The notes: generated by a model not told the origin, from the sequence alone. DNA of 64,000 nt from an uncultured Acidobacteriota bacterium (GCA_963741955.1 CAVUKB010000007.1:864001-928000), one strand, 5' to 3'; numbered from the stretch's first letter, positions 1 through 64,000 are shown. Numbers and translations: made by a program.

Positions 1-1353
1 TACCGCAACTCGATCACCATCGGCGGTGCATTCTTCTTTTCCGGCTTCGTGCTCCTGATGGTGCCTCACCAGGTGGGGATTTTCTATCTCGCACTGGTCT
101 GTCTGGTCACCGGGAACGGCTTCTTCAAACCGAACGTCTCGTCGATGGTCGGTAACCTCTACAAGGAGGGGAGCCATCTCAAGGACCGGGCGTACCTGGT
201 GTTCTACATGGGGATCAACATCGGTGCGTTCATCGCGCCGATCAGCGCCGAATACGTGAAGACGCACTGGGGCTTCAACCGGGCGTTCGGCGTCGCCGCC
301 CTCGGGATGATCATCTCGATGGCGGTCTTCTGGGGTTTCCGGCGGTTCACCAGGGGTGCAGACCGGGTTCACGGAGACTTCGTCGATTCGGACTCAGCGA
401 AGGAGCAGGCCGAAGCGGTGGCGGTCACTGAGGACCTTCCGCCGAACGCGAAGCACGAGGCGATGATCGCAGTTCCGGAGTGGAAACGGATCGTCGCGCT
501 GATCGTGATCTTCCTGATCGTGATCGTCTTCTGGATGATCTTCCATCAGAACGGCAGCACCCTGACCTTCTGGGCGAACGACAACACGAACTGGAACGTG
601 ACCGGGATCATCTCGAACGCGATCAATCCGTTCTGGATCATCACCCTCTCGCTTCCTCTCGCGTGGTTCTGGGGCTTTCTCGACCGGCGGGGGCTCGAGC
701 CTTCCACGCCGACCAAGATCGCGATGGGGATGCTGCTGACCGGTTGTTCACTCATGATCCTCTATTTCGCCGCCCTCTCCGGTGGCTACACGAAACCCTC
801 GACGCGGATCATCGCGCCGGCGCCCGCCGCGAATCACTACTACGTGCAACTCGCACCGGGGCTGATGGAGAAGATGAAGATCGAGACGGCGCCGATGGAG
901 ATCGAAGTTCCGGAGGCGGCGCGAAGCACGAACGGACATCCGACCATGGAGGTCTGGGAAGTCGAGAACACCGGAAACGCGATTCTGAAGCACAACGACC
1001 CGGTGCGCATCGAAAGTGCCGAGGGAGGGAAGATCATCGTCGCCCCGGCGAAGAAGGTCTCACCATGGTGGCTGATCATGTCGTACTTCGTGATCTCTCT
1101 CGGAGAGCTGATGCTCAGTCCCATGGGGCTCGCTCTGGTCTCGAAGGTCGCTCCTCCGCGGATGCGGGGACTGATGATGGGCGGATGGTTTCTGGCGACT
1201 GCAATCGGCAACAAACTGACCGCGATCGGCGCGTTCTGGGACGTCTGGAGTCACGCTCAGTTTTTCATCACTCTAGCGCTGATGGCATTCGTAATGGCGG
1301 CCGTGCTCTTCGTTCTCATACGGCCGCTGAAGAAAGCGATGCCGGGCGTGTGA
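1..1353 (+). CDS. POT/PTR family proton-dependent oligopeptide transporter (5' truncated by window edge)
   Basis: Frame open from base 1; motifs GNGFFKPN, FYMGINIGA and GELMLSPMG; many TM segments. Confidence 0.92.
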   Translation, partial: YRNSITIGGAFFFSGFVLLMVPHQVGIFYLALVCLVTGNGFFKPNVSSMVGNLYKEGSHLKDRAYLVFYMGINIGAFIAPISAEYVKTHWGFNRAFGVAALGMIISMAVFWGFRRFTRGADRVHGDFVDSDSAKEQAEAVAVTEDLPPNAKHEAMIAVPEWKRIVALIVIFLIVIVFWMIFHQNGSTLTFWANDNTNWNVTGIISNAINPFWIITLSLPLAWFWGFLDRRGLEPSTPTKIAMGMLLTGCSLMILYFAALSGGYTKPSTRIIAPAPAANHYYVQLAPGLMEKMKIETAPMEIEVPEAARSTNGHPTMEVWEVENTGNAILKHNDPVRIESAEGGKIIVAPAKKVSPWWLIMSYFVISLGELMLSPMGLALVSKVAPPRMRGLMMGGWFLATAIGNKLTAIGAFWDVWSHAQFFITLALMAFVMAAVLFVLIRPLKKAMPGV

Positions 1354-1406
1354 GGCAGATGGTGCGCGGCTGATCTCAGCGGCGGCACGAAATCGGAAAG
1401 ACGACG

Positions 1407-1440
1407 AGGCGGGCGGATTCGATCCGTCCGCCTTTTTCTT
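1407..1440 (+). terminator. Rho-independent terminator
   Basis: AGGCGGGCGGA-ttcga-TCCGTCCGCCT followed by a T-rich tract after the POT stop. Confidence 0.8.
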
Positions 1441-1535
1441 GCAGCAGCGCCGTTCGCCCGGCTTTCCGCGTCCGGCCGGATCTGTGAGAATGGCACGGGA
1501 GATTGATCTTCCCCGGCTCGAGGGCCACACCAGCG

Positions 1536-2633
1536 ATGACGACCAGACGATCAGACGATGCCGACCCGCCGAAAGGGGTCATGTCTGACGTTCCGCTCTC
1601 GTCTCTCACTACTCTGGGAGTCGGCGGTCCGGCGCGCTGGTTCCTCGAAGTCGCGAGCGTCGAGCAACTGAAAGACGCACTTCGCTGGAGCGTGACTCGC
1701 GAGCTGCCGTTTTTCATTCTCGGGGGAGGCAGCAATCTGCTGGTGGTGGACTCCGGATTCGACGGGCTGGTGGTGAAGATCGCATTACGAGGGATCGATG
1801 TTCGCGAAGACGGCGAATCGGTCCTGGTGCGGGCCGCGGCAGGGGAGCGCTGGGATGACCTCGTCCTGTTTGCGGTGGAGCGCGACCTCGCCGGAGTCGA
1901 GTGCCTTTCCGGGATTCCCGGGCTGGTCGGCGCGACTCCGATCCAGAACGTCGGCGCATACGGACAGGAAGTGAGCGAGACGATCGAAGAAGTGGAAGTG
2001 CTCGAGATTGCCTCCGGCGAGATCAGTCGCCTCTCCAACGCCGATTGCCGGTTCGGCTACCGCCAGAGCATCTTCAAGCGGGAAGCGAAAGGGCGATTCG
2101 TGGTGCTCGGCGTCACGTATCGATTGACTCGCGGTGGGGCTCCTGCTCTCCGTTACCCCGATCTGCAGAGGATGGTCGAGCATGGTGGCAACCGTGAACC
2201 CTCGCTGGCCGACGTGCGGGAATCGGTGATCGCGATTCGGCGGAAGAAAGGAATGGTTCTCGATCCCGGCGATCTCGACACGCGGAGTGCCGGCTCGTTC
2301 TTCATGAATCCCGTGGTCTCGCAGGATGCATACGAGGAGGTGGTCGCCCGTGCGCGGGACGCCGGGATTCCGCGAGAGGAGAAAGTCCCGTCCTACCCGC
2401 AGGGGAACGAGGTCAAACTCTCCGCAGCGTGGCTGATCGAAAAGGCAGGATTCCACCGCGGATACGGAGCCGGACGCGCCGCCCTCTCCACGAAGCACAC
2501 GCTCGCGGTGACGAACCGCGGGAATGCGACCGCAGAAGAGGTCCTTGGTCTGGTCCGTGAGATTCAGGACGGGGTGGAAGGAAAATTCGGGTTGCGCCTC
2601 GATCCGGAGCCGGAGATCGTGGGAGAGAGGTGA
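1536..2633 (+). CDS. murB: UDP-N-acetylmuramate dehydrogenase
   Basis: LGGGSNLL, GIPGLVGATPIQNVGAYG, SAGSFFMNP, KLSAAWLIE; start uncertain (1536 or 1581). Confidence 0.95.
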   Translation: MTTRRSDDADPPKGVMSDVPLSSLTTLGVGGPARWFLEVASVEQLKDALRWSVTRELPFFILGGGSNLLVVDSGFDGLVVKIALRGIDVREDGESVLVRAAAGERWDDLVLFAVERDLAGVECLSGIPGLVGATPIQNVGAYGQEVSETIEEVEVLEIASGEISRLSNADCRFGYRQSIFKREAKGRFVVLGVTYRLTRGGAPALRYPDLQRMVEHGGNREPSLADVRESVIAIRRKKGMVLDPGDLDTRSAGSFFMNPVVSQDAYEEVVARARDAGIPREEKVPSYPQGNEVKLSAAWLIEKAGFHRGYGAGRAALSTKHTLAVTNRGNATAEEVLGLVREIQDGVEGKFGLRLDPEPEIVGER

Positions 2634-2662
2634 TCGAGCTTACCGACCAGCCTGGCGGCGGG

Positions 2663-3346
2663 CTACCGGAGATGCTCTTCCTCGAGCACCTGAGTGATGA
2701 CGTCGAGGTCGACGCTGCGTTCGAGATACTCCCAGATTGCGAGAACGTCTTCCCGGTACGGCATGTGCGCCTCGCCTGCGGCGATGAGGGAGAACTTCGC
2801 GCGGTTGTACCACTTGCGGGCTTCGTCGGGATTGAGGTGGAGCCGTTCGCGGGCGTGCTGGACGAGAAGAAGCTCGTCGCTGGAGACGCGTGGTCCTGCG
2901 ACGATGCGCCGCACCGAGCGTTGCGCCTGTATCTTCTGCTGCTTCGCGAGGAGGACCTCTTTCTTCCGGTCGAGCGACGCGTCGTCCGGGCGCGCCTGAG
3001 CCGATTCGACCAGCTGGCGGAGGGCGTCGCGTGATTTCGCGAGATCTCCGTCCATCCGAAACCCGCTCCGATACATCAGTTTTCCCTGCTCATTTGCGCG
3101 CTTCGAGAGATGACTCCAGACCACCCGTGCGGGAAGCGAGAACGAGTGGCCTCGCGGCGTGAGCTGGAATGTGATCTTTCCGGTGGTTCCGGGCCGGAGA
3201 GCGACCTCGTGCTCGGCTTGAACTCCTCGCTCCGCAAAGTCGAAGATGGCGATCTCCGACCCCGCGAAAGCTCCTCCGAGAGGTGGCTGGACGATGTAAC
3301 GTTCGACACTCCGCGCTTCCCGGACGTCCATGTCTTCCGCAGCCAT
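2663..3346 (-). CDS. PilZ-domain protein with C-terminal helical extension
   Basis: RSVER (RxxxR), DFAERG, ARVVWS...YRSGFRM typical of the PilZ barrel. Confidence 0.7.
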   Translation of the reverse strand: MAAEDMDVREARSVERYIVQPPLGGAFAGSEIAIFDFAERGVQAEHEVALRPGTTGKITFQLTPRGHSFSLPARVVWSHLSKRANEQGKLMYRSGFRMDGDLAKSRDALRQLVESAQARPDDASLDRKKEVLLAKQQKIQAQRSVRRIVAGPRVSSDELLLVQHARERLHLNPDEARKWYNRAKFSLIAAGEAHMPYREDVLAIWEYLERSVDLDVITQVLEEEHLR

Positions 3347-3416
3347 GGTCCCTTTATACCGCGATTCGGGAGGTGTGAGAAGGCGGGCGCCTCTCGGTTT
3401 TCCGCCGTTGCGGCCG

Positions 3417-3842
3417 TCATCTTTCGGTCGCTTCGTACCAGGGAAGCATCTGCTCCCGAAGATCGTCCGGCACCGGCACCGGTTCGAACTCTCCCTTCCG
3501 CACCGTGACCACGATGTACTTCCCGCTCGCGACTACCTGCTCCGGGGTGTCTTTCTTGCGAACCTCGAAATGGAGATGAATGGAGGTTCGTCCGATCTTA
3601 CCGAACCAGGCGTCGACGACGAGGAGATCGTCCAGGCGAACCGGGTAATGAAAATCGCATTCGACGTGCACGCGTGGAAGCCACACGCCGATCTCGTCGA
3701 ACAGCTTCCGGTAAGTCAGTCCCGCGTGTCGGAACAGCTCGACCTCTGCGAGCCCGAAGAAGCGGAGGTAGGCCTGGTAGTTGATGATGCCGGCCGCGTC
3801 GATGTCTTCCCAGCGAACGTATTCTTCGACTTTGTAGCGCAT
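3417..3842 (-). CDS. Acyl-CoA thioesterase (YbgC/4-HBT hotdog family)
   Basis: VRWEDIDAAGIINY motif; ATG at 3842; the longer ORF runs through a repeat. Confidence 0.88.
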   Translation of the reverse strand: MRYKVEEYVRWEDIDAAGIINYQAYLRFFGLAEVELFRHAGLTYRKLFDEIGVWLPRVHVECDFHYPVRLDDLLVVDAWFGKIGRTSIHLHFEVRKKDTPEQVVASGKYIVVTVRKGEFEPVPVPDDLREQMLPWYEATER

Positions 3843-3920
3843 CGGGCTCGTCTCCGATCTCAGTGCGACCATTCTGTCAGGTCCGTGAAGGCGTGGCCCG
3901 CATTTCTCACACCGTCTCGA

Positions 3921-4099
3921 CGCGAGCTTGCCGGGCAGCGAAGGATCCCCTCTCCGAGGGGCGCCACGGCTCCCGCCGCGGCCGCGCAGATCGCCTTCAG
4001 AACGCAACGAGACGACACCTGCGGCAGATGCGCAGTAACTCCGCGCATCAGCTCTGTGAACACCCACAGCGCCCCTGAAGTTCGGGCCATTGGGGCTGA
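3921..4099 (-). repeat. 179-bp structured dispersed repeat, family A copy 1
   Basis: Reverse complement matches 22351-22529 with about ten substitutions by eye. Confidence 0.92.
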
Positions 4100-4280
4100 C
4101 CCGCATTTCTCACACCATCTCTGCTGCGGAGACGGATAGCGGCCTGTCTGCTGCGTTGCACTCCAGCTTCGGCTACTCAACATAGTCACCACTATGCCTT
4201 CGTCGCCGAAGCGGGGTGCGCCTTGCATCCAGGCTGCTCTCCGCCTCCTCGCGACGAGATGGTGTGAGAAAAGCGGGTTA
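4097..4280. mobile_element. MITE-like palindromic element, family B
   Basis: 25-bp TIR TGACCCGCATTTCTCACACCATCTC / GAGATGGTGTGAGAAAAGCGGGTTA; self-complementary interior; extra left-TIR copy at 3897-3918. Confidence 0.78.
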
Positions 4281-4353
4281 AGAGTCTGCTCGGTGGTTCG
4301 GGCTCTCGCGTGGATGGGATGCGCTCCGCAGTCCGGCGCCCCACGGAACTGCG

Positions 4354-4980
4354 TTATTCGGACGGGACGACCGGCTGCGGGGCGGGAAGCTTCTCCGGGA
4401 CGTGCTGCTCGCGGATCGCCGCGTAGTAACGGACCGCGGCGCGGCCGATGCTTCTCACCGCGAAGTAATTGATCGACGCTCCGAGCGCACCACCCGCGAC
4501 CGGTACGAGAGTTCCGAGCCGTTCCGCGAACATCCGGCTGCCGAGCTTCGACGCGATCGCCTTCACCGCTTCGTGTTCTGCGCTCCGGCGCACGACTGCA
4601 GAGCCGAGCCTCCCCGCAGCGGTCGCGCCGCTGGCGATGGCAAACACCGCGGCGATCTCCTGCAGCCGTTCTTCCACCCGGGGACTCTGACCGTAGATCG
4701 CGGCGATGGAGAGCACCAGACGGCTCTGCTCGCGCACCAGGTTGAAGATGTCCGGAGCCATCGCGAGGAGCGCCCACGCACCGCCGGCGGCGCCTGCTGC
4801 CGCGCCCCACCCGGCGGTTCGCCGAGCCGACCGGCGGATCAGCGTCCGCGCGAGATCGCGCTCCTCTGCGGCCGGCCATCGCCGCCGGAGCTCGTCCACG
4901 TCGCGCACGATCGCTCCGGCGTCGATGTCGTGCACCAGCCTTTCGATTGCGCGATACGCACGTAGCGATTTGAGGATCAT
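4354..4980 (-). CDS. EcsC-family-like protein
   Basis: GAAAGAAGG helix, IAAIYG, LVPVAGGALGASINY..VRSIGRAAVRYY. Confidence 0.7.
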   Translation of the reverse strand: MILKSLRAYRAIERLVHDIDAGAIVRDVDELRRRWPAAEERDLARTLIRRSARRTAGWGAAAGAAGGAWALLAMAPDIFNLVREQSRLVLSIAAIYGQSPRVEERLQEIAAVFAIASGATAAGRLGSAVVRRSAEHEAVKAIASKLGSRMFAERLGTLVPVAGGALGASINYFAVRSIGRAAVRYYAAIREQHVPEKLPAPQPVVPSE

Positions 4981-5246
4981 GCGAATGATGACCACGGAAC
5001 GCCTGCACGAATTCCACCGGGTAGCCCGAGGCCGGACGCGGACTCGACGGTGGACCGCTCGCCTGGTCGAGAATGCCCGTCCCCACCGGGCGGCCGCGGT
5101 CAGCCGGGGGTGATCTATACACCGTTCTCGCGACGGACATTTCGACCGCGCCGCCTTCGTCTGAATGGCCCGCGTTAACCTCGCGGCCGCCTCGAGCGTA
5201 TCTACCGGTGAATCGACCGGGCGGAGCCCGAAATGGAGGTCACACC

Positions 5247-5678
5247 ATGGAAGCCTGGATTCCAATCGTGCTGTTCATCACACTCTTTTCCATGATCTCG
5301 TTCGTGGTCTGGGTCGGAGGCCGCACCCGTCGGGAGCGCATCCGCTCGATGACCGAGCTGCAGAACCGGATGCTGGACCGCTTCGCCACCGCCGCGGAGT
5401 TCGTCGACTTTGCACGAACCGAAGAAGGACGCCGCTTCCTCGAATCAGCGACGAAGGATCGCTGGAGCCCGGCCAGCGGGATTCTCTGGTCGGTGCGGCT
5501 CGGACTCGTCGGCGCGCTGCTCGGCATCGGCTTTCTCGTTCTGTACTTCGTCGAGACCGATTTCGTCATTCCCGGCGTCCTGGTCCTCGCCATCGGCCTC
5601 GGGTTCCTGATGTCTGCCGCCGTTTCGCAGAAACTGGTTCGCAAGTGGGGACTGTTGCAGGACGAGAGCGGGACGTAA
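5247..5678 (+). CDS. Small 3-TM membrane protein upstream of ECF sigma factor (DUF6249-like)
   Basis: RBS GGAGG, one N-terminal TM and two C-terminal TMs. Confidence 0.7.
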   Translation: MEAWIPIVLFITLFSMISFVVWVGGRTRRERIRSMTELQNRMLDRFATAAEFVDFARTEEGRRFLESATKDRWSPASGILWSVRLGLVGALLGIGFLVLYFVETDFVIPGVLVLAIGLGFLMSAAVSQKLVRKWGLLQDESGT

Positions 5679-5705
5679 GCTGTCCGGAAGGAAAGATCGG
5701 ACGAG

Positions 5706-6269
5706 ATGGAGAGTGCTCCGGCAATGCGTGCCGCCCTCGGCGCATCCTCGCCAGAGAGGGCGATGAGCGAGGCCGAGTTCGAGGCCTTCTACCGGAGGAC
5801 CGCTCGCCCGCTGTGGGGCTATCTCTACCGTCTCTGCTCGGATCCGGAGTTGACCGATGATCTGACGCAGCGTGCGTTTCTCCGCTTTCTCGACAATGCA
5901 TCGGGCGATGCATCGGAGGCTCAATTGCGTGGATTCCTCTTCACCGTGGCCACGAATCTGCTCAACGATCACTGGCGCTCGGAAGCGCGGAGGTCGCGTT
6001 GGGAGCGCAATCGGGGGAGCGAGCCGCGTTCGCAGTCGGAAGGCGTCGAATCGATCCATCTGAGTCGGGACATCGGCCGGCTTTTCGAAACTCTCCAGCC
6101 CCGGGAGAAAGAGCTCCTCTGGCTCGCGCACGTGGAGGAGGCGGACCACGCGGAGATCGCGGCGGCAGTCGGAGTGAAGGAGGGGAGCGTCAAGGTCCTG
6201 TTGTTCCGCGCGAGAAAGAAGCTCGCCGCACTTCTCACGCGCAACGGGATCTACGGCGGATCGAGGTGA
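5706..6269 (+). CDS. ECF RNA polymerase sigma factor
   Basis: DDLTQRAFLRF, FLFTVATNLLNDHWR, EIAAAVGVKEGSVKVLLFRARKKL. Confidence 0.93.
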   Translation: MESAPAMRAALGASSPERAMSEAEFEAFYRRTARPLWGYLYRLCSDPELTDDLTQRAFLRFLDNASGDASEAQLRGFLFTVATNLLNDHWRSEARRSRWERNRGSEPRSQSEGVESIHLSRDIGRLFETLQPREKELLWLAHVEEADHAEIAAAVGVKEGSVKVLLFRARKKLAALLTRNGIYGGSR

Positions 6270-6273
6270 AGCA

Positions 6274-6744
6274 ATGAAGAAATCGTGTCCATTCGAGTCG
6301 CGCGTCGCGTCGATCCGGCAGGAGGCGACGCCGGAGATCGATGCTCATCTCGAGCAATGCGAGAGCTGCCGGCGCACCGTGCTGGTGACTCGGGCGATGC
6401 GCGACCTCGTGTCCGAACCGATCGCGCAACGGAGTCTCGCCGACCCGCGATTGATCTGGCTGAAATCGCGGATCGTCGGACACCGCGAGGCCGTGGCCAG
6501 GGCACGCCGCCCGTTCGAGCTCGCGAGCTTCGCGGCCTATCTGATCGTCGCCTGCAGCTGGGCGCTGGTGCTGGTGTGGAAATGGCCGGCAATCCAGGCG
6601 CTGCTCGCTGACTTCGATCTGCGCAAGCAGCTGGTCCTTTCGGTCTTCGGCCAGAGCGGGCTCTCCATGCAGTTTCTGGCGATCCTGATGGTGCTCACGT
6701 TCCTCACGTTCGGCCTGACCCTCCACTCCGCACTCGGAGAGTAG
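6274..6744 (+). CDS. Zinc-binding membrane anti-sigma factor
   Basis: HLEQCESC (HxxxCxxC), two TMs, directly after the ECF gene. Confidence 0.8.
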   Translation: MKKSCPFESRVASIRQEATPEIDAHLEQCESCRRTVLVTRAMRDLVSEPIAQRSLADPRLIWLKSRIVGHREAVARARRPFELASFAAYLIVACSWALVLVWKWPAIQALLADFDLRKQLVLSVFGQSGLSMQFLAILMVLTFLTFGLTLHSALGE

Positions 6745-6857
6745 AGTTCCGGGCGGGTGTCCGGTTCAGCGCTCCGCCGGCTTCTCCGGAGGGAACGGGC
6801 GGTCGGCACGCGCGAGGAACAATTCGCGGACCTCCCTGCAGGTCACGCGAAATCCAT

Positions 6858-6910
6858 TTGACAGCATCTCCTTCCGGGGGTATGTTTCAAAAACATATCG
6901 ATCGTTCGGT
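6858..6910 (+). promoter_or_regulatory. sigma70 promoter with downstream imperfect palindrome (candidate operator)
   Basis: TTGACA-17-TATGTT; ATCGATCGTTCGGT at 6897-6910. Confidence 0.6.
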
Positions 6911-6965
6911 TTTTGCAGTTTTCGATTGACCCGCTACAGAGGGCTTCAGCGCCCGGGAGGAGCTC

Positions 6966-9761
6966 ATGGCCGGCACCCGTCTTCGTACGCTCGCAACAGG
7001 TGGTTTCATCCGCCTGCTCACCATCATCGCGGCACTCGCCGTCTTTCTCGCGCTTCCACTTCAGGCTCAGGTCGACCGCGCAGTGGTCGAGATCAGCGTC
7101 ACCGACTCGAGCGGCGCGGCTCTCCCCGGCGTGACGGTCACCGTAACCCGTCCGGAGACCGGCTATCAGTCCCTCGCCGTCACCGCGGGGAACGGGACCG
7201 CGCGCGTTCCGTCCCTCTCGCCCGGAACTTACGAAGTCGCGTTCACTCTCGAAGGCTTCGCTCCGGTGACCGAGAAAAACCTCGTTCTCCGGGTCGGGCA
7301 GACCGCGCGCCTGAACATCGTGCTCAATCCCGCCACCTCGGAGTCCATCACCGTCACCGCGCAGTCCCAGGTGGTGGACGTCTACAAGTCGGACGATTCG
7401 ACGAACATCGTGCCTGAGGCGATCCAGTCGCTTCCGGTCGCGGACCGCGACTTCCAGCGACTCGCGTTCATCGCCCCGGGTGTGCAGCGCGAGCGCGGCG
7501 ACTACCGCTTCATCGGCGGCGGCCCGGTTCTCGGCAGCGGCTCCAACGCCAGCCAGGCCACCATCCTGGTCGACGGCGTCGACTTCACCGATCCTGCCCT
7601 CGGGCTCGCCCGCACCCGCTTCAGCCAGGACGCGATCCGCGAGTTCCGCGTGATCGCCAACCGCTTCGACACCGAGATCGGCGGCTCCGCAGGCGGCGCC
7701 CTCTCGATCGTCACCAAGAGCGGAACGAACGATGTCGACGGGACAGTCTTCGGCTTCTATCGCGACAAGTCGCTTCGTGCGAAAGGCGCGCTGGAACAGA
7801 AGAACAACGATTTCAGCCGCGGTCAATACGGCTTTACCGTCGGCGGCCCGATCATTCTCGATCGTCTTCACTACTTCGTCTCCACTGAATTCATCGACCA
7901 GCAGACGGTCGCCCTCTTCCGTCCGGGTGGAGCCTACGCCCCCCTCGCGGCCGACGTGAATCATCCGATGAACCAGACGCTCGCATTCGCCGGACTCGAC
8001 TCCCAGTTCGGGACCAATCACACCGGCGCGGCGAAGTTCGTCTACGAGAAGTACCAGGAAGACAACTTCCGCGTCGGCGGCATCTCCGATGTCTCCTACG
8101 GCCAGCAGCTCAATCGCGACAACTGGAACGTAACCCTGGAAGACAGCTGGGTGGTCTCTTCGAACAAGCTCAACGAAGCTCGATTCCAGGCCGGCTCGCG
8201 GAAGTACGACGAGCCGCCCAACGCGCCCGCCGGCACTCCCGCCGAGTGGTTCTCGAGCGGAAATACGCTCCAGACCGGGACGAACATCCTCGGAAACCTT
8301 CTCGGATCCGGTGATCAGTTCGAGCTTCGCGACACTTTCTACGACTTCATCCCGGTCGGGAAAAGCTCGCACGACCTGAAGGCCGGCTTCTCCGCACAGC
8401 GGATCAAAGAGCGCTCGCGCATCGACACCTTCCAGGACGGGCTCTTCGTCTATTACTCCGACGACCGCTCGTTCCCGCTGTCGTATCTGTACGGCGTCGG
8501 ATCGGCCGACGTCCGTCTCAACACCACCCGCTACGGCGCGTTCGTGGAAGACAGCTGGCGGCCGAACACGAAGCTGATGGTCAACCTGGGGCTTCGCTAC
8601 GACCTCGACACCAACGGGAACAATCCCGGTTTCCATCACACGCTCGTTCCCAACGGCCGTAAACGCGACACCAACAACTGGCAGCCTCGCTTGTCATTCA
8701 CCTACGATCTCGCCGGCAACGGTGCGAACGTGATCCGCGGCGGCGTCGGGAAATTCATCGGACGCTTCATTCTCGTCCCCGCCTTCACGGAGCTCCAGCA
8801 GAACGGCGAGACGGGACGGCTTCTGATCACACGCGTGAATGGTCTTCTGTTCGGACTTCCCGCGTTCGCCCTCGACCCGGCGCATCCGACAACCACCGGG
8901 ATTCCGCTCAAACCACAGATCACGCTTCTCGACAGTACTTTCGTCTCGCCGGAATCGACCCAGACGAGCCTCGGATACACCATGCGCCTCGGCCACACCG
9001 GCCTCTATCTCGACGCCGAAGGGATCTACGCCGAGGGGACGAAGGAGATCGTCGTCCGCGACACGAACTGGGGCGGGAACTCCAATCCGGTTCGGCCGAA
9101 CGCGAATTACGATCAGATCAACACGTACACGAACCAGGGGCACTCCGTGTACAAGGCGGCGGTGCTGAGTCTGAACGGCACCCTTCCCGGAGGACATCTC
9201 CTCACCAGCTCCATCACTCTGGCCGACAAGAAGAACATCAGCGACGACTTCAGTCCGGTCTTCCCGTTCGGCTACCCGAACGATCCGGCGAACATCGAAG
9301 CGGAGTATGGACGCAGCCGGGCCGACGAGCGTTACCGCGTCGTCCTGAGCGGCGTCTTCAAGCTCCCGTGGAAGCTGACGGTCGCACCGATCTACGAGTA
9401 CGGATCGGGACAGCCGTGGAATCTCCGGCTCGGCTACGACTACAACGGCGACGGGAAGAACTCCGACCGGCCGGCCGGTGTGGGCCGGAACTCGATGGAC
9501 GGCCCGGCATTCCAGCAGCTCAGCCTCCGGGTGACCAAGACCATCCCGGTTGGAAGCAACTCGGTCGATCTGATCGCCGAGGCTTTCAACCTGACCGACG
9601 TCACGAACTACGACGTGAGCTCGATCGACGCGGCGAAGTATCTGGCCGGACCGACACTCGCGAATCCGACCGCGCCGTACGTCGCGAATCCGAGCTTCGG
9701 GAAGTATCGCGCGACGCTTCCGTCGCGTGAGATTCAGCTCGGCGTCCGCTGGGCATTCTGA
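6966..9761 (+). CDS. TonB-dependent receptor, Oar type, with N-terminal carboxypeptidase-regulatory-like domain
   Basis: Signal peptide, DSSGAALPGVTVT, DAIREFRV, TKSGTN, C-terminal REIQLGVRWAF. Confidence 0.92.
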   Translation: MAGTRLRTLATGGFIRLLTIIAALAVFLALPLQAQVDRAVVEISVTDSSGAALPGVTVTVTRPETGYQSLAVTAGNGTARVPSLSPGTYEVAFTLEGFAPVTEKNLVLRVGQTARLNIVLNPATSESITVTAQSQVVDVYKSDDSTNIVPEAIQSLPVADRDFQRLAFIAPGVQRERGDYRFIGGGPVLGSGSNASQATILVDGVDFTDPALGLARTRFSQDAIREFRVIANRFDTEIGGSAGGALSIVTKSGTNDVDGTVFGFYRDKSLRAKGALEQKNNDFSRGQYGFTVGGPIILDRLHYFVSTEFIDQQTVALFRPGGAYAPLAADVNHPMNQTLAFAGLDSQFGTNHTGAAKFVYEKYQEDNFRVGGISDVSYGQQLNRDNWNVTLEDSWVVSSNKLNEARFQAGSRKYDEPPNAPAGTPAEWFSSGNTLQTGTNILGNLLGSGDQFELRDTFYDFIPVGKSSHDLKAGFSAQRIKERSRIDTFQDGLFVYYSDDRSFPLSYLYGVGSADVRLNTTRYGAFVEDSWRPNTKLMVNLGLRYDLDTNGNNPGFHHTLVPNGRKRDTNNWQPRLSFTYDLAGNGANVIRGGVGKFIGRFILVPAFTELQQNGETGRLLITRVNGLLFGLPAFALDPAHPTTTGIPLKPQITLLDSTFVSPESTQTSLGYTMRLGHTGLYLDAEGIYAEGTKEIVVRDTNWGGNSNPVRPNANYDQINTYTNQGHSVYKAAVLSLNGTLPGGHLLTSSITLADKKNISDDFSPVFPFGYPNDPANIEAEYGRSRADERYRVVLSGVFKLPWKLTVAPIYEYGSGQPWNLRLGYDYNGDGKNSDRPAGVGRNSMDGPAFQQLSLRVTKTIPVGSNSVDLIAEAFNLTDVTNYDVSSIDAAKYLAGPTLANPTAPYVANPSFGKYRATLPSREIQLGVRWAF

Positions 9762-9765
9762 TCTC

Positions 9766-9799
9766 GAGGGAGCGCAGGCTTCACGGCCTGCGCTCCCTC
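9766..9799. repeat. Perfect 14-bp hairpin (REP-like, mRNA stability or attenuation element)
   Basis: GAGGGAGCGCAGGC-ttcacg-GCCTGCGCTCCCTC with no T-tract. Confidence 0.65.
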
Positions 9800-9921
9800 A
9801 CCCCGATCGTGGGGACGAGCAGAGAGGCCAGAGCCAGGGCCCACCCTTCCGGCCGCCGCAGCGACACTCGACATTTCACGATGACCGTCCATACAACGAA
9901 CAGCACTCCGGGAGAATCCAA

Positions 9922-10698
9922 ATGCCAGAACCCATGAACCAACGGGTGGTGATCGTCACCGGCGCCGCCGCAGGTATCGGCCGTACGACCGCGATCCATT
10001 TCGCGAGAGAAGGAGCACGCGTCGCTGCATGGGACGTGAAGGAGATCGACGGTGCTCTCCTCGATGAACTGAAACGAAATGGCGGTGACGCACACGCGCA
10101 GCGCGTCGACGTCAGCGACTCGAGATCCGTGGAGAGTGCGGTTGCGGACGTGATCTCACGCTGGGGACGAATCGACGTCCTGGTGAACAACGCAGGAATC
10201 CTTCGCGACTCGCAGCTGGTGAAGTGGAAGGATGGCGCCGTCGCGTCGATGATGACCGACGAGGCTTTCGACGCCGTAGTGAACGTCAATTTCCGCGGCG
10301 TCTTCATCGCCACGCGCGCGGTGGTTCCGCACATGATCGCCGCGAAACGCGGCGTGATCCTCAATGCGTCTTCCGTCGTCGGCCTGTACGGCAATTTCGG
10401 GCAGACGAACTACGCGGCGACCAAAGCCGCGGTGATCAACATGACCCGCACCTGGTCTCGCGAGCTCGGTCGCTACGGCATCCGGGTGAACGCGGTCGCC
10501 CCCGGTTTCATCGCCACGGAGATGGTCCAGCAGATGCCGGAGAAGGTTCTCGAGGGAATGGTCGCGCGCACGCCGCTCGGCCGGATGGGCAAGCCCGAAG
10601 ACATCGCAGACGCGTACGTCTGGCTCGCATCGGACGCCGCGAGCTTCGTCACCGGGACGGTCCTCTCGGTCGACGGCGGAATCGTGATCGGCACGTAG
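9922..10698 (+). CDS. SDR, 3-oxoacyl-ACP/CoA reductase (FabG/PhaB-like)
   Basis: TGAAAGIG, NNAGI, YAATK, VAPGFI. Confidence 0.9.
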   Translation: MPEPMNQRVVIVTGAAAGIGRTTAIHFAREGARVAAWDVKEIDGALLDELKRNGGDAHAQRVDVSDSRSVESAVADVISRWGRIDVLVNNAGILRDSQLVKWKDGAVASMMTDEAFDAVVNVNFRGVFIATRAVVPHMIAAKRGVILNASSVVGLYGNFGQTNYAATKAAVINMTRTWSRELGRYGIRVNAVAPGFIATEMVQQMPEKVLEGMVARTPLGRMGKPEDIADAYVWLASDAASFVTGTVLSVDGGIVIGT

Positions 10699-10715
10699 GG
10701 CCGAGGGAGATCGAC

Positions 10716-11705
10716 ATGAGCTACGCAATCATTACATCCACCGGGATCTGCATCCCGGAAAATGAAGCTTCGAACGATCTGTTGAGACGACGCTTCGACG
10801 TCCGCTTCCCGGAATTCGTCGACAAGATGGAAGCATCGAGCGGGATCCGAACGCGATGGTTCGCTCCGGATGACCAGGCCACCTCGGATCTCGCCGCGGC
10901 CGCCGCGCGCGAGGCTCTCACGCGTGCGGGCAAGAGTGCGATGGACGTCGATCTGATCATCCTCGGCACCGATTCCCCCGACTACATCACCCCCGCGACG
11001 TCGGTCGTGGTGCAGGAGAAGATCGGCGCGAAGAACGCAGGCACGTTCGACGTCGGCTGTGCATGTGCGTCGTTCCCCACCGGGCTGTCCACCGCGGCGG
11101 GGTTGATGGCGACGAACCCGTCGCTGAAGACGGTCCTCGTCATCGGGGTCTACATGATGCACAAGCTCGCCGATCCGGACGACCCGATGATCTTCTTCTA
11201 CGGCGATGGCGCCGGTGCGGCGATTCTCGAACAGAGCGACCGCCCCGGATTCGTCTCCGCGGCGTTTCAGGCAGACGGCGCGTACTACCGCAACTGGGGT
11301 ATCTACTCCGGAGGTACGGCCGAACCGGTCACCGCGGAGTCGCTCGCCGCAGGAAGAACGACAGTGAAAATGTTCGATCGCTATCCTCCCGAGATCAACA
11401 ACGAAGGGTGGCCGAAGCTGGTCCGGAAAGTCGCCTGCAACGGAGGGTTCGAGCTCGGCGAGATCGACTTTCTCGTTTTCACGCAGGTGCGCAAGCCCAC
11501 CATCGAGCTGGTCATGGAAGATCTCGGCATTCCGATGGCGAAGACCCATACTGTAATGGAGAAGTGGGGCTACACCGGCTCCGCCTGCATTCCGATGGCT
11601 TTTCACGACGCGCTGCAGCAGAAGAAGATCAAGACGGGAGATCTCGTCGTCTTCATCGGATCCGGAGTCGGCTACAACCAGGCAGCGGCCGCGTTCAGGA
11701 TGTAG
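10716..11705 (+). CDS. KAS III (FabH)-fold protein with atypical active site
   Basis: FDVGCACASF, GDGAGA; TQVR and GYTGSA where FabH has HQAN and GNTSAA. Confidence 0.85.
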   Translation: MSYAIITSTGICIPENEASNDLLRRRFDVRFPEFVDKMEASSGIRTRWFAPDDQATSDLAAAAAREALTRAGKSAMDVDLIILGTDSPDYITPATSVVVQEKIGAKNAGTFDVGCACASFPTGLSTAAGLMATNPSLKTVLVIGVYMMHKLADPDDPMIFFYGDGAGAAILEQSDRPGFVSAAFQADGAYYRNWGIYSGGTAEPVTAESLAAGRTTVKMFDRYPPEINNEGWPKLVRKVACNGGFELGEIDFLVFTQVRKPTIELVMEDLGIPMAKTHTVMEKWGYTGSACIPMAFHDALQQKKIKTGDLVVFIGSGVGYNQAAAAFRM

Positions 11706-11787
11706 AGGAGCGAGAGGCTAGAGGCTCGCGACTTGGCCTGGAGAGTCGAGACCATGGAGTAAATCCATCGACGAAGGAGCCTTCAGC

Positions 11788-13383
11788 GTGAAGACGCAAT
11801 CAACGGACTCCCCGAGTCCCGAGTCCCGAGCCTCGAGCCTCGCGTCGTCCCCCGCCGACATCCTCGGCGAGCGCGCACGAGTGACACCCGATCGCGAGGC
11901 GCTCGTGATCGTGCAGAGCGATGACCGCCTCACGTACGCGGAGCTCGACTGGCGGATCTGCCGTGCCGCGGCGATGCTCACGAACGAGCTCGGTCTGCAG
12001 CGCGGCGACCGTTACGGCATCCTTCTCCACAACTGCGTGGAGTTCCTCGACCTCTTCTTCGCCGCCGCGAAGACGGGGCTGATCGCCGTCCCCCTCAGCA
12101 CTCGGGCGACGGCGCACGAGCTGGAAGGCATCTTTCGTGACTCTGGCTTGAGCGCGTTGTTCTACGGGCCGGAATTCACGGAAACGATCGAGGAGTGTCG
12201 CGGCGCGCTTTCTTCGGACGCTTCGGTGATTCCGGTCGAGTCCTCGGAGTACGCCAAGCTCATCTGCGACGCGGAGGCTGCAGACGTGACCCCCGCTGGC
12301 TGCGATCCGGAGGACCTGGTCTGCCTCCTCTACACCAGCGGAACGACCGGAGCGCCGAAGGGAGTGATGATCCCGCACCGGATGCTGGCGTTCAACGGCT
12401 ACAACACGGCTGTGAACTGGAGCCTGCGGGAGGACGACCGGAGCCCGGTGTTCACGCCGATGTACCACGCCGGAGGGATCGGTGCGTTCCTCGTTCCGAT
12501 CTTCACGGCCGGGGGGACGATCGTTCTCCACCGGAAATTCGACGTTCCGGAGATCTGGCGCACCATCGAGCGTGAGCGCTGCACGGTGGCCCTCGGCGTC
12601 CCGACGATCTATCGCATGCTGATGGAAGCCCCGGAGTTCGCGACGGCCGATCTTTCGAGCATTCGGTGGCTGATCAGCGGCGGCGCGCCGCTCCCGCTCA
12701 CCATCATCGAGGCGTACCAGAAGAGAGGGGTCGTCTTCAAGCAGGGGTTCGGGATGACCGAGGTCGGCGTGAACTGCTTCTCGATGACGGTGGAGGATTC
12801 GTTCCGGAAGCGCGGCTCGATCGGAAGGCCGATGCTCCACACCCGCGCGCGCGTCGTCGACGAAGGCGGCAACGACATGGCGCCGAATGAGGTCGGAGAG
12901 CTCGTCTTCAAGGGTCCGCACGTCTCGAAAGGCTACTGGAACGACGACGCAGCGACCGCCGCATCGTGGGATCGGGACGGCTGGTTTCACAGTGGAGACC
13001 TGGCCCGCATCGACGAAGAAGGGTTCTTCTACATCGCCGGACGGAAGAAGGACATGCTGATCAGCGGCGGGGTGAACGTGTACCCGGCGGAGATCGAGGC
13101 GGAGCTGGTGGCGCTCGCCGGCGTCGCGGACGCAGCCGTGGTCGGCGTTCGCGACGAAGAGTGGGGCGAAGTCGGGGTGGCGTTCGTCGTTCCGGTTGCG
13201 GGCGCGACACTCGACCCCGAGACGCTGAGCGCGCAGCTCCAGACGCGTCTCGCGAAACACAAGCTTCCGAAGCGTTACCACTTCATCGACGCACTCCCGC
13301 GTACGCCTTACGGAAAGGTGCTCAAGGCGGATCTGCGGAAGCTCGCGGAGTCGCCTGGCGTGCCCAGAGAAGAGCAGGAATAG
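11788..13383 (+). CDS. Acyl-CoA synthetase (AMP-forming)
   Basis: YTSGTTGAPKG, GFGMTE, GWFHSGD, LPRTPYGKVLK. Confidence 0.93.
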   Translation: MKTQSTDSPSPESRASSLASSPADILGERARVTPDREALVIVQSDDRLTYAELDWRICRAAAMLTNELGLQRGDRYGILLHNCVEFLDLFFAAAKTGLIAVPLSTRATAHELEGIFRDSGLSALFYGPEFTETIEECRGALSSDASVIPVESSEYAKLICDAEAADVTPAGCDPEDLVCLLYTSGTTGAPKGVMIPHRMLAFNGYNTAVNWSLREDDRSPVFTPMYHAGGIGAFLVPIFTAGGTIVLHRKFDVPEIWRTIERERCTVALGVPTIYRMLMEAPEFATADLSSIRWLISGGAPLPLTIIEAYQKRGVVFKQGFGMTEVGVNCFSMTVEDSFRKRGSIGRPMLHTRARVVDEGGNDMAPNEVGELVFKGPHVSKGYWNDDAATAASWDRDGWFHSGDLARIDEEGFFYIAGRKKDMLISGGVNVYPAEIEAELVALAGVADAAVVGVRDEEWGEVGVAFVVPVAGATLDPETLSAQLQTRLAKHKLPKRYHFIDALPRTPYGKVLKADLRKLAESPGVPREEQE

Positions 13384-13440
13384 CTCGGATCATTGATGAG
13401 ACTTCGATCCGCAGCAGAAGTCCTGTGAATCATCCGGGGT
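13381..13440. repeat. Degenerate palindromic mini-element, family D copy 1
   Basis: Imperfect inverted arms around TCCGCAGCAGAAGTC; related to 27429-27476. Confidence 0.55.
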
Positions 13441-13474
13441 TGAAGCCGGTTCCTGGTGAGGCGACGAGGCTCGG

Positions 13475-15274
13475 CTACTCCGCCGTCCTGCTCGTCTGGT
13501 CGATCCACTCATCGACGACGTTCGTGAGCAGCTCGAGCGGGATGGCGCCGTTCTCCAGCAACAGGCTGTCGAATGCGCGGATGTCGAACCGCGAACCGAG
13601 CCGCTTTTCGGCTTCGTGTCGCAGCTCCTGGATGCGGACCTCACCGACCATGTAGGAGAGAGACTGGCCGGGCCACGCGATGTAGCGGTCGACTTCCGTC
13701 GCGATGTTCTGCTCACTCAGAGCGGTGTTCTCCTCGAAGTACTTCACCGCGCGCTCGCGCGGCCAGCCGAAGGCGTGCATCCCGGTGTCGACGACGAGAC
13801 GCACGGCGCGCCACATCTGATAATCGAGATATCCGAAGCGCGCGTAGGCGTCGTCGTAAAGCCCCATCTCTTCACAGAGCGTCTCCGAGTACAGCGCCCA
13901 TCCTTCGCCGAACGCACTGTAGTAATCGAAGCGGCGGAACTGCGGGACGTTTCCGAGCTCCATCGCGATCGGGATCTGAAGCTGATGGCCGGGGCGTGCC
14001 TCGTGGCAGGTCAGCACCTGGATGTCGTACTTCGGTCTCGACTCCGGTTTGTAGAGATTCACTTCCATGTAGCCGGCCACGCTGCCGTCACCCGCCGGAG
14101 GAACCGAGTACGCTGGATAGGTGTCGGGCGCGAGCGCGTCCGGGATCTTGCGAATGCCGTAAGGAACTTTCGGCAGTTTCGAGGTGAGGAAGAGCTCGAC
14201 CAGATGAGGATCGACGCGTTTGGCCGCGGCGCGATACGCCTCGAGCAGGTCGTCGGGATTCGTATAGTAGAACCGCGGATCGGTTCGCAGAAAGTGCAGA
14301 AAGTCCCGGTAACTTCCGTCGAAGTGAAGCTGGTCGAAGATCTGCTTCATCTCGGCGTGGATCGCGTCCACTTTGCGAAGCCCGAGGGAGTGGACCTGCT
14401 CCGGAGTCATGTCGGTGGTGGTGGAAGAGCGGACGAGCCAGCCGTAGTAAGCCTTCCCGTCCGGGAGCGTGCTCGCCGCGATCGAGTCCCGGCTGTGGGG
14501 GAGATACCGGTCGTTGAAGAACGTCTGGAGCCGTTCGAACGCAGGAACGACCACTTCGCGGATCGCCTTCTTCGCGCGGCTCCGCAACGCCTCCTGACGC
14601 TCGGCCGGAATGGTCGAGGGCATCGTTTCGAACGGGTGGTAGAAGTCGCTCTGACCCGGGTCGGAGACGATCTGCGCGGTGATCTGTCGCGGGATTCGTT
14701 CCATGACCACCTTCGGCTGTGTGCGTCCTTCGCGAATTCCCTCAGCCAGAAGCGCGATGGTCTGATCCATGTATGTCCCGAAGCGCTCGAGGCGCGCGAT
14801 CCAGTTCGCGTAGTCGGATTCGGTCCGGAACGGCAGGCTGCGGGCGATGTTGTACGAGGTCTGGATTCCGCCGAGCTGGTTCAGCGCGAAGACGTATTCG
14901 TGGAAGCCGTAGCTTGCGACGCCCTGCTGGTAACGGTACTCGAAGAGGTCGTAGTTGAGCCGATCGCGGGCATCGAGCTGCTCGCGAGGAATCGCGGCGA
15001 GGTCTCGAAGCGTTTGCAGATCTTCTTCGTGGTGCTCCGCGATCGCCTTCGACGAGAGGTCCGGCCATCGATCGTCGTACTCGTGCACGCCGTCGAGCGA
15101 CGCCTCGACCGGATTCTCTCGCATCTCCCGAGCCCAGGCGGCGTCGAAGAGCTGGTGGAGGGTATGACTCGCATCACCGGGAGCGGCTGGCACGTTTGCC
15201 GCCGCCAGATTCGAGGTGAGAAGGGCGGCTCCGGCCAGGGCGATGGTCAGGCGAGAGAGGAGGCGGTTCGTCAT
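13475..15274 (-). CDS. Secreted DUF885-family protein (putative metallopeptidase)
   Basis: Signal peptide; HEARPGHQLQ, AFGEGWALYSE, RAVRLVVDTGMH, EVDRYIAWPGQ. Confidence 0.92.
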   Translation of the reverse strand: MTNRLLSRLTIALAGAALLTSNLAAANVPAAPGDASHTLHQLFDAAWAREMRENPVEASLDGVHEYDDRWPDLSSKAIAEHHEEDLQTLRDLAAIPREQLDARDRLNYDLFEYRYQQGVASYGFHEYVFALNQLGGIQTSYNIARSLPFRTESDYANWIARLERFGTYMDQTIALLAEGIREGRTQPKVVMERIPRQITAQIVSDPGQSDFYHPFETMPSTIPAERQEALRSRAKKAIREVVVPAFERLQTFFNDRYLPHSRDSIAASTLPDGKAYYGWLVRSSTTTDMTPEQVHSLGLRKVDAIHAEMKQIFDQLHFDGSYRDFLHFLRTDPRFYYTNPDDLLEAYRAAAKRVDPHLVELFLTSKLPKVPYGIRKIPDALAPDTYPAYSVPPAGDGSVAGYMEVNLYKPESRPKYDIQVLTCHEARPGHQLQIPIAMELGNVPQFRRFDYYSAFGEGWALYSETLCEEMGLYDDAYARFGYLDYQMWRAVRLVVDTGMHAFGWPRERAVKYFEENTALSEQNIATEVDRYIAWPGQSLSYMVGEVRIQELRHEAEKRLGSRFDIRAFDSLLLENGAIPLELLTNVVDEWIDQTSRTAE

Positions 15275-15443
15275 CGTGGTCCCTTTCCTTCTGTCGAACG
15301 GAATCCCCCCATCGTACCCCGTGCGGTTTCTTCGTCGCGAGTGGCCGGCCGCGATCGGTGACTCCTTCGGCGTGGCTCCCTGGTCCGGTCGGTCGAACCT
15401 CTCGGCTCGAATTTCGTCTCATCATTGCGTGTTGGAGGGCTGC

Positions 15444-16064
15444 GTGCGAGTTCTCGTCCTGAACAGCGAGCCATGGCGCGACGGCGGCATCGCGCGCGTC
15501 CTCGAAAGCGCCCCGGGGATCCGTCCGATCCTCGAACGTGAGCTCGGCGACCTCACCTGGTCGAAGTCGCTCGCCGACGTGATCCTGGTCGCCGCGACAT
15601 CCCTCCGCACCGACCCGAGGCGCTCGCTCGTCGCCATCCGGCGGAAGTTTCCCCGCGCCCGCATTCTCGTCCACGGTGACGAGTGCGATCCCGCCACCGT
15701 CGCCGCCTTGATCGCCCAAGGTGCCGACGGCTACTTCTCCCTCGCGCTCGGCGAAGAGAAACTGGTCAAGGCGCTCCGTACCGTCGCCCGCGGTTCGGTC
15801 TGGATGCCGAGCGACGCCGTGACCTCGATGGTGCGGCAGCTCCGCTCGGGAATGGTCGGATCCGATCCGCTCAGTCATGGAGAGCAGGCGCTCCTCCGGA
15901 TGCTCGATCAGGGGATGACGAACAAGGAGATGGCGGCACAGCTCGGCGTCGCGGAGATTACGGTGAAGAGTCGGCTTGCGCGTGTCTACCGGCGGTTCGG
16001 CGTCCGTACCCGGACTCAGCTCCTCTCGTTCGCCGTCCGCAACGACCTTATCCCGCGGCCGTGA
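15444..16064 (+). CDS. NarL/LuxR-family regulator with degenerate receiver domain
   Basis: GGAGG then GTG; C-terminal GMTNKEMAAQLGVAEITVK HTH. Confidence 0.85.
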   Translation: MRVLVLNSEPWRDGGIARVLESAPGIRPILERELGDLTWSKSLADVILVAATSLRTDPRRSLVAIRRKFPRARILVHGDECDPATVAALIAQGADGYFSLALGEEKLVKALRTVARGSVWMPSDAVTSMVRQLRSGMVGSDPLSHGEQALLRMLDQGMTNKEMAAQLGVAEITVKSRLARVYRRFGVRTRTQLLSFAVRNDLIPRP

Positions 16065-16207
16065 CCTTCCCGTAACCCGGCGGTATACGAATGCTTTATC
16101 CGGTATACCGTTTCACCTCTGCGCGGCACGTTTTCTGGTGATCGCATTGCAGTCTCCCGGCGGCCTGCGAAGAGATTCTTCGCAAGATCAAATCGTCCGG
16201 AGGACTC

Positions 16208-17116
16208 ATGAAGACACGTAGCATTCTCGCCATACTCCTGCTCTCCGCTGCACTCCCACTCGCCGCCCAGACCACCGAAGGATCCTGGACCACGACCGTC
16301 GCCTCATCGTCCGGATCTCTCCAGCTCGAGGTCGTTCCGCCGCTCGGGAAGGACCAGCCGCTCAACTGCCATCGCCACGTCATTCCGGTGAAGTTCGCTC
16401 CCGCCGAGGCCGAAGGGGGGACGCTCCTGGTATCGGACCTCTCCGACACCGACACCTCGAACGACGCGAGCTCCATCACGTTCACTCCGACCGACTCGAG
16501 CTTCACCGTCTCCGATCTGACGAACCTCACCGCGGTGTACGACGTGGTGGAAGGGAACTGTGGTGGAGGCGCTCTCCGCTGGTCGATCACCACGACGGAG
16601 GGAAACGTCTTCGTCTATTACGGTGAGGCGCCGAACTTCACCGACTGCAGCGGCGCCGAGGGACAGAGCGGGGTGAACCTGCTGTCGATGAGCGACATGA
16701 GAGTCGATTCGTCGCAGGTGTACGCCGGGACGCAGTACAACACGTGGGACGCGTTCGTCGCCGCGAATCCGGACCTGGTGATCCAGAGCATCAGTCTCGT
16801 CGCCGACGCCGGATGGTTCCAGGCCGACCAGGTGCAGTCGTTTCAGATCTCCTCGGCGACGGTGAACGACAACACGTACACCGGGCAGATGACGGAGTGC
16901 GACCTTCCGGACGCCACGATCCAGGTGACGGACCAGAACGGCACGACGGTCGACGTGAAGTCGGTTCAGGGGGACGGTACGGCCTTCCGCGTGGATGATT
17001 GCCAGTACGTGTACAACCTCGTGAATCCAGGGCCGGGAACCTACACCGTCGACATCATGGTCGGCGGCGACGTGGCGGCTTCGAGCACGTTCACCGTCTC
17101 CTGCAGCAGGCGGTAA
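16208..17116 (+). CDS. Secreted acidic beta-rich hypothetical protein
   Basis: RBS GGAGG, signal peptide, Ser/Thr/Asp-rich, several Cys. Confidence 0.8.
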   Translation: MKTRSILAILLLSAALPLAAQTTEGSWTTTVASSSGSLQLEVVPPLGKDQPLNCHRHVIPVKFAPAEAEGGTLLVSDLSDTDTSNDASSITFTPTDSSFTVSDLTNLTAVYDVVEGNCGGGALRWSITTTEGNVFVYYGEAPNFTDCSGAEGQSGVNLLSMSDMRVDSSQVYAGTQYNTWDAFVAANPDLVIQSISLVADAGWFQADQVQSFQISSATVNDNTYTGQMTECDLPDATIQVTDQNGTTVDVKSVQGDGTAFRVDDCQYVYNLVNPGPGTYTVDIMVGGDVAASSTFTVSCSRR

Positions 17117-17142
17117 AGAGGAGGTCTCTCCCTCCTTCAGGT

Positions 17143-17174
17143 GGGCTGCGTCGGGGATCCCGGCGCAGCCCTTT
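17143..17174 (+). terminator. Probable terminator hairpin
   Basis: GGGCTGCGTCGGG-gat-CCCGGCGCAGCCC-TTT. Confidence 0.55.
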
Positions 17175-17219
17175 CCAGGCTGTCGACGTCGTCGCAGCGC
17201 TCGGTGATAGAGTCACGGG

Positions 17220-18017
17220 ATGCTCTCACGCTCCGACGTCGAAGCGCTTCTCGAGGCAGTGCGGGCGATCTCGCACCGCGCGACGACATTGATCGTGGAG
17301 AAGCTCGACGCCGGCTTCACGTTCAGGCAGAAGGCGGACCGGAGCTTCGTGACCGAGATCGACATCGCCGCCGAGGAGCTGATCCGCGATGCGATCCTGC
17401 GGCAGTTCCCCGATCACGGCATCGTCGGCGAGGAGCTCGGCAGCGTTGCGTCCGATGCCGAGTTCCAGTGGACGATCGATCCGATCGACGGCACCATGAG
17501 CCTCCGCCACGGGATTCCGCTCTTCGGCAGCATCGTCGGGGTGACCTTTCGCGGTGCGCCTCTGGTCGGAGTGATCGCCCTTCCGCAGCTCGGCCGCACG
17601 TACTACGCAGGAAGGGATCTCGGGGCGTGGCGCAACGACACGCGGATCTCCATCCACGACGTCGAGAACGGCGAGGCGATCGAAGATGAAGTGATCGCGA
17701 CGGGAGAGCGGCGGCAGTTCGTGAGGGGGGGACGAGCGGAAGAGTTCGATCGGCTGATGACTTCGCACCCGAGCGTGCGGACCTACTGCGACTGCTTCGG
17801 CCACGGGCTCGCGGCGGAAGGAAGTGTCGGCGCGATGCTCGACTTCGACCTGCGGGCGTGGGACATCGGTGCGACGGAAATCCTGATCACCGAGGCGGGC
17901 GGGAAGTTCGTGCGGCTGGGTGGAGAGGGGAGTGGTGCGGAGGCGAGGCACGACCTCCTCTTCGGGAAGCCGGCGGTGGTCGACTGGGTGATCGATACGA
18001 TCCGGTACCGTGAGTGA
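17220..18017 (+). CDS. Inositol monophosphatase family protein (HisN-like)
   Basis: GEE, WTIDPIDGT, WDIGA. Confidence 0.9.
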   Translation: MLSRSDVEALLEAVRAISHRATTLIVEKLDAGFTFRQKADRSFVTEIDIAAEELIRDAILRQFPDHGIVGEELGSVASDAEFQWTIDPIDGTMSLRHGIPLFGSIVGVTFRGAPLVGVIALPQLGRTYYAGRDLGAWRNDTRISIHDVENGEAIEDEVIATGERRQFVRGGRAEEFDRLMTSHPSVRTYCDCFGHGLAAEGSVGAMLDFDLRAWDIGATEILITEAGGKFVRLGGEGSGAEARHDLLFGKPAVVDWVIDTIRYRE

Positions 18018-18033
18018 AGAACGACCCGCGGTC

Positions 18034-18069
18034 TTGACAATTACTCTACTCGATCACTAGATTACTCTC
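18034..18069 (+). promoter_or_regulatory. sigma70 promoter with overlapping candidate Rrf2 operator, probably leaderless
   Basis: TTGACA-18-TAGATT ending 6 nt before GTG; TCTA-N9-TAGA; ATTACTCT twice. Confidence 0.62.
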
Positions 18070-18564
18070 GTGCTTTCCAAACGCGCGAAGTACGGCCTGA
18101 AGGCGATGATCGGCCTGGCCCGCGATCCGGGGGGGCCGATGCGGATCGAGGACCTCGCCCGCCAGGAGAAGATCCCGAAGAAGTTCCTCGAGTTGATCCT
18201 CCTCGACCTGCGCAACCAGGGGTTCCTCCGTTCGAAGAAAGGGGCCGGAGGCGGGTATGCGCTCGCCCGGCCCGCGGATCTGATCGGCCTCGGGCAGTTG
18301 GTACGCGTCCTCGACGGGCCTCTCGCGCCGATCCCTTGCGTCAGCCAGACTGCATATGAGACGTGCGACGACTGCGCGGACGAACAGGCCTGCGAGCTCC
18401 GGATCGTGATGAAGAAGGTCAGGGACGAGATCGCCCGCGTCCTCGACGGGACGACGCTGGCGGACGCAGTTGCGAAACGCTCTGCCGGAGATCTCGCTCC
18501 TCCCGCACCTCCCGGCGGGCGCCGCCGCGCGTCCGCGTCTCCGAGTACCAGATCGAAAAAGTAG
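18070..18564 (+). CDS. Rrf2-family transcriptional regulator
   Basis: [38 protein letters not shown]. Confidence 0.93.
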
Positions 18565-18575
18565 GGAGTACGGCC

Positions 18576-19577
18576 ATGCGTCTGCAGATGCTTCTCACCC
18601 TCCTCTTCGTCGCCGCGACTTCGACCGCGCGGTTGCCCGCGGCGGACGTGACGCTCCTCAATGTCTCCTACGACCCGACGCGTGAGCTCTACGAAGAGAT
18701 CAACGCGCAGTTCACCCACTACTGGAGCGCGAAACACCATCGTTCCATCGAGATCCGTATGTCGCACGGTGGCTCGGGGAGCCAGGCCCGGTCGGTCATC
18801 GACGGGCTCCCGGCCGACGTAGTGACGCTGGCTCTCGCACCCGACATCGATGCGATCGCCTCGCGCGGCGTTCTCCGGCGGGACTGGGCATCGCGACTGC
18901 CGTTCGGTTCCGCCCCGTTCACCTCGACGGTCGTGTTTCTGGTGCGGGAGGGAAACCCGAAGAACGTCCGCGACTGGCCGGACCTGGTCCGACCCGGTGT
19001 GGAAGTGATCACCCCGAACCCGAAGACCTCCGGCGGCGCACGGTGGAACTATCTCGCCGCGTGGGGATACGCCCTCCGTGCTTCCGGAGGGAGCGACGCG
19101 GCGGCACGGGAGTTCGTGACGAAGCTCTATCGCAACGTCCCGGTGCTCGACACCGGGGCACGAGGTGCGACGACGACCTTCGTCGAGCGCGGCATCGGCG
19201 ACGTCTACATCGCCTGGGAGAACGAGGCGATCCTGGTCACCGAGCAACTCGCACCGGGACGCTTCCGGATCGTGGTCCCGTCCAGCAGCATTCTCGCTGC
19301 CCCTCCGGTGGCGATCGTCGACTCGGTGGTCGACCGCCGTCGAACGCGTGAGGTCGCGCAGGAGTATCTCGAGTTCCTCTACTCGAAGGTGGGACAGCGA
19401 ATCGCCGCGCGCCATTTCTTCCGGCCGGCGATCCCGGCGATCCGGCGTGAATTCGAAGAGCGGTTCCCGTCCGTGAAACTCTTCACCGTCGAAGAGCTCT
19501 TCGGCGGCTGGGCGAAGGCGCAGTCCCGTCACTTCGCGGACGGCGGCGTCTTCGACCAGATCTATGGCCACTCATGA
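18576..19577 (+). CDS. sbp: Sulfate ABC transporter substrate-binding protein
   Basis: [34 protein letters not shown]. Confidence 0.95.
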
Positions 19578-20434
19578 CCATTCGTCGTACTGATCCCGCT
19601 GGCGTGCGCCTCATCCGCGGACGTGCCGCCGTTCTCCCGGGCTTCCGCCTCACGCTCGGCTTCACCCTCTTCTACCTTTCGGCTCTGGTTCTTCTCCCGC
19701 TGGCGGCTCTGGCGATGAAGGGGCTGTCAGTCGAGCCGCAGCGGGCATGGGAGATCCTCTCCTCAGCCCGCGTCATCGCGGCGTTCCGGCTGAGCATCGC
19801 CACTGCGGCTGCGGCGGCTGCGCTGAACACCGTCTTCGGACTTCTCACCGCGTGGGCACTCGAACGAACGTCGTTTCCCGGCCGCCGTCTGGTCGACGGA
19901 ATGATCGATCTTCCGTTCGCGCTTCCGACCGCGGTCGCCGGGATCACGCTGACCGCGATGTACGCTCCGACCGGAATCGTCGGACGGTGGCTGGCGCCGT
20001 TCGGTTTGAAGGTCGCCTACACGCCGCTCGGAATCATCCTCGCACTCACGTTCGTCGGTCTCCCGTTCGTCGTTCGTTCGGTGCAGCCGGTGATCCAGGC
20101 GCTGGAGAGGGAAGCGGAGGAAGCGGCGGTCTCGCTCGGTGCCTCGCCGTGGCAGACATTCCGGCGTGTGATCTTTCCGGAGCTCGTCCCGGCGCTTCTC
20201 ACCGGGTTCGGTCTGGCCTTCGCCCGCGGGCTCGGAGAGTACGGTTCGGTGATCTTCATCGCCGGGAACATGCCGATGCGGACCGAGACCATGCCGCTCC
20301 TGATCATGATCCGGCTCGAGCAGTTCGATTACGAGGGCGCAGCGGCGATCGCGATGGTCTATCTCCTGATCGGGATTGCGATCGTCGCGACGCTGGACGC
20401 CGTGCAGCGGATGCGGGCGAGGAGGGTCGCATGA
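19574..20434 (+). CDS. cysT: Sulfate ABC transporter permease
   Basis: [17 protein letters not shown] motif, [12 protein letters not shown]. Confidence 0.95.
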
Positions 20435-21306
20435 CGACGTTGCCGGTTGCGCTCGAGCGCAAACGTGCCGCGACCGGCACGATCTCGCGCCGGATTCTCC
20501 TCGCCGTCGTTTTCGCCTGGCTCACCCTGATGCTCTTCGCCCCGGTACTCCTGATCTTCGCAAAGGCTTTCGAGAAAGGAGTGCCGGCCTATTTCGCCGC
20601 GGTCACCTCGCCGGCAGCGCTCTCCGCAATCCGTCTCACCCTCGTCGCGACGGCGATCGCCGTTCCGGCAAACCTCCTCTTCGGCCTCGCCGCAGCATGG
20701 GCGGTGACGCGATTCGAGTTCCCGGGAAAGACCATCGTGGTCACGTTCATCGACCTTCCTCTCAGCGTCTCTCCGGTGATCTCCGGAATGCTGATCGTCC
20801 TCCTCTTCGGGATCCACGGAATCTTCGGTCCTTTTCTGGTCGCCCATGGAATCGAGATCGTCTTCGCCGTTCCGGGAATCGTCCTCGCCACGACGTTCGT
20901 CACGCTTCCCTACGTTGCGCGCGAGCTGATCGGATTCATGCAGACCGAGGGTCGTGACGAAGAAGAAGCCTCGACGTCACTCGGCGCGCGCGGCTGGCAG
21001 ACGTTTCTGCGGGTCACGCTCCCGAACATCCGCTGGAGTCTGCTCTACGGGATCGTCCTCTGCAGTGCGCGCGCGATGGGAGAATTCGGAGCCGTGTCGG
21101 TGGTCTCGGGGCACATTCGAGGCGTCACGAACACGACCACTCTTCACGTGGAGATCCTCTACAACGAGTACCGCTTCACGGAGGCCTTCGCGGTCGCCTC
21201 GCTGCTGACTCTGATTGCGCTGGCCGCGATCGTGGCGAAAGTCATTCTGGAGAGGAAGAGTGAGCGGCGACCGGCCGCCGAGAAGCGAGAGGAGGGGAGA
21301 ACGTGA
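20431..21306 (+). CDS. cysW: Sulfate ABC transporter permease
   Basis: [31 protein letters not shown]. Confidence 0.95.
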
Positions 21307-22328
21307 AGATCGAGCTGCGGAACATCTCGAAACGTTTCGACGGGTTCGAAGCGCTGCGTGACGTGAGCCTCGAGGTCTGCGACGGAGAGCTTCTCGCGCT
21401 CCTCGGGCCGTCGGGTTCGGGAAAGACGACGCTGCTGCGGATCATCGCGGGACTGGAGACGCCGGACGAAGGGAGCGTCCGCTTCGACGGCGAAGACGCG
21501 ACCCTGCGCGCCATACGTGAGCGGCGGGTGGGGTTCGTGTTTCAGCACTACGCCCTCTTCCGTCACATGACGGTATTCGAGAACGTCGCGTTCGGCCTCG
21601 AGGTGAAACCGCGCCGTGAAAGAGTGACGAAAGAGGAGAGGCGCGCGATGGTGATGGAGCTGCTGCGGCTGGTCGGTCTCGACTTTCTCGCGGACCGCCG
21701 GCCGTCGCAACTCTCCGGCGGACAGCGACAGCGCGTCGCACTCGCGCGGGCTCTCGCGGTCAGACCGCGGGTACTCCTTCTCGACGAGCCGTTCGGGGCT
21801 CTCGATGCGAATGTCCGTCACGAACTGAGGCAGTGGATGCGGTCGCTGCACGAGAAAATCTCCCTGACCAGCGTCTTCGTGACGCACGATCAGGAGGAAG
21901 CGCTCGAGCTGGCGGATCGGGTCGCGGTGTTCAACGCGGGACGGATCGAGCAGGTCGGCTCACCGGAGGAGGTGTACGAGAATCCCGCCACTCCGTTCGT
22001 CTACGGCTTCATCGGGAGGGTGAACCTTTTTCATGCGCGTCTGGACGAGGGTGGAGTGGTGATTGAGCCTGGATCGGAAGAAGCCGACGACGTGATCGCA
22101 GTCCGTTCGCATCAGTTCGAGGTGCTGCGCGCGCCGACCGCCGGCGCGTTTGCCGCGCGGATAAGGAACATCGGCCGCTTCGGCGCGGTGGTGCGGGTGG
22201 AGCTCCTGGCGGCGGACCGCCCGGTGCACGTCGAGCTGACGCGGGGCGAGGTGGCGAATCTCGATCTCGTGCGGGGTGAGGAGGTCTTCCTGCGGCCGCG
22301 CGACTTCAGGCTGGTCCATCCGGATTGA
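21303..22328 (+). CDS. cysA: Sulfate ABC transporter ATPase
   Basis: [27 protein letters not shown]-like C-terminus. Confidence 0.95.
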
Positions 22329-22350
22329 CCCGATCTGCAAACCGGAATCA

Positions 22351-22529
22351 TTAGCCCCAGTGGCCCGAACTCAAGGGGCACTGTGGGTGTTCACAGAGCA
22401 GATTCGCGGAGTTACTGCGCATCTGCCGCAGGGGTCGTCTCGTTGCGTTCTGAAGGCGATCTGCGCGGCCACGGCGGGAGCCGTGGCGCCCCTCGGAGAG
22501 GGGATCCTTCGCTGCCCAGCAAGCTCGCG
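22351..22529 (+). repeat. 179-bp structured dispersed repeat, family A copy 2
   Basis: Matches the reverse complement of 3921-4099. Confidence 0.92.
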
Positions 22530-22655
22530 CAGACTCCCGGGTTTCATCGCACAATCCCGGCGCGTCATCCGTCACATCGACGGGTGGGGTTCCGTGGTAT
22601 TCATTCAGCCAGCACGGAAGAGTGGCAGCTCTTCGCATCCGACCGAGGTGATCCG

Positions 22656-23984
22656 ATGAGTGAGAGTTCGATTGATACGGTTGTGCGTGTCCGGCTGGAA
22701 CATCGCCCCGGGCAGTTCGCGAAGCTGGCGACCATCGCCGCCGATGAGGGGGCGCTGATCGGGGAGATTGCGAGCGTCCGGGTCACCGAGACTCACACCG
22801 TGCGTGACGTGACCCTCGAGACGACGGACGAGGAGCAGGCGGGGCGTGTCATTGCGGCGCTGGTTGCTGCCGGAGTGGAAGTGCTCGAGCGGACCGACCG
22901 CGTCTTCGACGTTCATCGCGGAGGGAAGCTCCATTCGACGAGCCGGGTCGCGCTCGAAGATCTTCGGGATCTCCGCACGATCTATACGCCTGGCGTCGCG
23001 CGCGTGTCGCAGGCGATCGAGAAAGATCGAAACATGGCCTGGGACCTCACCTCGATCGGCAATTCGGTCGGCATCTTCACCAACGGTACGCGAGTTCTCG
23101 GGCTGGGCGACATCGGTCCGGTGGCGAGCCTTCCGGTGATGGAAGGGAAGGCGGTTCTGTACGACCGGTTCGTCGGGATCAGCGCGACGCCGCTGCTGGT
23201 CGATACGAAAGATCCGAACGAATTCGTCGATACCGTGGAGCGGCTCTCGCACACGTTCGGCGCCATCCATCTCGAAGACATCCGGGTGCCCGATTGCTTC
23301 TTCATCGAGGCGGAGCTCAAGCGGCGCCTTCGGAAGCCGGTGATGCACGACGACCAGCACGGGACGGCGTGCGTGACGCTCGCCGCGATCATCAACGCGT
23401 GCAGTCGCACCGGACGTGATCTCCGTGATTCGCGGCTCGGGCAGATCGGACTCGGCGCGGCCGGAAGCGCGATTGCGCGTCTCGCGCTGGCGTACGGAGT
23501 GGGTGAGGTGATGGTGACGGATGTCGCGGAGGCTGCGATGAAGCTTCTGGTGTCGGAAGGAGCGGTGGCGAGCGACCTTTCAACGATCATGAAGGAAGCG
23601 GACATCGTGATCGCGACGACCGGGAAACCGGGGCTGATCCCGCCGGAGATGGTGAGAAAGGGACAGGTGATCTTCGCCCTCTCGAATCCGAAGTCGGAGA
23701 TCACGCCGTCAGTCGCGCGTGCGGCCGGTGCCGCATTCGCCGGCGACGGACGCTCGATCAACAACGCGCTCGCTTTCCCGGGAATCTTCCGCGGTGCGAT
23801 GCGCGCGAAGAGCCGCGAGATCACTGCAGAGATGATGGTGATCGCGGCGGAGACGATCGCCGCGAAAGCACCGAGCGACGCGGTGGTTCCGTCACCGCTC
23901 GATCTCGACGTGCACCGCGCGGTGGCGGATGCGGTCGAGGCGAAGGCGCGCGAGCTCGGGCTCGCGGATACAGTGGAACTCTGA
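22656..23984 (+). CDS. Malic enzyme with N-terminal ACT domain
   Basis: YTPGVA, VLGLGDIG, PVMEGKA, HDDQHGTA, ALSNP, NNALAFPG. Confidence 0.92.
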   Translation: MSESSIDTVVRVRLEHRPGQFAKLATIAADEGALIGEIASVRVTETHTVRDVTLETTDEEQAGRVIAALVAAGVEVLERTDRVFDVHRGGKLHSTSRVALEDLRDLRTIYTPGVARVSQAIEKDRNMAWDLTSIGNSVGIFTNGTRVLGLGDIGPVASLPVMEGKAVLYDRFVGISATPLLVDTKDPNEFVDTVERLSHTFGAIHLEDIRVPDCFFIEAELKRRLRKPVMHDDQHGTACVTLAAIINACSRTGRDLRDSRLGQIGLGAAGSAIARLALAYGVGEVMVTDVAEAAMKLLVSEGAVASDLSTIMKEADIVIATTGKPGLIPPEMVRKGQVIFALSNPKSEITPSVARAAGAAFAGDGRSINNALAFPGIFRGAMRAKSREITAEMMVIAAETIAAKAPSDAVVPSPLDLDVHRAVADAVEAKARELGLADTVEL

Positions 23985-24067
23985 CCCCGAATTCACCCTG
24001 CCTCGGAATTCAGCCCGGAGTTCCCGCATCGGGGCTCCGTCTCACGCCGGAAGAGCTTTGTGGCCGG

Positions 24068-24352
24068 TCACGATCCCATCACGGCGAATTTCCAGATCAG
24101 AAGCACCACCACGGTCAACAGTGCGACGAGCGCGCTGGTCCGGAACTTACCGAGGAAAAAGCACGCGACTGCCACCGCGAGAAAGATCGTGTTGATCAGC
24201 GCGCCACCGATCCAGAGGTCTGCGCTCTGCAGCGTCAGAGGAGGCGATCCGAAGTGACGGAGGCGGAAGTATTCGGCAAGCGTGCGTAGCAGCGCGAGCA
24301 TCTGGATGCCGATTCCGATCTGGGCGAGGCGCGCGGCCGAAATGCGTCTCAA
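24068..24352 (-). CDS. Small 3-TM hypothetical protein
   Basis: Hydrophobic ORF co-oriented with the M23 gene; start uncertain. Confidence 0.55.
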   Translation of the reverse strand: MRRISAARLAQIGIGIQMLALLRTLAEYFRLRHFGSPPLTLQSADLWIGGALINTIFLAVAVACFFLGKFRTSALVALLTVVVLLIWKFAVMGS

Positions 24353-24369
24353 TGCGACTCCTCAGCGGA

Positions 24370-24987
24370 TCATTGGATCGCCGCGACGCCGGCCGGCGCA
24401 CCGTCTGTTTGCCCGTCGTGTCCCACGAGGATCGGATAGGGATCGATCGACGTCCCCTTCCACCACGCGCCGTCGGCAGAGGGGCGCTCCACCCCGAAGT
24501 GGAGGTGGGGGAAGTTCTTTGGCGCGTTTCCGCTGGTGCCGACGAATCCGATGACTTCCCCCCTCTTCACCTCGGCGCCTTCACGGAGACCGAAAGCATA
24601 GTGATCGAGGTGCGCGTAGTAGTAGACGAGATGGCGCCGGGGACCGGCGAGATAGATGGTGTGTCCTCCGGCGGGGCTCTCGTGAAGCTTCAGGATCCGC
24701 CCCGCGGCGACGGCGAGAACGGGAGTTCCGCGTGGCGCGGGAATGTCGATCGCCTCGTGAAGATGGCCGCTGCGGGGAGCGTTGAACGAGTCGCGAAGGT
24801 CGGTCACCGAAACTCCTTCGACCGGAAGGACGAGACTGTCGGGATTCAGCGCCTGCGCTGCAGTGGTGCGAGAAGGTGCAGCGCTCTCAACGTGAGGAGC
24901 TCGGCGCGAAACGACATGCTGCACGACGAACGCCGCACCGGCCACGATGAGCGCGACCCTGCAGATCACGCGGAGATTCCGGCTCAT
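24370..24987 (-). CDS. M23-family peptidase
   Basis: HEAID, YYYAHL, GTSGNA, PHLHF. Confidence 0.92.
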   Translation of the reverse strand: MSRNLRVICRVALIVAGAAFVVQHVVSRRAPHVESAAPSRTTAAQALNPDSLVLPVEGVSVTDLRDSFNAPRSGHLHEAIDIPAPRGTPVLAVAAGRILKLHESPAGGHTIYLAGPRRHLVYYYAHLDHYAFGLREGAEVKRGEVIGFVGTSGNAPKNFPHLHFGVERPSADGAWWKGTSIDPYPILVGHDGQTDGAPAGVAAIQ

Positions 24988-25086
24988 GAATACCCGAACA
25001 GGAAGGGAGTGGGGGAAAGTCCGCCGGGCTCTGCCTCTGGGGCCGCACGGCCACCGCGGCGGTCGCGCAGATGCCGCACTCTCCGC

Positions 25087-25158
25087 GGCGGATTACGAAT
25101 CCGCACTCCAGGGCGAGAAGCGTGGATTGTGGCGAGGAGTGCGGACTCGCAGTCCGCC
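25087..25158. repeat. Inverted pair of REP-like hairpins
   Basis: GGCGGATTACGAATCCGCACTCC ... GGAGTGCGGACTCGCAGTCCGCC. Confidence 0.65.
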
Positions 25159-25281
25159 ACGAGGATTGCGGCTCACATCCGGCAGTCGCACCACCCGCGC
25201 CCGTGGCAGAAGCGAGGCGGACTGGTTGAATCGTGAACGCCGGTGACGCGTGGATCGATCGGTCCACCGTATCGTCGGTTC

Positions 25282-27288
25282 CTACTCCTCGTGCTCGGCC
25301 GTCTTCTTTGTGGTGACGAACCAGAGATACGCGCAGAGTCCGATGAAGAGGACCAGAGAAATACTCTGCGAGACGGGATCGAAGCCGAAGAACGGAGTGT
25401 GGATCAGATCCTCGCGATACCAGGGAAAGAGGCGCATCGCGGCGCCGATCACGCCGCCGAGCGCGCCTCCCGCCATCAGTCCGGACGCGATGATCACGCC
25501 CCGCTCGCGTGTGGTTCGTCCGCGCGACGGCGACTGGCGCTCGGATCTCCGGATCACGAAATGAGAGATGATTCCGCCGACCAGCGCCGGTGTGTTCAGC
25601 TCGAGAGGAAGATACATTCCGAGCGCGAAGATCAGTGCCGGGACCCCGAGCATCTCCATCGCCACCGCGACCATGCCGCCGGCGATGAAGAGGAGATACG
25701 CGATTGGCTGACGGTTCATGAACCCCTCGACCAGCGCCTGCATGATCGAAGCTTGCGGTGCGGCGAGAACCGGGCGGAGATCGCCGGCGGCCTGTTCGCC
25801 GAACTGGAAGACCTTCGCCAGCATCACGATGGTGAGGCCGACCGCGATCGACGAGGCAATCACGCCGAGGAACTTCACCCGCTCCTGCGCGGCGGGGGTG
25901 GAGCCGATCCAGTATCCCGTCTTCAGATCGGTGATGGTCTGTCCGGACACCGCGAGCGCAGTACACACCATCCCCGCGATGGCCATCACGAAGAACATCC
26001 CCGTCGATCCCGACAGACCGAACCGGAGCAACACCACCGCGGAGATGATGATGGTGAGCATGGTCATCCCGGAGACGGGATTCCGCGCCGTGGTGGCGAT
26101 CGCGTTCGCCGCGACGGATGCGAAGAAGAACGAGAAGACGAGGGTGATCACCAGACCCGCGAAGAGAACCACCGCGGTCGTGTGGAGACTGCCGAAGAAA
26201 ATCGCCACACCGAGTGAAGAGATCACCACGCCGAGGAGAATGGACATGATGCTGATGTCACGGTCGGTCCGCTCGAGTTTGTGGCTGGTGTCTCCTGCGC
26301 GGAACGCCTTTCCCGCGATGGCGAATGATCCGGCGACGATACGGAGCGATTTGATGATCCCGAAGATGCCAGCGGTGGCGATCGCTCCGACGCCGACGTA
26401 TCGCACGTAGCCGCGGAAGATCTGCTCGGCCGACATCTGGGCGATGGGAATGGTCGCGGGGTAGACCGCGGTGGGGAAGTGCTGGCCGATCATCCAGATC
26501 AGAGGGACGAGAACGAAGTTCGCCAGAACGCCGCCCGCGACGAGGATCATCGACGAGCGGAGTCCCATCACGTAGCCGAGCCCGAGAATGAAGGCGACGG
26601 CGTCGAAGCGGAAGACGATCTTCGCCTTCTCGGCGAGGTTCTGCACCGACGGGAGGAACTGGAAGTCGAGATACTCCTTCCATACTTCGAACGTGGTGAC
26701 GAAGAAGTCGTAGATGCCGGCGATCACCGTCGCCTGCACGAGGAGCTTCGCCTGTGAGCCTCCCTTTTCTCCCGTCACCAGCACTTCGGTGATTGCGGTG
26801 GCCTCGGGGTAAGGGAACTTCCCGTGCATCTCGCGCACGAAGTAGCGTCGCAGAGGAATGAGAAACAGCACGCCGAGACAGCCGCCGGCGAGACAGATGA
26901 AGATCGTCTGCAGGGGATTTGGATCGAGGTCGAGGGTATAGAGCGCCGGAAGGGTGAAGATCGCTCCCGCGACGACCGCTCCCGACGCGCCGCCGATCGC
27001 GGTGATGATCACGTTCTCGAGGAGGGTGGAGCGGCGGCTGTAGAGCCGGGCCATACCGATCGCGAGGATGGAGATCGGGATGGCAGCTTCCATCACCTGA
27101 CCGACTTTCAGTCCGGAGTACGCGGACGCCACGGTGAAGACGACGCAGAGGACCACGCCCCAACCGACCGAGCGGAGAGTGGTCTCCGGCATCTTCGACT
27201 GAGGAGGAATGATCGGGGTGTAGAGCTCCTCGTCGGCGAGAGGGATGTAGGCGTTGTCCGGGAGCGACTTGGCTTCGAGCGCGTCCAT
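25282..27288 (-). CDS. OPT-family oligopeptide transporter
   Basis: YSGLKVG, LLENVII, YPEATA, DLKTGYWIG, APQA, ASGLMAG. Confidence 0.93.
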   Translation of the reverse strand: MDALEAKSLPDNAYIPLADEELYTPIIPPQSKMPETTLRSVGWGVVLCVVFTVASAYSGLKVGQVMEAAIPISILAIGMARLYSRRSTLLENVIITAIGGASGAVVAGAIFTLPALYTLDLDPNPLQTIFICLAGGCLGVLFLIPLRRYFVREMHGKFPYPEATAITEVLVTGEKGGSQAKLLVQATVIAGIYDFFVTTFEVWKEYLDFQFLPSVQNLAEKAKIVFRFDAVAFILGLGYVMGLRSSMILVAGGVLANFVLVPLIWMIGQHFPTAVYPATIPIAQMSAEQIFRGYVRYVGVGAIATAGIFGIIKSLRIVAGSFAIAGKAFRAGDTSHKLERTDRDISIMSILLGVVISSLGVAIFFGSLHTTAVVLFAGLVITLVFSFFFASVAANAIATTARNPVSGMTMLTIIISAVVLLRFGLSGSTGMFFVMAIAGMVCTALAVSGQTITDLKTGYWIGSTPAAQERVKFLGVIASSIAVGLTIVMLAKVFQFGEQAAGDLRPVLAAPQASIMQALVEGFMNRQPIAYLLFIAGGMVAVAMEMLGVPALIFALGMYLPLELNTPALVGGIISHFVIRRSERQSPSRGRTTRERGVIIASGLMAGGALGGVIGAAMRLFPWYREDLIHTPFFGFDPVSQSISLVLFIGLCAYLWFVTTKKTAEHEE

Positions 27289-27428
27289 TCAGGCTCCAGG
27301 CGGCGCCGGTTCGAGTCGGGAGAAGTCGGCGCCGCGTTCGAGCCCGCCGGGAACGGACTCGTCGGGCGAAATGGTAACCGATCAGCGCCCGGCACGGACG
27401 GATTTCGTAAACGGAGATTGAAAAACCG

Positions 27429-27476
27429 AGCCCGGATCGTCGCTCCGCAGCAGAAGTCTCGTGAACAGTCCGGGCT
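27429..27476. repeat. Degenerate palindromic mini-element, family D copy 2
   Basis: AGCCCGGA...TCCGCAGCAGAAGTCTCGTGAACAGTCCGGGCT. Confidence 0.55.
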
Positions 27477-27482
27477 GGAGGG

Positions 27483-27902
27483 TCAGCGGACCTCGATCAG
27501 GTGAAAGTCGACGTACTCCGACGGCCGGAGCGGATCGTCGGTGAACCAGACCCGCCGCACCTCTCCGGGAGTCATGTCGTCCATCGCATGGCGCCACTCT
27601 TCGGGGACGTTCTTCCACACTGCGGAATGCGAGGTGGTTTCCTTCTTCTGGGACTGAAAGGTGATGGTGGTCGTGAACGCGACCCGGAGGGCCGACGGAT
27701 CGTCCTCGATGGGAGCCCCTCTGCCGTGGCGGAGGGTGATGTAGAAGATGCCGTCGGCCGCGCGGGTGATTCCTCCCGGCAGAACCTCGCGAGCTCGCGT
27801 GGTCGCGGTTGCGGCTCGGCCGGGTTCGGCGGGAGCGCCGCACCCGAGGAGCGGAAGAATCGCGAGTGCGATCAGGGAGAGGGAGAAGGTCTTGCGGCTC
27901 AC
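27483..27902 (-). CDS. Lipoprotein with degenerate FKBP-like domain
   Basis: Lipobox LLGC; EEWRHAMDDMTPGEVRRVW resembles the FKBP segment GWxEGLxxMxxGExRRLW. Confidence 0.55.
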   Translation of the reverse strand: MSRKTFSLSLIALAILPLLGCGAPAEPGRAATATTRAREVLPGGITRAADGIFYITLRHGRGAPIEDDPSALRVAFTTTITFQSQKKETTSHSAVWKNVPEEWRHAMDDMTPGEVRRVWFTDDPLRPSEYVDFHLIEVR

Positions 27903-27981
27903 GGTAAGGGATTTTAACCCGGACCCCACGGTGCGAGCACCGGCAGGAGCCGCCGCGGCGTCAGTAGGTCGTTCCAGCGCG

Positions 27982-30084
27982 TTACCCGTCGAGCATTCCG
28001 AGCTGCCACATGAAGAAGATCCGCTGGTCCGCGACGTCCCGGATGCGGAGGTCGAGCGGCTTTCCCTGGCCGTGGCCGGCCTCCCGATCGATCCATAGAA
28101 GCACCGGCCGCGCATCGGGATCGGACGCAGTCACTTCCTGCATCCGCGCGGCCATCTTCCTGGCGTGCAGCGCGTGCACCCGGGTGTCGTTCTCTCCCGC
28201 GGTGAAGAGAACGGCCGGATACTTCGCGCCCGGCTTCACGTTGTGGTAAGGGGAGTAGTCGAGAAGATACCGGAACTGCGCCGGATCTTCGGCTGAGCCG
28301 TATTCAGGAACCCAGTACCGCGCCATCAGGAAGTGGTGGTAGCGCAGCATGTCGAGCAGCGGTACTGCGCAGACCGCCGCGGCGAACAGCTCCGGGCGCT
28401 GCACGAGCGCCGCGCCGGTGAGAAGACCGCCGTTCGACCCGCCGGAGATCGCGAGTCTCGATGGATTCGTGTAGCGCCGGTCGATCAGCCACTCCGCAGC
28501 GGCGATGAAGTCGTCGAAGACGTTCTGTTTTCGATCCAGCATCCCATCGCGATGCCAGCTCTCGCCGAATTCGCCTCCGCCGCGAAGATTCGGCAGTGCA
28601 TAGACCCCTCCCGCTTCGAACCAGGGGAAGAGCGTCGCCATGAACGCCGGAGTTTCCGGAATCCCGAATCCTCCGTAGCCGGTGAGGAGCACCGGATTGT
28701 TCCCGTCGAGCTCCAGTCCCTTCCGGTGCACGAGGAACATCGGGACCCGCGTGCCGTCCTTCGACGGATAGAAGATCTGCTCGACTTCGACCGTAGAAGG
28801 ATCGACCGGGACCGCGGGGCGCGCCCAGAGCTCGCGACTCCCGTCCGCGAGATCGACGCGGTAGATGCTGGTTGGTTCGTTGAAGCTCGTGAAGGTGACG
28901 AAAGCGTCGGTCCGCTCCTCTTCCGTCTCGATCGACGCCGAGCCGATGCCCGGGAGCTCGAGTCGCCGGACGAACGTTCCGTCGAGAGCATGGATCTCGA
29001 TCACGCTCGCGGCATTCTCCAGTGCATCCAGCGCCAGCATGCCCCGAGCAGGCGAGACGCTCTGCAGGATGACGTCCTTCCGTTCGGGGACAATCTCTCG
29101 CCATCGTTCACGATCGGGACGATGGAGATCGACCGCAACGAGCCGTCCATTCGGTGCGCCGAGGGTGGTCTGCATGAAGAGCGTGTCGCCGACCACCGGC
29201 CCCGTGCTGATGGCCTTCTCTCCCTCGACGATCGTTCGCATGGTGACCACGCCGGTCGCGAACCAGTGGCGAAGGTCGATCACCCAAAGGTCGTTCGAAT
29301 CGGTCCCCGTCCAGTATCCGAGGATCATCCATCGTGCATCTCTGGAGGTCCAGGCGAATGGTCCCCACGTCGTGGAGAGTGGGCCTTCCTGGTATTGCGC
29401 GAAGAGGATCGGATCGTCCGCGGCTTCGGCGCCGAGACGGTGGAATCGAATCTGACGCGAGTAGGGGTTCGAAAGATCCGCGAGCCGGGCATAGAAGAAG
29501 CCGGAGGAGTCCGGCATCCATTGAACGTCCTCCACTCGTCCCGCGATGATGTCCGGAAGACGCTCGCCGCGGACGACGTCAACGAGATTGAGTGTCGTGT
29601 TCTCGTCTCCCGCGCGGTAGAGGCCGAACGCCATGAGGGAGCCATCGTGGTTCGGGGCGGTCCAGTCGAGCGCCGTGAGTCCGTCGCGATCGATCGCATT
29701 CGGATCGACCAGCGCCCGGGGAGCGCCGGCGGGGCCTTCCTGCACGTACGAGACGTACTGCGCCTGAGTTCCTGCGCGTTTCCAGAAGAAGATCCGATCG
29801 CCACGCATCTGTGGCGTGTTGATGCTGTCGCACTCCATGAGCCGGCGCAGGCGCGACTCGAGCTCCGCGCGCCCGGGGAGGGAATCCAGCAGACGTCGGG
29901 TGTGGGTGTTCTGAAGGTCGGTCCACTCCGAGACCCGCGCGTCGAGAGCCGGATCATCGTCGGCCTCCGGCGCGGAGCTCCCTTCGAGCCATCGGTATGG
30001 ATCGACGACGGGGACGCGGTGAAGAGTCTCCTTCACCGGTCGGATCTCGGTTGGCGGAGTGGCACACGTTTTCGCTACAGGCAC
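27982..30084 (-). CDS. Prolyl oligopeptidase (S9A)
   Basis: DPYRWLE, SKDGTRVPM, GGSNGGLL, DTRV, AGHG. Confidence 0.95.
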   Translation of the reverse strand: MPVAKTCATPPTEIRPVKETLHRVPVVDPYRWLEGSSAPEADDDPALDARVSEWTDLQNTHTRRLLDSLPGRAELESRLRRLMECDSINTPQMRGDRIFFWKRAGTQAQYVSYVQEGPAGAPRALVDPNAIDRDGLTALDWTAPNHDGSLMAFGLYRAGDENTTLNLVDVVRGERLPDIIAGRVEDVQWMPDSSGFFYARLADLSNPYSRQIRFHRLGAEAADDPILFAQYQEGPLSTTWGPFAWTSRDARWMILGYWTGTDSNDLWVIDLRHWFATGVVTMRTIVEGEKAISTGPVVGDTLFMQTTLGAPNGRLVAVDLHRPDRERWREIVPERKDVILQSVSPARGMLALDALENAASVIEIHALDGTFVRRLELPGIGSASIETEEERTDAFVTFTSFNEPTSIYRVDLADGSRELWARPAVPVDPSTVEVEQIFYPSKDGTRVPMFLVHRKGLELDGNNPVLLTGYGGFGIPETPAFMATLFPWFEAGGVYALPNLRGGGEFGESWHRDGMLDRKQNVFDDFIAAAEWLIDRRYTNPSRLAISGGSNGGLLTGAALVQRPELFAAAVCAVPLLDMLRYHHFLMARYWVPEYGSAEDPAQFRYLLDYSPYHNVKPGAKYPAVLFTAGENDTRVHALHARKMAARMQEVTASDPDARPVLLWIDREAGHGQGKPLDLRIRDVADQRIFFMWQLGMLDG

Positions 30085-30122
30085 CAGATCATCGCTCCCG
30101 ATCGCATCGCAGAGACCGCGGC

Positions 30123-31352
30123 TCAGAGACCTTCCTGGAGCAGTTGCACCAGCGCGGTTGCCAGAAGTTCGTACTGTGAGCGGCTATTGTAGAGCTGCGC
30201 GGAGATGCGCAGCACGCGAGCCGGAGGCGCCGGCCAGGGAATCACCGGTACTTCGATCCCGAAGCGATCGTAAAGAGCGTCCTGAAGCGGATCGCCATAA
30301 AGGCTTCTGGCGGGACTCGATGTCTGCGAAGGTGGGAGAGGAACGCTGGCCATCGATCCGATCATCGAATCCGGCGCAGTCGGAGGAATCTCCAGCGCAC
30401 CACAGAGAATCTGCCGCGCCTCGAGTGCGAGCTCGTGATTGATCCGCATCACTTCCGGCCATCCACCCGAAACGAGTGACCCAATGGTCCGAATCGCTTC
30501 CGGCACCGCGAGCCAGGGAGTCGGATCGACCGTTCCCATCCAGTCGAACTCGAGGAGATAACGGCTCCGGTCCGTCCGGATCGAGTTGGCGCCGTGACTG
30601 ATGATCGCGGGACGAACCAGCTCCCGCCGATCCTCTCTCACATACAGGAATGCCGCTCCCTTCGGAGCGCAGACCCATTTGTGAAGATTTCCAGTGTAAT
30701 AGGGTACGTCGAGCGCGCGGAGGTCGAGCGGCAACATCCCCGGCGCGTGTGCACCATCGACGAGGAGATCGATTCCGCGCTTCGACAACTCTCCGGCGAT
30801 CGACTCGATCGGAAAAACGAGAGCGGTCTGGCTGCTGACGTGGTCGAGCAGGACCAGGCGCGTCCGGCTGGAGAGGGCGCCGAGTACGGCCTCGACCGCC
30901 TCTCGTTCGTCTCCGATTGGAAACGGCACCGGAGCAGTGATCACGCGAGCGCCGGCGCGTGTGGCTACGAACTCGAGAATGTTTCTCGAGGCGTTGTACT
31001 CGTGGTCGGTGGTGACCAGCTCGTCACCGGCGTGGAGCTCCAGAGAACGAAGTACGGAGTTGACTGCGGTCGTCGCGTTCGGTACGAATGCGACACCGGC
31101 AGGATCGGCGCCGACGAACGACGCAACGGTCGCGCGCGCGGAGTCGAGCAGTCCCTCCAGCTCGCGCGCGAGGAAACGGACCGGCGCCAGCTCGATTGCT
31201 TCGCGCAGCCTTCTCTGCTCGTCGAGCACTCCTCTGGGACACGCGCCGAACGATCCGTGATTCAAAAAGACGGTTCCCCAGTCGAGCATCCAATGGTGTG
31301 CGAGAGGGCTCACGTGCAGGTCCGGCGCGATCAGATCCTCGGTCACGGTCAT
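30123..31352 (-). CDS. Class V PLP enzyme (isopenicillin-N epimerase / cysteine desulfhydrase-like)
   Basis: FLNHGSFGACP, VDGAHAPG, YTGNLHKW. Confidence 0.9.
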   Translation of the reverse strand: MTVTEDLIAPDLHVSPLAHHWMLDWGTVFLNHGSFGACPRGVLDEQRRLREAIELAPVRFLARELEGLLDSARATVASFVGADPAGVAFVPNATTAVNSVLRSLELHAGDELVTTDHEYNASRNILEFVATRAGARVITAPVPFPIGDEREAVEAVLGALSSRTRLVLLDHVSSQTALVFPIESIAGELSKRGIDLLVDGAHAPGMLPLDLRALDVPYYTGNLHKWVCAPKGAAFLYVREDRRELVRPAIISHGANSIRTDRSRYLLEFDWMGTVDPTPWLAVPEAIRTIGSLVSGGWPEVMRINHELALEARQILCGALEIPPTAPDSMIGSMASVPLPPSQTSSPARSLYGDPLQDALYDRFGIEVPVIPWPAPPARVLRISAQLYNSRSQYELLATALVQLLQEGL

Positions 31353-31616
31353 CTCCTGGAAAGGGAATCATCCTACTCGTAATCGAGGGCTTTGCAAGGA
31401 GGGGTGAGAGTCCGCACCGCTCGCCCGCGGCAGTCTCGAGCCATCAATCGTCCGGAATGCCGAATTCAGGTCGAATGTTTTTCTCTCAATGCCGCACTGC
31501 TTTTGGTGAGATCGAGCCTACGGGCGCCGACAGGTCGGATGCGAGCCGGCGCGGCAGACTTCCTTCACCTGAGCCCGGGTCTCCTCGAACGGCAGCACGG
31601 AACGAAAGGAGATTCA

Positions 31617-31820
31617 ATGCGAAGCACAGGCAGCGTGAAGTGGTTCAATGAGTCGAAAGGCTTTGGATTCATTACGACTGACAACGGAGAGGACGTGTTC
31701 GTCCACTACAGTGCGATTCAGTCGCAGGGATTCCGGACGCTCCCCGAGGGCGCTCGCGTCGAGTTCGACGTGGTGAATGGTCCGAAGGGACTGCAGGCGG
31801 CCAACGTCGTAACGATCTGA
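31617..31820 (+). CDS. Cold-shock protein
   Basis: [24 protein letters not shown]. Confidence 0.96.
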
Positions 31821-31847
31821 GCTCCAGGTTCGTCACTCGACCGAATC

Positions 31848-31876
31848 AGAGGCGGCCTCCGGGCCGCCTCTCTCTT
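31848..31876 (+). terminator. Terminator hairpin after the cold-shock gene
   Basis: AGAGGCGGCC-tccg-GGCCGCCTCT-ctctt. Confidence 0.65.
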
Positions 31877-31971
31877 ATGCGGCGCCGGAAGCGCGGGCTG
31901 GCATTTACGCTGCATTTACGCCTGCGCGGACAGCGTGAGTACACGCCTCCCCGGCCGGAGAGGATTCACCA

Positions 31972-32112
31972 GTGGCAGAAGAAACAGAGTTTTCAGCTCT
32001 GAGCGCGTTCCGATCCGACTTCTGCAAAGTCTATCGCGATCTCGAGTTCCCCGGCGATGTCTACGAGCACATCGAGGAGTATCACGAACAGAAGGACTCG
32101 GCCTCGGAATGA
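31972..32112 (+). CDS. Putative 46-aa acidic small protein (not in the ORF track)
   Basis: GGAGAGG RBS, GTG start; MAEETEFSALSAFRSDFCKVYRDLEFPGDVYEHIEEYHEQKDSASE; GC3-rich codons in the second half. Confidence 0.5.
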   Translation: MAEETEFSALSAFRSDFCKVYRDLEFPGDVYEHIEEYHEQKDSASE

Positions 32113-32213
32113 GTGGGCAGCGGGATGGAGACCGAAGCCTGACCGGGTCAGCGGCCATGGCACGATGAAAGCACGGGATCTGATCGACCGGCAGTTCACA
32201 CTCAGGGGGATCG

Positions 32214-32777
32214 ATGCGGTGTAGATGTTTCGTCTTTCTCGTTGGTGCCATTCTCGCGACGACCGGTTGCAGGGAACCGGTCGACAATCCGCCTCCGGCG
32301 AATCCGCCTCGTCACATCGCATCACCTCCACCGGAGAACCCGCCACGCGACGTCCCGGTCGATGCGCAGAAGGCCCGGATGTCGCCCGTCGCGGCGATCA
32401 CATGGGTCGGCGACTACACACTCGGCAAGTCGCTGAACATGGACGGACGGATTCCGCGAGGGATGACGGATAACGACTTCAACCCCGAGGACGACGTATA
32501 CATCGCGATGGAGGTGGGTGCGGCACCGGCCGGGACGAAGATCACCGCGGTATGGTACGAGCCGGATGGCAAAGTGGTGGACGAGGCGACGAAGGTCGTC
32601 GAGTCGCGGGAGAACTACATGCATTTCAGGATGCCGCCCAACGGGAAGGAGGGAAAGAAACTCCTGCCGGGAACGTATCTCGTCGCCGTTTACGCAGACG
32701 GCACGCTCGTCCATCGGACGGATTTTCACGTCGATCCCGCTTCCGTGGAATCGCCGGAGAAGAAGCCGATCTACTGA
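32214..32777 (+). CDS. Hypothetical lipoprotein with Ig-like domain
   Basis: Lipobox TTGC, Pro-rich linker, PGTYLVAVYADG. Confidence 0.75.
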   Translation: MRCRCFVFLVGAILATTGCREPVDNPPPANPPRHIASPPPENPPRDVPVDAQKARMSPVAAITWVGDYTLGKSLNMDGRIPRGMTDNDFNPEDDVYIAMEVGAAPAGTKITAVWYEPDGKVVDEATKVVESRENYMHFRMPPNGKEGKKLLPGTYLVAVYADGTLVHRTDFHVDPASVESPEKKPIY

Positions 32778-32836
32778 ATGGAGACACCGCTGCGGGGTGG
32801 GCCCGGCGCCCCGGAATTACAGTATGATGCCGCGCC

Positions 32837-33448
32837 ATGACCATCGTTCGTCGCCTTCCTTTTCTCCGTACGCTGACGCGAATCGCGTTGGTGACCGCAG
32901 CCGTTGTCCTCGTTTCGTGCGCGACGCCGGCCCCTTCTCCCGAGCCTGCGCCTCTGCCGGAGACTCCGTCCGGAACTGCGTCGGTTGAAACTCCGATCGG
33001 TACCGCGAGAGTGTCCGGATCGTCATTGAACGTGCGGAGCGGCCCGCGCACTTCTGACGGAATCGTGACCACTCTCCGTCGCGGAGAGCACGTGGCGGTG
33101 CTCGAGAAGGAAGGCGGATGGAGCCGCGTGCGTCTTCAGGACGGAACGGTCGGGTGGGCCGCATCGAGATATCTGCGGACGGTGAAGGACTGCCCTCCCG
33201 ATCGCGACTTCCGCGTCGTCGACGCACCGCCGCTCGCGCTCTCCGACGGGACCGGAGGAACGGTGCAGGTCGAGGCGACGGTCGGTCCGGACGGCAAGGT
33301 CAAGTCCGCGCGGATCACGAAGAACACCACCGGCGACTCGGCGCTCGCTGCGGAGGCCGAGAAGGAGATCCGAAGCGCGACGTTCGAGCCTCCGATCCGG
33401 AAGTGTCTTGCGAAGAGCTTCATCTATCTCTACACGAAAACCTACTGA
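32837..33448 (+). CDS. Lipoprotein with SH3b and TonB C-terminal domains
   Basis: LVSC lipobox; LNVRSGP..GWSRV..GWAASRYL; GTVQVEATVGPDGKV..FEP. Confidence 0.8.
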   Translation: MTIVRRLPFLRTLTRIALVTAAVVLVSCATPAPSPEPAPLPETPSGTASVETPIGTARVSGSSLNVRSGPRTSDGIVTTLRRGEHVAVLEKEGGWSRVRLQDGTVGWAASRYLRTVKDCPPDRDFRVVDAPPLALSDGTGGTVQVEATVGPDGKVKSARITKNTTGDSALAAEAEKEIRSATFEPPIRKCLAKSFIYLYTKTY

Positions 33449-33550
33449 CGCCCGGCTCTCTCTCGTCCTCTTCCGGCGCAGCAGTTTCCACCTCGGCGAC
33501 CAGTTTCGAGCCAGAGGTATTTTTCCGGTGCCTCTGAGGACTCCTGAACC

Positions 33551-35602
33551 ATGAATGCCAGTACTTCCGGTCCGGATCCTTACCATCCTTCGAGCATGGA
33601 GACGCTGATCGGAACCACATCGGAGACGATGCCTCCGGATCTCCTTCCGGTCGTCTGGGCGTTCGAGAGAGGGCGTATTCTCTTCGTCAGCGACACGGTC
33701 GAGGACGCCCTCGGCTTTTCTCCGCAAGAAGTCACCTCGTCCGTTCCCGCCGATCTTCACAGGCGGATCCATCCGGACGATCTCGACCGTCTGTCGGCCG
33801 CCTGCGAGACGCTTCTGCAGGGTGGTCCTTCGATCTCGATCGACTTCCGTTTCTTCCGCAAAGACGGCCGGTGCGTCTGGTTGTTCATGCGAGCCCGGTC
33901 CGTGGTCCGGCCGGACGGAGAGCGGGTGGTTCACGGCGTGGTCTCCGACGTCACGGCACGCAAGGAGCTCGAAAAGAGTCTTCGGGAGAGGATCTCCGAG
34001 GAAGAGCTGGTCGCCTCGATCTCCACTCGTCTGCTCAAGGCGAAAGCAGCCGAGATCGACATGGCGATCAACAGCTGTCTCGAAGAGATCGCCCACCACG
34101 TCGGAGCGGACCGCAGCTCTCTCTACGTCGGCCTTCGAGAAGGAGAGGAGATAATCCGGCCGTATTTCTGGAAGAGTTCCGAGTTGGATCTGAAGGATCT
34201 GAAGATGTCCAAAGGGATGCCCGGACTCCGTGGCTGGGTCGAACGGATTCTGGATCTGAAGTCCGTGTGGGTCGACTCCGCGTCGAGCAGCGTCACGGAT
34301 CCCGAGCGAGCCATTCTCCATCAACTCGGAGTGAGATCTGCGCTTCTGGTTCCTTTCGAGCTCGGTGGTGACTCCGTCGCGGTCCTCGCGTCGAGCTGGA
34401 TCGACACGCCCGCGGAGAGTCATCAGAATCTCTCTATGCTGCTGCGGAAGTTCGTCCGGATCTTCGCCCACACCATGTTGCGGAAGGAATCGGAAGAGCA
34501 GCTCGGTCGCAGTGAACGGCACTTCCGATCGCTCATCGAGGGCTCGTCGGAAGTGATCGCGATCATGGACGAGAGGGGCTACCTTTCGTACGGTTCACCC
34601 TCGATCCGGCGGGTACTCGGATACCGGAGCAACGAGCTGGTGGGTCGTAGCGTCTTCGACCTGGTTCATAGGGACGAGCTCGATCAGGTCCGAAGACGTT
34701 TCGATGTCTGGCTTGCGAGCGACCAGACGAGCTGTCCGTTTGCCTTTCGGTTCCGGCACGCGGACGGGAGCTGGCGCTGTGTGGAAGCAGTTGCCACGGA
34801 CCTGCGCGATGACGAGCAGATTTCCGGAATCGTGGTGAATGCACGCGACGTCACCGAGCGTGTCCTGCTCGAGCGGAAGGTGGAGCAGAACAGCCGGATG
34901 ACCAGCCTCGGTAATCTCGCGGCGACGGTCGCGCACGAATTCAACAACGTGCTGATGGGAGTCCAGACATTCGCGGAGCTGGTTGGCAGGAAGGCGGACG
35001 ACCCGGCGACGGTTCGTCGGGGCGCGTCGCAGATCCTTCGCTCGCTCGAACGGGGAAAGCGTGTCTCCACGGAGATCCTCCGCTTCACCCGTCCGCCGGA
35101 ACCGGTGCTGCGACGAATTGCGGTGCGAGAGTGGCTGGAGGAGTTCTCCCACGAGCTCGAGTCGCTCCTGCCGGGGGGAATCGACCTGCAACTCGACCTC
35201 GCGGCCGACGTGGTGATCGAAGGCGACTGCGTACAGCTCGAGCAGGTCCTTTCCAATCTCCTTCTGAATGCCCGCGATGCGATGCCGGAGGGGGGAGCGA
35301 TCATTCTCAGGCTCGGCCCGGGCTCCCATTCCGATGGAAGCCGGGAAGGAGAGCGCTTCGCGGAAATCTCGCTCTCGGACAGCGGCAGCGGGATGAAGCC
35401 GGAGGTTCTCCGTCACATTTTCGATCCCCTTTTCACCACCAAACGTACCGGCGGAACGGGTCTGGGGCTGGCGGTGGTACACCAGATCATCAGCGCGCAT
35501 CGAGGCAGCATCGCCGTGGAGACCGCGCTGGGAGAAGGTTCCACCTTCCGGCTCCGGCTTCCTCTTGCACCGGAGTCAGCGGCAGAGAGCTCCATGCCGT
35601 GA
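33551..35602 (+). CDS. Cytoplasmic PAS-GAF-PAS histidine kinase
   Basis: IHPDD, AHEFNNVL, NARDAM, FDPLFTTK, GTGLGL. Confidence 0.92.
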   Translation: MNASTSGPDPYHPSSMETLIGTTSETMPPDLLPVVWAFERGRILFVSDTVEDALGFSPQEVTSSVPADLHRRIHPDDLDRLSAACETLLQGGPSISIDFRFFRKDGRCVWLFMRARSVVRPDGERVVHGVVSDVTARKELEKSLRERISEEELVASISTRLLKAKAAEIDMAINSCLEEIAHHVGADRSSLYVGLREGEEIIRPYFWKSSELDLKDLKMSKGMPGLRGWVERILDLKSVWVDSASSSVTDPERAILHQLGVRSALLVPFELGGDSVAVLASSWIDTPAESHQNLSMLLRKFVRIFAHTMLRKESEEQLGRSERHFRSLIEGSSEVIAIMDERGYLSYGSPSIRRVLGYRSNELVGRSVFDLVHRDELDQVRRRFDVWLASDQTSCPFAFRFRHADGSWRCVEAVATDLRDDEQISGIVVNARDVTERVLLERKVEQNSRMTSLGNLAATVAHEFNNVLMGVQTFAELVGRKADDPATVRRGASQILRSLERGKRVSTEILRFTRPPEPVLRRIAVREWLEEFSHELESLLPGGIDLQLDLAADVVIEGDCVQLEQVLSNLLLNARDAMPEGGAIILRLGPGSHSDGSREGERFAEISLSDSGSGMKPEVLRHIFDPLFTTKRTGGTGLGLAVVHQIISAHRGSIAVETALGEGSTFRLRLPLAPESAAESSMP

Positions 35603-35625
35603 AGATGTGACGTTGGTCGCCGCGC

Positions 35626-36783
35626 TCAGGCCGGGAGGCCGTCCGCGTCGTAGACGACCGCTGCGAGTGCAGGGCGCCCATAGTGATATCCCTGCACCAG
35701 GCGGATTCCGAGGTCGATTGCGGCCTCGACGGTCGCCGCAGATTCGACTCCTTCCAGGATCACTTCCGCAGAGAGATCGCGCGCGAGCGAGAGGATGTTC
35801 CGGACGATCTTCACTTTGGTCGGATCCTCTTCGAAGGAGCAACCGAAGTGCTGGCTGATCTTGAGATACGAGGGACGGATGACGTCGAGCATCGGGAAAT
35901 GGGAGTACGCGACGCCGACATCGTCGAGAGCGAGGCGGACTCCGGCATCGCGCAGTGTTCCGAATGCCCGCTCCGCCGCGGCGTGATCACTGAACGACGA
36001 CTGCTCGGTGATCTCGATGACCAGCTTGTCGAGCGGAATCCCGCACTCTCCGGCCTGCTGAATGAGTGTTCGCACCAGGCGGCCGTCGGCCGAGAGTGCC
36101 TTCGGATGGACGTTGAGGAACAGACACCCCCGTTCGACGAGACTCCGGCCATGCGAGAGGCTCTGCATCATGCATGAGAGCTCGAGATCGACGACCCTCT
36201 TTTTCCGGCTCGCGTATTCGAAGAGGGTGTCGGGGGCCGAGATCGGCGATTCGGTGCGAAGGCGCGTGAGTGCTTCGAAGGCGAAGACGCGGACCTGGTG
36301 GGCGTCGTTGATCCGGTAGATCGGTTGGAACACCGGAACCAGGTCGTCACTCACGACGATCTCGTCGAGTACCGGGACGCGCACGACGGGGATCTCGCCG
36401 TCATCGTTCCCCGGCCCTTCCAGGAAGGGCTCCAGCGCGGCAACCTCGAAGGGTTTGCCGAGAAATGCGATGGCCCCGCGCCGCATCGCTTCGGCTTTCA
36501 ATTCGCTCGATGGTTTTCCGGTCATGATCACCACCCTCATGGACGAGGAGCGATCGAGGGCGTACCGGATGAAGTCGAGACCTTCGTAACCGAACATCCC
36601 GGAGAACTGCACGTCGGCGACGATCAGCGAAGGAACGACGCGGTCGAGGATCAGCTCCGCGGACTCGACGTCGTTGCAGGTGATGATGCGTCGGCCGCGG
36701 TTCTGAAGCGCGAGCGCAAGACCCTCCGTGACGGAAGGATCATCATCGATGATCATGATGCAATCGGGATAGCTCTTCTCCAT
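35626..36783 (-). CDS. REC-EAL c-di-GMP phosphodiesterase-like response regulator
   Basis: IIDDD receiver; FEALTR, IEITE, LDDVG, EGVE, QGY. Confidence 0.9.
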   Translation of the reverse strand: MEKSYPDCIMIIDDDPSVTEGLALALQNRGRRIITCNDVESAELILDRVVPSLIVADVQFSGMFGYEGLDFIRYALDRSSSMRVVIMTGKPSSELKAEAMRRGAIAFLGKPFEVAALEPFLEGPGNDDGEIPVVRVPVLDEIVVSDDLVPVFQPIYRINDAHQVRVFAFEALTRLRTESPISAPDTLFEYASRKKRVVDLELSCMMQSLSHGRSLVERGCLFLNVHPKALSADGRLVRTLIQQAGECGIPLDKLVIEITEQSSFSDHAAAERAFGTLRDAGVRLALDDVGVAYSHFPMLDVIRPSYLKISQHFGCSFEEDPTKVKIVRNILSLARDLSAEVILEGVESAATVEAAIDLGIRLVQGYHYGRPALAAVVYDADGLPA

Positions 36784-36819
36784 TCAATCCCCGTGGCGGC
36801 GAGGCCTGCGTTCCCTATC

Positions 36820-38205
36820 TTACTTCAGCCGGTCGTCACTTTCCCGATTCAGTTTCCGCAACTTGTATCCGATCAGGCTCCGCGAGACGCCGAGGTCGCG
36901 CGCGGCGGCCGCCTGCACTCCATTCGCGCGCTCGAGGGAGCGCCGGATCACCATCGATTCGAACTCCCGCATCACACCGTGGAGCTCCAGGCCCGGAGGA
37001 AGTGATTGGAGAAGCCGGTCGAGGGCCTCGTTCCACGGGGGCTGATTCGAGCGGAGTGGCAGATCCTCGGGGGTGATGCAGTCACTGCGGGCGAGGATGA
37101 CCGCTCTTTCGATGAGGTTTCGGAGCTCTCGGACGTTTCCGGGGAACGCGTACGAGCAGAGGTGTTGAACCGCCTCTTCGGAGAGCCTCACCGGTCGCGC
37201 GTTCATCTCCCGAACCGCCTGCCGGACGAAGAATTCCGCGAGGATCGGAACGTCCTGGAGCCGCTGGCGCAAGGGAGGCACCTCGATCGGGACGACGGCG
37301 AGGCGGTAGTAGAGATCCTCGCGAAAGGTTCCCTCCTTGACCATCGCGGGAAGATCGCGGTTCGTGGCGACGATCACGCGTGCGTCGATGCGACGCGGCT
37401 GAGTCGAGCCGACGCGGACCACATCGCCATCGACGAGAACCCGAAGGAGCTTGGCCTGGAGCGAAGGGGACATCTCGCTCGCCTCGTCGAGAAAGAGCGT
37501 CCCTCCGTGTGCCGCCTCGAACAATCCCTGGCGAGGACGGTCGGCTCCGGTGAAGGCGCCGCGCTCATGGCCGAACAGCTCACTCTCCAGCAGCGTCTCG
37601 GTAACCGCGGCACAGTTCACCGCAATGAATGGCTTCCGGCTGCGAGGGCTCGCCGCGTGGACCGACCGGGCGACCAACTCCTTTCCGCTCCCGGTTTCGC
37701 CCACGATCAGCACCGTCGCATTCGTCGGGGCGACGCGCGACACGAGATCCCGCAGGACGGACATGGCCTCCGAGTCGCCGATCAGAGATCTGCCGCCCGA
37801 GTCGGGCGCCGATCGGCGGAGGAGGAGATTTTCGCGCGAGAGCTCGGTTCGTTCGCAGGCGCGGCGGACGATCATCAGGACGTGATCGGGGACGAACGGC
37901 TTGGGGATGAAATCGAACGCGCCGGCGCGCATCGCCTCCACCGCGAGCTCGACGGTGGCGAACGCCGTGAGAAACACCACCGGCAACGTGGGGTCCACGT
38001 CGCGGCAGAATGCGAGCAGCTCGAGACCTTCGCCGTCCTGCATCTTCTGATCGGTCAATACCAGATCGAAAATGTTCCCGGAGAGCGCCGCCCGGGCATC
38101 GCGAAGACCCGTGGCTTCGGCGACCTCGTGGCCGTCGCTCCGGAGCAGGCTGCGCAGAATCTTTCTCAGGTTGGCTTCGTCGTCTACGACGAGGATGTGC
38201 GCCAT
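36820..38205 (-). CDS. sigma54-dependent response regulator (NtrC/AtoC family)
   Basis: Receiver; GETGSGKE, GAFTGA, FREDLYYRL, PGNVREL; Fis HTH. Confidence 0.95.
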   Translation of the reverse strand: MAHILVVDDEANLRKILRSLLRSDGHEVAEATGLRDARAALSGNIFDLVLTDQKMQDGEGLELLAFCRDVDPTLPVVFLTAFATVELAVEAMRAGAFDFIPKPFVPDHVLMIVRRACERTELSRENLLLRRSAPDSGGRSLIGDSEAMSVLRDLVSRVAPTNATVLIVGETGSGKELVARSVHAASPRSRKPFIAVNCAAVTETLLESELFGHERGAFTGADRPRQGLFEAAHGGTLFLDEASEMSPSLQAKLLRVLVDGDVVRVGSTQPRRIDARVIVATNRDLPAMVKEGTFREDLYYRLAVVPIEVPPLRQRLQDVPILAEFFVRQAVREMNARPVRLSEEAVQHLCSYAFPGNVRELRNLIERAVILARSDCITPEDLPLRSNQPPWNEALDRLLQSLPPGLELHGVMREFESMVIRRSLERANGVQAAAARDLGVSRSLIGYKLRKLNRESDDRLK

Positions 38206-38208
38206 GAA

Positions 38209-39525
38209 TCAGGTCTCCTGTGGAACCGGTTCGGATGGAATCGTTCCGGTGAGTGGAAGAAGAATCTCGAAAAGGATCCGTCCGGGTTCGTTCGACGCGA
38301 GGAAGAGGTCTCCGTGATGACTCCGGGCGATCGAGCGGGCGATCGCGAGCCCGAGCCCGGTCCCCGCCGGACGGGTGGTGAAGAACGGTTCGAAGATCTG
38401 GCTGCGGATTTCCGGCGGCACCGGCTCCCCGGGATTTTCCACCGCGATCGCAATTCCCTCCGGACGGGCGAGACCCCGCACCACGACCTCTCCTCCGGGC
38501 GGCGTGGCCTCGATCGCGTTGGAGACGAGATTCAGCACCGCACGGTGGAGCTGGTGCACGTCCGCCTCGACGACGATTTCTTCGTCGCAATCGATCCGGA
38601 GCCGGAGGCCGGCCTCGGCCACCTTCCCCTGAGCCAGATCGCGGGCGTATCCGAGTATGGAAACGAGTGGAACGCAACTGCGGTCGGGTGGCGTCTGACG
38701 GGCGTAGATCAAAAAATCCGAGACCAGCCGCTCCAGACGTGTGGCTTCCTGTTCGATGATGGAATCGAGCTCACTTCGCGAGAGGCCGATCGTCTCTCCG
38801 CGACCGGACATGGCGAGAGAACTGAGGATCATCGCGACGGGGTTCCGGATCTCGTGCGCGACCGAGCTCGCCAGCCGGCCGATGGCGGCGAGCTTCTCCT
38901 CCTCCACCAGCCGGTCACGGGTGATCTGCAGCTGCTCGAAACTCTCACTGAGCCGTCTCTGTTCTTTCCGGAGTTGTCTCGACAGAAGCGCGACGACCGT
39001 TCCCACCACGATGTAGATCAGCGCGACATTCGCCGCTTCGAAGTATTCGGTCACCCGAACCGTGAGTGCAGATCGAAAGTAGAGCCACACCTCGAGGATG
39101 GTCAACGCGGTCACCACGGTGATCACCAGCACCAGGCCGCGCGTACGGTAGCGGAATCCGGCGGCGATCACCGGGATGATCATCAGCACGACGTAGTGCG
39201 CATCCTGCAGCCCGCTCGCGCGGGAGAGGAGAAATGCGAAGCCGACGTGCAGCCAGATCGTGACGTTCGCGTATGCCGAAAGGATCCGCCGGCTGGAGGG
39301 GCGTCCGTTCTGCAGACAAATCAGCTCCACCGTCTGCATCAGCACCCGGAAGAGGAGCACCACGAAAAAAAGGCGGCCTGGGGTTCCGAGAGCCGGCACG
39401 AACAGCACGTGCGCGGCGGCGATTCCTGAGAGAACCGCGAGGTTCAGGAGTATCAGGCGCGACTCCTGGCGCCGGAGGGAGACGGCGTCGAAGAGAGCCG
39501 CGACGTCTGGAGTGCGAGAGGTCAT
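38209..39525 (-). CDS. Membrane sensor histidine kinase
   Basis: About 6 TMs; AHEIRNP, NAIEA, FEPFFTT, GTGLGL. Confidence 0.92.
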   Translation of the reverse strand: MTSRTPDVAALFDAVSLRRQESRLILLNLAVLSGIAAAHVLFVPALGTPGRLFFVVLLFRVLMQTVELICLQNGRPSSRRILSAYANVTIWLHVGFAFLLSRASGLQDAHYVVLMIIPVIAAGFRYRTRGLVLVITVVTALTILEVWLYFRSALTVRVTEYFEAANVALIYIVVGTVVALLSRQLRKEQRRLSESFEQLQITRDRLVEEEKLAAIGRLASSVAHEIRNPVAMILSSLAMSGRGETIGLSRSELDSIIEQEATRLERLVSDFLIYARQTPPDRSCVPLVSILGYARDLAQGKVAEAGLRLRIDCDEEIVVEADVHQLHRAVLNLVSNAIEATPPGGEVVVRGLARPEGIAIAVENPGEPVPPEIRSQIFEPFFTTRPAGTGLGLAIARSIARSHHGDLFLASNEPGRILFEILLPLTGTIPSEPVPQET

Positions 39526-39586
39526 CGCGTTTGCCCTCGACCGGGAGTCTATCAGGGTCGGTGAATGAATGGGGGGGCGCCGCCGC

Positions 39587-39714
39587 TGTCGCAGAATTCG
39601 AACGCCCGCGGACCTCGCGTCGAAGAAGTTGGACGTCGGCTGAGTCGGTCCGGAGAAACAAATCGAGTGTTTACTTACGTTTCCGCCGATCGCCGTCACG
39701 GCACGCGCGTTGCG
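39587..39714 (+). promoter_or_regulatory. sigma54 promoter with candidate enhancer sites and IHF site
   Basis: CGGCACGCGCGTTGCG (GG-N10-GC, 39700-39713); AATCGAGTGTTTA (39661-39673); two GTCG.AGAA.T.G.ACG elements at 39587 and 39618. Confidence 0.72.
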
Positions 39715-39758
39715 CATGGAGCCTCCGAAACGAACCACGAGGTTCGTAAGGAGGAAAT

Positions 39759-40409
39759 GTGATGACGTTTCGAAGAGTAGTGATTCTTTTTTCCATGGCT
39801 GCCCTCGTCGCGGCGACGGTCCTGATGGTCGCCCCCGCGAGCTCCGAAGCTTCGGCCGTTCCCGCGGTGAGCGCGAAGACCATGGCCAACCTGATGGCGG
39901 CATACAACGGCGAGAGCAACGCCCACGCCCGCTATCTCGCCTTCGCCGAGAAGGCGGAGCAGGACGGGAAGGGTGAAGTGGCGAGCCTGTTCCGCGCCGC
40001 AGCGCGCGCCGAGGAGATTCACGCCAGCAATCACGCGACCGTAATCAAGAAGTTCGGCGGCAAACCGGAAGCGAAGATCGAAGACCCCAACGTCGGAACG
40101 ACCGAAGAGAATCTCACCGCTGCCGTCAAAGGTGAAACATACGAGAAGGACGTGATGTACCCGGATTTCATCGCTCAGGCGAAGAGTGAGCGCAATCGCG
40201 ACGCTCTCCGGACGTTCAACTATGCCCGGACCGCAGAGATCGAGCACGCGAACCTCTACTCCAACGCGAAGAAGAATCTGGCCACCCTCGGTGATGCTAA
40301 GACGACCTACTACGTCTGCACCATCTGCGGCTACACCACCACCAATCTCGATTTCACCAAGTGCATTTCGTGTCTGAATCCGAAGGACAAGTACGTGCCG
40401 GTCAGCTGA
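39759..40409 (+). CDS. Rubrerythrin with N-terminal signal peptide
   Basis: GES, EEIH, GETYE, EIEH diiron ligands; CTIC...CISC rubredoxin site; TFRR plus hydrophobic leader. Confidence 0.92.
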   Translation: MMTFRRVVILFSMAALVAATVLMVAPASSEASAVPAVSAKTMANLMAAYNGESNAHARYLAFAEKAEQDGKGEVASLFRAAARAEEIHASNHATVIKKFGGKPEAKIEDPNVGTTEENLTAAVKGETYEKDVMYPDFIAQAKSERNRDALRTFNYARTAEIEHANLYSNAKKNLATLGDAKTTYYVCTICGYTTTNLDFTKCISCLNPKDKYVPVS

Positions 40410-40431
40410 GCCGACGAGGAGAGCGGAATCG

Positions 40432-40980
40432 ATGATCGAATTTCCACCCATACCGACCTGGGATGGACTCCATCCCCTGATCATTCACTTTCCCATCGCA
40501 CTGCTGTACTTCGCGCCGATCTTCATCCTGGTCGGAGCGGCCGTCAGGCCGAAGGGTGCCAGGAGCTGGCTGACCGCAGGCCTGATCCTGATGGCCGTCG
40601 GCACCGTTACCGTATTCGTGGCGATCTCCACCGGCGAGTCGGCGGCGGAGCTCGCCGAGCGAAGCGCGCAGGTGAACTCGGTTCTGGAGAGACACGAGAC
40701 GCTCGCGGAGCAGACCGAGATCGTCTTCTCCAGTCTGACGGTGATCTTCGCGGTGATGCTCTTCGCTCCGCGCCTGTTCAAACGGGAACCGGAGCGAGTC
40801 ACAACGACGCTGCTACCCCTCGTGTTTCTCCTCTTCTACGGAGCGGGAATGGTCATCCTGACGAATACCGCGCACAACGGTGGACGCCTGGTACACGAAT
40901 TCGGTGTGCAGTCGCTGGTGGCGTCATCCGGCCCCACCGCGTTTCCGGCGGCTCTTCCGGCTGAAACGGACGAAGACTGA
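40432..40980 (+). CDS. DUF2231-like 4-TM membrane protein
   Basis: LHPLIIHFPIAL, TG..AAE, HE, TAHNGGRLVH. Confidence 0.82.
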   Translation: MIEFPPIPTWDGLHPLIIHFPIALLYFAPIFILVGAAVRPKGARSWLTAGLILMAVGTVTVFVAISTGESAAELAERSAQVNSVLERHETLAEQTEIVFSSLTVIFAVMLFAPRLFKREPERVTTTLLPLVFLLFYGAGMVILTNTAHNGGRLVHEFGVQSLVASSGPTAFPAALPAETDED

Positions 40981-40998
40981 ACGGTTGCCTTTGTCCTC

Positions 40999-41029
40999 CC
41001 CGGGGTGGCTTCGGCCGCCCCGGGATTTT
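40999..41029 (+). terminator. Terminator with UUCG loop
   Basis: CCCGGGGTGGC-TTCG-GCCGCCCCGGG-ATTTT. Confidence 0.7.
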
Positions 41030-41033
41030 CATT

Positions 41034-43232
41034 TCAATCTACGGCTGGTGATTGCTTCGCGCCTGCAGAGCGTGAGTCGAGGATCCGCGCCTTCAGCTCG
41101 GTCGCGTCGCGCCACGGAGGAAAGACCGCGAGAAGACGGTTCGTCCGTTCGAGCGCCTCCTGCGACTCCCCGAGATCGAACGCCGCATGCGCGCGGGCGA
41201 GTTCCGCGGTGAAGGGATCGTGGAGCTCACCGAGCAGCCGCTCTGCACGTCTGGCGGCGTCTGATCCCCGGTCGAGTGCCCCGAAGAGGGCGAGAACCTC
41301 GGCATCGCCCGGAGCCTCGTGCATCGCCTCGGCCGCGAACCGCGAAGCCTCGGCGCGCCGTCCGAGATGCAGGGCGCAGCGGGCCCGGAAAAAAGCGACC
41401 GACGAGGTCGTCTGACTCGCGCGAACGGGCCGGTAGTCCATTTCGGCGAGTCGCGCGAAGATCTGAGACGCGATCTGCCAGTCGCCCGTCGATTGAAGGA
41501 GCCGCGCGAGGTCGAACAGTCGAGGCGTCGCCGCGCCTTCGCGAATCTCGCGAAGCGACGCCGCCCGGATCAGAGGGAGCGGCGATGAAGGCCGCTCCGG
41601 GACGCTCCAGAGCTCCCGGATCAATCGCAGGCGCGCTTCCGACGGTCGGGAGGAAGCCGCAGCTTCGGGCGAACGGAGTCGCGCCACGGCGTCGAGCCTC
41701 AGCTGAATGGATTCGAGATAGCTCGCCTCGCGCTGCACGTGCCCATGCAGCGAAAGAACGAGCGCGAGGAGAGCCATGGCGAATGACGCCAGTGCCACGC
41801 GACGGAACTGCCGGATTCGAAGCAGCTCGACGCACGAAGAGATCGCGATCCCGCCGAGAATTGCCAGGGCTGGCAGGAGGGACAGCCGCTGCCGGGAGGT
41901 GACGTAGAAGACCACCAGCGGGATCGCGGCGGTGGCGAGGTAGAGCAGCAGCACGGAGAGGTTCCTGCGCCGCCGAACCAGCACCACTCCCGCCGCTGCG
42001 AGTGCGACCACCACCCCGAACGGTATCCACTGTCGGTGCTCTCGAAGCTCCACGTCCTTGAGCATCATCGGGATCAGGTCCCACTCTTCGCGCGAAGAGA
42101 GGGCGAGCCGAAACTTCCGCGCAACCAGGGTCGCGGCGCGTGCGGGGTAGGCGCGGGCGAACGCGAGCGCGCGTTCGATCCAGTAGCGGTTCGATTCTTC
42201 ACGAGTGAGGAGGCGTCCGGAGGCCTTCGACGGTATCAGCCGGAAGAGCACGTGCAGGGTGTCCGGCTCGTCGATGGTCGGCTCGAGCTGATCGATGATG
42301 CGGGGACGCACGCCGGAGTAGCCCGTGGAGAGAGGATTCATCCCCTCGTAGAAGACGGTTCCCGGGTCCATGATCATCGCGCTTCCGGTCATCGCGTGCT
42401 GAATGCCCATCACGATCAGGAGCGGCACGGCCGCGCCTGCGACCAGGCCCCAGGGCAAGCTGCGGAGCTTTGCCTCATTCCCTTCGGAACGTCGCTCGAC
42501 AACGCGCAGCCAGGCGATCCAGCAGAAGACCACCGCCAGAAATGCGAGCGCGGTGGGACGAGCAGCTGCGGAGAGCGCGATCAACGCTCCCGCGAAGGCG
42601 AATCTCCGGAAGGAAAGGTGCGACACCGGCCGGGAATGTGCGAGCAGCACCGTGAGCGCCGCGGTGTCGAGCAGGAGGATCATGGTCTCCGGTTCGACGT
42701 CCGAGGCATTGACCAGCGCCGCTCGGCTGGTGAAGACCAGGAGCATCGCCCCCGCCGCGGCGATTACCCCGCCGAATCTCCATGCGATGACCGCACAGAG
42801 AAGCGCGACCCCACCGAGGGCGAGAACCTGGATGCCTCGAAACTCGTTCTGCGTCGCCCGGAGTCCCTCCAGTGCGGTGACCATCCAGAGATAGAGCGGA
42901 CTGAGATCTCCGAGCCGATCGCGGATCACATCACCCTGCAACAGCCGGCTCGCGAAATAGGTGTACTTACTGAAGTAGCTCTGATCCGTGAGCGAATTCA
43001 GGAGCGCGATTCTCGCGACCGATACGAGCGTCGCGACGAGAGCTCCGATCCAGAAAAGCAATTTTCCCGAGTGGAGCCTGGCGCTCCATCGGGACCGCTC
43101 CGAGGCGGGACCGACACGTTCGACCTGGGCGCTCTCCGAGCTCACGTCGTTGTAAAGCAGGCCCATGGAGGGCGAATTTCCCGAATCGTACCTAACGCCC
43201 GCACCGCCGGGGTTCGGCTCCATCCGTGCCAC
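41034..43232 (-). CDS. GT-C (PMT/ArnT-like) membrane glycosyltransferase with TPR-like tail; start uncertain
   Basis: SPLY, GALIALSAAARP, FYEGMNP, FYVTSRQR; many TMs; Ala-rich helical repeats. Confidence 0.7.
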   Translation of the reverse strand: MARMEPNPGGAGVRYDSGNSPSMGLLYNDVSSESAQVERVGPASERSRWSARLHSGKLLFWIGALVATLVSVARIALLNSLTDQSYFSKYTYFASRLLQGDVIRDRLGDLSPLYLWMVTALEGLRATQNEFRGIQVLALGGVALLCAVIAWRFGGVIAAAGAMLLVFTSRAALVNASDVEPETMILLLDTAALTVLLAHSRPVSHLSFRRFAFAGALIALSAAARPTALAFLAVVFCWIAWLRVVERRSEGNEAKLRSLPWGLVAGAAVPLLIVMGIQHAMTGSAMIMDPGTVFYEGMNPLSTGYSGVRPRIIDQLEPTIDEPDTLHVLFRLIPSKASGRLLTREESNRYWIERALAFARAYPARAATLVARKFRLALSSREEWDLIPMMLKDVELREHRQWIPFGVVVALAAAGVVLVRRRRNLSVLLLYLATAAIPLVVFYVTSRQRLSLLPALAILGGIAISSCVELLRIRQFRRVALASFAMALLALVLSLHGHVQREASYLESIQLRLDAVARLRSPEAAASSRPSEARLRLIRELWSVPERPSSPLPLIRAASLREIREGAATPRLFDLARLLQSTGDWQIASQIFARLAEMDYRPVRASQTTSSVAFFRARCALHLGRRAEASRFAAEAMHEAPGDAEVLALFGALDRGSDAARRAERLLGELHDPFTAELARAHAAFDLGESQEALERTNRLLAVFPPWRDATELKARILDSRSAGAKQSPAVD

Positions 43233-43271
43233 TGCCGGTATATCCTTGGCGTTCGCAGGAAGGAGGATTCG

Positions 43272-44222
43272 ATGAGTGCAAGGAAGATCATCGCGGTGAT
43301 CGGTGCCACGGGTGCGCAGGGCGGAGGTCTGGTCCGGGCGATTCTGGACGACGACGGAGGCGAGTTCGTCGCCCGTGCAGTCACCCGAAAGCCCGATTCA
43401 GAGAAGGCGAAGGAGCTCGCCCGTCTGGGTGCGGAGGTGGTGGCGGCGGATCTGGACGACGAGGCGACTCTCGTCCGCGCATTCGAAGGCGCGTGGGGCG
43501 CGTACTGCGTGACGAACTACTGGGAGCACTTCTCGCCGGAGCGCGAGAAAGTCCAGGCGGGGAACATGGCGCGGGCCGCGAAAAAGGCCGGAGTCAAACA
43601 TGTGATCTGGTCGACACTCGAAGACACGCGCAATTGGGTGCCGCTCGACGACGATCGGATGCCCACTCTGATGCAGCACTACAAGGTGCCGCATTTCGAC
43701 GCGAAGGGGGAGTCGAACCAGATCTTCCTCGACGCAGGGGTCCCGGTCACCTTCCTCGTGACGTCGTTCTACTGGGACAACTTCATCTACTTCGGCTCCG
43801 GTCCGAAACGGGGAGCGGACGGAAAACTCAGCCTCGTATTTCCGATGGACGACCGCCCTCTTCCCGGAATCGCGGCGGAGGACATCGGCCGTTGCGCCTA
43901 TGGAGTGTTCAAAGGAGGCGCGGAGTGGGTCGGGAAGAGCGTCGGGATCGCCGGCGAGCACCTGAGCGGAACACAGATGGCGGCTGCGCTGACCAGGGGA
44001 ATGAAGGAGGAGGTCGTGTACACGCCCGTTCCTCCCGACGTCTACCGTTCGTTCGGATTTCCGGGCGCTGACGATCTCGGGAACATGTTTCAGTTCAAGC
44101 GCGATTTCAACAGCGATTTCGTGAAGGCCCGTGATCTTTCGCTCTCACGATCGCTCAACCCGCGGCTGCAATCGTTCGAGGAATGGGTGCAGCGCAATGC
44201 GCACCTGATTCCGCGCGACTGA
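43272..44222 (+). CDS. NmrA/HSCARG-family protein
   Basis: VIGATGAQGG, VTNYWEH, VPHFDAK; RBS AGGAGG. Confidence 0.92.
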   Translation: MSARKIIAVIGATGAQGGGLVRAILDDDGGEFVARAVTRKPDSEKAKELARLGAEVVAADLDDEATLVRAFEGAWGAYCVTNYWEHFSPEREKVQAGNMARAAKKAGVKHVIWSTLEDTRNWVPLDDDRMPTLMQHYKVPHFDAKGESNQIFLDAGVPVTFLVTSFYWDNFIYFGSGPKRGADGKLSLVFPMDDRPLPGIAAEDIGRCAYGVFKGGAEWVGKSVGIAGEHLSGTQMAAALTRGMKEEVVYTPVPPDVYRSFGFPGADDLGNMFQFKRDFNSDFVKARDLSLSRSLNPRLQSFEEWVQRNAHLIPRD

Positions 44223-44427
44223 AATGCTCTGGCGGGAGAGCGGATCAGCAGACCCGATCCGGACGAATTCCCGGCGCGTCCTCACGGCGACGCCTCGAGT
44301 CGGACGGCTCGGGCCTCACTGTTCCGCTCTCCCACGCGGGCGCGGTCACCCGGGCTCCCCCTCGACAACTCCGGCCTGGGTCACCTCCCGCCGAACCTTC
44401 GTTCTGTCGTGAGACGAACCCTGCAAT

Positions 44428-44456
44428 TTGACAGCGCTATTCATTGTCACCATTCT
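44428..44456 (+). promoter_or_regulatory. sigma70-like promoter with TGACA-N11-TGTCA palindrome
   Basis: TTGACA-17-CATTCT. Confidence 0.45.
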
Positions 44457-44513
44457 TGACTCGTCTCCGCGGACTCGAAGGAGGTCTGGCGGGCCAGGAG
44501 GAGCCGCACTCGG

Positions 44514-47500
44514 ATGGAATCGCTCTTCGGATGCCTATCGCTGTTTCTGATACTCCTTGCCCTCGCCGCACTGGTCGGTGCGTGGATCGTGGTGCTCGGT
44601 GTGAAGTCGCGGGTCCGCGCTCTGGAAACGGAGACGCGTCAGCTCCGTACCGCGAACGAGATCATCAAGGCCCGTCTTCTCGAAGTTTTTTCTCTCCTCG
44701 ACGAGAAATCAGCTGGAGGGTCTGAACCCGGCGGACCCGAGGCGCCGCAATCAGACATCCGCACAGCTTCCCTCCCGGAGGAGGCTCCGGAGGTTCATCC
44801 CGAAGCCGTCGCGCCCCCCGCCGTTCCGGAGACGAGTGCGGCGTTCGAGACGCTTCCCGTCGATGTTTCTGAAGACCTGACCCCCGAGGGGACGGCTCCT
44901 CCGGGTCCCCCCATTGCGGAGAGGGAAGATCGTGCCGCACACGAAGCGGCAGCAGTTCCGCCTCCCGGCGTGCCGCCTCCGGAAGATCAAGGTGGTCCGC
45001 CGAGTCCACCCGTGCCGCCGAAGCCTCACCGGTCGTTCGACTGGGAAAGCGTGATCGGGGTGAACCTTTTTTCGTGGATCGCCGGCTTCGCTCTCGCGCT
45101 CTCGGCGATTCTCTTTCTCCGCTACTCGGTCGAGCATGGCTGGCTGCAGCCGTGGGTGCGGTTCTCTCTCGGATTCGTCACCGGAACCGCGCTTCTCGTT
45201 GCCAATCAGATGAAGTTCGCGCGGCGTTACCGCGTCACCTCGAATGCGCTCGACGCAGCTGGAATCGCGATCCTCTACGCGTCGCTCTTCGCCGCCCATG
45301 CGTTGTGGCATCTCCTCCCTTCCACCCTCGTCTTCGCGCTGATGATCGTGGTCACTGCGATCGCGGTGATCCTCTCCATTCAGCGGGAGTCGATCTTCAT
45401 CGCGCTCCTGGGGCTGCTCGGCGGATTCGCCACGCCGGCGCTCCTCTCCAGCGGTGAGGATCATCCCTTCGGCCTCTTCGGATATCTCCTGATGCTGAAT
45501 GCGGGACTCGGATGGGTCTCGTATCGGAAGCGATGGCCGGTTCTCTCGGCGTTGACGCTCCTCTTCACCACCCTCTATCAATGGGGATGGGTGACGCGCT
45601 TTCTGGAGTCCTCGAAACTGCCGATCGCGGTGGGAGTTTTTCTGGTCTTTCCGATTGTCGCGGTGGCGGGGATCTGGATCGCACGACCTTCCGGCGACGG
45701 AGAGGAGAAGAAGTTCGAGAGTATCGCGGCGTTCAGTTCGGCGCTGCCGCTCGTCTTCGCAGTCTACTTCGCAGCGGCGCCCGCGTACGGCGCACGATTC
45801 GGACTTCTCTTCTTCTTTCTCCTTCTGGTCGACGCCGGACTCGCAGCGATCGCGATCTCCCGCCGCGGTCCCGAGGTGCTCCACCTCCTCGGCGCGCTGA
45901 CCACAGTCCTGACGTTCGGGGTCTGGTGCGCATTTTCGTACCGCTCGGCGGCGTGGCCGGCGATGGTCTTCTGGATTGCGGCATTCGTCGCTCTCTATCT
46001 AATCGCGGACCTGGTCGCCGGCCGCCTTGGCCGGCGCTTCGAAGGGGCCGGAGCACTCGCGGCGTACGCTGCGCCGCTCCTTCTCTTCGTCTTCGCGTTT
46101 CTCGGCTACGCCGAACCGAAGACGGCGGCGCCGGCTCTTCTCTTCTCCGTGCTGTTCGTCCTGGTGGCGGCGAACGCGTGGGGGGCGATCCGGTCGGACG
46201 ATGGGCGGATCTTCCATCTGGCGACAGCGGCTGCCCTGGCAGCCGAGGCCATCTGGTCGGCGAAGCACCTCGCTCCGGCGACACTCACCAGCGCGCTCGT
46301 GATCTATGCGGCATTCGCACTCCTCACTCTTGCGGTTCCGGTCGTCGCGCGACGGCGCGGGAAGGAGCTGAGGCCCGCGATCGCGTCGCCGCTGATGGTC
46401 ATCGGCTCACTTCTGCTGTTGTTCTTTCTGACCGGAGCCGGGGTGGCTGCTGTTTCTCTGGGGGGGCTCGCGGTACTGCTGATCATCGCGAACCTGGGGC
46501 TGTTCGCATCCGGCGCGGCGATCCGCCATCCGCTACTCGCCGCCGTCGCTGCGGTTCTTTCGTGGCTGGTCCTGGTGGCGTGGTGGATCGCGGTACCGCT
46601 TGCTGTCCACCTCGTGCCTGCGCTCTCGGTGATCGCGGGGTTCTCGGTCCTGCTGCTCGGAGCGAATGTCGTTCTGCAGCGGAGTGGCCGGGCGGATGAA
46701 AGGCCGGAATCTCAGCAGACTCTTTACCTCGCGCTCGCGGGACACCTGTTTCTCCTCGTCGTCGCGATGAATCCGTCACTCTCCGTTCCCCCCTGGCCGA
46801 TGCTGGCAGTGCTCGGTGTGATCGACCTCGCGGTCGGCGTCACGGTGCTCTTTCTCGGTCGCGCGAGGCTGCTCGGCGCGGCGATGGTGGCATCGCAACT
46901 CGTGCTGGTGGCCTGGGCGTCGTCGGTCACGGCGGTGCCCTGGCCGCAGGTGGCGGTGTGGAGCGCGCTTGTCGTGGCGGCCTTCGCCGGGGCGTGGATC
47001 TTCGCCGCGGAACGACGTCTCGGAAGCGAGTGCCGGCTCCGCTTCTCCGCGGCTGCCGCGGGTGCCATCCTGATCGGCCACTTCGTGGTGATCGCAGCGG
47101 GTGAAGCAGCCGCGCATCCGACGACGGGAATGGTCACGCTCGCACATGTTCTGCTGCTCGCCGGGATGCTGCTCATTGCCGCGCGCGCATCGATGCACTA
47201 CCTGGCCATCTTCGAAGTCGTGCCGTTCGCGATCGCGATTTTTCTCTGGATGGGCGAGACGTACCAGCCGGCGCAGTGGGGTGGCGAGATGTTTCTCGCG
47301 ACCGTTCTCTATCTCATGTTCATCGCGTATCCGCTGCTTCTCGGCAGGCGCGGGAAGGCCGCGTTCGAACCCGCGCTGGCATCGGCATTCGCATCGATTC
47401 CCTTCTTCTTCTTTGCGCGTACGGAGCTGATGCGACGTGGACTCGGTGATGCGATCGGACTTCTTCCGCTCGCTCAGGCAGCGCTGCTCCTGGCGGTGCT

Positions 47501-48281
47501 CTGGATGCTGCTTCGCATCGAAGAGCCCGGAAAGCGGAACAACGGACGCCTGGCGATGGTCGCGGGGAGCGCGCTCGCCTTCATCACCGTGGCCATACCA
47601 CTCCAGTTGGAGAAGGAGTGGATCACGGTGGCGTGGGCCCTGGAAGCGGCGGCCTTGCTGTGGCTCTTCCTCCGGATCCCGCACCGGGGTCTCCTGTACT
47701 GGTCCGCCGCGCTCTACTCCGTCGTCTTCGTTCGACTGGTTTTCAATCCCGCGGTCTTCGGGTACCACGCCCGAAGCCCGATCGCGATCTGGAACTGGTA
47801 TCTCTATGCGTATCTGGTCGCCGCGGCTGCGTTCTTCGCCGGAACACGACTGCTTGGAAAAACCGGGAAAGATTCGTCGAGCCTCCTGGCGAGGATGCCG
47901 GCTCTTCTCGCGTCCGGAGGCACGGTTCTCCTCTTTCTGTTGTTGAACATCGAGATCGCGGACTACTTTTCGAAGGGTTCCACCATCACGTTCACCTTCT
48001 CGGCGGGGTTTGCCCAGGATCTGACGTACACCGTCCTCTGGGGGGTGTTCGCGGTCGGGATGCTGGTGGCGGGGATCATCACCGGAAGCCGGGGGGCGAG
48101 AATCGCGTCGATCGGACTTCTCCTGGTGTCGGTCTTGAAGGCCTTCCTCCACGACCTGATCCGCCTCGGTGGCCTCTATCGGGTGGGATCGCTCCTCGGG
48201 CTGGCGATCGCGCTCGCATTCGTCGCGCTGCTTCTGCAGCGCTACATTCTGGTCAAGCCGGAGCCGGAGAAGATGCCGTGA
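44514..48281 (+). CDS. DUF2339-like large polytopic membrane protein
   Basis: WESVIGVNLFSWI, LRYSVEHGW, GGFATP, ITVAWALEA, KAFLHDL...RVGS. Confidence 0.82.
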   Translation: MESLFGCLSLFLILLALAALVGAWIVVLGVKSRVRALETETRQLRTANEIIKARLLEVFSLLDEKSAGGSEPGGPEAPQSDIRTASLPEEAPEVHPEAVAPPAVPETSAAFETLPVDVSEDLTPEGTAPPGPPIAEREDRAAHEAAAVPPPGVPPPEDQGGPPSPPVPPKPHRSFDWESVIGVNLFSWIAGFALALSAILFLRYSVEHGWLQPWVRFSLGFVTGTALLVANQMKFARRYRVTSNALDAAGIAILYASLFAAHALWHLLPSTLVFALMIVVTAIAVILSIQRESIFIALLGLLGGFATPALLSSGEDHPFGLFGYLLMLNAGLGWVSYRKRWPVLSALTLLFTTLYQWGWVTRFLESSKLPIAVGVFLVFPIVAVAGIWIARPSGDGEEKKFESIAAFSSALPLVFAVYFAAAPAYGARFGLLFFFLLLVDAGLAAIAISRRGPEVLHLLGALTTVLTFGVWCAFSYRSAAWPAMVFWIAAFVALYLIADLVAGRLGRRFEGAGALAAYAAPLLLFVFAFLGYAEPKTAAPALLFSVLFVLVAANAWGAIRSDDGRIFHLATAAALAAEAIWSAKHLAPATLTSALVIYAAFALLTLAVPVVARRRGKELRPAIASPLMVIGSLLLLFFLTGAGVAAVSLGGLAVLLIIANLGLFASGAAIRHPLLAAVAAVLSWLVLVAWWIAVPLAVHLVPALSVIAGFSVLLLGANVVLQRSGRADERPESQQTLYLALAGHLFLLVVAMNPSLSVPPWPMLAVLGVIDLAVGVTVLFLGRARLLGAAMVASQLVLVAWASSVTAVPWPQVAVWSALVVAAFAGAWIFAAERRLGSECRLRFSAAAAGAILIGHFVVIAAGEAAAHPTTGMVTLAHVLLLAGMLLIAARASMHYLAIFEVVPFAIAIFLWMGETYQPAQWGGEMFLATVLYLMFIAYPLLLGRRGKAAFEPALASAFASIPFFFFARTELMRRGLGDAIGLLPLAQAALLLAVLWMLLRIEEPGKRNNGRLAMVAGSALAFITVAIPLQLEKEWITVAWALEAAALLWLFLRIPHRGLLYWSAALYSVVFVRLVFNPAVFGYHARSPIAIWNWYLYAYLVAAAAFFAGTRLLGKTGKDSSSLLARMPALLASGGTVLLFLLLNIEIADYFSKGSTITFTFSAGFAQDLTYTVLWGVFAVGMLVAGIITGSRGARIASIGLLLVSVLKAFLHDLIRLGGLYRVGSLLGLAIALAFVALLLQRYILVKPEPEKMP

Positions 48282-50296
48282 AGGTGAAGACCATACGGAC
48301 CGGCGCGGCCATCCTGTTCATGCTGATCGCCGGGACGCTTTTCGCGAGCCAGTTCCGGAACGAGAGGATCGTGCTTCCCTCCGGAGAGGGACCGAACATT
48401 CTCGATGTCGACGTCCCGCTCCTTTCCGGGGCGAAGCCGCTTCGTTACGCCGAGGCGAAAGGTAGCGACACGTTTCATCTGCTCGGAGGACTCGAGGATC
48501 TCCGCTTGTTCGACGCCGCAGGAAAGGAAGTGCCGTACCTGGTGGTCCCTCCCGAGAGCGGAGAGGCGCACTGGAAGGAAGGGCGGGTTCTCGACGTCGC
48601 ATCGACGAAGACGACGAGCGGGTTCGAAGCCGATCTCGGCGCGAGCTCGCTCATCGACCGGATCCGCGTCTCCGGTCTCGACGCACCGTTTCTGAAGAGG
48701 TTCCGGCTCGAAGGAAGTGGAGATCGCGAACACTGGACGGTACTGGTCGAATCGGGGACCCTTTTCGATCTACCGGAGGAACATCTGCGGAAGACGGATG
48801 CCTCGTTCCCCGCGGGCGAATACCGGTATCTTCGCGTGACCTGGGATGATCGCTCCAGCTCGAGAGTCGGGAAGCCGGCCTCGGTCGAGGCGCGAGAGGT
48901 GCGCCGTCCGTTACCGCCCCGTCCTTTCGTTCCGGTCCGCTTCTCCTGGCGTGCGAGTGAACCGCGGAAGAGCCGTATCGCCCTGCGTCTGCCCGGACGA
49001 AATCTTCCCGTGACGGCCATCGATATTCAGGTGGCGCGTGGACATGTACTGCGGGACGCGGTGATCACCGAGGCGCGGTTCCGGAGTGGCGAGGTCGCGC
49101 CGGTGAACATTGGCCACGCGGTTCTGCGGCGTGCGGAACGCGGCGAGGACGTCGCACAGGAGCTGAGAATACCGGTGGACCGCCCACACGGGACGGATCT
49201 GGAGCTGCTGATCGAGGACGGGGACAATCCTCCTCTGGCAATCACGGGTGTCGAAGCCGAGCTCGCGCCGCTGCCGCAGATCTATTTCGAAAGCCGTGAC
49301 GGCGCGCCGATCACTGCCCGCTACGGAGAGGGAGACCTTTCGCGGCCGCATTACGACCTCGAGGCCGCGCGTGATTCCGTCGATCTCGCGAATGCATCGC
49401 GGGCGCGCTGGGGTGAGCCGAAATCGATCGCTGCGGTTCCGGAAATGGATGCGGCGATCCGTTCGGCTCCTCCTGCCGGTCCGGTGGTGCACGAAGAAGA
49501 CTTCGGGTACAAGCGAAACATCCCGGCGATCGAGCCCGGGATGATTGCCATCCAGCTGGACCTCGCTGCGCTGGCACATTCGAACGGATTGAAAGACATC
49601 CGGGTGGTCGACGAGAAGGAGAAGCAGATTCCGTACGTCATCGAACGAAGAGGAGAGCCGCTCGAATTCGAGTTTCCCGTCAACCGGGTCGATGACGAGG
49701 ACGCGCGAAGGTCCCGGTACCCGCTGGTTCTTCCGTACGACTCCCTTCGTTGGAAGGGGACGCTGGTGGTCGAGACGGACGCCCCGCTGTTCGAGCGTGC
49801 GGTGACTCTCGTCGCGAGCAACGGCAAGGAGGGACGTGACGACGGCGAAGTGGTGGTGGAGCGAAAGCTGTGGCAGCACACCGAGCCGGAGACCGCGGCG
49901 CCCCCGATCTCGTTCGATGTTCCGCTCGACGGGCATTCCGCATGGGAGCTGACGATCGAGGAAGGCGACAACCCGCCGCTCCCGATCCGCCGGATCCGGT
50001 TACTGTTGCCGAGTTACAGAGTCCGTCTGTTCCATCCTCCCGGTTCGCAGTTGACCATGTTGTACGGAAATCCACACGCGGATGCGCCGCGCTACGATCT
50101 CGAGCTGATGCGGGCGCGCATCGTCGGAATGGACGCGGCGGAGATCACGCCGGGCGAAGAGATCGTGAACGCCGGTCTCGCTGCCGAGCGTCCTGCGCGC
50201 ATCTTCTGGGGCATCATCGTGGCCGCCGCGATCGTTCTGCTGGCGCTGCTGGCGAAGCTTCTGCAGCACTCCGAGCGCCAGCCGAAGCAGTCCTGA
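48278..50296 (+). CDS. DUF3999-like exported protein with C-terminal TM anchor
   Basis: DLRLFDAAGKEVPY; IE.GDNPPL.I and YG..P.YDL each twice; overlaps the upstream stop. Confidence 0.75.
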   Translation: MKVKTIRTGAAILFMLIAGTLFASQFRNERIVLPSGEGPNILDVDVPLLSGAKPLRYAEAKGSDTFHLLGGLEDLRLFDAAGKEVPYLVVPPESGEAHWKEGRVLDVASTKTTSGFEADLGASSLIDRIRVSGLDAPFLKRFRLEGSGDREHWTVLVESGTLFDLPEEHLRKTDASFPAGEYRYLRVTWDDRSSSRVGKPASVEAREVRRPLPPRPFVPVRFSWRASEPRKSRIALRLPGRNLPVTAIDIQVARGHVLRDAVITEARFRSGEVAPVNIGHAVLRRAERGEDVAQELRIPVDRPHGTDLELLIEDGDNPPLAITGVEAELAPLPQIYFESRDGAPITARYGEGDLSRPHYDLEAARDSVDLANASRARWGEPKSIAAVPEMDAAIRSAPPAGPVVHEEDFGYKRNIPAIEPGMIAIQLDLAALAHSNGLKDIRVVDEKEKQIPYVIERRGEPLEFEFPVNRVDDEDARRSRYPLVLPYDSLRWKGTLVVETDAPLFERAVTLVASNGKEGRDDGEVVVERKLWQHTEPETAAPPISFDVPLDGHSAWELTIEEGDNPPLPIRRIRLLLPSYRVRLFHPPGSQLTMLYGNPHADAPRYDLELMRARIVGMDAAEITPGEEIVNAGLAAERPARIFWGIIVAAAIVLLALLAKLLQHSERQPKQS

Positions 50297-50375
50297 AGGC
50301 GAGAACAGAGCCTCCCATCCCGCGGCGGGGTCGGGTATACAGTCACCGTGCAGCCGCCGATGGTCTCTCCTCATA

Positions 50376-50445
50376 CCCTATCCAAAGATAGGGGTGTAAA
50401 CCTATCCGAAAGTATCTTGACGCTCCAGTGAGCGAAGGTTAGATT
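50376..50445 (+). promoter_or_regulatory. sigma70 promoter with upstream repeat sites
   Basis: TTGACG-17-TAGATT (50417-50445); CCCTATC-caaa-GATAGGG and a second CCTATCC at 50401. Confidence 0.65.
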
Positions 50446-50450
50446 CGGCA

Positions 50451-50549
50451 GCAGACACAGACAGGAAGATTGCAAGACAGACGAACCGCATACATCACAG
50501 ATTCGTGTCGCAATCAGGCGACGACAAAGGGGCGTAACGCCCCTTTTTT
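50451..50549 (+). ncRNA. Candidate ~100-nt small RNA or attenuator leader
   Basis: Lies between promoter and terminator; no ORF; central hairpin; repeated CAGAC-like words. Confidence 0.6.
50526..50549 (+). terminator. Strong Rho-independent terminator
   Basis: AAAGGGGCG-TAA-CGCCCCTTTTTT. Confidence 0.85.
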
Positions 50550-50678
50550 CGTCTGAGGGCTTTCCGGACGCACCTGCTGCGGGAGAGGCGTCCAGTCCAA
50601 TGGCTTCGGATCGGGTACTACAGGAAACGTGTGTCCGGACGAAACCCGGTTCTGACGACTCGAGGAGAAGGCATCCAT

Positions 50679-51884
50679 ATGCTTCCGACAAGACAGGTCA
50701 GAGATCACAGTGAGGCCCCGTTGGTGGATCGGCACATCAGGACGTCCCACGACGAACGTGGAGTTGCTCTGGTGCTGGTGATGCTCGGCCTTTCGGTCGT
50801 GCTGATGGTCCTCCTCTCCGGTCTGGTCATGACTGAATTCTCCGGGAAGACGATCGCGCGCCAGCTCGCATGGCAGGGACAGGCGTTGAACGCGTCACGG
50901 GCGGGACTCAATGAAACGCTCTCCTGGTTCGTGCGGCGGCCGGTTCAACCGGTGACCACGTTCGATCCTCAAAAGGATCTCACCGCCGTTCCGCCGCTCA
51001 ACGAGACGGAGGATCCCACCGTCGGTCTCGTGCGGTCGTACGAGATCTCGGACCGAGGGCGGGTGTGGGGTCGCTACGAAGTCGATAAGTCCGTGGTGGC
51101 CGACGTCAGTGCGCAGCGAGGGAAGTCGCAGCCGGGCACGATCTGGGAAGTGGAGTCGAAGGGAATCATCTACATACGAAACGATGCAGCGAAAGCGCCG
51201 GACGAAGCGCCGAATCGGGTGCTCGCGCACGCGACGATGCGCACCGACATTCAGAGACTGGGGCTGCAGCTTCCGGCGGATTGCGCCCTCTGCGCGGAAA
51301 AGGGGCAGTTCGTCAACGTGGCGGCGACGGCGAGAGTGCGAGGAGGAACGGGAATCGGGATCGCCTACCTTCCGTCGACGGGAACGCCAAAGATCGCCCA
51401 GGCGAGCTCCGTCACCGGCTCCCCGAGACTGAACGCCACGACGGGATCGTTCCAGCTTCAGGACATTTTCGGGGTCACTCAGCAGGAATTGATCGGAATG
51501 GCAGACGTGGTGGTGAAGGACGAGCGTGACCTCCCGGATCCGCTTCCCGACATGTCTCTCGTCGTGATCACCGGAAACGCGACCTTCACTCCGCAGCGGA
51601 GGCTCCTTGGCAGCGGAATCCTGGTCGTACTCGGAAATCTCGTACTCAACCCGCAATCGAACTCGATGTTCAATGGGGTGATCTGGGTCGGAGGCACCTT
51701 CCAGCAGGGCGAGCCTTCGCTGATCGGCGGATCGGTGGTGGTTCGGGGGAATGCCCTCCTCACCGGAGGCTCCGACATTTCGGAGATCGATTACGACCCG
51801 AACATGATCGACCAGGTCAGGCAGCAGATGGGGAACTATCTCTTCAGCCGGATGCCCTGGATTCTGGGTCGGATAGGAGACTGA
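50679..51884 (+). CDS. PilX/GspK-like minor pilin
   Basis: ERG|VALVLVML class III signal lacking Glu5; ALNASRAGL; C-terminal beta-helix-like G.LVV.GN repeats. Confidence 0.78.
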   Translation: MLPTRQVRDHSEAPLVDRHIRTSHDERGVALVLVMLGLSVVLMVLLSGLVMTEFSGKTIARQLAWQGQALNASRAGLNETLSWFVRRPVQPVTTFDPQKDLTAVPPLNETEDPTVGLVRSYEISDRGRVWGRYEVDKSVVADVSAQRGKSQPGTIWEVESKGIIYIRNDAAKAPDEAPNRVLAHATMRTDIQRLGLQLPADCALCAEKGQFVNVAATARVRGGTGIGIAYLPSTGTPKIAQASSVTGSPRLNATTGSFQLQDIFGVTQQELIGMADVVVKDERDLPDPLPDMSLVVITGNATFTPQRRLLGSGILVVLGNLVLNPQSNSMFNGVIWVGGTFQQGEPSLIGGSVVVRGNALLTGGSDISEIDYDPNMIDQVRQQMGNYLFSRMPWILGRIGD

Positions 51885-54800
51885 TGATGAAGAGTCACCA
51901 GAAGGGCATGTCGCTGATCGAGGTTCTCGTCTCGCTCGGCATCCTCTCCGTGATCATCGTGGCGTCCCTCCAGGTGGCGACCACGGTCACCCGAACGACA
52001 CAGAACAACATGCAGAAGCAGTTCGCCACCCAACGAGCGATGTCGATGCTGGAAGAGCTGAAAGGGGTGATTCAATCCGATCAGGGTGCGACCGCGACGC
52101 TTCTGGACGACTATGACGACGGGACGACCAATCGCCCCCTCCTCACCACCCAGAAAGACGTGACCGATCCGGCTTCACCGCAAAGCGGAAACGTACCGCT
52201 CGGCCCCGGTCGCTGGCTCTACGAGCGGCGAATCACGGTGCGGAAGCTTCCCGGCCAATCCAACGATCTCCGCCTGGTCAACGTCACGGTGTACATCAAC
52301 GAAGAGGGAGGGCAGAGACCCCTGGCGGATGTCGCATCGGTACTGAGTACGATCGCGGTGAATCTACCGCCAACCCAGGTGTACGACGTCTATTGCGTCG
52401 CAATCGAGAATGTTCCAGGGTGGTGGGTCTACATGGCGAACGTCGTCCCCTTCGTCCAGGGAGCGATTCAGGATCTTCAGTCCCGGCATCCCGGGCTGCA
52501 GTTCCGCACCCACTGGATCCGCGAGCTCGCGTATGGACGCGATTCCCAGTACCTTCCATACGTCAACGAAGCCCAGGACTCGACGGCGACGATCAATTCG
52601 GTCTATTTCTATCCGGGAACACTCCCCTCCGGTTCGGCCGTCGACAGCTACTACCCACCCGATTTCTTCAACGGACGGATCAATGTCGATGGAGTGGAAC
52701 GCAACGGCTTCGATACGAAGAACCCTTATCCCTATGCGCTCGCCGATCAGTACAACAACGCGATGCGGTATCCGGACGAACTGGCTCTTTTCAACCTCCG
52801 AGTCGCATCGGGGAAGGAACGCGCGGACCAGCCGACTCTCCGCCTCCTTCTCGACGACATGTACATGCATCCGTCCAAGTACCAGAACGCGATCCTGATC
52901 AACCTTCACGGCGAGCTCTTTCCGTTCCCTCCGGTTCGCAACTACTCCGATGCGGCGAAGGATCCTCTGGACGATCCGTACATCCGCGCCGTGACTCATC
53001 CGGAACAGCTGCACTACGCCAATACGGATCCTCTGCGACTTCGTGTGTACGGCTATCACATGAATCGCAGCAACCCCGCGGCGGAACCCGAATGGCTCGG
53101 AGAGAATCGCGCCTCGCCGGAGCCGATCACCCTGGTGCTCAAGGGCATCAACTGGTCGCCGACACCAGCCGACGTGACCGCGATCACCGGAGGGGTCGAC
53201 TTCAATGGTGACGGATCACCGGATCCCTATTCGGCCGACCCGACCTCTTCTTCTCCTCTTCCGGCGGTTGCGCCAACGGGAATGTGGTTCCGCTCGTACG
53301 GCAGCGGGAGCGATACGGTGATCGAGCTGTACAACACTCCGCTCCAGACTCCGTGTGTGACCGCAAAGCACTCCCACACCCTCTGCGACGAGGGTGGACT
53401 GATGGACACGCACCGGCTCTACGGACTGGAGTACATCCCCTCTCCGGTCGAGGATCTGACCGGAAGCGCTGCACCTGCGCCCTTCAGTACGGACCTGACC
53501 TCTGCCGGCGACGGGGAGAAGAACACCGCACGTTGGGTGATCACCATCCCCTCCTACGTCCTGCCGCAGGACGCGACGATCACCATCGAAACGAGAATCG
53601 GGTCCGACATCGGAACCGGGATCCTCTATCCCGTCCCGTCGAAACCAGCTGACCTGTCGCGCACGTACGTCTGGCGAGGCGACGATCTGTGGGCGTTCGG
53701 CGATGCGACTCACGAGCCCCACATTCCGATCACCGAGCAATATCAGATGCTCGGTGATCCGCGCCACAATCCCTATGCTGATCTCAAGCTTCCTCACGAG
53801 GGTTCGGGCTATCCGAACGTGAGCCGTCTCGGAATGGGCTACAACCGATATTTCGACGATTTCCACAACGGCGCAGCGAATCGGGCCGCCTGGTGGCCCG
53901 GGTACTCCTATCAGGCGCCTTTGTTCAGTGGGAAGTGGTACGGAGTGAAGAACAATCCGACCGATACGGATCCTAACGACGACGGGTGGGACACCGGGGC
54001 CGGTCAGATCGACGCAGACGTGCCGAGGATTTTCGAAGTAGTCCGAACGGCCATTCTGCGGGCGAACGCCGTATACACCACCATGACCGGGTTTTCCTAC
54101 TTCTACGTCGGGCTCGGCGGCGAGATCGGCTACGACTCGGCGAACAATTTCCCGAGCTCCATCGCAGTGTCAGAAAAACCCTTCAGCGGTAAGGGCGGCT
54201 GGCGGTTCGAGCAGTCGATCACCAATGACACCATCAACGGCAACGAAGGTGGCGTGAAGTACATCCGGGAGAATACCAGCGGGAATTACTGGTGGTCGAT
54301 GAGCTGGCTGGGAGAGCTCTATCCCGATTCGATGTACGGGGGTGCCAACGGATGGGCGGCAACAGGGAATCTCCCGACCGGAACCGGAAGCGGAACGTTC
54401 ATTCGCGTGCTGAGGAAGAACGTCACGAGCTGGCTTCCCTCAGGGACGACGCTGCAGAGCTCCGTCCATAGAACTCAGGAAGAGGGAAGCACTTCTTTCT
54501 TCTGGAGTGGATCTCCGAACTCCACTTTCCACCACCGTTATCAGGACGGAACGAACGGGACCCTTGCGGCGGACGGTCAGGACATCGCGGCGAACTATCA
54601 GTTCCCGATTCCTCAGAGCATCCCGAACGCCAGGCCTTTCGACATCAATGTGAATGACACGGGGATGAATCCGGATCACTTCCTTCAGCCGGTTTATGGC
54701 GAAGCCCTGACCCTGGAGAAGGAAGCGGAGTTCTACCGCCATTCGACGAACATTCAGGGGAGCAGTCTGATTTCGATGCGACAGCCTTCGAGCGGAGATA

Positions 54801-55351
54801 CCGCATTCGTGGTGGTGAACGGTCTCTCGCCGACCGGACAGTCGGGAGTTGCCTTCATGGCGCGCTGGTCGTTCCTCAGCCTGATCCAGAGCTATCTGAT
54901 TGCGGGACGGTATCCCGGGGGGTCAGGGACGGATGAGCACAGAGTCCGTGAACTGCCGCGGGTGACGATCGCCTCTCCCAACGATTCCATGGAGCTCGAC
55001 GATCCGGCTTCCATCGATGTCCAGTGGAACGTGCAGTGGCTGCGATGGGACGGAAAGAAATACACACCCGGCTATCCTGCCGGATTCGCCGAAGACACCC
55101 CGCTGCAGTTCGTGACCCTTTACAGTCGTGACAACGGGAAGACCTGGCTCTACATGCAGGACGATTCGCCGGCGAATCCCGGTGCGCGCCCTTCGGATCC
55201 CGCGAAGCTGGTGACCGCCACTTCGTACAGCTGGGGCGTTCCCTCGGGGAGTTTCCCGAAGGGTAACTATCTGATCCGGGTCGAGGCCTACCGAGGCAAC
55301 CGGACACTCCACTACTCGTTCCACGAATACCGGGCTTACATCAAGAGGTAG
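51884..55351 (+). CDS. Giant (1155 aa) prepilin-type protein with PilV/GspI-like N-terminus
   Basis: QKG|MSLIEVLVSLGIL with Glu5; ~1000-aa extra region; Ig-like C-terminus. Confidence 0.85.
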   Translation: MMKSHQKGMSLIEVLVSLGILSVIIVASLQVATTVTRTTQNNMQKQFATQRAMSMLEELKGVIQSDQGATATLLDDYDDGTTNRPLLTTQKDVTDPASPQSGNVPLGPGRWLYERRITVRKLPGQSNDLRLVNVTVYINEEGGQRPLADVASVLSTIAVNLPPTQVYDVYCVAIENVPGWWVYMANVVPFVQGAIQDLQSRHPGLQFRTHWIRELAYGRDSQYLPYVNEAQDSTATINSVYFYPGTLPSGSAVDSYYPPDFFNGRINVDGVERNGFDTKNPYPYALADQYNNAMRYPDELALFNLRVASGKERADQPTLRLLLDDMYMHPSKYQNAILINLHGELFPFPPVRNYSDAAKDPLDDPYIRAVTHPEQLHYANTDPLRLRVYGYHMNRSNPAAEPEWLGENRASPEPITLVLKGINWSPTPADVTAITGGVDFNGDGSPDPYSADPTSSSPLPAVAPTGMWFRSYGSGSDTVIELYNTPLQTPCVTAKHSHTLCDEGGLMDTHRLYGLEYIPSPVEDLTGSAAPAPFSTDLTSAGDGEKNTARWVITIPSYVLPQDATITIETRIGSDIGTGILYPVPSKPADLSRTYVWRGDDLWAFGDATHEPHIPITEQYQMLGDPRHNPYADLKLPHEGSGYPNVSRLGMGYNRYFDDFHNGAANRAAWWPGYSYQAPLFSGKWYGVKNNPTDTDPNDDGWDTGAGQIDADVPRIFEVVRTAILRANAVYTTMTGFSYFYVGLGGEIGYDSANNFPSSIAVSEKPFSGKGGWRFEQSITNDTINGNEGGVKYIRENTSGNYWWSMSWLGELYPDSMYGGANGWAATGNLPTGTGSGTFIRVLRKNVTSWLPSGTTLQSSVHRTQEEGSTSFFWSGSPNSTFHHRYQDGTNGTLAADGQDIAANYQFPIPQSIPNARPFDINVNDTGMNPDHFLQPVYGEALTLEKEAEFYRHSTNIQGSSLISMRQPSSGDTAFVVVNGLSPTGQSGVAFMARWSFLSLIQSYLIAGRYPGGSGTDEHRVRELPRVTIASPNDSMELDDPASIDVQWNVQWLRWDGKKYTPGYPAGFAEDTPLQFVTLYSRDNGKTWLYMQDDSPANPGARPSDPAKLVTATSYSWGVPSGSFPKGNYLIRVEAYRGNRTLHYSFHEYRAYIKR

Positions 55352-55356
55352 CGGCG

Positions 55357-56403
55357 ATGCGACGACGATCGAGGTTGGGTGCTGGAGGTTTCTCGCTGAT
55401 CGAAGTGATGGTCGTGACCGCGATCGTGACTGCGATTCTCATCATGGTCTTCGAGATCATGGAAGATTCGTTTCATACCAGCATGTTCACCGAGAGCCAC
55501 AACGACCTGGCCGTCTTCGGTCAGAGGACCGTGAACCGGCTCCAGGTCGAAGTCGCCCAGGCGAGGATGCTCTTTCAGGACGACGCGACCGGCAAAGAAT
55601 ATCGCGACGCACTCGCTCTTCCTGCGACCCGTCCGGTGTGGTCGGACTCACTCCTTCCGGTCGTCGACCCGGCGCCGGAATTGAACCCGGACAGCGGCTC
55701 CGGCACCGATCGACGCGTCGGCAATTGCCTGCTGGTCGCGAAGCAGCTCTCGCCCGTTCCGCTCGCCTGCGACGATGACGGCGATCCTTCGACACCGGAC
55801 ATCGAATTCGAGGCGGATCGATATCGATTCGACTTCTACTATCTCTCACCCAACCGTTCTCGTTCGTTCGCCGATCAGCCGTACTATCTCGATCTGATCG
55901 AGAGCCGCAGCGTCGAGTACGCGGATTACTTTCAGCTCGAGAGTCTGACCCCGAGCCAGATCGCGCAGCTCGTACCGCAACTCGTCTCGCGCGGAATCGA
56001 GCGGGCATGGGATCCGGGCGAAGCGGTCTCCAGCGCGTTCTATTCGCTGAACGACGCCAGCGACGGCGTCTTCAATCCGCCGATCCGGAATCCCGCGATC
56101 GAGCAGGCACGAACGGACTCCCTCCTTCCGGAGTTCAGGGGGGGACGGGTCTCCGGAGCGATGGATTACTCGGTGGCATTCACTCCCGCTGCTCCGGCAA
56201 AACCGTTCGAGCTGAGGACTCCGATCTCCCGGTATGCCGTGCTCGACAGCGGGATTCCGCAGTTTCCCTCGGGATTCGAGGTGAAGATCGCCGGTCCCTC
56301 GGGAACACGCAAACTTCTCTCCCGGTTGGTTCTAATGTCGCACTATGGAGTCACCAAGTTCGAGTCTCAGGAGTGCTTCGTCACGACTTCGGGACGATTC
56401 TGA
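55357..56403 (+). CDS. PilW/GspJ-like prepilin-type protein
   Basis: AGG|FSLIEVMVVTAIV with Glu5; VNRLQVEVAQA helix. Confidence 0.82.
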   Translation: MRRRSRLGAGGFSLIEVMVVTAIVTAILIMVFEIMEDSFHTSMFTESHNDLAVFGQRTVNRLQVEVAQARMLFQDDATGKEYRDALALPATRPVWSDSLLPVVDPAPELNPDSGSGTDRRVGNCLLVAKQLSPVPLACDDDGDPSTPDIEFEADRYRFDFYYLSPNRSRSFADQPYYLDLIESRSVEYADYFQLESLTPSQIAQLVPQLVSRGIERAWDPGEAVSSAFYSLNDASDGVFNPPIRNPAIEQARTDSLLPEFRGGRVSGAMDYSVAFTPAAPAKPFELRTPISRYAVLDSGIPQFPSGFEVKIAGPSGTRKLLSRLVLMSHYGVTKFESQECFVTTSGRF

Positions 56404-56436
56404 ACCGCGAGCTTGTTCACAGTCACGGAGCCCGAA

Positions 56437-57090
56437 ATGAAAAAAATTCTGATCCTCGCCATGGCCGCCTTCGTCGTCTCTCCTCTCCTCTGGGCATCCC
56501 AGAAGAGTGAGCAGGAACACTCGGCGAAGAGCACCGCAAAAAGCACGGAGAAGAAGGCCACCACGAAAGCCGCGAAGGAATCCGCCGACCAGAGGAAGGC
56601 GGAGGATGGGAAGGAGCTTCCGGAGATCAGGCTCCGCGCCGTGGCGCCCGCATCGACCCAGGCACCGGTGATTTCTCCGAAGGGCGGCTCGTCACTCGTC
56701 GCCGCTGCTGCCGCTGGTAAGAAGCAGCGCGGCAAGAGCCGCATCTCCATCGATGATTCGATGGTCAAGAAGGCCCACGCTGAATTCACCACCACGGATT
56801 CGAAGTACGACCCCACCCGGGAGTACGAGGCGGAGAAGCAGGACCAGGAGCGTGAGGAGCGTCAGAAATCACTCGATCGGGCGCGGCAGGACGAGCAGAA
56901 TGCGCAGCAGGAGATCGCGGCGAAGCAGCGGGGAGAGAAGATCAAGGACCTCGAAGCTCGTCTCGCCCGGCTTTCCGCATCGTATTCGGACGAGGGTAAC
57001 GACCCTGCCGCGACGCAGTACGACGAGATCGAGAAGGAGATGCAGCAGATTCAGAAGGAAATCGAGGATCTGCGGAAGCAGAAGCCCTGA
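56437..57090 (+). CDS. Secreted coiled-coil hypothetical protein
   Basis: Signal peptide, Lys/Ala-rich linker, E/Q/K-rich C-terminus. Confidence 0.75.
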   Translation: MKKILILAMAAFVVSPLLWASQKSEQEHSAKSTAKSTEKKATTKAAKESADQRKAEDGKELPEIRLRAVAPASTQAPVISPKGGSSLVAAAAAGKKQRGKSRISIDDSMVKKAHAEFTTTDSKYDPTREYEAEKQDQEREERQKSLDRARQDEQNAQQEIAAKQRGEKIKDLEARLARLSASYSDEGNDPAATQYDEIEKEMQQIQKEIEDLRKQKP

Positions 57091-57142
57091 CCTCGATCTG
57101 CTGACGTTGATTACGATCCGCAGACTTCCGGGCTAACGCGGG

Positions 57143-58297
57143 CTAGCGCCTCAGGCCACGCGAGCGATACATGTCGGCGTCCGCACGGATGATCGCGTCC
57201 TGGAGCGACCGTTCGTTTCCGTACTCCGCCACGCCCCACGAAAGATGAAGCGGACGGAGTTCACCGGGGTGCAGCGGGAAGACGAGACTCCGGTTGATTT
57301 CGTCGAAACGGCGGGCCGCCGCCCCCGCATCGAGGCCCGGCAGAATCGCCAGAAACTCGTCGCCTCCCCATCGGAACAGGAAATCGTCAGCACGAATGAT
57401 GCTGCGGATCGCCTGTGCGGCGCTCCGGATCGCGGCGTCGCCTGCGTCGTGACCTTCGAGATCGTTGATCTCCTTCAGAAAATCGAGATCGACCATCACC
57501 ACGGTTCCGGCTTCGCCTGCGCCGCTGCTCACTTCGGCCTCGGTGAGCTCGTAAAGTGCGTGACGGTTGAGCGTTCCCGTGAGAGGGTCCGTCAGCGCCT
57601 TCCTGGCCAGCAGATCGTGTGACTGGCGCAACCGCTCCACCTCCGTCCGGAGCTCGGTCTTCGCTTCTTCGGTGATGACCAGAATCATTCCGAAACCGAG
57701 GAGGAGAGTTCCCAAAGCATCCGCAACCGGAGCCCACACCAGGAAATCGAGACGCACCCACGTGCCGTGGATCGAGTAGAGAGGAACGTAGGCGACGAAA
57801 AGTACCGCCAGAAATGCGAGAGAGCTCCGCATCATTTGCCATCCCGCGCTCCGCTCCTCCGGGGCGACTCTCCCCAGCAGACGGAAGGACCAGACGAATG
57901 CGATCGCGGCCACCGCGGCTTCGACGGCGAAGAGGCGGACCAGTCCCGGCGCAACGATGACCATGAGGATCGCCAGGGCTGCACCGAGCGGAATCAGTGC
58001 CGCGTTCTTCCGCCAGGGGAGAGGACGCCGCCGCACCAGCATGCTGAAGCCCGCAGCGAGGAGAAAGGCGAACGACCATTCGGAAAGGAGGAAGACCAAC
58101 CACCACATCCGGTCGTCCGACACGAGATACGCGTGCACCGACAGGAGTGCAACGAACATCGAGCCCCACGCCGCCGCCCACAGCCGGGGATAGATCCGCT
58201 CCGAGCTCTGAGAAGCCCACACCAGCGCCAGCGCGAGGAGCAACGTCCCTCCCGCTTCGAAGGCGAGCGCAGTACCGGAGAAGAGTTGATCGAACAT
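57143..58297 (-). CDS. Membrane diguanylate cyclase
   Basis: About 7 TMs; DPLTG, DLDFLKEIND, RWGGDEF. Confidence 0.92.
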   Translation of the reverse strand: MFDQLFSGTALAFEAGGTLLLALALVWASQSSERIYPRLWAAAWGSMFVALLSVHAYLVSDDRMWWLVFLLSEWSFAFLLAAGFSMLVRRRPLPWRKNAALIPLGAALAILMVIVAPGLVRLFAVEAAVAAIAFVWSFRLLGRVAPEERSAGWQMMRSSLAFLAVLFVAYVPLYSIHGTWVRLDFLVWAPVADALGTLLLGFGMILVITEEAKTELRTEVERLRQSHDLLARKALTDPLTGTLNRHALYELTEAEVSSGAGEAGTVVMVDLDFLKEINDLEGHDAGDAAIRSAAQAIRSIIRADDFLFRWGGDEFLAILPGLDAGAAARRFDEINRSLVFPLHPGELRPLHLSWGVAEYGNERSLQDAIIRADADMYRSRGLRR

Positions 58298-58370
58298 GAC
58301 GCCGAGCCGTATTCGGAGCTCATTGGTGGGACGGTGGGGGAGGAACTACGGTTCCGTTTCCGGAAATGGA

Positions 58371-58399
58371 AAGCGGGCCCCGGAATCCGGGACCCGCTT
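58371..58399 (-). terminator. Hairpin after the CsgG-like gene
   Basis: AAGCGGG.CCCGG-aat-CCGGG.CCCGCTT. Confidence 0.5.
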
Positions 58400-58425
58400 C
58401 GAAGAACTTCGAGATTCTCGGGAGA

Positions 58426-59145
58426 TCAGTCGAGCTTGATCGACTTCTTCGTCTTGTCGCGGCGGCTCTTTTCCTTCGCGTTGTACTCGTCCATACAGCT
58501 TCCCTTGTCCACCATCGCGCAGGAGAGATAATCGCTGATCTCGATGATGCAGCCGCGGATCGCTTTTCCGACCGGAGTGTTGTTGTACTTCTCCAGCCCT
58601 CCGCCGAGTCCGTGCGTATATCCGCTCGCGTTCAGGCCATAGCTCGAGGAGCGCGCCTCGACGGTGCGCGTGAACGCGACCTCGCCGGTCGTTGTATCGA
58701 TGACCCGGAGGTCGACCGCCATGTACGCCTCGTCCTTCTTGCCGCCGACGTGGAGTCCCCGGAAGCTCAGACCACCGCCACCACCCTGGGTCTTCTCTTC
58801 GAACGAGCTGACCGTTGCGACGACCAGATACTGCGCTCCGGTCACCTTCCCGATTTTCGCGCCGGTGCTGGCGCTGATCCGTCCGGAAGCCGCGAGATCC
58901 TGTTCGTCGAGAACCGCGTTCAGCTTGTCGCGCTCGACCATTCTGAACTTGTCCGTCGAGGCGAGCTCGTTGGTCAGCATCCCCGCCAGATCGTTCCCCA
59001 CGCCGCCGTACCACCAGCCGGCCGACGTGTCGTTGCGAAACTCCGCGACCGCGAGAGTCGGTTTTCCGGCCGCGGCGCTGATCACCGGAAATGCGAAAAC
59101 GACGACGAGTGAGGCAAGGAGAAGAATCTTCCAATTTCTATTCAT
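58426..59145 (-). CDS. CsgG/HfaB-family exported protein
   Basis: LAVAEF, FRMVER..L..VLDEQ, GAQYLV, VDLRVIDTTTGEV. Confidence 0.85.
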   Translation of the reverse strand: MNRNWKILLLASLVVVFAFPVISAAAGKPTLAVAEFRNDTSAGWWYGGVGNDLAGMLTNELASTDKFRMVERDKLNAVLDEQDLAASGRISASTGAKIGKVTGAQYLVVATVSSFEEKTQGGGGGLSFRGLHVGGKKDEAYMAVDLRVIDTTTGEVAFTRTVEARSSSYGLNASGYTHGLGGGLEKYNNTPVGKAIRGCIIEISDYLSCAMVDKGSCMDEYNAKEKSRRDKTKKSIKLD

Positions 59146-59204
59146 GATGTCTCCTGGTGAGATTTCTGTTCGCGGTGATTCTCTCGCGAGATCGTACCCT
59201 GACT

Positions 59205-59220
59205 TGTGAGATGGATCACC
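59205..59220. promoter_or_regulatory. CRP/FNR-family-like site
   Basis: TGTGA-N6-TCACC about 60 bp upstream of the CsgG-like gene. Confidence 0.45.
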
Positions 59221-59275
59221 ACATTGTAAACCTCCGCTGAACGGAGGTCGATGTCGATTCCGTCACCCGGCCCGG

Positions 59276-60835
59276 TCAGCGCGGCGACGAGACGGGAGCT
59301 CCCAGCCGCGGTTTCGCGCCGGGAAGGATCCCGAGGGGCCGCGGCGCCAGTCTCTCGACCGTCGCACCCTCGTTGCCCTCGACCAGGAGCGCGAGCTGGA
59401 ACGCCCGCACCAGACGGTCCACCCAGCCGCGTGCTTCCCGCTCCTCGAGAGCGCCGAGCTGCTGTTCGATCCCGGCACTTTCCTCGGGAAAATGCCGTTG
59501 GATCCGCTCGAGCATCGGCTTGTGGGCCCCTTCTTTGCGCGCGGCCCGGAGAGTATCGAGGATCAGAATGTTCGTGGTTCCCTCCCAGATCGGCAGGACC
59601 TGCGCATCCCGCAACAGGCGCGGCATGGGCGATTCCTCGATGTAGCCGTTGCCGCCGATCAGTTCCAGCGCCTCGGAGACGATCGGAACCGCCAGCTTTC
59701 CGGTGGTGAGCTTCGCGATCGGAGTGAGGATCCGGAGCAGCAGCGCCGCTTCCGCGTCTCCGCGATCGGCACGTCCGATCGCCTCGACGGCTTCGAACGT
59801 CAGGTACAGCGCTGCGACATGCTCCGCTTCCAGGTCGGCGAGAGTCTCCGCCGCCAACGGATGTTCGACCACCGTCCGCCCGAACGCCCTCCTTCGCTCG
59901 ACGTAATGTTGCGCCTCGGCGATGGCCCGTCCCATCACGGCCACCGAAGCGACGGCATTGTAGAGACGGGAGAGATTCAACATGTCGGTGATCGGTGCGA
60001 ATCCTCCGACCTCCTCTGCAATCGCGTCGGTGAGAGTGACTTCGCCGGTCGGCATGGAGCGGACGCCGAGCTTTTCCTTCAACCGGTCGATGCGAACGCC
60101 GGGATTGTCACGGGTGAGAAGAAGGAACGTTCGAATCCCGCGGGTGCCTGCAGGGCCCCCGTCCGTACGTGCGGTGACCAGCGCTGCTTCCGCATCGACG
60201 TTCGAACAGAACCACTTCAGCCCCGAGAGTCGCCACTGCCCGTCGTCACCACGCCTGGCGATGGCCTCGTTCGCACCGACGTCGGAACCGCCGATGCGCT
60301 CGGTCAGGAACATCGCTCCGGTCCACAGCTCGGGACGATCCTTCGCCGTCAGATGCGGAACCACGCGTTCAATCTGATCGGGAGTTCCGTGCCGCTCGAG
60401 GACGCGCGCGACGCCGTCGGTCATGCAGGCCGGGCAGTAGAGTCCTGCCTCCGCCATCGCGAAGAGATACCCGAGGCCGAATCCGACGAGCTGAACCGAG
60501 TCGGGGTGGTCCCGCCGGACCTGCGGGTCATACTTCATCCCGATCATGCCGGAGCCGTACGCGATCCGCTCCATGGTCCGATACGCGGGATGGTATTCGA
60601 CCCGATCGATCCTTTCACCGCGCGCGTCGAAGCTCACCAGCACCGGCGACTCGCGATCGGCGATCGCAGCGCGCGGCGCCACCTCGACGGCGGCCAGTTT
60701 CCCCATTTCCTCGAACCGCGGTTCTGCCCAGGTGAACTCTTCGGCGCCGAGCTTCCGGAGCAGAATCGCCTGGAGGGTGGGGGAGAGGTGCCAGTAGGAA
60801 TCGGTCAGCGGCGAGGGGATATGCGAGTCGGACAT
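59276..60835 (-). CDS. Acyl-CoA dehydrogenase (AidB-like)
   Basis: [45 protein letters not shown]. Confidence 0.9.
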
Positions 60836-60978
60836 GACGGCTCCCTGATGGATATCGTTCGTTTCCCGGATCAATGTATGTTCGTTGTAACGAAATCGCT
60901 AACCAGGATCAACCGCCACCGCGGGGTGGTAAACTCGCGGTCTATCCGATCAATTGATTCGGTAAGAAGGAGGCATCG

Positions 60979-61542
60979 ATGCAACTCATCAGGCGCTCGA
61001 TCCAGTGGGGGATCGTTCCGTTCGCTCTCATCTGTCTGCTCACTCCGGTCCTTGCCTTGGGCGCGGACAAACCCGTCGCGGCAACCAGCGGGGTGCGTGC
61101 CGAGCTGATCGCACACATGCAGACTCTGGAGAACAAGTTCGTGGGTCTGGCCGAGGCAATTCCGCAGGCGAAGTACGACTGGAGACCTGCCCCCGGCGTC
61201 CGTTCCGTATCCGAGGTTTTCGGGCACGTGGCCGGCTCGAATTACATGTTCGCGAAGATGCTCGGGGCCACTCCTCCGGTGGCGGTCAAAGGGGAGAATC
61301 TCGAAAAGGCCATCACTACGCAGAAGGAAGCGGTGGACGCGTTGAAGCAGTCGTTCGCCCTGACGATGGACACGATCCGCAAGATGTCGGACGCCGATCT
61401 GGAGAAGTCGGTGAAGCTCTTCGGACAGGAGATGTCGGCGCGTGCGGTGTTGATCGGCGACATGGGACATCAGAGCGAGCATCTCGGTCAGATGATCGCG
61501 TACGCCCGGATGAACGGAGTCGTTCCTCCCTGGAGCAAGTAG
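60979..61542 (+). CDS. Secreted DinB-family protein
   Basis: Signal peptide; WRPAPGVRS...H, H..EHLGQ...YARMNGVVPPW. Confidence 0.88.
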   Translation: MQLIRRSIQWGIVPFALICLLTPVLALGADKPVAATSGVRAELIAHMQTLENKFVGLAEAIPQAKYDWRPAPGVRSVSEVFGHVAGSNYMFAKMLGATPPVAVKGENLEKAITTQKEAVDALKQSFALTMDTIRKMSDADLEKSVKLFGQEMSARAVLIGDMGHQSEHLGQMIAYARMNGVVPPWSK

Positions 61543-61669
61543 CGTCCGCCGGCTCGCCGCCCGAAACGGGGGCGATTCGTTTCAGCAGGTTGGAAGTCTC
61601 GTCCCGCGGTCCGGCTTCGTGCCGGACCGCTTCGTTTCTGCGCGGATGCCGCTTCGGGCCATTGGGGCC

Positions 61670-61832
61670 AGGAGTCTGCGCGGTAGAAACTGTCCTGCTG
61701 CGAAAGCGGATCAACGGTCCAAATCCGCCCGGATTTTCGGCGAGTAGCCACCGCTACGCACCTCAAATCCGAACGAATTTGGCCTCGTTGCTCCGCTTTC
61801 TCGCTACGGACGTTTCTACCGCGCAGACTCCT
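61670..61832. mobile_element. MITE-like palindromic element, family C
   Basis: Perfect 21-bp TIR AGGAGTCTGCGCGGTAGAAAC / GTTTCTACCGCGCAGACTCCT; CCAG/CTAG at the ends; palindromic interior. Confidence 0.82.
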
Positions 61833-61843
61833 AGGCGGCCAGC

Positions 61844-62824
61844 TCACCTCACCCGTAGCGCGATCTTGCCGAAGTGCTCGCTCCGCTGCATCATCCGGTG
61901 CGCTTCCGCCGCCTGCTCGAGTGGCATCACCCGGTAGATCTCGGGACGGAGTCTTCCATCCTGGAGCGTGGCCCCGAACCGCTCCACGAACGCCGACACG
62001 ATCGACGCCTTCTCCGTCTTCGAGCGACTCCGCAGGGTCGATCCCATCACGTGCAGTCTTCGCGAGAGGAGAAGCGAGAGATCGAGCTCGCCCTTCCGGC
62101 CTCCCATCCCGCCGATGATCACCAGCTTCCCTTCGACGGCGAGAGAGGCGACATTGCGCGAGAGATAGCTCCCACCGACGTGATCGAGGATGACGTTCAC
62201 GCCGTGGCCTCCGGTCTCCCGGCGCACCGCTTCCGCGAAATCTTCCTCGTGGTAATTGAACGCGGCAGTCGCACCGAGCTGGATCGAGCGATCGCACTTC
62301 TCCCAGCTTCCGGCGGTGACGAAGCATCGGAGCTTCGCCTCGCGACAGAGGATGGTCGCGGCGGTTCCGACGCCGCTCCCCCCGCCGTGGACGAGAACCG
62401 AACCTTCCTCCGGCGGCCGGCCGAGGAGGAACAGATTCAGAAACGCAGTGAGGAAGACCTCGGGCATCGCGCCGGCCTCCTCGTAGGGGAGTGTGTCCGG
62501 AATCCGGATCACGGACCCCGCATCGACGACGACCTGCTCCGCGTATCCGCCGCCCGGCAGGAGCGCCATCACGCGGTCGCCGGCGTGGAAGTCTCGAACG
62601 CCCTCGCCGACGCGCGCGACACGACCGGCGCATTCGAGCCCGAGGATCTCCGATGCACCGCGCGGAGGAGGATAGAGTCCCTGTCTCTGTAGAAGGTCCG
62701 CCCGGTTGACTGCCGTGGCGTGCACGTCGATGAGAACTTCACCGGCTGCCGGTTCGGGGGCTGCAACCTGCCCGATGCGGAGGACGGACTCGTCCCCCGG
62801 CTGGGTGATCACGATCGCGCGCAT
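61844..62824 (-). CDS. NAD(P)H-quinone oxidoreductase (PIG3 family)
   Basis: NRADLLQRQGLYPPP, GGGYAE, HGGGSGVG, GSTLRSR. Confidence 0.93.
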   Translation of the reverse strand: MRAIVITQPGDESVLRIGQVAAPEPAAGEVLIDVHATAVNRADLLQRQGLYPPPRGASEILGLECAGRVARVGEGVRDFHAGDRVMALLPGGGYAEQVVVDAGSVIRIPDTLPYEEAGAMPEVFLTAFLNLFLLGRPPEEGSVLVHGGGSGVGTAATILCREAKLRCFVTAGSWEKCDRSIQLGATAAFNYHEEDFAEAVRRETGGHGVNVILDHVGGSYLSRNVASLAVEGKLVIIGGMGGRKGELDLSLLLSRRLHVMGSTLRSRSKTEKASIVSAFVERFGATLQDGRLRPEIYRVMPLEQAAEAHRMMQRSEHFGKIALRVR

Positions 62825-62853
62825 GAGACGCGATATATCACAACCGGCGGTGT

Positions 62854-63255
62854 TCAGCGCGACGACCGCTCCGGAGGCCGGCGACCGTTCATGCAGTCGG
62901 TCACGATGCGGACGAGCTCGTCCCGGCCCACGGGCTTCTGGAGCAATCCGAAGATGTCGCCCTTCTCGACTCCGCGCACCGTCGATTCCGATGCGCCAGT
63001 GAGGACGATGATCCGGGAGAGGAGGGCGGCATGAAGCGCCTTGATCTCGCGCAGCACCTCGAAGCCATTCATGCCGGGCATCAGGAGATCGAGGAGGATC
63101 GTCGCATACGGTTCGGTGCGGATCTTACGGAGGACTTCATCGCCCGACGCGGCGAAGTCTGCGTCGATCCCCTGTCTGGCCAGCTCGATCCCGATCCATG
63201 TGCGGATCGAATCGTCGTCGTCTGCGACCAGCACCCTCCCGCCGGGACCGCTCAT
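62854..63255 (-). CDS. Single-domain response regulator
   Basis: VLVADDD, LLDLLMPGMNG, LTG, KP. Confidence 0.88.
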   Translation of the reverse strand: MSGPGGRVLVADDDDSIRTWIGIELARQGIDADFAASGDEVLRKIRTEPYATILLDLLMPGMNGFEVLREIKALHAALLSRIIVLTGASESTVRGVEKGDIFGLLQKPVGRDELVRIVTDCMNGRRPPERSSR

Positions 63256-63349
63256 CGACACCTCCCCGAAGAAACGTTTTCAACGGTGATGCCGACTTCG
63301 GCCGGAGAGTGTCCCGCAGCGCCAATGTGGGGACCCGGGCGGCCTGCGA

Positions 63350-64000
63350 TCAGTCGGTCCGGAGCGCTTCGATCTTCTGTCGCGTCTGTTCCGCGGGAGT
63401 CTTCGCCCCTTTCGTCGCCTGCCGTTCCCAGCTGCCGTACATCGGGTTCGGCAGCACGATCCAGCGCTCTCCCCAGTAGCCGGGATGTCGCGCGGCAACA
63501 TCGCTCTCGTTCGCGGTTCCGGCGGATGAAACGAAATCGCCGATCGAGTCGCCGCAGAGAAGCAGGATCCGGAACTCTCCTGCGATCGCCGCCCGCCGTT
63601 CGCCCTTGTCGCTCGTCGGAGTCCGGCTCAGCTCACCACGGGTGATGACGTTGTCGACGCCTGTGGAAAGAGGAAATCCGGCGGCGAGGAGATTCTGCCG
63701 GGTCGGCCCCTCTTCACTCCGGTTTCGATTGGTCACGAAAAAGACCATCACGCCGCGGCTTGCCGCATAGCGGGTGAATTCCACTGCCCCCGGAAGAGGT
63801 TTCGCTTTCGCCTCCTCCACCCACGCCGTCCACGTGGCGGGATCGAACGCTTTCCCCTCGCGGACCAGGCGCGCTTCGTACGGTGAATTGTCGAGAACCG
63901 TTTCGTCGATGTCGAGGATCACCGCCGGCGGAAGATCCTGGTAGTCGCCGGTCTGTTCGAGCGCAGCAGTCCACGCCGGATCGGCCAGAGCGCGATCGAG
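63350..64000 (-). CDS. Class C acid phosphatase / 5'-nucleotidase e(P4) family (5' end outside window)
   Basis: DIDETVLDNSPY, VTNR, GD..GDF, LPNPMYGSW; frame open to the window edge. Confidence 0.92.
   Translation of the reverse strand, partial: LDRALADPAWTAALEQTGDYQDLPPAVILDIDETVLDNSPYEARLVREGKAFDPATWTAWVEEAKAKPLPGAVEFTRYAASRGVMVFFVTNRNRSEEGPTRQNLLAAGFPLSTGVDNVITRGELSRTPTSDKGERRAAIAGEFRILLLCGDSIGDFVSSAGTANESDVAARHPGYWGERWIVLPNPMYGSWERQATKGAKTPAEQTRQKIEALRTD

Follow-up and report, generated by a model that had tools for sequence, protein, structure and literature searches.

Protein-controlled terminator attenuators with one RNA motif per regulon include the BglG/LicT RAT sites, the ANTAR targets together with the EutX/Rli55 decoy RNA, and the TRAP and PyrR leaders. 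The ANTAR target consists of two tandem hairpins with hexanucleotide loops, in which A1 and G4 are conserved. Long surface-structure or conjugation operons can be preceded by processive antitermination leaders, as in the RfaH/ops, LoaP and pLS20 conjugation systems, and premature termination in a 5′ UTR gives small RNAs such as the riboswitch-derived SreA/SreB and rnTrpL. In Hfq- and ProQ-dependent small RNAs, the 3′ module opens with a stem-loop, which a linker, single-stranded and A/U-rich, joins to a Rho-independent terminator that ends in a U-tail. The Acidobacteria rank among the most abundant bacteria of soils. Published accounts deal with TRAP leaders (PMC3064811, PMC3913778), the Hfq/ProQ-dependent 3′ module (PMC5558911) and pLS20 attenuation (PMC13401043). 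For the Acidobacteria, Acido-1 (RF01686) and Acido-Lenti-1 (RF01687) have been given as candidate non-coding RNA motifs (PMC2864571), and a table in a 2022 review contains only four annotated small RNAs for the phylum (PMC9029176).

The locus analyzed here lies in a window of 64,000 nucleotides, the whole stretch of DNA that was studied, from an uncultured Acidobacteriota bacterium (GCA_963741955.1, CAVUKB010000007.1:864001-928000; positions are counted from the first letter of the window). A first-pass annotation had proposed a promoter-to-terminator RNA of about 100 nt in front of a pilin cassette, and had read it as either a protein-sponging small RNA or an attenuator. Comparison with related genomes identifies the unit at 50417-50549 as a genuine conserved element and one copy of a real, previously undescribed RNA family, whose carrier is one family of soil Acidobacteria. 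We put at about an even chance the reading that the unit serves as a terminator-based 5′ leader of the pilin-like cassette and also yields an RNA of ~98 nt. The features are collected in Table 1.

Table 1. Features of the unit and of the pilin-like cassette behind it, in window positions.
Feature	Position	Strand	Basis or remark
Perfect 7-4-7 palindrome CCCTATC-CAAA-GATAGGG, candidate operator	50377..50394	.	Centre ~66 nt before the predicted start
Second CCTATCC half-site in CCTATCCGAAAGTATC	50401..50416	.	Repeats part of the palindrome directly; last position 1 nt before the -35
Sigma-70-type promoter TTGACG-17-TAGATT	50417..50445	+	9/12 consensus matches
-35 TTGACG	50417-50422	+	17-nt spacer to the -10
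-10 TAGATT	50440-50445	+	Sequence
Predicted ~98-nt transcript	50452..50549	+	From promoter and terminator; inferred start ~7 nt after the -10, up to the last U of the tract
A/C-rich 5′ body with CACAG at 50456-60 and 50496-500	50452..50506	+	Composition, word enrichment
Hairpin 2, family-typical: GUCGC, loop AAUCAG, GCGAC	50507..50522	+	Copy of the window fits the relatives' pattern
Linker GACAAA (family consensus AACAAA)	50523..50528	+	MAFFT alignment A1
Terminator AAAGGGGCG-TAA-CGCCCCTTT	50526-50546	+	T6 at 50544-50549
Family-invariant hairpin GGGGCG-UAA-CGCCCC + U6, intrinsic terminator	50529..50549	+	Sequence, conserved stem
Spacer from terminator to first start codon	50550..50678	+	Hairpin GGACGC...GCGTCC at 50566-50593
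First cassette gene, 401 aa from ATG 50679	50679..51884	+	N-terminal ERGVAL motif and hydrophobic segment
Second cassette gene, 1155 aa	51884..55351	+	Prepilin-type N-terminal methylation motif

The promoter named in the first-pass annotation was found in its place, and it is the only sigma-70-like site in the 1.4 kb between 49800 and 51200, where shuffled sequences are expected to give 0.2. In addition, TAGATT ranks among the most enriched words in the units of relatives. The palindrome that had been described upstream of the promoter was likewise recovered and occurs once in this genome. A second CCTATCC is also present, at 50401-50407, but it does not strictly abut the -35 as had been thought, lying 9 nt before it; CCTATCCNAAAG, taken from this half-site region, has one match genome-wide. 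The palindrome 16-mer followed 8 nt later by a second CCTATCC recurs in one other genus (G010), upstream of an ORF that was named PAS-like by eye, without a family search, and this recurrence weakly supports the action of a DNA-binding regulator at the promoter, for which the palindrome would be the candidate operator. Across the family, a scan for the palindrome gave 2 of 123 relatives versus 1 of 123 for a reversed control. One palindrome match (G081) was discarded as an ordinary terminator. When the units of four relatives were subjected to the strict promoter scan, no site was called, so that the transcription start points of the relatives' units are uncertain and, given these four, the consensus-grade promoter belongs to the unit of the window only. 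Pairs resembling -35 and -10 elements were seen by eye at four relatives' loci, below the threshold of the scan.

Downstream of the promoter, the sequence is A/C-rich and free of ORFs, as had been claimed. Specifically, the 74 nt at 50452-50525 are composed of A27 C20 G18 T9, and no plus-strand ORF of at least 40 aa occurs between 50392 and 50630. Two overlapping minus-strand ORFs (50371-50691 and 50514-50750) gave no Pfam match at E≤1. The octamer TTCGTCTG, to which the first-pass annotation had also pointed, is present at 50548-50555. The fold drawn in that annotation is the minimum-free-energy fold of the 99-nt stretch 50452-50550 (-26.5 kcal/mol, z -3.7; equalled by 0 of 200 shuffles). When the terminator was taken away, the body (50452-50524) had a z of only -1.31 and 19 of 200 shuffles folded equally well, indicating that the significance of the whole stretch comes from the terminator. 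The long body hairpin of the drawing is thus not significant alone, and relatives do not share it, having a short hairpin that precedes the terminator by 5-8 nt. An alternative fold of the window's own unit that contains such a hairpin (GUCGC-AAUCAG-GCGAC, 50507-50522) is nearly isoenergetic (-25.2 versus -26.5 kcal/mol) and excludes the GAUUGC/GCAAUC helix drawn earlier. The genus is represented by this genome only, with no second member; a metagenome scan with the first cassette protein gave 84 pattern matches, none of which was confirmed, and a scan with a 27-mer of the unit gave 0 matches. Because the collections searched hold no closer relative, the 5′ body is a singleton with a predicted fold only; a BLAST search of the 281-nt region against 60 relatives gave no match on the body upstream of hairpin 2.

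The same body bears on the proposal that the RNA sponges a protein through repeated CAGAC-like motifs, in the manner of RsmY/CsrB or CrcZ. CAGAC does occur at 50452, 50458 and 50478 as had been reported, and these copies lie with their variants in an A/C-rich, largely unpaired 5′ region. They do not rise above chance, since dinucleotide-preserving shuffles of the body contain some 5-mer at least 3 times in 38% of cases; for CAGAC the value is 2.1%, a figure to be read with the word having been chosen post hoc. Across 75 relatives' units, the 20 words with the highest enrichment do not include CAGAC; CACAG, ACAGC, CAGCA and ACAGCAA are enriched versus shuffles, although relatedness inflates this enrichment. 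Repeats of GGA loops are absent from the unit. Furthermore, a Pfam search of the 99.1%-complete genome, run with positive controls, gave 0 matches to PF02599 (CsrA), PF17209 (Hfq) and PF04352 (ProQ), and the conserved part of the family is its 3′ module, not the repeats. A protein sponge therefore appears highly improbable, and this half of the earlier proposal is not supported.

The terminator GGGGCG-TAA-CGCCCC-T6 lies within one base of its annotated position and, as AAAGGGGCG-TAA-CGCCCCTTT with T6 (50526-49), is the only terminator-like site in 49800-51200. In alignment A1 of the 3′ ends of 48 relatives' units, (A)AAGGGGCGUAnnGCCCCUUUU is near-invariant and comes after a RACARA linker, which is itself directly preceded by a short hairpin. 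The core hairpin of the window, GGGGC-GUAAC-GCCCC at 50529-50543, follows the family pattern GGGGC-GUAnn-GCCCC and has the commonest loop, GTAAC (45 of 92 unique hairpins). The five core stem pairs were identical (G-C/C-G) in 97-99 of the 99 distinct rows of the model-based alignment; the conservation of the module, as read from these alignments, is one of sequence and not only of structure. A leading T-run of at least 4 follows 80 of the 92 unique hairpins, T6 in the window's own. Four or five copies inside pilin leaders (among them L005, L044, L153 and L157) have lost the U-tract and kept the hairpin. This genome has just two such hairpins among 93 terminator-like hairpins with diverse stems, so the hairpin is not the organism's generic terminator.

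The short hairpin before the linker is termed hairpin 2. A hairpin of at least 4 bp that ends 5-8 nt before the terminator was found in 40 of the 48 relatives' units, whereas shuffles (n=200) gave 25% on average and 40% at most, and its stems covary, at least five sequences being represented (GCCG/CGGC, GGUA/UACC, CGGC/GCCG, CGGUC/GACCG and GGUGUC/GACACC). The window's unit has a stem of this kind, in the 4-6 bp range, in (U)GUCGC-AAUCAG-GCGAC(G), followed by the linker ACAAA. Note that RNAalifold recovered the terminator only from A1, as hairpin 2 shifts register between sequences. In the model-based alignment A2, hairpin 2 is paired in 51.8% of cells, a value that mixes registers, reverse-strand matches and hairpins without hairpin 2, and its frequency was hence taken from a register-free scan and not from A2.

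The distribution of the element was examined with a covariance model, R1, which was built from the 3′ modules of 48 relatives with the window's own copy left out. R1 scored 44 bits (E 2.6e-8) on the unit, and found one other plus-strand place in this genome, at 32.7 bits. Within the same family (Thermoanaerobaculia, Acidobacteriota) it matched 101 of the 123 genomes, at 1-5 places in each; these counts of relatives are not independent events. Three unpublished genomes (G069, G117 and G118) are all among the 101, and dropping them alters no conclusion. In a class-wide sample, R1 matched 25 of 28 genomes of the family and the one genome of a sister family, and gave no match in the 91 genomes sampled from 14 other families. 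On this evidence, the RNA family is restricted to one family of Thermoanaerobaculia (and its order) and is defined by its 3′ module. Conservation in relatives, the absence of which the first-pass annotation had named as fatal to its proposal, is thus plain. The exact hairpin 21-mer occurs at 51 loci among 185,579 species genomes, of which 33 are labelled Acidobacteriota/Thermoanaerobaculia and 18 are scattered over Vibrio, Pantoea, Maribacter and others. By BLAST, the 281-nt region matched 26 of 60 relatives at query positions 153-232, nearly all of it on the terminator (164-205). Several of these matches have a homolog of the first cassette gene a short way downstream, at loci made up of 1-3 tandem units with nearly the same hairpin.

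The element had been said to match no recognized family, and the Rfam search that was then called for agrees. Rfam 15 at the gathering threshold gave 0 matches on the whole window and 0 on the loci of 20 relatives; at E≤10, the region 50200-50750 gave chance-level matches only, the best of which (21.5 bits versus a threshold of 50) covered just the terminator. Literature searches returned no paper on non-coding RNA in Thermoanaerobaculia, and none on this element among work on Acidobacteria small RNAs and terminators.

We then consider the genes behind the unit. The first cassette gene has no Pfam or NCBIfam family match. Its alternative starts are GTG 50631 and TTG 50721 / GTG 50724, the latter two of which would place ERGVAL ~11 residues from the N-terminus, as in relatives. 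The second cassette gene matches PF07963 at 27 bits (cut-off 21.2) and TIGR02532 at 21.1 bits (cut-off 16.3). As the first-pass annotation had it, the terminator stands ~130 bp before the first gene: ATG 50679 follows the T-run by 130 nt, or ~175 nt if GTG 50724 is the start, which is among the longest spacers in the comparison. A Shine-Dalgarno sequence, GAGGAGAAGG, is located at 50663-72. The strict consensus scan found no promoter-like site in this spacer, and the spacer could hold a promoter of a type outside that scan. Inspection by eye for a sigma-54 promoter gave no TGGCAC-N5-TTGC-like site there.

Linkage between unit and cassette is strict among close homologs. The first cassette gene has homologs in 44 of the 123 family genomes, and at least 26 of the 44 have a unit directly upstream on the same strand among the R1 matches listed. 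All 24 relatives with at least 52% identity in this gene have 1-3 units directly upstream (the gene is partial in one of them, G142). Among the 20 homologs of 39-51% identity, a unit is present only in G029 and G117, leaving 18 of the 44, all of these more distant ones, without a unit among the R1 matches listed; a 57-residue fragment at 51% identity (G013) is one that lacks it. Of the unpublished genomes, G069 is one of the 18 without a unit and G117 one of the 26 with it. The question whether homologues always precede pilin genes, which was to separate action in cis from action in trans, is hence answered by 24 of 24 for the orthologous cassettes of at least 52% identity, and the module precedes other genes too. 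Of 23 relatives' loci, 2 have the start codon 25-26 nt behind the last hairpin, 16 have it 57-78 nt behind and 5 have it 110-180 nt behind; the gap was 22 nt at another locus (L052), and at L048 the Shine-Dalgarno sequence comes directly after the U-tract. Because this gap is so short, most relatives have no room for a separate promoter, and the strict scan of four relatives called no site between the hairpins or before the gene. It is for these two reasons that the cassette would have to be reached by read-through.

These distances bear on the main rival reading, a possible but rather unlikely one, in which the unit is a free-standing gene for a trans-acting small RNA that lies beside the cassette and acts via a single-stranded CA-rich seed (CACAG / ACAGCAA-like), the cassette having its promoter in the 130-175 nt spacer. 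The unit in the window combines a consensus-grade promoter with a strong terminator, and its body contains two copies of CACAG, which along with ACAGC and CAGCA is enriched in unit bodies; moreover, the succession of hairpin, A-rich linker and U-tailed terminator resembles the 3′ module of chaperone-dependent small RNAs. Against this, the last hairpin lies 22-78 nt from the cassette start codon at 19 relatives' loci, where no room is left for a promoter, the linkage to the orthologous cassette is complete, and the genome yielded none of the Hfq, ProQ and CsrA genes. In addition, unit bodies have no complementarity to the cassette ribosome-binding region (mean z +0.3 over 23 loci), only two related loci reaching z -2 to -2.9 in the duplex test.

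The upstream side of the unit was compared in the same way. The DUF3999 gene ends at 50296 and, since no other terminator-like site follows before 50526, the terminator of the unit probably also ends the DUF2339/DUF3999 transcript. The first-pass annotation would have yielded if the hairpin did nothing else, and this is not the case: none of the DUF3999 homologs in 50 relatives has an R1 match nearer than 57 kb, among the matches listed, and the upstream neighbors of the cassette vary. On the same strand, a PEP-utilising enzyme is found at four loci, while the neighbors encoded on the opposite strand are DUF1499, a protein kinase and FHA/Trans_reg_C; DUF3999 is the upstream neighbor at the window's own locus only, among the loci compared. 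A related reading takes the terminator, an efficient one, as a passive insulator which keeps transcription of the upstream operon from running into the cassette, with a promoter-like site that is fortuitous or irrelevant and no regulatory role. The absence of another terminator after the DUF3999 gene agrees with it, as does the arrangement of A-tract, hairpin and T-tract, which makes a terminator on both strands (R1 scores the minus strand of the unit at 25.9 bits). We nevertheless regard it as quite improbable, because units persist at three loci with a divergent upstream neighbor (L041, L043 and L052), where there is nothing to insulate, and because the near-invariant stem is set against diverse ones in the other 93 terminator-like hairpins of the genome, the pilin-leader copies keep the hairpin after loss of the U-tract, and hairpin 2 and the linker are conserved too.

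The module also occurs before other genes. The second copy in this genome (C7:649012-649078, outside the window) has an TGTGATCTGGATCAC palindrome, and a gene for a DUF5666 lipoprotein begins 51 nt behind this copy. At two relatives' loci the unit is followed by similar N-terminal lipoprotein sequences, and at four by secreted or small membrane proteins; where units precede DUF5666 lipoproteins and small membrane proteins, a Shine-Dalgarno sequence is found 22-75 nt behind the module. Another 27 distinct "orphan" units come after a 7Fe-ferredoxin-like gene, named from its cysteine motifs without a family search, and have no same-strand ORF within 220 nt. The ferredoxin locus of this genome has an unrelated terminator only. 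Although orphan units are what a trans-acting small RNA would lead one to expect, they are themselves followed, 9-62 nt downstream, by a very conserved structured element of ~120 nt, and they too may be leaders. A CRP-like palindrome was noticed in the promoter of free-standing copies.

Returning to the leader reading, it is this branch of the earlier proposal, the attenuator, that the comparison backs, through the linkage to the orthologous cassettes, the lack of a link to DUF3999 (0 of 50) and the short distances to the start codon in relatives. The sequence and the comparison show the anatomy of the unit, its place in the RNA family, its linkage to orthologous cassettes, its independence of the upstream gene and the lack of space for a second promoter in most relatives; transcription, termination and read-through, as well as any factor that modulates read-through, are what we infer. 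RNA polymerase would start near 50452, and most transcripts would end at U6 (50544-49), to be released as a ~98-nt RNA. The cassette would be expressed only by the read-through fraction, so that its output would be set at two points, the promoter with its candidate operator and the terminator. A modular leader of this kind is the simplest account of the contexts observed: a short RNA with its promoter and a strong intrinsic terminator would precede the gene or genes to be gated, and the terminated product would accumulate as a small RNA. By eye, the window's unit offered neither half of the terminator stem an antiterminator partner, and the only competing fold there affects hairpin 2 and leaves the terminator aside. 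Since no upstream sequence was found that could pair with the halves of the terminator, we consider a classical switch between alternative structures unlikely.

The invariance of the sequence, the conservation of hairpin 2 and linker, and the retention of hairpins that lack a U-tract suggest that something recognizes the module. More tentatively, and unlikely as it stands, the invariant 15-nt hairpin together with hairpin 2 and the linker would be the site of a lineage-specific RNA-binding factor, whether antiterminator, termination enhancer or small-RNA chaperone, that ties together an envelope regulon, with free-standing copies as decoys or co-regulators. Sequence-level conservation, U-tract-less copies in pilin leaders and reuse before unrelated genes are pointers to such a factor. 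As members of the proposed regulon, one may list the pilin-like cassette, DUF5666 lipoproteins, small membrane proteins and the ~120-nt structured RNA.

For a largely uncultured class, the analysis defines an RNA family that can be put to the test: it comes with a covariance model, its phylogenetic range is clear, and it recurs in three genomic contexts. Should the leader model be right, a surface-appendage cassette would be gated by a terminator whose sequence other envelope genes share, and this shared sequence would amount to a common layer of control after initiation in a genome in which the searches for Hfq, ProQ and CsrA genes found none. As a bait for the responsible factor, the invariant hairpin is a concrete choice.

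Set beside the described systems, the unit resembles each in part. Like Acido-1 and Acido-Lenti-1, as these are presented in their source, it is a candidate non-coding RNA from comparative genomics alone in the same phylum, but neither model has a match on 50200-50750 even at E≤10. The dual-hexaloop signature of ANTAR targets does not appear: hairpin-2 loops are 3-8 nt without conserved positions, and the loop of the second hairpin is GUAnn. The order of a short hairpin, a 6-nt A-rich linker, a GC-rich terminator and a U5-7 tail is that of Hfq/ProQ small RNAs; however, no Hfq or ProQ/FinO-domain gene was detected in this genome and, whereas classical small RNAs have each their own terminator, the stem sequence here is common to all copies. 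As with SreA/SreB and rnTrpL, one promoter would give a short terminated RNA and a read-through mRNA, although no ligand-binding or leader-peptide element is evident (plus-strand ORFs of at least 40 aa, 50392-50630).

With the RfaH, LoaP and pLS20 leaders, the unit shares the placement of 1-3 terminators between a promoter and a long surface-appendage operon, and differs in that the module also precedes single small genes. This genome has a NusG paralog (C6:527122, 44.7 bits), as the RfaH/LoaP type would have, but on another contig, while such a specialised paralog usually lies beside its operon, the leader of which carries a recruitment element. In protein-controlled attenuators, the conserved element is the overlapping antiterminator, whereas here the terminator hairpin takes that place; the unit yielded no competing structure, and the analysis no cognate RNA-binding protein. 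The unit is nevertheless like them in having a promoter-proximal intrinsic terminator in a 5′ leader, in the recurrence of the same short module in leaders of several unrelated operons of one genome or lineage, and in the existence of free-standing copies, which could act as decoys.

The RNA unit ahead of the pilin-like cassette (a short hairpin, an RACARA linker and a GGGGC-GUAnn-GCCCC hairpin, usually followed by a U-tract) has a second copy in the same genome, which was scored with R1, a covariance model built from the 3' modules of 48 relatives with the own copy left out (see the table). In front of this copy is a CRP/FNR-like palindrome, TGTGATCTGGATCAC, which is followed 22 nt further on by CATATT. 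A gene whose lipoprotein product contains three DUF5666 stretches begins 51 nt after the copy. Units at loci L016 and L025 also precede similar lipoprotein-like genes, as judged by N-terminal sequence.

Ahead of the cassette, the unit also occurs in tandem arrays, at L052:960-1240 (genome G029), L041, L046 and L048. The array at L052 consists of three near-identical repeats of ~110 nt each, and the other three loci have three hairpins apiece, the middle one in L046 and L048 being the shorter variant GGGGCGUACAUCGCCCC. Copies of GGGGCGUAACGCCCC that have no U-tract form first or second hairpins of the pilin leaders in L153, L157, L044 and L005, and their stem is lengthened by the flanks (GAGAGA/UCUCUC, ACAGA/UCUGU); in these loci, the hairpin is retained without terminator features. 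Closer to the first cassette gene, many relatives (L144-L158) carry a GGUGUGUC-like tract that separates the Shine-Dalgarno sequence from the AUG, as well as a GC-rich hairpin immediately 5' of the Shine-Dalgarno sequence, often preceded by an A5-8 tract. The window itself has GUGUGUCC at 50630-37 in place of the GGUGUGUC-like tract (region 50625-50640).

From the candidate operator, the 16-mer CCTATCCAAAGATAGG (window 50378-50393) is also present in another genus (G010, L140:1440-1530, minus strand), where a second CCTATCC follows 8 nt further on and the ORF downstream is PAS-like, as judged by eye. This copy is preceded by a tandem array of GCGTCTGG(A/G) repeats. Short-tandem-repeat arrays were also seen upstream of pilin leaders at L042:2900-3350 (G027) and L040:1-130 (G031), with ~21-nt CAATTTCGGGTTCGCGGATCC-like units and GGGACCGA units as their repeat types.

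Upstream of the cassette, the DUF2339 (44514-48281) and DUF3999 (47618-50296) frames share ~660 nt as listed, and the true start of DUF3999 is probably later than 47618. After the DUF3999 stop at 50296, no terminator-like site was found before 50526. Regulatory genes of the window and the genome are included in the table; the housekeeping NusG copy is on contig C10.

Locations of features in the window, elsewhere in its genome and in relatives
Feature	Location	Strand	Remarks
Second module copy	own genome, C7:648950-649130, outside window; locus L032:1440-1600		R1, 32.7 bits
Second NusG-like gene	own genome, C6:527122-527322	minus	PF02357, 44.7 bits; 195-aa frame
Sigma-54 activator with response-regulator domain, adjoining histidine kinase	window 36820-39903	minus	
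GGDEF diguanylate cyclase and CsgG-like lipoprotein	window 57143-58297 and 58426-59145	both minus	just downstream of cassette
~120-nt element	e.g. L006:1557-1678; also L007, L008, L012		relatives only
Orphan-unit promoters	L004, L006-L008, L012, L023, L026, L057, L058, L062 and others		relatives

In relatives, orphan units, which lie behind a ferredoxin-like gene and have no same-strand ORF close after them, are accompanied 9-62 nt to their 3' side by a strongly conserved ~120-nt element (31 distinct copies), GAGACCCUUCAG...GAGCGGGCGAAUGGGCGUGCC...GCUGAAGCUAC(CU)nGCAACGCG...GGAGGGUCUC. Folded as a single sequence, it reaches a minimum free energy of -58.6 kcal/mol; alifold gives -45.3 for the strand of the unit and -37.6 for the reverse strand. 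Rfam gave no match to it even at E<=1, and blastn of the own genome did not find it. The element could be another structured RNA that has not yet been described.

The RNA of the orphan units would be long or short, depending on which of two promoter readings applies. The promoter can be read as TTGAnn, 17 nt and TAAATT, with GTGA-N6-TCAC occupying the spacer; it can also be read as class-II-like, with the centre of the palindrome ~41.5 nt upstream of a start that TAGATT would serve.
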